This document shows, one piece after another, positions 1-28,064 of a DNA stretch of 28,064 nucleotides. Position 1 is the stretch's first letter. Each line of letters opens with the position of its first letter. Origin of the DNA: a virus (taxonomy: Duplodnaviria > Caudoviricetes); the IMG/VR virus record IMGVR_UViG_3300037520_000818, positions 1 to 28,064 of that record; one strand, given 5' to 3'. The notes beneath the pieces were generated by a model. It worked only from the letters and a program-made list of their open reading frames with translations. It ran no database searches and had not been told where the DNA came from. The translations under genes were made by a program, and so were the position numbers.

Positions 1-79
1 CCGATAAATCCATAATAGCCTTACTTATTCCGCTAAGAATAGCAAACACAATAGATAATATGATTAAGGCTATTGTCAT
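1..79 (-). CDS. Partial CDS (5' end), predicted membrane protein MTIALIILSIVFAILSGISKAIMDLS...
   Basis: Read by hand. The ATG at 79 overlaps the TAA of the upstream ORF (TAATG). Hydrophobic N-terminus; runs off the window edge. Confidence 0.7.
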   Translation of the reverse strand, partial: MTIALIILSIVFAILSGISKAIMDLS

Positions 80-300
80 TAAGCGTTAAGTTCTGCAATG
101 TAATTATTGATAGCAGTTTCCCTTTGTAAGTCAACTTCATATCCTGTTTTACTTTGATGACTTTCAACAGTTATCCACTTGGTGAAATTCGGTATTACTC
201 CGTTATTATCTTTAACTGCTAATGAAATCAACACACTATACTTATCATTCTCAAGTGTTGTTTCTGCGCTTATCTGTGTTTCTATAATTTCGTATCTCAT
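79..300 (-). CDS. Hypothetical protein (73 aa), possible fibre-associated protein or chaperone
   Basis: ATG ORF tightly packed after the fibre-like gene. Function guessed from position only. Confidence 0.65.
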   Translation of the reverse strand: MRYEIIETQISAETTLENDKYSVLISLAVKDNNGVIPNFTKWITVESHQSKTGYEVDLQRETAINNYIAELNA

Positions 301-312
301 ATTTTATTCTAT

Positions 313-1446
313 TTACATATTTGAATGTGAAAACTTACGCCATCCTGTCCCGTCGTAAAAACAAAGTTCATGCAATGTTGTATTATATACTATTAAACCC
401 TCCGCTGGAGATACTATGGCGTTAATTTCCGTTGTTGTCATTCTCGGTGGTAAAAACCCCATTGTAGTACTGTTTATCTGTAACTTAGCACTTGCAACTG
501 GAGATGTCGTACCTATGCCAACACTTCCTAATGCTGCCGTTGTACTTCCTTTTATAGTAAGAATTTCCGAAGGAGTGAATGAACCAAATCCACCCGCTTG
601 ACCTGTATTTCCACAAAAATCCATTTGACCATTTGCCGTTTTTATTACGTTTGAATAAGTCAACTCACCTCTGTACGAACCGCTTATATAATCGCCATTA
701 AATACAATTGCATTCGTACCAGATGAAGGTTTTGCAAAAGTCAAATAATTGCTTCCTGTGGTAGTAACTACACAAACTGGTGATGTGCTTGTACTAATCA
801 TTATATTTTGTGATGTCCCAGCATCATATTGTAAAAATCCACTTAATGAACCAATACGCTGTGTATTAGATAAAAAGTTAATAAATGAACCCGATACCAG
901 TTGAATATTACCAGCCGTTATGTTAAGCGCATTATTAGTTGTCGCACCACTCGCAGTTAATTGTAAAGCTATATTTGTGCTTGTCGTTCCTGTGTGTGTG
1001 TTGCTGAATATACCTGTTCTTGTTGTCTGCCCTGAAGTTGCATTAGCACCCCTTGATATAGCTGTAAAAACGTTCTGTAAGCTACTCGCTGCCGTTGTGC
1101 TTACTGTTTCTAAAACGAAAGCACTATCAGCACCTATTGAGTTCCATTGCCAACGTTGTTTATAGTTAGTATTGTTAATTGTATTCGTTGCCGTTGCCGA
1201 AGTTAAACCGCTTAATGATGCACCGCCCCCGCCTATTGAATCTTGAACCGCATATCTAACTCCTGAAATTGCAAACACGATACTATCTTTTGCACTGTTT
1301 TTGTAAATGGTATCAACAACCCGACCACCAACGGATATAGTAATATTACCTGAACTATCAGCATTAACATTATTTACCGACTTAGCTAAATAAGACTGCG
1401 AATAAGCAACGTTAAAAAAAAACAATATAAATATTAATCTTTTCAT
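313..1446 (-). CDS. Tail fibre-like protein (377 aa) with N-terminal Sec signal peptide
   Basis: MKRLIFILFFFNVAYS|Q. Gly/Ser/Thr/Asn-rich body. C-terminal VGIGTTSP..SAKLQINSTTMGFLPPRMT...SPAEGLIVYNT...YDGTGW motif typical of Bacteroidota and phage fibre proteins. Located after the tail genes. Confidence 0.75.
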   Translation of the reverse strand: MKRLIFILFFFNVAYSQSYLAKSVNNVNADSSGNITISVGGRVVDTIYKNSAKDSIVFAISGVRYAVQDSIGGGGASLSGLTSATATNTINNTNYKQRWQWNSIGADSAFVLETVSTTAASSLQNVFTAISRGANATSGQTTRTGIFSNTHTGTTSTNIALQLTASGATTNNALNITAGNIQLVSGSFINFLSNTQRIGSLSGFLQYDAGTSQNIMISTSTSPVCVVTTTGSNYLTFAKPSSGTNAIVFNGDYISGSYRGELTYSNVIKTANGQMDFCGNTGQAGGFGSFTPSEILTIKGSTTAALGSVGIGTTSPVASAKLQINSTTMGFLPPRMTTTEINAIVSPAEGLIVYNTTLHELCFYDGTGWRKFSHSNM

Positions 1447-3338
1447 ATAATCTCATTAATTACATAAGTTAAACCATTGTAATATGTATAGTAAACACTT
1501 CCGTTACTGCCTTTAAAAATTGTTTTAGCGTAACTTGTATCAAATAGTTCAGGGTATAATGCTTCAGAAATTATCTTACTTTCCACTAAACAATCTATTC
1601 TTATATTTCCAAAATCTGAAGAACCTGAAGTTCCTGTTATAGTGCAATCTTTAAAGCCTATTTTTACAGATTGGTGTGAAATACCATTTATAGTTTCAAC
1701 ATTACAATTAGAACGAGTTTGAACCCATGCACACTCATTTACACCGCTAAAATCACCATCAATATTACAAGCGTACATATATATACCAACACACCAATAC
1801 AACCTACCTTGTATAGTATCGTATAAATAACCACTTTGAAATATACGGTCTATCAATCCATCTACTTCCGTATAATTAAAGTTTGTACTTACCACCTTGT
1901 TTACTGCACTATGAAAAATAGAATTGCTCCAAGAACCCTCACCACTATACTGCAAAATAGAATCAAAAACACATTCTATTATTTCTAATTCAAAATTTTG
2001 TATAAATTCACCTCCGAAATTAGAAGCTAAAATAGTGTTTCCTGTATTCTGCGTTACCTCTCCGTTAAAGTATGAAGCAGCAAAATAATTATTACTATTT
2101 TGATAAACATTATCTTTAAAAAAAGATGCTGGAAATTCAACAGCATTAATACCAAAAGACAGTCCATATTCTTTTGTAAACGGCATATCATTACCTGTAA
2201 CTAATTTTGATAAATCAAAAAATAACTGTTCTGTTGAATCATTATAATTTACCATCAAAACTTTTCTGAAATCAAAATAAGTAGAGTTCCCATTTGCATC
2301 TTTACGATAAGTTATCTTTCCCTTACATGGCGCACCATTTATATAAGTAGTATCTATCGTAATATCGTAATGAATTATATCAGTAGGAAAGTCTAATGAA
2401 CTCACTATTGGTGAAAATGTACTATCTGAATTTGCTACTAAAACTATCACTTCACCACTCGCAGTTTTAGTTACTGCACTTAATGACTGGTCATAAATGG
2501 TTGCAAAGTCTGTTAACTTGTAAGTAGCGCCCTCAACTAAAGTATGTGCTGACATTTGCGCTCTAAGTTGTGCATACGTTCTATTAAAGTAAATTGAATC
2601 ATTAATCAAACTCCAAACTGCATTAGCCGTTGTAGCATCCGTACATAAATAAGTTGTATTGTCATCTAAAGTCCATAAGCTACCAATTCCATATCCTTTT
2701 AAATTGTCATCATTTACAGTAGGTGTAGTGGTGAAGTTATATAGCGATTGTCTTATTGTATTACCATTACTGCCCATTACATACAACCGCCCCGCTTCCC
2801 ATTTTAATTCGTAACCAACCGCACATATTTGAGCAATACCATTAACGCCACCCAATCCAGCATCAATAGTTCCCTTTTTTAACATTGAACCATTATCTAA
2901 AATAATAGCATCACCATTTGATATACTGATATTAAAACCGCCTGTTGTATTTCCGTTTGTAAGTGTTTGTTGCAAATCTTGCGAACCGCCACCCCCGCCC
3001 GAACTATCTATAATAGCATATCGAATACCATTAATCTTAAATATTAAGCTATCTAAATTTCTGTAAAGTGTATCTACTTTACGTATCGAACGAACCGCAC
3101 TAATTGAGTCATTTAAAGTACTTTGTGTTACACCTGAACCTGAAAACGTTTGCCATGTTGCACGACCGTTTGCATCCGAAGTTAAAACCTTTCCATTGGA
3201 TGCACCTTTTATTAAATAGATTGCACTATCAAAACGCACACCCTTTGCAAACCATGTCGAATCCCTGAACTTATTAACTATCTGCGACTGTGCAGACAAT
3301 GAAAATAATAATAATAATATTGTCGTTAATTTTCTCAT
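1443..3338 (-). CDS. Tail fibre/spike-like protein (631 aa) with N-terminal Sec signal peptide
   Basis: MRKLTTILLLLFSLSAQS|Q. Fibre motifs GKVLTSDANGRATWQ and GGGGGSQDLQQTL. C-terminal Asn/Phe-rich region suggests a beta-helix. ATGA overlaps at both ends. Confidence 0.75.
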   Translation of the reverse strand: MRKLTTILLLLFSLSAQSQIVNKFRDSTWFAKGVRFDSAIYLIKGASNGKVLTSDANGRATWQTFSGSGVTQSTLNDSISAVRSIRKVDTLYRNLDSLIFKINGIRYAIIDSSGGGGGSQDLQQTLTNGNTTGGFNISISNGDAIILDNGSMLKKGTIDAGLGGVNGIAQICAVGYELKWEAGRLYVMGSNGNTIRQSLYNFTTTPTVNDDNLKGYGIGSLWTLDDNTTYLCTDATTANAVWSLINDSIYFNRTYAQLRAQMSAHTLVEGATYKLTDFATIYDQSLSAVTKTASGEVIVLVANSDSTFSPIVSSLDFPTDIIHYDITIDTTYINGAPCKGKITYRKDANGNSTYFDFRKVLMVNYNDSTEQLFFDLSKLVTGNDMPFTKEYGLSFGINAVEFPASFFKDNVYQNSNNYFAASYFNGEVTQNTGNTILASNFGGEFIQNFELEIIECVFDSILQYSGEGSWSNSIFHSAVNKVVSTNFNYTEVDGLIDRIFQSGYLYDTIQGRLYWCVGIYMYACNIDGDFSGVNECAWVQTRSNCNVETINGISHQSVKIGFKDCTITGTSGSSDFGNIRIDCLVESKIISEALYPELFDTSYAKTIFKGSNGSVYYTYYNGLTYVINEII

Positions 3339-3616
3339 GTGTATATTATTCTTATTTTTGCGCCTGTGTCTGCTACCGAATCAAAAAGCACATTTCCTGT
3401 CATTATATTAAAAGCAAAATAATCCTCATCTATAATCTGAGAGTCAATAGATATTTGCAAAATAGTTCTTCCTATTAAATTAGAACTTGTATATGAATTT
3501 GTATTAGTTCCTGTAATTTTTAATAACTCAACAGATGAACCACCGCCACATTCAGAAACAACAATTGTTACATTTTCACATTGTTCTATAACTTCTATGT
3601 TTATACTGTCACTCAT
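3335..3616 (-). CDS. Small tail/baseplate-associated protein (93 aa)
   Basis: Coupled by ATGA overlaps to the BppU-like gene and the first fibre gene. Acidic beta-rich N-terminus, GGGSS linker, small C-terminal domain. Confidence 0.6.
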   Translation of the reverse strand: MSDSINIEVIEQCENVTIVVSECGGGSSVELLKITGTNTNSYTSSNLIGRTILQISIDSQIIDEDYFAFNIMTGNVLFDSVADTGAKIRIIYT

Positions 3617-3945
3617 TGCGTTATATTTTGAACAACTGGTAAAATATTTTCATAGTATATTTCAACACGTCCGCTTAGCCACGTAAACTTAATGTCAAAA
3701 TACCAATCCCCTACTTCCCAGTTAATTATTTCACCTTCTAATAGTGAGAATTGTCCGTTTACGGAATCTGTTTTTTCTATACCATTGCCAACACTAAATT
3801 TATGTACCTTGCATCCTGTTTTACTGCCTAAACGAAAGTGTGCATTGATTTCGATATTAGTCAAATCCAATGCCACTCCGTTTATTGTAACAGTAAAACA
3901 TAAACCATCAAAGGTAGTTGTCTTTTTGTGTTTTTTTAAGCTCAC
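3613..3945 (-). CDS. BppU-like baseplate upper protein N-terminal domain (Ig-like); likely start GTG 3945
   Basis: Pattern TF...V..NG..LDLT...I...FR...G..F...GDWYFDIK..W.SG.V..Y. The GTG overlaps the tail-tube stop (TAGTG), which is more plausible than the TTG at 3966. Confidence 0.6.
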   Translation of the reverse strand: MSLKKHKKTTTFDGLCFTVTINGVALDLTNIEINAHFRLGSKTGCKVHKFSVGNGIEKTDSVNGQFSLLEGEIINWEVGDWYFDIKFTWLSGRVEIYYENILPVVQNITQ

Positions 3946-4502
3946 TATACTACAAGTTGAAAGCAATCAAAAATATCTTCAGGACTTTCTAAAGGACACA
4001 CTGGAACTTTTTGAAACCATGTATTCTCAACCATCCAAACAACATCCTCTTCTAAATTTTCAGTTACGGCATTGTTTGTAAATACAGATACTGGCTTATC
4101 GCTAATGTGTAATAACGTTTCTGTTTTGTAAGCTAAAAACCATGCACGAGATTTTTCAAGTTCTGTAAAGAAAGAACAGTTATCTACATAGTTAGGGTCT
4201 TTAAACGCTACTACATAATTACGACCTGTTACTTGTTCTTTTTGGTCTCCGTAACCTGCGCCTGCTACCTTTTCACCACCGTTTGACGTTCCGCTAACTT
4301 CAGGAATGATACGAATTAAACCGCTTTCAATTCCTGCTTGCCATAACGCTGTGTCGTTTGGTGCTGCCTGAATAATAGACACATAGTCTTTATGAATATA
4401 AGCCGCTGAACGTACACGACCTTTTTCAAATTCTGAACATGGATTACACACGTGTTCAGGTACTTCTGATTCGCATGATGCGCCTGGATAATAAACACTC
4501 AT
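3945..4502 (-). CDS. Putative major tail tube protein (185 aa)
   Basis: Size and position after three neck/terminator-sized genes. Cys-containing N-terminus. Confidence 0.55.
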   Translation of the reverse strand: MSVYYPGASCESEVPEHVCNPCSEFEKGRVRSAAYIHKDYVSIIQAAPNDTALWQAGIESGLIRIIPEVSGTSNGGEKVAGAGYGDQKEQVTGRNYVVAFKDPNYVDNCSFFTELEKSRAWFLAYKTETLLHISDKPVSVFTNNAVTENLEEDVVWMVENTWFQKVPVCPLESPEDIFDCFQLVV

Positions 4503-4513
4503 TTTTTATTAAT

Positions 4514-5095
4514 TTAATTTGATGAATAATTGTTACAAATCGTTTCGCATACGTCTAAACATTTACGTCTATATGTATGTCTTATATTATAGTCAACTCT
4601 AAACATAAATAAATCAGGCATTCCCGTATAGTCTGCAAATTCTGTATTTATTATTTGATTTGAGTTGTAATCTATTCTGTTTTGAATTAAGTTAGCCACG
4701 CTTCTCCCTTCTAATTTAAAGCTGTCAGGAATAGCACCTGTCACGAACTGCGAAAGTGTTGAACTATCTTGTTTTAGCTTTATTCTGTTACCGACAACAA
4801 ACATTGAAAGTCCGTAACTATCTGTTATCTCTTTGTTTGATTCTCCGTATTGCTGTGATTTATATACGGGTGTTTTATCATTTAGCCTATGATATACTTG
4901 CAATCCTAACGTATTGTCTAAAGCTATTTTTATGCATTCTCCAAACTCGTTAACTACATTTGGTTGGAGTGTTATAGTATTATCATCTTCAATAGGAACT
5001 AATTCTGTTAATCCATAAAAGTTAGCATCGTATTTTTTTACGATTGCTTTCTCTTTTATTGAGTCGTTAACGAGTTTAATTAGTTGTTCTATCAT
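4514..5095 (-). CDS. Putative tail terminator/completion protein (193 aa)
   Basis: Directly upstream of the putative tail tube gene. Called from synteny. Confidence 0.45.
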   Translation of the reverse strand: MIEQLIKLVNDSIKEKAIVKKYDANFYGLTELVPIEDDNTITLQPNVVNEFGECIKIALDNTLGLQVYHRLNDKTPVYKSQQYGESNKEITDSYGLSMFVVGNRIKLKQDSSTLSQFVTGAIPDSFKLEGRSVANLIQNRIDYNSNQIINTEFADYTGMPDLFMFRVDYNIRHTYRRKCLDVCETICNNYSSN

Positions 5096-5606
5096 TTAGA
5101 TAATTGTTTACAATTTCGTCTTTTAACTGCTCCTCATGCTTTGATAACTTAGTTAAAATCTGCTTTTTATATTTCTTTTCAAGCCATGTCAACTTTTCAA
5201 AATTAAAATCGTTTTGGTAGCCTATTGCATATCCGTATGGTATCTTTATTGGATTGCGTTCACAAATAGACATATCATTTTCCATTTGTCGAGTTAATGA
5301 TAAAATTACTTTTGTGTCACTTGTCCTGTTATACTTTTTTCGTGCATTACCTTTGTTAACACCTCTTACAATTTTAGAACTTTTAAAATTACCTGTTCGC
5401 ACTTTCATGTATTCACTTGAATAAGTACCGATTTGGTTATCATTAGAATCTTTGCCTTGCACGTGTACTCTATCACGCATCATTCCTGTCAATGTACTTG
5501 CAATAGTTCTTAATAGCTTATCCGTTTCCTGTGGACTTGCCTTACCTTTTAAGTCTGCTTTAATTGCATCTAATACATCTTTTCCGTTGCTGTTAAACGC
5601 TATCAT
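5076..5606 (-). CDS. Putative neck/virion morphogenesis protein (176 aa)
   Basis: Basic protein with RVHVQG...IGTYS..Y...R and VILSLTRQMEND segments resembling tail-completion/virion morphogenesis proteins. Synteny fits. Confidence 0.55.
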   Translation of the reverse strand: MIAFNSNGKDVLDAIKADLKGKASPQETDKLLRTIASTLTGMMRDRVHVQGKDSNDNQIGTYSSEYMKVRTGNFKSSKIVRGVNKGNARKKYNRTSDTKVILSLTRQMENDMSICERNPIKIPYGYAIGYQNDFNFEKLTWLEKKYKKQILTKLSKHEEQLKDEIVNNYLNDRTTN

Positions 5607-6559
5607 GGCATTACATATTCAGTTCCTGAAATCTCTAAACACTCTATACAATAATCATTATCAATTCTAATACTATCGTTTGCCGTTTGTAAAAACTCCG
5701 TATAATCAGTAGTGTACATTTGCAATAACTCTTCAGCACGTTTTTTGTCAACCGTTGTAAATCTGTTTACTCTATCTGAATAAATACGTTCACGCATTAA
5801 TTCCATTCCTAAAGCATATAAATAAGCATCTGAATAAACATCTATATTGGCGCAAAGAATCGAGTCATATAAGCATCTTAAAGACACGTCAACTTTTAAT
5901 CCGTAAGTGTTATTAACTTGTACTATATCGTCTATTGTATCGAACTGTATAGCTTGTTTAAATACATCGTCACAATCATCGCAGAGGCAATCACACAAAG
6001 TATCATCAAATACAAGTTTCTTAACTTCTTCAAATACTGAACTATCATAAGCAACAACTATATCTAATGTATCGTAAGACTTATTTACATAAATCTCATT
6101 CCATCCTATTTTAGTTATTAACGCTTGACTGTACAATAATATCTTATCGGAATAAATATAGATAGTAGTAATTTGCTCTTCTAATGCATACAAGTAAACT
6201 TTGCTTACATGAAATCTTAGTAACTCGCTTTCGCATTCAAAAGACTGAAGCCTAACACCATTTTTTAAATTCAAAGAACTTGTTGTATCTCCTAATTCTC
6301 CATTTGTAAAGTATGTATTTACAATTTTTTTAAAATTGTATTGCGTTTTCATATATGCTAACACATCCTTACTTAAACGTGAAATTGCTCTTTTTTGTAC
6401 ATCTGCAAACACACCTAAAAATGATAACTGATTTGCATTTGCAACAGCATCTATGTTTTGAAGGGTAACACCAGCGAGGTCTGTTAAATATTTGCCACTA
6501 ACGGATTCTTCCGTTTGACAGTTAACTCCAACACCAATGTACCCTTCTAAACATTTCAT
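5603..6559 (-). CDS. Putative head-tail adaptor with inserted beta domain (318 aa)
   Basis: First gene after the major capsid gene. Helical N- and C-terminal segments flank a beta-rich middle. Contains a CDCLCDDC cluster. Confidence 0.5.
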   Translation of the reverse strand: MKCLEGYIGVGVNCQTEESVSGKYLTDLAGVTLQNIDAVANANQLSFLGVFADVQKRAISRLSKDVLAYMKTQYNFKKIVNTYFTNGELGDTTSSLNLKNGVRLQSFECESELLRFHVSKVYLYALEEQITTIYIYSDKILLYSQALITKIGWNEIYVNKSYDTLDIVVAYDSSVFEEVKKLVFDDTLCDCLCDDCDDVFKQAIQFDTIDDIVQVNNTYGLKVDVSLRCLYDSILCANIDVYSDAYLYALGMELMRERIYSDRVNRFTTVDKKRAEELLQMYTTDYTEFLQTANDSIRIDNDYCIECLEISGTEYVMP

Positions 6560-6581
6560 ATATAAGTATGTTTTTTAAATC

Positions 6582-7712
6582 TTAATAACCGCCATCACAA
6601 GAATCGCAATCATTAGTTACGTTGTACAATAAAGAACCTCTATTTCCTGTTAAAGGGTCTTCAGCTCTATACGCTGTACTTGGAATAGTCCACAAACCGA
6701 AGTTTAAAGACAAAATCATATTCCATCCTTTTTGTAAAGTTTCTGTTTCACCATCAACTGTATAATCAGCTTCACAATCGTTAAACTTAAACTGTACGTC
6801 AACTGGCATTGGTGCAACTTGAATGCCACCATTTGCAGTCATTGTAGTATAAGGCAATTTGATGTAATCAAAAATTGCAGTTCCTAAGTCACGTCTTTTG
6901 AAACCTTGATATTTCAAGTAAGTAACTAATTGGATTGCATCTTTTTCGTAAACTAATAAATCGTTAGCGTCTCCGATTGTTTCTACTTCATTGTCATAGA
7001 AGAAATCAAAACCGCCTGCTTGTGTACGTGTATCCAATCCGTTTTGAGCCGTTTGTTTAGCAGCTTGTTGCATGATATAGTTGTTAAACAAACCTCCACC
7101 TACTGCAATCGGTTTACCACCCATGTTGTTTAACTTGTAATCAGAAAGAATCTGTGTTGCTCCATCAGTTAAAGAGTTGAAGTTTGTATCCTTCCCGATG
7201 TTGATTGTTGACGCTGTTGTTAATCCTGTACGTCTATTTTTACCTAAATTTGCATAAGCTAAAGTTAATAAGTCGCTATTTACTGCACTCATTAATCCGT
7301 TTGCTGCTAATAAAGTTTCAATTGCAAACTCTTCAACTACTGCTGCATTTCCTATCATAGCAGGATTTGAAGCCGCCTTTTCGTAAGCTGCAATAACTTC
7401 ATCTTCGATGTGGATTGCAATTTGTCGGTAGTTAGCAACACTTACTGCATCCTCTGTGTAACCGTTTACATTCGTAATCTCACATGAAGGAGTTGTTTCT
7501 GTTTGTGCTGCTGTGTAGCGTTTTTTCTTCTTAACTTGTACAGCGTTAAAATGACCGTTCATTAAGTCATATTTAATATTGCTGATACCATAAGAATGTG
7601 CCGTAAGTAAGGATTGTAAGAATCCAGGCATTTCTATTTTGTTTTGTGGAGTTGCTGATTTAGCAATCTTTGCTATATCCTCCAATAAATAAGGTGCGAA
7701 ACCGTTTGCCAT
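6582..7712 (-). CDS. Major capsid protein (376 aa)
   Basis: Size fits, and it follows a coiled-coil scaffold gene in portal-minor capsid-scaffold-MCP order. Ala/Gly/Asn-rich. Confidence 0.8.
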   Translation of the reverse strand: MANGFAPYLLEDIAKIAKSATPQNKIEMPGFLQSLLTAHSYGISNIKYDLMNGHFNAVQVKKKKRYTAAQTETTPSCEITNVNGYTEDAVSVANYRQIAIHIEDEVIAAYEKAASNPAMIGNAAVVEEFAIETLLAANGLMSAVNSDLLTLAYANLGKNRRTGLTTASTINIGKDTNFNSLTDGATQILSDYKLNNMGGKPIAVGGGLFNNYIMQQAAKQTAQNGLDTRTQAGGFDFFYDNEVETIGDANDLLVYEKDAIQLVTYLKYQGFKRRDLGTAIFDYIKLPYTTMTANGGIQVAPMPVDVQFKFNDCEADYTVDGETETLQKGWNMILSLNFGLWTIPSTAYRAEDPLTGNRGSLLYNVTNDCDSCDGGY

Positions 7713-7764
7713 TTTTTTAGTATTTAAAATTGTTAATAATCTTTGAATACTAATATGGTCTATA

Positions 7765-8634
7765 CTATGGTATCTTTAAATTGTCGAATGCTGAAAAATC
7801 TACCTGTGAATGACCGCTATTAGTAGGGTCTGGTGCAAACAATGGATTGCTTTTTTGTGGCGTTCCGTCATTTGTTGCCAGAAGTTTTTTATTGAGTAAA
7901 ACTCCCTTTGTAAAATCCTCGTAAGAGGTTTTGTTGTTGCGTTCATCAAGATAATCGAGAGACGTGTCATCTGCTCTTTTCAGCTCGAATTTGCCAATTT
8001 CTGTGTTGTATATTCTTTTAGCTCCCTTTGCAGTAAGCTCGTTGTTTATATGGTAATCAGCTAACAATAGGTTTTCTTCTATTGATTTGCTTTTATCGTA
8101 TTCTAATCCTTGTAAAAAAAACTTATGTTGCAATTTTTCAATTTCTGCAAACTTAGAGTTTTTTTCCTTTTCAATCTCTTGTAGATAGTTAGTTTCTTTT
8201 GCTTTAAAGTCGTTTACTAATCTATCAATTTCATCTTGTGCTTTCTTAGCCTTTCCGTCATCGCCTTTGCCTTCTGCACTCGCTTTCTTAGCTTCAAGTT
8301 CTTTTATCTTTGCTAATGCTGTTCTAACACGTGCTGGAGTTGATTTAACACCTAATAATTCATTTCTTACACTTTCATCTTCTATCAATTCTTCTAAGGC
8401 TTCTTTTAGCTGTGCATCTACTCCATTTAATCCTAACGCTGTAAAGTGTTGTTTAAGTGTGTAGTTTTGTTTTGCACTTTCAATATCGTACAGATTGCTT
8501 TCCAATTTTGTAGAAATCTCATCTGAAATTTCAACTTCCTTTATAGCTTCTAATGCTTTAAGATAGCTTTCATCTGTAATATCGACACCTGCTTTTTTAG
8601 CCAAACTGTCAAATAAAGTTTTAAGTTTATTCAT
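7765..8634 (-). CDS. Capsid scaffolding protein (289 aa)
   Basis: Highly charged coiled coil with a Pro/Gly low-complexity C-terminal tail, immediately upstream of the capsid gene. Confidence 0.7.
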   Translation of the reverse strand: MNKLKTLFDSLAKKAGVDITDESYLKALEAIKEVEISDEISTKLESNLYDIESAKQNYTLKQHFTALGLNGVDAQLKEALEELIEDESVRNELLGVKSTPARVRTALAKIKELEAKKASAEGKGDDGKAKKAQDEIDRLVNDFKAKETNYLQEIEKEKNSKFAEIEKLQHKFFLQGLEYDKSKSIEENLLLADYHINNELTAKGAKRIYNTEIGKFELKRADDTSLDYLDERNNKTSYEDFTKGVLLNKKLLATNDGTPQKSNPLFAPDPTNSGHSQVDFSAFDNLKIP

Positions 8635-8637
8635 AAA

Positions 8638-8925
8638 TTATTTTTCTGTGTTATCAGACTCGTTTTGTGTTTTAGCACCTCTTTTATCTTTCATTGCCTC
8701 TAATTCAGCAACTCTTTGTTTTAACAATGCATTTTCTTTAACTGCATCCTGCGCTTCTTTCGGTGTTACAACTTTTATCAGTAAATTATTTTTTTCTGAT
8801 TTTAAGCCGTATTGCCATCCTGTCTTTCTTTGTGCTTTGTGTAACTCTTTTAGTGAATTTATTCCTTTCTCACTAAATTCGTATATGTTTTTTTCTGTGT
8901 CTATTGCTATGAAATCCTTAGCCAT
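8638..8925 (-). CDS. Hypothetical protein (95 aa) with C-terminal coiled coil
   Basis: ATG ORF with an A-rich leader inside the head module. Confidence 0.7.
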   Translation of the reverse strand: MAKDFIAIDTEKNIYEFSEKGINSLKELHKAQRKTGWQYGLKSEKNNLLIKVVTPKEAQDAVKENALLKQRVAELEAMKDKRGAKTQNESDNTEK

Positions 8926-8985
8926 TTAAAATATTTTGTGTAAATTTAATTAATAGTTTTGTATGTATTTGTTCTACTTAGTAAA

Positions 8986-9906
8986 CTATACTTTACTGTT
9001 AAACTTATCTCTTATATTTTTAGGTACGGCTTCCTTTGCAACTGCATAAAATGCATGTCCGCAATTCCATCCACCTGCATAATTAGTAATGTTTGATGTA
9101 TTGGTATCTGCTTTCATTCCGTTTGGTAGTTTTGTTTTTGCATTGCATGGTATTTTATCACTACAAATGTCAATACCGTCAATATTTCCTGTTAAAATAG
9201 TTTGAAATTCTGATTTATGTACATACTTCTTTTTTACCATATACTGACACCATTCACGAGATGTTTCTAATAAAGAACCTGTGTACATAAACCATTCCAA
9301 TCCCAAATCATCTGTAAGTATAGTTGAATAAGTACGTGAATAAGTATTTATTGAATCTATTACAATTGTATTAGCATATTTTTCAAAAGCACCTAAATTA
9401 TTAGTGTTGCCGTTAATATATACTTTCATCGCTTCCTGAAATTCAGCATAAGAACCGCCAGACGTAATATTTGATTGCAGTATAGATTGAGTCTTTGAAA
9501 TAATGTTTAAATCAATTCCTTGCTCACTTAAATAAAGTGCCGTTCTATCAATTGAATCTTGTCTAACTATATTTAGAATTTCTTGCGTTGTGGCACTTTT
9601 AGATGTTGCAAAAGTAGCAAAATAAGACTGTTGAACTTCAGAAATTGTATCGAATGATTTAATAAGTTCCTTTGATGCTTTTATGTATTCTTTGTCAAAA
9701 ATAACTCTACGTAATCGCATCCGCAATTGAGAAAGAATACGATAATTGTCTATCGTGTTTTTGATATTACCTTTAGCATCTAACTTTAAATCTTTTGTAA
9801 TTGTTAGTATTTCTTTATAGATATTCTTTTGGATTTTTGGCACTTTGTCCATAAATTCATTAATAGAACTATCAACTGTTTCAATTATTTTTTTAATACT
9901 ACTCAT
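8986..9906 (-). CDS. Minor capsid / head morphogenesis protein (SPP1 gp7 / MuF-like, 306 aa)
   Basis: Follows portal. Motifs YTGSL..TSREWC and GGWNCGH..Y.V. Confidence 0.75.
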   Translation of the reverse strand: MSSIKKIIETVDSSINEFMDKVPKIQKNIYKEILTITKDLKLDAKGNIKNTIDNYRILSQLRMRLRRVIFDKEYIKASKELIKSFDTISEVQQSYFATFATSKSATTQEILNIVRQDSIDRTALYLSEQGIDLNIISKTQSILQSNITSGGSYAEFQEAMKVYINGNTNNLGAFEKYANTIVIDSINTYSRTYSTILTDDLGLEWFMYTGSLLETSREWCQYMVKKKYVHKSEFQTILTGNIDGIDICSDKIPCNAKTKLPNGMKADTNTSNITNYAGGWNCGHAFYAVAKEAVPKNIRDKFNSKV

Positions 9907-9934
9907 TCTATGTTAATATAGCTATTTTGTCTGC

Positions 9935-11740
9935 CTATTGTTCTGATTGAATTATTTGTGGCGTTCCTAATTGTTTACGTGCATCTTGTAAAGGTGCTAA
10001 TAAATCTGTACTAATACTATTTTCTCTCATCACTTCATCTGCATATTTATTCATAATAGCCACTTGTTCTTCATATCCTTTAAATGCAAACTCTTCATCT
10101 TCTATCAATGCTTTACGCACAAACTTTTGAATATTAGAACTAACTACATAGTCTTTTTCTGTAATACCGTTATTTTGCAAACGCATCATTTTATTATCTT
10201 CAGAAACACCATATAAAGGGTCTAACTTGTAAACCAACATAGTGTATTTGCTTACATCAGAATCATGAGTGAAACGCTTTAAAGATATTTCCATTTCCAT
10301 TGACGCTAATATAACGGGACTTAAATTTGCATCTTTAGCATGTTTATATTCTTCAATCAATAACGCATTATTTACTAAATCGTATTTTTGTGGAATACTA
10401 ATTTTCGGTAGCATTTCCTCACGTGTCTTTGCATCCTGAATTAAAAAGCCATAACGCAAATTACAAGTATAGTAATCTACATTTTCACGAACGTACTTTA
10501 ATAATCCTGCAACCTTATGTGCAAAGTTATCCGTTTCATCTCTGTCCCATTGTTTAGCTATTCCGCTTTCATTTATTGGAACATTGTAAAGAAACTGCAT
10601 GTTAACCGCCTCTAATGCTTCGTATAAGTTGCTTTTAACAGCATCTCTTAATAAGTGTGCTATCTCTATACTCTTTTGAATATAGCCTGCTGGTGGTATT
10701 GGTGGTATTTGGCTATTCGGTCTATTTAAGTCTAAATTAATTACCCTGTTTTGGAAAGGTGAAACAGTTTCATAACCGCTACCGTTACAAGTTCCACACG
10801 TTGAATTTGACATTGCCAAACCTACTTTTGTTTTGCCTGTTCCGTTGCACTTCTTACAAGTATTGGTGTTAATAGTCCATTTTTCCGAATGCATGTGTAA
10901 AACATATTCAGCTTGTAAATCTGAATACATACGTGCTGCTTCGTTTAAATGCGTTACCATTGAATTTATAGGTGTCTTCCAAATAATATCACCGTCTTCA
11001 TTCTTATAGAATAAACCCCTAAATCGGAAAGCCTGCAATTCATCAAAATTATGTTGAAGTCTATTTAATTCTAAATATACCTTTTGCCCTTTTGTTTCTA
11101 AAATTACATATTCTACTATCTCGTTTCTTGTTGATAAAATATGTATATCATATTCACGCTTTCCGCTTTCATCTTTGTATTCATAATCTCTATCTGTTTT
11201 TACTATTGTATAGTCATTTTCTTTGTAATAAATAACTTCGTCAACATTAGCAATAAACGGAATTGGTTTATAAAATTCACCTACCTGAATATTATACGAC
11301 AATGGAACGATAACAACAACAGCATTTGCATCTATCATTATATTCTGTAAGCACTCATCAAACAACCATGAATCTATATTGTCATAAATAGGATATTCAT
11401 TTTCTAAATATGTTTTTAATGTCTTATTTGCCGTTTCTAAAAATGCAGGCTCTTTTGTTTTATCGTAATTCACTTTCCAATCAGGTGAACGTCTTATTTT
11501 ACTCAAAGAAGTAATTACCTTAGAAATCGGGTGTTCCGTTTTTGGTGCGTAGATTTTAAACCTGTAATCCATTATAGCATCAGGCTCATTCGGTCTGCGT
11601 TCTCTGATTATTTCTTCAGGAACTAATCCGTCTGCATGAGTCTTTAACGCTTTATAAAGTTTTAAAGCATCTTTTTTTATATTCCACTTTATTTTATCAT
11701 CGTGGTGGTTAAATATATTTATTTGTTCTATTGGTGTCAT
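9935..11740 (-). CDS. Portal protein (601 aa) with inserted DnaJ-type Zn finger
   Basis: Size, position before the minor capsid gene, ESGIAKQWD portal-type motif, two CxxCxGxG repeats. Confidence 0.8.
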   Translation of the reverse strand: MTPIEQINIFNHHDDKIKWNIKKDALKLYKALKTHADGLVPEEIIRERRPNEPDAIMDYRFKIYAPKTEHPISKVITSLSKIRRSPDWKVNYDKTKEPAFLETANKTLKTYLENEYPIYDNIDSWLFDECLQNIMIDANAVVVIVPLSYNIQVGEFYKPIPFIANVDEVIYYKENDYTIVKTDRDYEYKDESGKREYDIHILSTRNEIVEYVILETKGQKVYLELNRLQHNFDELQAFRFRGLFYKNEDGDIIWKTPINSMVTHLNEAARMYSDLQAEYVLHMHSEKWTINTNTCKKCNGTGKTKVGLAMSNSTCGTCNGSGYETVSPFQNRVINLDLNRPNSQIPPIPPAGYIQKSIEIAHLLRDAVKSNLYEALEAVNMQFLYNVPINESGIAKQWDRDETDNFAHKVAGLLKYVRENVDYYTCNLRYGFLIQDAKTREEMLPKISIPQKYDLVNNALLIEEYKHAKDANLSPVILASMEMEISLKRFTHDSDVSKYTMLVYKLDPLYGVSEDNKMMRLQNNGITEKDYVVSSNIQKFVRKALIEDEEFAFKGYEEQVAIMNKYADEVMRENSISTDLLAPLQDARKQLGTPQIIQSEQ

Positions 11741-12597
11741 AAACTACGTCTTTCAGGAATGAATGATTTTTTATCTCTAATCTTATATGGCTTGCCTAAC
11801 TTACTCATTTTAGAATGATAGTTTGATATAGTTGAAAAATTGTTCTTAATAACTGTCGGTAACTTATTGCCACCTACTGAATATGCAAAGTATATTTCAC
11901 TTAATTTATATGGTTGTAAGTGTGTTGTTCTTTTATCACGTGCATACCAAAATATCGGCAACCAGTTTTCTTTGTGTGGAAATTCATTTAATTTTAATGA
12001 TGCTAACTGAAAAGCTAATTCATCTGCAATTGATGCGCCACCGAATTTAGTACCTTTAACAGGTGGATTTAAATACATATCTTTTACGGTATCAAAATAC
12101 GTTTTAGTCTTTTCAGATTTATTAAAATACACACATTCGCTGTGATAATTCCACATCATAACATCAGGGTAAATTTTTCTAATATCGTTTATATCGCACC
12201 AAATTGAATATCCTGCAAGTCCTGTGTTTGACATAGTCCAATCTAATCCAATGCATTGATTAAATAACTCTGAAGGCTTTTTTGAAAATAACCAAACCAT
12301 ATCAACATCCAAAAAAATAGTTTCCTGAAATGGTGAAAAATCATACATCCACGTTTTTACTTTTATGTATTCGATTTTGCCTTTTGTATTCCAACTTTCA
12401 TTAGGAACTTTTACTTCAAAGTCAAATAAAGACTTGTCTATATAATTGTAGTTATGCGCTAAACAGATAGGCATTTCAGGCTCTAAGTGTTTAATTGACA
12501 TAGCTAAGTTTTTAGCCATTTCCAAGTATTCATTTGAACCGATTGCTATTAATAGGATTCCTTTAGCAGTTTGCACCGCAGTTGCTGTTTTTTCCAT
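11737..12597 (-). CDS. GT-A fold glycosyltransferase (GT8/mannosyltransferase-like, 286 aa)
   Basis: GILLIA...Y..MA.NLA.SIK nucleotide-binding start, SPFQETIFLDVD (DxD), and a DELAF helix motif. Confidence 0.75.
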   Translation of the reverse strand: MEKTATAVQTAKGILLIAIGSNEYLEMAKNLAMSIKHLEPEMPICLAHNYNYIDKSLFDFEVKVPNESWNTKGKIEYIKVKTWMYDFSPFQETIFLDVDMVWLFSKKPSELFNQCIGLDWTMSNTGLAGYSIWCDINDIRKIYPDVMMWNYHSECVYFNKSEKTKTYFDTVKDMYLNPPVKGTKFGGASIADELAFQLASLKLNEFPHKENWLPIFWYARDKRTTHLQPYKLSEIYFAYSVGGNKLPTVIKNNFSTISNYHSKMSKLGKPYKIRDKKSFIPERRSL

Positions 12598-14386
12598 TAA
12601 AGTATTTTTTTAGTTTAAATTCTGCTTTAGATGTAAATTCTATCTTACTATTCCAGTCAGGTGAATAGTCGCCTTGTTGGCTCATTTGAGTTGTAAATCC
12701 TAAACGATTTGATGTAACAATTAATGTATCGTGTTTTAATGCTGTTATTAGCTTATCATGGTATGACTCCTGAATGTAGTCTGTTTCACATTCGTATTCC
12801 TTTTCAATGTCAGCACTTAAACGCCTATACTGTCCGTTTGTTTGTTTGTATATCTTTTCTGTTGTTGGATATTGTGGACTGTGTAAAAAGAACGGAAAAT
12901 TAACGCTATTTGTCACGCCTGTTGGATATGTAAACCCGAATGCATCTTCATTGTTTGAGTATTCAATCTTTGTTACAAAACAACAATCCTCAACTTTCTC
13001 AAATAGATTGCTACACGCTACCAAATCCTTATTACTGTCTAATATAGCATAAGTAAAACATTCAGGAATAATTGTTTCTAATGGCAATTCAGGAAAATTT
13101 ATAAATCCTTTTCTCCAATATGATGTAAGTGTATAATGGTAAACACTATCATCGTTTGGTAGTGTTATATCAAATTCAATGTCTGGGACTGTACAACAAG
13201 ATGTAAACTCACAGTCAAAATCAAAGCCTAATAAGTCACTAATCAATGCAATTAATTCTGCTCTGCTATAAACTGCTACTGGCACGTTTCCGCTTATGTT
13301 GTTGGTTACGTTATAGAGTAGTGTATCGTATTTTTCTATCTTGTAAAATGATATTCCGTTTATATGATTGTTGTTATCTACGTTTATTGATATTGTACAC
13401 GGATTTAATGTCGCCTGAAAGTCCACTTCTACGAATCCGTCATAACTATCGAAATTAACGTTAATAACTGTTGGCGGATTTGTACCGTCATCAAACGATA
13501 TACTACCTGTCATATCGTTATAGATAGACGTATAATAGAACTTAAAAGAATAAACGTTACTACCGCTTAATGTATCTTCAAAAGAATAAACTATATCATC
13601 AGATACGGTTTGGTTTGTAAAAGAAAAGTTTATTTTACTATTTTTCCAATAAAACCAATTACCAGTATTTGTTGATGCCGTTACTGTTGAAATATTACCT
13701 ATTAATCCGTAATTATTTAAATAAGAACCAGCAGGAATATTTGCTATATTAACAGTTACACCTGAATAAGTTGACGTTGTGCCGTGATTTACGTCAAATA
13801 CTTCATTAAGAAATGCTTTTAATATAAAAGCCCTATTTGATGCAACCGTACCCTCTATATAAACAATATAAACATCTTCTGTTTGTGTATAGGTATAACC
13901 AATAACACCACCATCATTTCTTCTTATTATATAAATCTTATTTTCACAATATATCTGCAATTCAGTAGCAAGTGTTGCTGATATCATATCAAATTCCAAA
14001 TCCGTACTTGTAATTTCATCAAAAGGATTTGTTATAAACTCAATTGTTTCGGTAGGTGTATCGTTATCCGTGTTGCAAAGGTTGTAAGGATTTGTTACCA
14101 ATACTTCATCGCCTTCAAAATCAGTATAAAATTTATATAGTGAACATATCGGAGTTACTTCAATGTCAGCATCGTAAATAACGTTACAATCTGAATCAGC
14201 AATGGCTATGTAGATAGGTGTTGTTGTTGGTAAGTCTTCATCCGTTTGAATCTCAATTTGTGCTTTAATTCCTAAGTCATTACACGCTGGCAATACGTTT
14301 AAATGTTCAGCATCGCATGTATCTGAATACTCATTATAATTAAAATCTAAGAAACTAAATTCAGGACTTATAATATTCAAAACCAA
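12563..14386 (-). CDS. Putative tail tip/structural protein (607 aa, TTG start)
   Basis: Long acidic beta-rich ORF two genes after the tape measure gene. Cys clusters. The start codon is uncertain. Confidence 0.6.
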   Translation of the reverse strand: MVLNIISPEFSFLDFNYNEYSDTCDAEHLNVLPACNDLGIKAQIEIQTDEDLPTTTPIYIAIADSDCNVIYDADIEVTPICSLYKFYTDFEGDEVLVTNPYNLCNTDNDTPTETIEFITNPFDEITSTDLEFDMISATLATELQIYCENKIYIIRRNDGGVIGYTYTQTEDVYIVYIEGTVASNRAFILKAFLNEVFDVNHGTTSTYSGVTVNIANIPAGSYLNNYGLIGNISTVTASTNTGNWFYWKNSKINFSFTNQTVSDDIVYSFEDTLSGSNVYSFKFYYTSIYNDMTGSISFDDGTNPPTVINVNFDSYDGFVEVDFQATLNPCTISINVDNNNHINGISFYKIEKYDTLLYNVTNNISGNVPVAVYSRAELIALISDLLGFDFDCEFTSCCTVPDIEFDITLPNDDSVYHYTLTSYWRKGFINFPELPLETIIPECFTYAILDSNKDLVACSNLFEKVEDCCFVTKIEYSNNEDAFGFTYPTGVTNSVNFPFFLHSPQYPTTEKIYKQTNGQYRRLSADIEKEYECETDYIQESYHDKLITALKHDTLIVTSNRLGFTTQMSQQGDYSPDWNSKIEFTSKAEFKLKKYFNGKNSNCGANC

Positions 14387-14428
14387 TAAAATTGAAGTGA
14401 TAAATTATTGGCAATGCGCCCAGATATG

Positions 14429-14457
14429 CAAATTTAATAAAAATAATTGATATTTGC
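14429..14457 (-). promoter_or_regulatory. Bacteroidota-type -7 promoter element (TAAATTTG) ahead of the tail tip-GT-portal-head genes
   Basis: TAnnTTTG at 14429-14436, just after a terminator. 15 nt are identical to the promoter at 20535. Confidence 0.7.
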
Positions 14458-14468
14458 ACTATCTTAAT

Positions 14469-14497
14469 AAAAAAACCGCCACAAATAATGTGACGGT
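14469..14497 (-). terminator. Rho-independent terminator after the 739-aa tail gene
   Basis: Minus strand ACCGTCACA-TTATT-TGTGGCGGT followed by a U run (9-bp stem with one G-U pair). Confidence 0.8.
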
Positions 14498-14559
14498 AAA
14501 ATAAAAGTAAAAAGCAATATGAAAATAAGACTGATGCAATATTAGACAATCTTTTTTAA

Positions 14560-16779
14560 TTATGCAACTTTTGGTATTAAAATTAAATCAATAGTTCCTC
14601 CTACAAAAGAATAACTGCATTCTTGCACCCATCCGTATCTTTGTGTTTCATCACACTTGTAAGCAAACAACCCGTGAGGATTTGCCTGCAAAGATTTATA
14701 TTGCTGAAAAGTAAACGGTACGCCTTCAATCTTATGTAATTCTGGCAAGTATATACCATTACTATCTACTATTATATCACTTGACGTTATATTCTGCTTT
14801 TCAGATAATACACCGCTTTCAAACTCACATCCACTTGTTAACTCACCTTCCGCTGCCGTATTACCTTTACCACTTGAGAATAACAACTCTTTTGCAGACT
14901 TCAAAAACGTAGTTACATACTCAAACCATTGCACCGCCATACGTGCAGGACTTATTCTGAAGTTAAGAATTGTAGAAGGGTCAATAATATTAGCATCATT
15001 AACAATATTGCCCTGTTCAACTTGCAATGCTCCGTAATACCTATCTAAGCAAAGAACAAAAGTATCATTATCGTATCGCCAGTCTTTTGAATCCGTATTG
15101 CCCTTACGTCTTGTAATCTCAATAGCATATCCACTCGCTACAAACTGACATACTTTCTCTAATACACCGTTATGGTTTATTAATCGTGTAGTATATTCAC
15201 GTTCCGTTAAAAATTCATCTAATCCGTTGTATTCTTCTGCTTCATACTTAGAATAACCTGTTTTGTAATTCTTAAAATGAAGCTTTAAGTTCGGTTGTTT
15301 TTCAACCGCAACAGTTCCAATGTCAGCAATTACGGTATCGTTATAAAAGTGTTTCCAATCTTCTATCCTTATAACTTCATCTTCGCCCTGTTGCTCTATT
15401 GTCATTCCTAACGGATATATGCAGTTTGTAGCGTTTAAAACATCATTAAATGTCAATGCCAACTTAGGTGCTTTATCACCTGTTTTAACGTCTTCTATAC
15501 GCCTTAAAAACAGTCCTGAGGTTAATGCCAACATACCACCGCATCCATCATCTTCAAAGTTATACGGACTTGAATCTATCCTACCTAAATACTCACTATA
15601 AACCCTTAAACAGTTGTTTGTAACATACTCTGATATATGGCTAAGTGTTTCATTTACTAAGTATAGTTTTGCGTTTGTAGGTGCGCATAGTGAATTGTTT
15701 GTAATCTCAAAACTACTTGGTGTATTCATATTGAAATTCATATATAATTCTCCAGTAGTTGTGGTTGTATATTGAATAAAACAATAAACATATAACTTTG
15801 TATTTGCAGTAGGAAAAGATGTATTTGTAGTGTTTGATATATTCCATCCGTATGTTTTTGTAAATCCAACCGTACTAATTAAAGTTGCAGGAAAAAGTTG
15901 TAATTGTGTATCTATGCCGTTAACCAAATCAGACATACCTAATATAATACTAATTGAACTTATTGTATAGGATGCAGACGTTTCAATAGTAATGTCTGCA
16001 TTTATAATTGTTGTTATTTCAATATCATCGGTTAAACAATTTATATTATCCCTGCTTGTGTTTTTATATATTGCATCCGTTTCAGATAATACTGTATTGT
16101 TTATATTGTTTGCTGCATCTGAAGAAAACAGGTTAACAAAATTATTTGGTAAAAAATCACCAAACTCATCATATATTATTGTTTCAAATGGTAGCGTAAA
16201 TAACACTTGATACAATCCTGTTATACTCGGGGAATGATTCCATCCAGCAGGGAAAGTTCCAGTTTCATCATTTAAATAAGTAGATATTATTTCTCTATTT
16301 TCAACACTATCTGTTAATACAATCGTTTTACTTGGTACTTCTATTTCTTTGCCTAAATACTCGTAATCAGCCAAATCCGTTGTATTGTCAATAGCTTTTA
16401 AAATATCTAAATCTACCTTTGTATCCATTGCGTTCTTAAACTGATAAAAGCAACCTGATTTTTCAATACCCACTACACAATAACAATCATTTCCGCAAAA
16501 CTCTTTGTATTCATAAAATGTTACATTGTATTCAATTGTTTCTTCTAATACACCGCTACAATAATACTCTATTTTAAGAACAGCAACCGCATCTATTCCG
16601 CTAACCGCATAAAGACCGCTAAGTATATCAAATCCGTTTCCATAAACTTCAATAGTTTCTTCACTCGCTTCAGCCATAACTCCGTGCCAGTTTTCAGAAC
16701 GCTTTAGCTTAATTTTTGTAGCGTCAAAACCAACTGGCTCATCAACTTCAACATCATTTATATAGAATTTAAACTCCAT
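14560..16779 (-). CDS. Tail tip / hub-like protein (739 aa)
   Basis: Immediately downstream of and overlapping the tape measure gene. Large, acidic and beta-rich. Confidence 0.65.
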   Translation of the reverse strand: MEFKFYINDVEVDEPVGFDATKIKLKRSENWHGVMAEASEETIEVYGNGFDILSGLYAVSGIDAVAVLKIEYYCSGVLEETIEYNVTFYEYKEFCGNDCYCVVGIEKSGCFYQFKNAMDTKVDLDILKAIDNTTDLADYEYLGKEIEVPSKTIVLTDSVENREIISTYLNDETGTFPAGWNHSPSITGLYQVLFTLPFETIIYDEFGDFLPNNFVNLFSSDAANNINNTVLSETDAIYKNTSRDNINCLTDDIEITTIINADITIETSASYTISSISIILGMSDLVNGIDTQLQLFPATLISTVGFTKTYGWNISNTTNTSFPTANTKLYVYCFIQYTTTTTGELYMNFNMNTPSSFEITNNSLCAPTNAKLYLVNETLSHISEYVTNNCLRVYSEYLGRIDSSPYNFEDDGCGGMLALTSGLFLRRIEDVKTGDKAPKLALTFNDVLNATNCIYPLGMTIEQQGEDEVIRIEDWKHFYNDTVIADIGTVAVEKQPNLKLHFKNYKTGYSKYEAEEYNGLDEFLTEREYTTRLINHNGVLEKVCQFVASGYAIEITRRKGNTDSKDWRYDNDTFVLCLDRYYGALQVEQGNIVNDANIIDPSTILNFRISPARMAVQWFEYVTTFLKSAKELLFSSGKGNTAAEGELTSGCEFESGVLSEKQNITSSDIIVDSNGIYLPELHKIEGVPFTFQQYKSLQANPHGLFAYKCDETQRYGWVQECSYSFVGGTIDLILIPKVA

Positions 16780-18997
16780 TTCTATTGTTTTTTATTTGCG
16801 ATACCGTAACGCCATTTTTTATGAATGTATTAAAACCGTTTTTATCAAAGTTAACCATTAAAGCAGGATTATTAGCCAACTCTTTACTGAATACTTTTGC
16901 CATTTTATTGTAATCGAAATTACTACCGTTTACTGCACTCGATACGTCAGGAATTAATAACTGTGGCAACATTTTATTTGGAATGCCTTTTAATAGCTTG
17001 TTTGTTTTAGCATCAATTACCCTTTCGCCTTTAGATAACATGGCAGGTACACTATCACTTGTTTCAGTACCACCGCCTTGAACGTATTCAGTTCCTTTAG
17101 CAAACTTAGGTATTTTCTGTGCTGCTATTATAGCTACTTGTGCTGCCGTTGTTACTGCTACTACTGCTGCAAGCGGAATAGCTGCTGGAAAGCCAGGACT
17201 TACCCAAAGTTTAGTAATTGCTAATGCACCGTTAATAATAGCTTGTGCAATTGCAGCCTGTTTATCTGCTTGTGCTTGTTTTGTTTTAATAGCTGCAACT
17301 TGTCTTTGATACCTTAATTCAATACGTTCCTTTTGCGCATCTGTTAACTCTTTATTTGCTAATTCCTTGTTTTTTAAGTCAGTTAACTGTTGTATCTGTA
17401 AGTTAAATTCAGCGTTACGTCTTTGATTTGCTATTGTAAATATTGCATCTGCAGTTTGTTGTGCTATCTGAATACTCGCTTCTTTAATGGCTAATTCCTT
17501 ATCTTTTTTGTCTTTTCTCCATTTCTCATCATACTCATCTTCAGCATCTCGATATGATTTCATTAATTTGCTTTCCTTTTCTAAATATTTTTCAATACTA
17601 TTAAGTGTTTCATCATTTCTTTCGTTTAGTTCTTTTCTCCATTTTTCATCATTATCCTTTTCAGCATCTCTGTATGATTCCCTTAATTTATTTTCCTTTT
17701 CTAAGTATTTTTCAATATTACTTAATATTTCATCATTATCATCATTTAATTTTTTTATTCTTTCCTTTTCAGCTTCGTCTCTTTTTTTATCTGCTTCTTC
17801 CTGTGCCTTTTTTGAATCATCAATGCCTTTCTGCGCTATCTTTGCTTTTAATAAAATAATACTTTCTTCAAGTTCTGTCTGTTTAGCAATTCTTTCTTTT
17901 CCTGCTTCAGTTTGTTCATCATCCCATTCATTGTTTTTTCTTGACTGCTTTAATTCTTCTTGTAAAAACTTAAGTTGTGTTTTAAGTGTTTCCTTACCTT
18001 GTATTTCCATTATAGCCAACTTTCTTTTATGGTCTTTTTCCATTTTAGAAAGTATAATATCATTATTTTCAGATACCCTTTTTACAAATTCATCGTGTGC
18101 AAATTCAGTCAGTCCTAATGTATCTGTAAGTCGTTTAATGTCAGAAATTACCATATTAACAATATCACCTATTGCTCTAAATGATTTACCTATCAGTCCA
18201 CTTGATGTTTTTAAGTTATCAAAATTCGCTATTAAATAACCAATAGCCAAAATAATAGCACCTATTCCAGTAGATGCAAGTGCAATTTTAAAGCCTTTCA
18301 TAGCACCTGTACTTTGTCCAACAACAACAGAATAAACTTTTTGTGCTGCTATATTCAAACCCAAACTAAGTGCAGTTTGTTTCTGCAATCCGTCCTGAAT
18401 TTGTTTCAGTCCGTTAGTGATTGCCATTATAGCATTCAACTTTACTAATGTCTTTTGTAATTCTTCACTTTCTACACCAAACAATGCTGCCGCACCTGTC
18501 ATTACCTGAAATCCAGCAGCACCAACTTGAACGCCTTGCAATGCTGCATCTAATTTGAATGTATCACTTGCTAAAACAGATATAGCTTGTTGCGCATCTC
18601 CGATATTATCTTTTAAATTACCAGCACCTCTTGCAGCTTCATATATTTGTTGCGTTGTAGCATTTCCGCTTACAAATAATTTAGTTAATTCTTCACGTGA
18701 ATTTTTTAATTGTGTACGGAATGATTCTGCTTGTTTAGTTGCGCCTTTAATAGCTTCGCCACCAAACGCACCTGTTGCAGCTTTTCCTAACTGCTTATAG
18801 CCATCCATTAGTTTATCTACTGAAGCTTTTCCTAATTTCGCTTTTGCAGCGTAATCATCCATCATTTTCTTTTGCTCTGAACTTACGGAACTTGTTGTGG
18901 CTTTTAGTTCCTTTTCCGCTTGGTTAAGTTCATCTATTGCAGTGATTGCTGGCTCAAGTCCTTTGGGGTCTGCTACTAACTCTATTAGATATTTCAT
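16769..18997 (-). CDS. Tail tape measure protein (742 aa)
   Basis: Ala/Gly/Lys/Gln-rich helical protein with hydrophobic stretches, internal repeats and a C-terminal PKFAKG...GTETSDSVPAMLSKGERVI motif. Preceded by a frameshifting chaperone gene. Confidence 0.9.
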   Translation of the reverse strand: MKYLIELVADPKGLEPAITAIDELNQAEKELKATTSSVSSEQKKMMDDYAAKAKLGKASVDKLMDGYKQLGKAATGAFGGEAIKGATKQAESFRTQLKNSREELTKLFVSGNATTQQIYEAARGAGNLKDNIGDAQQAISVLASDTFKLDAALQGVQVGAAGFQVMTGAAALFGVESEELQKTLVKLNAIMAITNGLKQIQDGLQKQTALSLGLNIAAQKVYSVVVGQSTGAMKGFKIALASTGIGAIILAIGYLIANFDNLKTSSGLIGKSFRAIGDIVNMVISDIKRLTDTLGLTEFAHDEFVKRVSENNDIILSKMEKDHKRKLAIMEIQGKETLKTQLKFLQEELKQSRKNNEWDDEQTEAGKERIAKQTELEESIILLKAKIAQKGIDDSKKAQEEADKKRDEAEKERIKKLNDDNDEILSNIEKYLEKENKLRESYRDAEKDNDEKWRKELNERNDETLNSIEKYLEKESKLMKSYRDAEDEYDEKWRKDKKDKELAIKEASIQIAQQTADAIFTIANQRRNAEFNLQIQQLTDLKNKELANKELTDAQKERIELRYQRQVAAIKTKQAQADKQAAIAQAIINGALAITKLWVSPGFPAAIPLAAVVAVTTAAQVAIIAAQKIPKFAKGTEYVQGGGTETSDSVPAMLSKGERVIDAKTNKLLKGIPNKMLPQLLIPDVSSAVNGSNFDYNKMAKVFSKELANNPALMVNFDKNGFNTFIKNGVTVSQIKNNRNGV
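17511..17750. repeat. Two tandem 120-bp (40-aa) imperfect repeats inside the tape measure gene
   Basis: 17511-17630 and 17631-17750 both begin tcttttctccattt. The protein repeats LN..NDE.L..IEKYLEKE.KL..SYRDAE...DEKWRK twice. Confidence 0.9.
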
Positions 18998-19265
18998 TGT
19001 CTTTTAAATTTTGTTGACGCTTAGAGTTTAACGAAAAATAAAACTCATAAATAGTCATGTTTTTTAATGATTCTATTTTGGACTCATCATGTCCAACAAA
19101 ATTTAATTGAAGTTCTCTTATTTCCGATTCTACTTTTCGGACAGAATAGAAGTAACCAAATCCGAATGCTGTTTGGTCAGTGCCTTTGTTATTTCCGAAT
19201 AAATCTCCAAATTCACTTCTAATTCGGTCAAAAACGGAAACAATTGCAACAAAGGCACTTGGTAA
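18954..19265 (-). CDS. -1 frameshift extension of the tail assembly chaperone (gpGT-like, about 253 aa fused)
   Basis: Read by hand. From the U8 run at 19264-19271 the -1 frame is open for 103 codons (LPSAFVAIVSVFDRIRSEF...GHDESKIESLKNMTIYEFYFSLN...PQRT*) and fills the gap to the tape measure gene. Confidence 0.8.
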   Translation of the reverse strand, partial: LPSAFVAIVSVFDRIRSEFGDLFGNNKGTDQTAFGFGYFYSVRKVESEIRELQLNFVGHDESKIESLKNMTIYEFYFSLNSKRQQNLKDNEISNRVSSRPQRT

Positions 19266-19714
19266 AAAAAATCGGAAACAGATTTATGTTGTTTCCAAAA
19301 CTCTATATTTTCAGCACCTTTCTTAAAGTCGTATGTTGTAGGATTGTCTCCTTTCTCAAAGAATACAACAGATGCTAATTTATACATTATATCGGTATCG
19401 CAATACCACTTCATTCTTTCCTTTAATATATCGTGCAACGCTTTTATTTTAAATACGTCTATCTTTTGAGAGCTAAGTATTTTGTCAATTGCTTTGGTGT
19501 GTTGTTCTAAATACTCATACGTTATTTTCATTCTCGCTTCTTCATAGAAAGTAACTGTCTTTAATCCTCTTTGATATGGAATATTAAACGTGTCTTCAAA
19601 TTGGTAAAAAGTTCTGCCTTCAATAGTGAACGCCTCTTTAATAGGATATTTCACATCTTTAGGAAAACGTGTAAACAATGATTTAAATTTGTTTTTTAAT
19701 GCTTTAAATGCCAT
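19130..19714 (-). CDS. Tail assembly chaperone (gpG-like, 194 aa)
   Basis: Upstream of the tape measure gene. Carries the slippery sequence GAT TTT TTT TAC. Confidence 0.75.
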   Translation of the reverse strand: MAFKALKNKFKSLFTRFPKDVKYPIKEAFTIEGRTFYQFEDTFNIPYQRGLKTVTFYEEARMKITYEYLEQHTKAIDKILSSQKIDVFKIKALHDILKERMKWYCDTDIMYKLASVVFFEKGDNPTTYDFKKGAENIEFWKQHKSVSDFFYQVPLLQLFPFLTELEVNLEIYSEITKALTKQHSDLVTSILSEK

Positions 19715-19919
19715 ATTCGACTATTTTTTCTTTTAATTTACTCAATGGATAAGTTCCTACCGTTCTATTGTCTTTAAATATTCTTACCTGTCCCTTTGTT
19801 GGATATATCCAATACTTGTTGGCTGGATATTCTATGTTCTCGTATCTGTATTGCAATGAACCGCCACACCTACACGTTTTATAATGCTTAAATCCTTCTA
19901 ATGGCTCTGATTTACTCAT
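19704..19919 (-). CDS. Hypothetical protein (71 aa, TCRCGG motif); likely start ATG 19919
   Basis: The ATG at 19919 overlaps the end of the upstream gene. The longer start in the ORF track would overlap it by 62 nt. Confidence 0.65.
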   Translation of the reverse strand: MSKSEPLEGFKHYKTCRCGGSLQYRYENIEYPANKYWIYPTKGQVRIFKDNRTVGTYPLSKLKEKIVEYGI

Positions 19920-20193
19920 TTTCAGGAAGTTTAGTGTTATCAAAGAATTGCAATACACTTGCAATAATCGCATTTATGCCACACACTATCAACATTGATT
20001 TAATATCTATTTTCCACAATATAATGCAAGTCCAAAAAGAAGCCATACATGGTAAGCAATCGTATAAGGGCTTTATAATCCATTGTAATTTAACTAAATA
20101 TTTTTCAATTCGCAAACTTTCAAATATCATTCCTTCTAAAAAGCATACGTGAATACCTACACAAATTAAACTTATCTCTATTAGTTGCAACAT
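19912..20193 (-). CDS. Small membrane protein with CxxC motif (DUF1360-like, 93 aa)
   Basis: Two to three hydrophobic helices and a KPLYDCLPCMASFW motif. Confidence 0.65.
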   Translation of the reverse strand: MLQLIEISLICVGIHVCFLEGMIFESLRIEKYLVKLQWIIKPLYDCLPCMASFWTCIILWKIDIKSMLIVCGINAIIASVLQFFDNTKLPENE

Positions 20194-20519
20194 AATTCAA
20201 TTTCCGTTTCTGTTGTATCTTTTGGAATGAATTTAAAAACTATCTGTTTATACTCGGTATCGCAATTGCCTAATACTTGTAAATCACATACATCGAATAA
20301 CTCAAATAGCAATAATGAATATTCTGTTATTAATCCTTCAGGGTAATCCGTTAAGTCTATTGTAAAGTCAGCACCATAAACAGTTATTTCACGTTCATAT
20401 TGTTTACCGAACTTGTCAGTAATGACAGATTTATAAACACCGTTATCTAATGTAGTCGGTACTATAACCGATTCTGAACATAGCGGAACCTCTACATTCC
20501 AAACACAAATACAACTCAT
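20181..20519 (-). CDS. Hypothetical acidic Cys-rich protein (112 aa); likely start ATG 20519
   Basis: MSCICVW...ELCCN. The ATG lies 15 nt after a TAAATTTG promoter, with an A-rich leader. Confidence 0.7.
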   Translation of the reverse strand: MSCICVWNVEVPLCSESVIVPTTLDNGVYKSVITDKFGKQYEREITVYGADFTIDLTDYPEGLITEYSLLLFELFDVCDLQVLGNCDTEYKQIVFKFIPKDTTETEIELCCN

Positions 20520-20534
20520 TTTATCTATTTTAGA

Positions 20535-20562
20535 CAAATTTAATAAAAAAATTACATATTGC
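20535..20562 (-). promoter_or_regulatory. Bacteroidota-type -7 promoter (TAAATTTG) overlapping the terL stop, ahead of the chaperone-tape measure genes
   Basis: TAnnTTTG at 20535-20542. Shares TTTTTATTAAATTTG with the 14429 promoter. Confidence 0.7.
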
Positions 20563-21859
20563 GTATAAAATCTGACATAAATATATTTAACCAATATCGG
20601 AACGTGTCTAATGCATCTGCCTGTTGTGCAGGGTCTTTCCTGTCTGTCTTCTTAATAGTTCCATCGGGTAATATTTCAACGTGTTTCATATCAAATATCA
20701 ATTCTTTAGCACCTTCAGGGTCAAAGTAACAAGGGTAATGCTCCAAAACAGCGTTAACTAATACTCTGTTTGTCTTTAACGGTGGATTTGGCACTAAGTA
20801 CATATCTTTTGACGGTATGCTTAATTTTTGCTGTATAATATCGTAGTTATGATAATTATCCTCGTTTAAAGTCCCACGTGTTTTACCTGAATAGTCACCT
20901 GTTACATAGTAAAGTGGTGCAGGGTAATTCAATCGTATATACTCGCATAATTCGTATGTATTAGCGTTCATTAGCTTAATTACTATTGGAACGTGTATTG
21001 CGCCATCATATTGCTGAATAATAGTACAACAAAATGGATTCCTATTAAAGTCAAATGATAGGTAAGTAATTTGTGTAGGGTCGTATTTCGTTTCTTTGAT
21101 ATGTTTTTCTTCTTTAAAAGTATAAACGAACTTAGCATCCGTATCATAGTTAGTCCAGTCACCTTCAATCATTATCTTACGTGACCGTTCATCTAAGTTT
21201 TCCCACGCTGACCATTGGTCATTAGTTACGAATGGATTATCTATTGGACTTGCATTGATATAGTGGAACGGTGCTTTTAAAGTTCTTTTTTGATACGGCA
21301 CATATATAAAATCTTTTACCCATGTTTGAGTAGGATTAAATGAACTGAAAATAAACGGTGGTGGCATTCTTAGTACATAATGTGAACCTGAACGCTCTAA
21401 TGCCCTATACCACATCTTTTGACTTAGCTCCTCTATTTGTTCTAAAAAGAAACCGTTGCATTCTAAACCTAAAAAGTCATTTAATTCAGGGTCGCTTGTT
21501 ATATTTTCGCCTTTAAATATAATTTTTGAACCGTTTTTATGCTTTACGAAACAGTTAGACTTATCTCGTGACCATTTCCAATTTGCTGAAGTTCCTAATA
21601 TTTTCTCGATTGAAGGTATAGTGGTTGTTGTAAGTGCTGGCATATCAGAACGCACCACAACCCATTTAGAGTTAGGAAACATCTTACATAGTATAGTTAA
21701 AATTGTAAGAATGCAGAAGGTTTTACCTCCACGAATAGCACCACCGTAAAAGAAGTATTTGTTGTATTCTAAATCGTTTTCTTTATTACGTATAGCATAC
21801 ATAACTTCATTAAAAAGTTCCTTTTGCTTTTCGTTTTTCGACAAGTCAACTGTTATCAT
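20552..21859 (-). CDS. terL: Terminase large subunit (435 aa)
   Basis: Walker A GGAIRGGKT, Walker B region GFFLEQIEE, coupling motif SSFNP, RNase H-like nuclease motifs SFDFN, TGDYSG and DALDTFRY. Confidence 0.95.
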   Translation of the reverse strand: MITVDLSKNEKQKELFNEVMYAIRNKENDLEYNKYFFYGGAIRGGKTFCILTILTILCKMFPNSKWVVVRSDMPALTTTTIPSIEKILGTSANWKWSRDKSNCFVKHKNGSKIIFKGENITSDPELNDFLGLECNGFFLEQIEELSQKMWYRALERSGSHYVLRMPPPFIFSSFNPTQTWVKDFIYVPYQKRTLKAPFHYINASPIDNPFVTNDQWSAWENLDERSRKIMIEGDWTNYDTDAKFVYTFKEEKHIKETKYDPTQITYLSFDFNRNPFCCTIIQQYDGAIHVPIVIKLMNANTYELCEYIRLNYPAPLYYVTGDYSGKTRGTLNEDNYHNYDIIQQKLSIPSKDMYLVPNPPLKTNRVLVNAVLEHYPCYFDPEGAKELIFDMKHVEILPDGTIKKTDRKDPAQQADALDTFRYWLNIFMSDFIRNM

Positions 21860-22278
21860 AGTTCAAATTCAGTACCGTCTGGCAGTTTGCCTTTTACCTT
21901 ATCAGTTACAATTAGTTCCGTTTCTGTCTTTATAGTTGGATACACACCAAAACGCTTATAATAAATATCAATTGCTCTTATGTCACCTTTCTTTATTCCA
22001 TTACTTAAATATGCATCAACTTCAATAGTACTTAAAACGTTATTTAAAGCCTTTTTAACCGTTTCATCTGATTTGGCTTGTAATACCATATCTGCATCCT
22101 GTTTCTTTAAATTTGATATGTATTCAGCGTATTTAGATGATAACTGCGAACCCTTTACCCTACATACTGCGTCTGTTACCTCTTTACTACCTATTGTTAC
22201 CCTATATGCCTTATCTTGGTTTTCGCCTTTAGAAACCAATGAACAAAATTCTATATGTTTTATATTGGTAGGATTCAT
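21856..22278 (-). CDS. terS: Terminase small subunit (140 aa)
   Basis: ATGA-coupled to terL. N-terminal KH..FC....G.NQ.KAY HTH-type pattern. Confidence 0.75.
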   Translation of the reverse strand: MNPTNIKHIEFCSLVSKGENQDKAYRVTIGSKEVTDAVCRVKGSQLSSKYAEYISNLKKQDADMVLQAKSDETVKKALNNVLSTIEVDAYLSNGIKKGDIRAIDIYYKRFGVYPTIKTETELIVTDKVKGKLPDGTEFEL

Positions 22279-22571
22279 TGGTCAGTTCTATACATTTGAA
22301 AATAATTACCTTCATCCTCTATCTCATACATTCCTAAAATCTCATCACTATTAGGCATCTTTGCCGTTACTGTTGCACCGCCACTTAATCTATTAATTGT
22401 GTATGTCTTTTTATCATCAATAGTTGCGTGTCGTATTCTTAAATTTACTTTGTCAATCACTATATTATTTGAATCCAATATTAATAATGCTTCTTTGTTA
22501 AAATAAAAATTAAGTATTGAATCATAGTGCTGGCTTTCATGGCGTGATATTTTTACCGTTGCTACTTTCAT
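22275..22571 (-). CDS. Hypothetical protein (98 aa)
   Basis: ATGA-coupled on both sides. Confidence 0.7.
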   Translation of the reverse strand: MKVATVKISRHESQHYDSILNFYFNKEALLILDSNNIVIDKVNLRIRHATIDDKKTYTINRLSGGATVTAKMPNSDEILGMYEIEDEGNYFQMYRTDQ

Positions 22572-22885
22572 AAAACGTCTTTAAGTTTATTTATGTTTGC
22601 TTTAACATCATCATAAGTCTTTATTTCAAATATCCATTTTTCTTTCCTTTGCGTGTAGTTTGATATAGATAACCCCATTATATCAGACATATCTTTACAT
22701 GTAAGATAAGGATATTTTTCTTTTAAAAAGTGATATGCGTATATGTTTTCAGGTTCAATTTCTTTATTAATGCAAAGTGCTTTTATCTCATATAGATAAT
22801 TCCGATATTCATCTAATGATTTAGGGCGTATAGTTACCTTAAAGTTTTTTGATAGTTCCTGTATTATGTCGCTTAGTTCACTCAT
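22568..22885 (-). CDS. Hypothetical protein (105 aa), possible DnaA-C/TrpR-like HTH DNA-binding domain
   Basis: AYHFLKEKYPYLTCKDMSDIMGLSISNY resembles a helix-turn-helix. Coupled ORF. Confidence 0.5.
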   Translation of the reverse strand: MSELSDIIQELSKNFKVTIRPKSLDEYRNYLYEIKALCINKEIEPENIYAYHFLKEKYPYLTCKDMSDIMGLSISNYTQRKEKWIFEIKTYDDVKANINKLKDVL

Positions 22886-23106
22886 TTTATAACTTGCATT
22901 TCTTGAACAAAAAATCTTATATTTTGTGATGTTCCATTTAACAATGTATCACCTGAATGAACATAAACATTACCTAATTTATTAAATGTATATTCAGGAT
23001 AGTTTTTATATAATATTTCTTTTGAATTATTTAAATCATCAATTGAAGACCCTGTTAACTTTATAAAAGTTCCGTCTTTTGTATCTATAAATCTATTGTA
23101 AAACAT
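22882..23106 (-). CDS. Hypothetical protein (74 aa)
   Basis: ATG ORF overlapping both neighbours. Confidence 0.65.
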   Translation of the reverse strand: MFYNRFIDTKDGTFIKLTGSSIDDLNNSKEILYKNYPEYTFNKLGNVYVHSGDTLLNGTSQNIRFFVQEMQVIK

Positions 23107-23750
23107 TTAATTTCTTCTTTTAACCATTCATAATTCATTTCACGTCCGTTTATATCTGAATAACCGCCTTTCTGCCAAGCTATTGGTTTATTTAAAACAT
23201 AAAAATAATTAAATTTTTGCAAAATTGCAAAATAACAATCCACAGGCTGATTAAAACTAACATCTAAACAAAGATTTCCACATTCAGTACCTGAGAATAT
23301 ACTAAGTGACATAATTAATTCATCACATGCATTTGATTTTACATTAATGAGATACGCATGAGTTGTTAAAGTCCTAACACATCTCGAAATTTTATCATTC
23401 ACTTTTATTGGTTGTTCCCTATGTGTTCCGCTTAAATAACATAAATCCCAGTTATTTGGTAATTGTAAATTGGTAATTATTTGCAAAAAATCATTTGATA
23501 ACTCGCAATCATCCTCTAATACCAAACAATTGCTTAAACCCATTATTTTCGCTCTTTCTAAAACTTGACCATGCGAAGCCGTACAACCTACATTTAAATT
23601 ATCTGATTCGTATTTTGCTTTTATATTTTTTCCATTTACACCGTTAAAGACTTCATATTTGAGTCCAAAGCTATCCAATTGCGATGTAATTAGATTTAGC
23701 CTATCTTTGCGATGTGGCAATGTTATTATAAAAATGTGTTCTAACTGCAT
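23085..23750 (-). CDS. Glycosyltransferase family 25 (Lex2B/LgtB-like, 221 aa)
   Basis: IITLPHRKDR, F.GVNG, VGCTASH, LVLEDDC, WDLCYL, TTHAYLI and PVD are the GT25 motif series. Confidence 0.9.
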   Translation of the reverse strand: MQLEHIFIITLPHRKDRLNLITSQLDSFGLKYEVFNGVNGKNIKAKYESDNLNVGCTASHGQVLERAKIMGLSNCLVLEDDCELSNDFLQIITNLQLPNNWDLCYLSGTHREQPIKVNDKISRCVRTLTTHAYLINVKSNACDELIMSLSIFSGTECGNLCLDVSFNQPVDCYFAILQKFNYFYVLNKPIAWQKGGYSDINGREMNYEWLKEEIKCFTIDL

Positions 23751-23929
23751 ATCAAATCAATTTCAAACCATGCATTACTACGTCTTCGACATTCTGCTTG
23801 TATTCCATGTCTTAAAAACATCATTTTTTGTTTTATTGTAAGGCTTCGTGCTGAATAGTAGTTAAGTATTTTTTTGTTAACACTTTGTTTTACAGCCTTA
23901 ATTAGCGGTTTTATCTGGTCTGTATTCAT
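23741..23929 (-). CDS. Hypothetical basic protein (62 aa); likely start ATG 23929
   Basis: The ATG is 3 nt after TATATTTG. The TTG start in the ORF track lies inside the promoter element. Confidence 0.6.
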   Translation of the reverse strand: MNTDQIKPLIKAVKQSVNKKILNYYSARSLTIKQKMMFLRHGIQAECRRRSNAWFEIDLICS

Positions 23930-23932
23930 AGT

Positions 23933-23940
23933 CAAATATA
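23933..23940 (-). promoter_or_regulatory. -7 promoter element TATATTTG ahead of the GT25-terS-terL genes
   Basis: TAnnTTTG in an AT-rich intergenic gap. No clear -33 TTTG at canonical spacing. Confidence 0.6.
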
Positions 23941-23983
23941 GTTATTTTTATTTAAAAAAAAAATACAACTTATTTTATTACTG

Positions 23984-24006
23984 TTATTTAGAACCATTCT
24001 AAATAA
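23984..24006. promoter_or_regulatory. Perfect 10-3-10 palindromic operator, Fur-box-like
   Basis: TTATTTAGAA-CCA-TTCTAAATAA. Confidence 0.7.
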
Positions 24007-24066
24007 ACTAAAAATAGAAAGAATATAAATAATCTACACTTTCATTTTTTCTATTGTACTCATAGC

Positions 24067-25791
24067 TTAAAATATATCAAATTCTTCTTCTTTTGGTTTT
24101 CCTTTTACATACTCTATCATTTCATCTAATAGGCTTTTTGGTTTTATCCAGCTTCTATTATCCAAAATATCAACGTAATACCTTTTACTTTTTAAATCAT
24201 AATCAAATTCAGCACATCCTTCTGTTCCCCAATGGTCAAACTTAATTTTTTGAACGTGCACGTAACTTTTGTTAGTTTCAAAATCTCTATATACGCAAAT
24301 TCCGTTATCTGCCTTATTGTAAAAGTTTGCAGAACCTGCTATATCATACAATGTAGGTACTTCATATTTACCTGTACTTAAATTCTTTTTAATCTTAGTA
24401 GGATGTGCTACTAAAAAACAATGAACGTTATTTAATTCACAGAACGTTACAATTTCATCTAAGCATTTTCCTATATAGCTTGTTTTATCATCTGCATGTT
24501 CTATCTTATTCCATGCATCAATGACAAAATATTCAAGTCCGTAACGATGTTTGGTAAGTGCTATCTGTTTTAAAATTGAAGTCAAACTAAAATCCTTTTC
24601 AGGTTTTAAAAACCATACAAATTTATTTAAGTATTCTTTAATTTCGTTTACTTCATCTAATGTTATTCTATTTTGACCGTCCCAATGTTTTCCGCTTATC
24701 TTTCTTACTAATTTACTGAAGTGCAATTGTGTTGGTCTATTTTCAGGTGAATAAAAACAACCTCTCCAATTATGAAGTATTCGTAACTGTAAACATAGAT
24801 AATCCAAAAAATCCGATTTACCATGTGAAGGTATTCCTGTAATCACAGTTAAATATCCTTTTACAATATTCAAATTAAAATTTTGTATTTCGACATTTAC
24901 ACCTTTGTCTAAACCATGAAAATACATATCGTCAATTTCATTACTAACATCGGATATTGTGTAAACTCCGTCTAATGGAAAGTATTGTGCTAATGATTGT
25001 ACGGTTATTACTGAATTTAAGCCGTATTTAATCAAATATTCGTTTGCATCCTTGCAATCTTCTATCTCTATAAATTTACAGCGTTCAAATCCTAAACGTT
25101 CCGCTAAATCGTATTTTAGTTTCCGCCCTGCAATGTCGTTATCTAACCATAAAAGTATTTCAGTCTTATTTTCAAAGTACTCATAGCAGTTATCTAAATA
25201 CTGAAGATTATTAGTATTTAAAGTTGCACCGTTTGGAACGGAAATAACGTTATCAATTCCAGATTCAATTAAACTTAACGCATCCATTTCACCTTCAACT
25301 ATAAAACAGCTTTCTGAATTTTTAATGCCGTCTAAATTGTAAAATATTAATTCAGCATCTTTGAATAGTTTAAATTGCTTTACTGCATTTCGGTATTTTA
25401 TGTTAACTAATTCGTTATCTCGGAAATAATTAAACTGTATTACATTTTCATCTTTCTGTGATTGTGGCATCCATTCTTTGCCATCCGTAATTCGAGCCTT
25501 TAATAATGTCTTTTGCGAAATACTGCGAGTTTCAAACCATTTAACTACCTTTTCAGATAATTCTGTTTTATTTTTCCATTCAGGTTTTTTGTATTCTATC
25601 TTTTGCATCTCATTCTTTAAAAATCCACTCCAATTACAGTGATTACATCTCCACACTTTCTTATCCAAATTTACACCTAAACACTTATCTTTTGACTTTT
25701 TACGATTGTGTGAACATTTCGGACAAGTTGTGGTTATTTCACCTGATATCTTTCCGTATGGTATCTGTATTCCAAAATCTGCGTAATTCAT
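24067..25791 (-). CDS. Bifunctional DNA primase-helicase (T7 gp4/Twinkle-like, 574 aa)
   Basis: N-terminal CPKC...CNHC Zn finger, TOPRIM motifs (IVEGEMDALS, LDNDIAG, KDANE), SF4 helicase motifs (TGIPSHGKS, VIDAW, LVAHP, DIAGS). Confidence 0.95.
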   Translation of the reverse strand: MNYADFGIQIPYGKISGEITTTCPKCSHNRKKSKDKCLGVNLDKKVWRCNHCNWSGFLKNEMQKIEYKKPEWKNKTELSEKVVKWFETRSISQKTLLKARITDGKEWMPQSQKDENVIQFNYFRDNELVNIKYRNAVKQFKLFKDAELIFYNLDGIKNSESCFIVEGEMDALSLIESGIDNVISVPNGATLNTNNLQYLDNCYEYFENKTEILLWLDNDIAGRKLKYDLAERLGFERCKFIEIEDCKDANEYLIKYGLNSVITVQSLAQYFPLDGVYTISDVSNEIDDMYFHGLDKGVNVEIQNFNLNIVKGYLTVITGIPSHGKSDFLDYLCLQLRILHNWRGCFYSPENRPTQLHFSKLVRKISGKHWDGQNRITLDEVNEIKEYLNKFVWFLKPEKDFSLTSILKQIALTKHRYGLEYFVIDAWNKIEHADDKTSYIGKCLDEIVTFCELNNVHCFLVAHPTKIKKNLSTGKYEVPTLYDIAGSANFYNKADNGICVYRDFETNKSYVHVQKIKFDHWGTEGCAEFDYDLKSKRYYVDILDNRSWIKPKSLLDEMIEYVKGKPKEEEFDIF

Positions 25792-26438
25792 TATCTTACA
25801 AGTTTAGGCTTAGGTGGATTAATTGTTTTTTCTATTTCAGTTATATGCCTACGAAAACTATTTGTAACATGTTTGTAATCGTTAAAACTACTACCATTTA
25901 AAAACCTTTGTCTAAATGATTGAATAATCTGTGGTGACTTTGCAGATAAATTTAACTTCATTAATTCAGCCTCAAATATTGCTCTTTGGTTTTTTAGATA
26001 CCAATCAACTATATTTCCTTTTTCGATTTTTCCGTTTATAATGTAGTAATCATAATCTTTATCTATAACTATAACATTATCTGTATCTATATCATTATCT
26101 ATATCGGTTGATTTCGTTGAGGTATGTTGAGTATTTTCAACATCCGTTAACGTTTGTTGAAGTTCGTTAAGCTTTTTAACACGTTTTGCCTCTGCTGAAG
26201 CCTTACCTGCATCTGAATTTTTACCAACCTTATCAATGTATTTAACTAAATCACGTTTTAATTGGTGTTTTATAGGTTCAAATCCTATCTGCGTAATTCT
26301 ATCAGGCATTTCAGGATTAAGGTCGTTAACATACCTAAAAACATGTTTAATTAATCTACCAGCTTCTTCATCTGTTAATGTTTCAAACAAATGTATTTGG
26401 TCTACATATAGTAAAAATGATTTTTTATCCTTTGCCAT
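25791..26438 (-). CDS. Putative replication initiator (DUF6291-like N-terminus, 215 aa); likely start ATG 26438
   Basis: KKSFLLYVD...LTDEEAGRLIK..F.Y N-terminus, NSDAGKASAEAKR, low-complexity linker carrying DNA repeats. Coupled to the primase-helicase. Confidence 0.7.
   Translation of the reverse strand: MAKDKKSFLLYVDQIHLFETLTDEEAGRLIKHVFRYVNDLNPEMPDRITQIGFEPIKHQLKRDLVKYIDKVGKNSDAGKASAEAKRVKKLNELQQTLTDVENTQHTSTKSTDIDNDIDTDNVIVIDKDYDYYIINGKIEKGNIVDWYLKNQRAIFEAELMKLNLSAKSPQIIQSFRQRFLNGSSFNDYKHVTNSFRRHITEIEKTINPPKPKLVR
26107..26180. repeat. Helically phased GTTRA/TYAAC repeats (putative iterons, replication origin)
   Basis: GTTRA at 26107, 26116, 26126, 26146, 26156 and 26166. Inverted copies at 26137 and 26176. 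Confidence 0.65.
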
Positions 26439-26811
26439 TTGTTTTAATTTTATTAAGATAATTACTAACAAGCGTTAACTCATAAGGGTCAAATGATTTT
26501 ATAGTTTCCAATATTGATTCTAACTCAAAAATGTAGTCAGTAATAACAAAATTATCATCAATAATATTTTTAATATTTCTTTTTGATTCAGTTATGTCTT
26601 TATGGCAATCAATACATAATGTTATAAAAACAGAATCATCATAATCCCATATTTCATTGCCAAAGATATATTTTTTATGATGAACATTAAGTTCTGTGTC
26701 ATCATCAAAGCAACATTGACAAGTAAAATTATCACGTTGTAAAATTTCCAAACGTTTCTTTTGCCATTTAGGATGTCGTAATTTTTCAGAATAAGAAGTG
26801 CTATTTGCCAT
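26425..26811 (-). CDS. HNH endonuclease (McrA-like, 128 aa)
   Basis: KWQKKRLEILQRDNFTCQCC...LNVHH..Y...ITLCIDCH. Confidence 0.9.
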   Translation of the reverse strand: MANSTSYSEKLRHPKWQKKRLEILQRDNFTCQCCFDDDTELNVHHKKYIFGNEIWDYDDSVFITLCIDCHKDITESKRNIKNIIDDNFVITDYIFELESILETIKSFDPYELTLVSNYLNKIKTNGKG

Positions 26812-26914
26812 AAAAGAGAATTAAAAAACCGTATCGGTTATCAGTTGGAACGGGTGTAAAGCAACCCTCTGATTTTCCGATACGGTAGTATGTTAAAAAT
26901 GTATTTTCTCTCAT
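26801..26914 (-). CDS. Possible leader peptide (37 aa, MRENTFLTYYRIGKSEGCFTPVPTDNRYGFLILFYGK) spanning the attenuator hairpin
   Basis: Read by hand: ATG 26914 to TAG 26801, overlapping the HNH start by 11 nt. Confidence 0.35.
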   Translation of the reverse strand: MRENTFLTYYRIGKSEGCFTPVPTDNRYGFLILFYGK

Positions 26915-26942
26915 GTGCTTTACTTTTAGGTGTTCCAATCCC
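26822..26942 (-). ncRNA. Structured leader RNA / attenuator with P4 CI- or P1 C4-like architecture
   Basis: 10-bp stem 26877-26886/26828-26837, 5-bp stem, 4-bp stem with an 8-nt loop and a 7-nt bulge, then a U run. Loop and bulge are complementary to 26916-26923 and 26932-26938. Confidence 0.7.
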
Positions 26943-26947
26943 TTATG

Positions 26948-26979
26948 CAAATATAGATAAAAGTATTCTATTGTGCAAG
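26948..26979 (-). promoter_or_regulatory. Bacteroidota primary-sigma promoter (-33 TTG, -7 TATATTTG, 20-nt spacer)
   Basis: CTTG-N20-TATATTTG directly ahead of the structured leader. Confidence 0.8.
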
Positions 26980-27135
26980 TTTTATGTAAAAATATTTTCC
27001 GTTATTAAATTCAACACTTCCGATTTCTATCATCATATCCAATTCAATTTTTAATGATACGTAGGTATGTGAATGAGATAGCTTTTTTAGAAGTTCATTA
27101 AATGTGTGTGGTGTTGTTAGTGTTTGTTTTATCAT
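26968..27135 (-). CDS. Small protein absent from the ORF track (55 aa, MIKQTLTTPHTFNELLKKL...IEIGSVEFNNGKYFYIKLAQ), winged-helix-like
   Basis: The ATG overlaps the NinG stop (ATGA) and the ORF fills the gap to the promoter. Confidence 0.6.
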   Translation of the reverse strand: MIKQTLTTPHTFNELLKKLSHSHTYVSLKIELDMMIEIGSVEFNNGKYFYIKLAQ

Positions 27136-27680
27136 TGTTCTATTTGTTTACAAAGTTTCTTGTATTTTTCTGCTATCTCAATGTAGTATTCTTTGCTTAT
27201 CACACGTTTGCTTTTATCATCTGCCAAAGTTTCTAATTCATTCAATACTTTTATTCCATATCTTTTTATTATTCCTTTTCGGTATTCAATTAGATTGCCT
27301 GATTTATGTTGGTTACAAAAAACGCACTGGCCTGAACAATTAAACTCGTTAAATAATAGTTGAGGTGTTCCACTTGCTGAATAATAATGACCAGCATCAA
27401 ACTTTGTAATTGAACTTAATTTAAAATCACACGAAATACAACTTTTACCGACATCTCTAAGCCTTATAAATCTTTGAAACCAATAACGTGCTTCTTTTCG
27501 ATAATCAGTAACCGTTTTTAGCTTTTCCTTAATTATTGACTTTTCCTTTTTCCACTTTTTCTCACGTTCTTTTTGTACAATTTCTTTTGCTTTTTTAACG
27601 GTGCAATCGAAACACAAATTTTGTATAGATGTGTATTGCTTAAACTCTAATTTGCATTTCTTACACTTCAAAACGGACAT
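27132..27680 (-). CDS. ninG: NinG/Rap-family recombination endonuclease (182 aa)
   Basis: CKKC..C..C, FQRFIRLRD.G..CISC, FDAGHY, FNEFNC.GQC..CN..KSGNL.EYR. Confidence 0.9.
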   Translation of the reverse strand: MSVLKCKKCKLEFKQYTSIQNLCFDCTVKKAKEIVQKEREKKWKKEKSIIKEKLKTVTDYRKEARYWFQRFIRLRDVGKSCISCDFKLSSITKFDAGHYYSASGTPQLLFNEFNCSGQCVFCNQHKSGNLIEYRKGIIKRYGIKVLNELETLADDKSKRVISKEYYIEIAEKYKKLCKQIEQ

Positions 27681-27838
27681 TTTATTTTATCAATTCTTTT
27701 ATTTTCGCTTTCTATTATTTTAGGCATATCACGTTCTATTTTTTCTCTTATAGCATTTCTAATAAACGCTGTAGGCTTTATTCTAAGCGTTTTTAATTGC
27801 TTTAAAAGAATGTTAAATATGAATCCATTTTTTGTTAT
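27668..27838 (-). pseudogene. Reading frame with no ATG/GTG/TTG start near its 5' end (...LLKQLKTLRIKPTAFIRNAIREKIERDMPKIIESENKRIDKIKCPF*), ribbon-helix-helix-like remnant
   Basis: Open frame between the HNH gene and ninG. Its stop lies 13 nt into ninG. The only in-frame ATG would give 19 aa. Confidence 0.45.
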
Positions 27839-28064
27839 TTATAATATCACAAATAAGACAATTACTCACGTTATAAATAATAGATAGTTTTCGTTGAGAT
27901 AAATTTTCTGAATTTTTTCTAATTTCTAAAACCTGTTTTTCTGTTAATTTACATCTGCCGTTGTTTGTTCCATTAGCATTCATAAGTCCTATTTTGTAAG
28001 AATGAATAGTATTTTCAGAATAAGTACACCACTCTAAATTTTTAGTAATATTATCTGTTTTTAT
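27813..28064 (-). CDS. Partial (3' end) HNH homing-type endonuclease with C-terminal HTH
   Basis: Read by hand: IKTDNITKNLEWCTYSENTIHSYKIGL...CKLTEKQVLEIR...SQRKLSIIYNVS...KKWIHI*. Confidence 0.85.
   Translation of the reverse strand: MKTDNITKNLEWCTYSENTIHSYKIGLMNANGTNNGRCKLTEKQVLEIRKNSENLSQRKLSIIYNVSNCLICDIINNKKWIHI

Follow-up and report, generated by a model that had tools for sequence, protein, structure and literature searches.

The 28,064-nt window analysed here (all positions refer to it unless a locus is named) is a 28-kb phage contig in which the genes for NinG, an HNH endonuclease, a DUF6291 protein, a primase-helicase, the terminase and the structural proteins follow each other in this order on the minus strand; a short leader precedes the replication genes. 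A preliminary description, made from the letters of the sequence, proposed an RNA switch of the CI/C4 kind, serving immunity or attenuation. We conclude that this leader is a real RNA element that is not catalogued in Rfam. With a probability of about 0.45, we favour the reading that the RNA released at its terminator works in trans against the leader from which it derives, which would amount to allele-specific negative feedback on the dose of the replication protein.

All parts of the element lie on the minus strand. The promoter comprises a Bacteroidota -7 element TAnnTTTG (26948..26955), found in 13 of 13 homologs, and a TTG 20 nt upstream (26976..26978), a putative -33-type element with similar spacing in most homologs. 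Promoters of Flavobacterium follow the TAnnTTTG consensus with 4-5 nt to the start (PMC6847099; here and below, PMC identifiers stand for excerpts of the articles), and this spacing predicts a transcript start at 26943 or 26942. The 5' end of the transcript is predicted, with a probability of about 0.65, to form a small hairpin of 3-4 bp (26928..26943), absent from the preliminary description, with the 7-nt box1 (26932..26938), which contains a YUNR U-turn-type motif, in its loop. The 8-nt box2 (26916..26923), the variable specificity element, spans -9 to -2 relative to the AUG (26914) of a 37-codon leader ORF (26801..26914), so that it stands directly near the AUG, as had been noted, but ends one base before it and does not abut it. 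The ORF crosses an irregular terminator-like hairpin of 10 + 5 + 4 bp (26828..26886, with outer arms at 26886-26877 and 26837-26828), recognised by folding and alignment, and overlaps the AUG of the HNH gene (26811). The apical loop of this hairpin (26856..26863) is the exact complement of box2, and its 3'-side bulge (26845..26851) is the exact complement of box1, the two matches standing in nested order. Six T follow (26823..26828), and a terminated RNA of about 120 nt, ending at this U tract, is predicted. The promoter, both boxes, the ORF, the hairpin and the loop and bulge complements are thus all located where the preliminary description had placed them; the Bacteroidota host group that it suggested agrees with the promoter type and with the occurrence of a homolog in a Chitinophagales MAG.

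Hairpins followed by a T run are common upstream of genes, which raises the possibility of a plain terminator with chance complementarity or of a structure at the level of DNA. For the hairpin, the folding energy is -23.6 kcal/mol (z = -4.19), with none of 200 shuffles equally good, its innermost 4-bp stem being weak (pairing probability 0.37). When the 57-nt 5' part was shuffled 300,000 times, both boxes were matched in nested order in only 2 cases, and none of the 55,476 other 57-nt windows of the contig matches both; the covariation described below was reached by none of 500 shuffles and stands far above slid controls; and the G-U pairs present in the kissing helix and the stems fit RNA. 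A plain terminator or DNA-level structure is therefore largely refuted and very improbable. Further copies of box2 in the window (25383, 21547 and 10116) were set aside as coding sequence lacking a box1 partner.

Homologs of the element came from a search with the HNH protein, which yielded a single further locus, not identical in sequence, that carries this leader (L004), and from five DNA pattern scans, which yielded the rest. The scan matches were mostly due to chance, with true members making up 4 of 71 distinct, 9 of 82 distinct and 2 of 43. None of the patterns specified box2 or the loop, whereas box1 was part of four of the five and the bulge of three. The alignment comprises 13 distinct sequences, with L249 excluded because it diverges right after the hairpin. 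BLAST with the element against cultured phages produced chance matches only; a model, R1, run over 100 loci recovered the known members and L016 (36.8 bits).

The 13 homologs carry six box2/loop spellings, each self-complementary, and the true assignment of boxes to loops ranks first among 720 permutations (-60.0 versus a mean of -25.6 kcal/mol, with one sequence per allele). Across the 13-row alignment, 93% of the box2/loop cells pair and two-sided changes occur at five of the seven counted pairs. Taken as a whole, the structure surpasses every one of 500 shuffles and each slid control, both in percent paired and in covariation score; in the number of additional pair types it does not stand out from the shuffles (432 of 500). 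Loop/target covariation, which had been named beforehand as a check, is accordingly borne out. The outer stem is 96.9% paired, with two-sided changes in three of its ten pairs, and pairing is lower in the inner stems (74% and 78%). The box1/bulge helix behaves differently: box1 is invariant in six of the seven pairs, in part as an effect of how the homologs were picked, since it stood in most of the search patterns, and no two-sided change is seen in the 13 rows, so that the alignment yields no covariation for this helix. Its support comes instead from two loci chosen by protein, L373 and L016, which repeat the layout with unrelated letters, the boxes being assigned by eye. In L373, the primase of which is 76% identical, the leader sequence is unrelated, and by eye a 5-nt 5' segment matches a 5-nt bulge, a 6-7-nt box before the AUG matches the loop, and a 39-codon ORF crosses the hairpin; the layout of L016, again by eye, is similar. 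The small 5'-terminal hairpin occurs in three letter sets among the 13 homologs and, in the MAFFT alignment, shows a two-sided change at one pair, with another pair poorly kept.

Box2 and the loop change 3-5 times faster than the linker and the stems. Among eight homologs with the same scaffold, differences per site amount to 0.42 in the loop, 0.12 in the linker and 0.08 in the stems, the loop figure being used because the aligner shifted the box2 columns of L229. Between the window and L229 or L332, none of 38 stem positions and five of seven loop positions differ, and L224 and L273 agree throughout the first 24 and the last 26 columns but differ at three of seven positions in box and loop alike. 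The alleles also reassort relative to the promoter and the initiator gene; eight of the 13 rows are unresolved in the scaffold tree, so that allele changes are not countable as independent events. Such fast, compensated, non-cross-reacting change would be expected of specificity determinants that act between molecules.

In 12 of the 13 homologs, no stop codon closes the leader ORF before the end of the U tract (an expectation of about 0.1 for each, among sequences that are related), the exception being L332, where it stops at codon 18. The end of the ORF falls on or beside the start of the next gene. The encoded peptide is not conserved among the homologs, otherwise follows the RNA letters and has no PHROG match. 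In L192 and L234, a 1-nt deletion rewrites the peptide, yet the frame stays open and overlapping, and hence translation rather than the peptide seems to be selected; as the preliminary description had implied, selection appears to act on translation across the terminator. The element resembles an attenuator in having, at the sequence level, a stable hairpin and a U tract that stand between the promoter and the first gene and are crossed by an ORF; conserved sensing codons or a conserved peptide were not found in the leader. Owing to the A run that separates the boxes, position -11 is A in all 13 homologs and position -12 in 11 of them, which resembles efficient Flavobacterium starts (PMC6847099), and A at -3 is found in just three.

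The feedback that we favour would operate as follows. The terminated RNA would build up as time passes and genome copies multiply, and cleavage within the A/U-rich linker might separate it from its own boxes; a cut of this type is known for the P4 CI RNA. Its hairpin would dock first on the invariant box1, presented in the U-turn-type loop within the first 16 nt of nascent transcripts, and pairing would then extend to box2 over the ribosome landing site, blocking the leader ORF and letting the terminator fold. When the inhibitor is absent, a ribosome starting at +30 would cross the hairpin, prevent termination and re-initiate at the overlapping next gene. The outcome would be a timer or a copy-number brake on the initiator and the primase-helicase that would work only among phages with the same box2 allele. 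We favour action in trans because box1 is exposed before the loop exists or the ribosome loads, and because of the allele pattern. The recurrence of the layout with unrelated letters in L373 and L016, which were picked by protein only, also argues for this reading. The YUNR motif has been reported in rapid loop-loop antisense recognition (PMC4485353), and its position in the hairpin loop of box1 is suggestive of such recognition, the motif being short and common. Precedents exist in P4 CI and IsrK, leader-derived RNAs that act on their own operons (PMC4825925, PMC3632133, PMC8546580). Against feedback in trans stand the early stop in L332, the rarity of A at -3, the undiversified allele of the Mumin-type phages, the 19 of 23 simpler leaders (see below) that lack a crossing ORF, and the opposite sign of the IsrK precedent.

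An alternative that we regard as possible, if doubtful, is a throttle acting in cis only, whereby the pairing of the boxes with loop and bulge inside each growing transcript sets a fixed or condition-dependent level of read-through, either by delaying closure of the terminator, as an anti-terminator would, or by hiding the leader start, while the RNA, once released, has no activity. When growing transcripts are folded at equilibrium, without pseudoknots and without a polymerase footprint, the boxes are paired in cis with a probability of 0.7-0.95 at 88-112 nt, and the terminator wins only at 116 nt. The 29-nt linker is probably long enough for intramolecular pairing, and one-box relatives without any ORF are common. 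Cis pairing is thus available first, and the released RNA could neutralise itself, which is the weak point of the trans model. A throttle of this kind nevertheless fails to explain why box2 and the loop outpace the unpaired linker and the stems, or why the alleles are discrete and do not cross-react: pairs that act only in cis are expected to change slowly, and the fast change of loop and box2 therefore counts for action in trans. We consider it unlikely that the RNA acts in trans with the opposite sign, as a switch-on of the IsrK type (PMC4825925) brought about by its occupying the boxes or the loop, or that a double pseudoknot recruits a phage or host anti-terminator. In the read-through RNA of six of the 13 homologs, the leader start can pair with the start of the next gene to a degree that few shuffles attain (no more than 9 of 300), and this closed state would perhaps need opening; this helix, however, has no self-over-cross preference (-8.2 versus -7.6 kcal/mol) and no covariation, and the variable loop letters speak against a site for a sequence-specific protein or ligand.

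Membership in the C4/CI family, to which the preliminary description had likened the element, did not hold. Searches against Rfam gave no match at the gathering score in the window, the C4, c4-2 and IsrK models being absent at E values up to 10 in 26500-27200, and these models had no match in 9, 20 and 10 homolog loci either. Like these RNAs, the element does have two single-stranded segments that are complementary to a two-part target within its own operon. A second, downstream target of the seqC type is missing: on the coding strand of the whole window, with one mismatch per box allowed, the upstream site is the only one. The genes that follow (HNH, DUF6291, primase-helicase) include no icd/kil-type gene or antirepressor, and neither do those downstream of the homologs, which encode DUF6291, Lin1244_N, DnaB or proteins without a family. 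Because a model match, a downstream target and an icd/kil gene or antirepressor are all lacking, the element is not a member of the C4/CI family.

The CI RNA of P4 is known for bipartite loop-plus-bulge pairing and translation-coupled termination, and P4 CI/C4 RNA for the processing of a precursor by RNase P into a stable short RNA. In P4 immunity (CI RNA, seqA, seqC), as proposed here, a leader RNA pairs with the upstream part of its own transcript, and transcription ends prematurely before the replication genes (PMC4825925). Unlike in P4, there is only an upstream target, the antisense hairpin is itself the terminator-like structure, a short ORF begins upstream of the hairpin and runs through it, and the partial contigs contain neither a kil/icd-like gene nor a sign of lysogeny. 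The C4 RNA of P1/P7 (RF01695) recognises two short target boxes and underlies allele-based heteroimmunity. It is a trans-acting RNA repressor from its own operon (PMC8546580), and the hosts given for C4 and c4-a1b1 are Proteobacteria and phages of this group (PMC2864571). C4, however, controls an antirepressor and has a branched fold, whereas the present element precedes replication genes, forms one irregular hairpin and lacks a model match. Gifsy-1 IsrK, a short terminated RNA, regulates in trans the longer transcript that arises by read-through from its own start; here too a short ORF is coupled to the gene that follows, and the peptide sequence is not conserved (PMC4825925). IsrK, however, is an activator, the ORF that it targets is located beyond the terminator on the downstream side, and it matches the element neither in sequence nor by model.

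In plasmid antisense control, leader ORFs are coupled to the initiator (tap/repA) and alleles are of the incompatibility type. The systems of R1 (CopA/tap-repA), ColIb-P9 and pT181/pIP501 also share YUNR loop-loop recognition (PMC4485353), but their RNAs are transcribed from the opposite strand and are complementary along their full length, whereas here 7 + 8 nt of the same strand would pair. No opposite-strand promoter or fully complementary RNA was found for the element: TAnnTTTG is absent from the opposite strand within 3 kb, the nearest plus-strand copy being at 23702, and a sigma-70-like antisense promoter at 26716 was rejected as being of a kind that occurs at chance frequency (5 found, 6.4 expected) and lies within the exchangeable HNH gene. 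No paper describing the element was found in the literature searched, the comparison with catalogued RNAs having covered Rfam.

Given the likeness to P4 and P1, the RNA of a prophage could be thought to silence the replication genes of an incoming phage with the same allele, that is, to confer the lysogenic or superinfection immunity named as a purpose in the preliminary description. The logic and the kind of target operon are those of P4 (PMC4825925), the allele groups resemble immunity groups, a distant capsid relative (49% identity) carries an integrase, and one homolog resides in the Chitinophagales MAG contig. This contig, however, showed only phage-like genes on the strand listed. Neither a tyrosine integrase nor a resolvase was found in this phage's 31-kb contig (57% complete) or in a 41-kb close relative (78% complete), and tyrosine integrases were also absent from three other partial contigs and from four of five capsid relatives, none of the five having a resolvase. 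Model R1, run over 151 genomes of the host order, matched only its seed, and one-box versions of the element are present in Mumin phages, which are reported to be lytic only (PMC7077304). With no integrase or resolvase found in the partial contigs and only the seed of R1 in the host order, immunity is not supported, and we deem it quite improbable.

The placement of the element before a replication operon was confirmed. The HNH gene (26425..26811, minus strand; phrog_119, E 2.8e-15) is followed, on the same strand, by the gene for the DUF6291 protein (25791..26438; PF19808, E 7.6e-20), a likely replication initiator that is annotated as 'replication protein' in cultured phages, and by that for a primase-helicase with Toprim and DnaB-like parts (24067..25791; domain and family matches). 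The first gene after the element encodes HNH in two homologs, DUF6291 in three, a protein of the Lin1244_N/replication-initiation family in three and an unassigned protein in five. Most homologs with enough downstream DNA have an initiator-like gene and a primase-helicase or DnaB within three genes; in L323 and L332, the next two genes have no family match. The constant neighbour is thus the replication initiator/helicase module and not HNH, and a brake specific to HNH, which comes next in just two of 13 homologs, is ruled out. Among eight close relatives of the primase, four have this leader, two have the L373 form, and two have a different leader, the loop of which matches boxes over the initiator start; in one close relative, the promoter of L004 is followed by this different type. 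Because close relatives differ in leader type, in one case behind the same promoter, the slot between promoter and replication genes is, judging from these comparisons, a site that holds exchangeable RNA cassettes.

The different leader type stands after the same promoter in the close relatives L459 (18250-18345, minus strand), L033 (937-1030) and L369 (952-1042). Its hairpin loop matches two downstream repeats, the second of which overlaps the initiator start codon, and the letters change together in L369 (three sequences, by eye). A second leader with the same promoter type occurs in the phage studied here, just past the right end of the window (L360:2995-3157, minus strand), before an HNH gene whose tail is window 27813-28064. 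Its 36-codon ORF runs across a terminator-like hairpin, and a 7-nt box over the AUG of this ORF is the complement of the hairpin loop; the box is a different one from that of the element.

Simpler relatives of the design are widespread. Complements of at least 8 nt were present at 23 of 52 promoter-plus-hairpin sites versus about two expected from swapped controls; nine of these sites belong to the two-box family and 13 are simpler one-box leaders. One-box leaders occur in the cultured phages 11b, Harreka_1, phi19:3 and elemoA and in five phages of the Mumin group, so that the mechanism is directly testable. In four of these five, another leader, with a box of its own, stands ahead of an HNH gene, and the five Mumin-type phages examined share a single allele at the replication leader. 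An ORF crosses the hairpin in four of 23 distinct simpler leaders and is absent from 19, a few doubtful rows included, and translation therefore cannot account for the wider design in general.

Tentatively, we propose that Bacteroidota phages, including lytic ones, run a one-promoter RNA feedback circuit in which an aborted leader transcript would repress its own operon, giving plasmid-like control of copy number; swappable 8-nt alleles would sort co-infecting phages into RNA incompatibility groups, and the two-box translated form would couple pairing to ribosome entry. No description of how Bacteroidota phages dose replication initiators from host-type constitutive promoters was found in the literature searched. 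If true, RNA control of the P4/C4 type would reach another phylum and lytic phages in the form of a compact switch, and its alleles, orthogonal by nature, would be ready-made orthogonal regulators for Bacteroidota genetics.

One-box kissing-loop leaders were located at L355:3751, L356:3505, L357:2886, L358:2609 and L362:2097 and 3132 (phages 11b, Harreka_1, phi19:3, elemoA and tooticki9-1, respectively). Others precede genes labelled by eye as helicase/methylase-like (L460:872, minus strand), nuclease-like (L463:10820, plus strand) and small unknown (L204:1600), and the wider design is thus not limited to initiators. The unrelated, GC-richer phage contigs L191, L193, L195 and L196 (at about 2000-2110) reuse the element's 7-nt box in the loop of a 5' hairpin, with its complement in a bulge of a branched terminator; in L195, the Rfam Betaproteobacteria-1 RNA comes directly after this terminator.

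Elsewhere on the minus strand of the window, another TATATTTG promoter element (23948-23933) directly precedes an AUG at 23935, which suggests that this start is served by a nearly leaderless transcript. A gene 9935-11740 encodes a probable portal-sized protein with a DnaJ-type CXXCXGXG zinc-finger stretch (E 5e-4, under the curated cut-off). The structural region also contains a glycosyltransferase family 25 gene (23085-23750) and a second, by eye glycosyltransferase-like gene (11737-12597), a hint of virion or DNA glycosylation.
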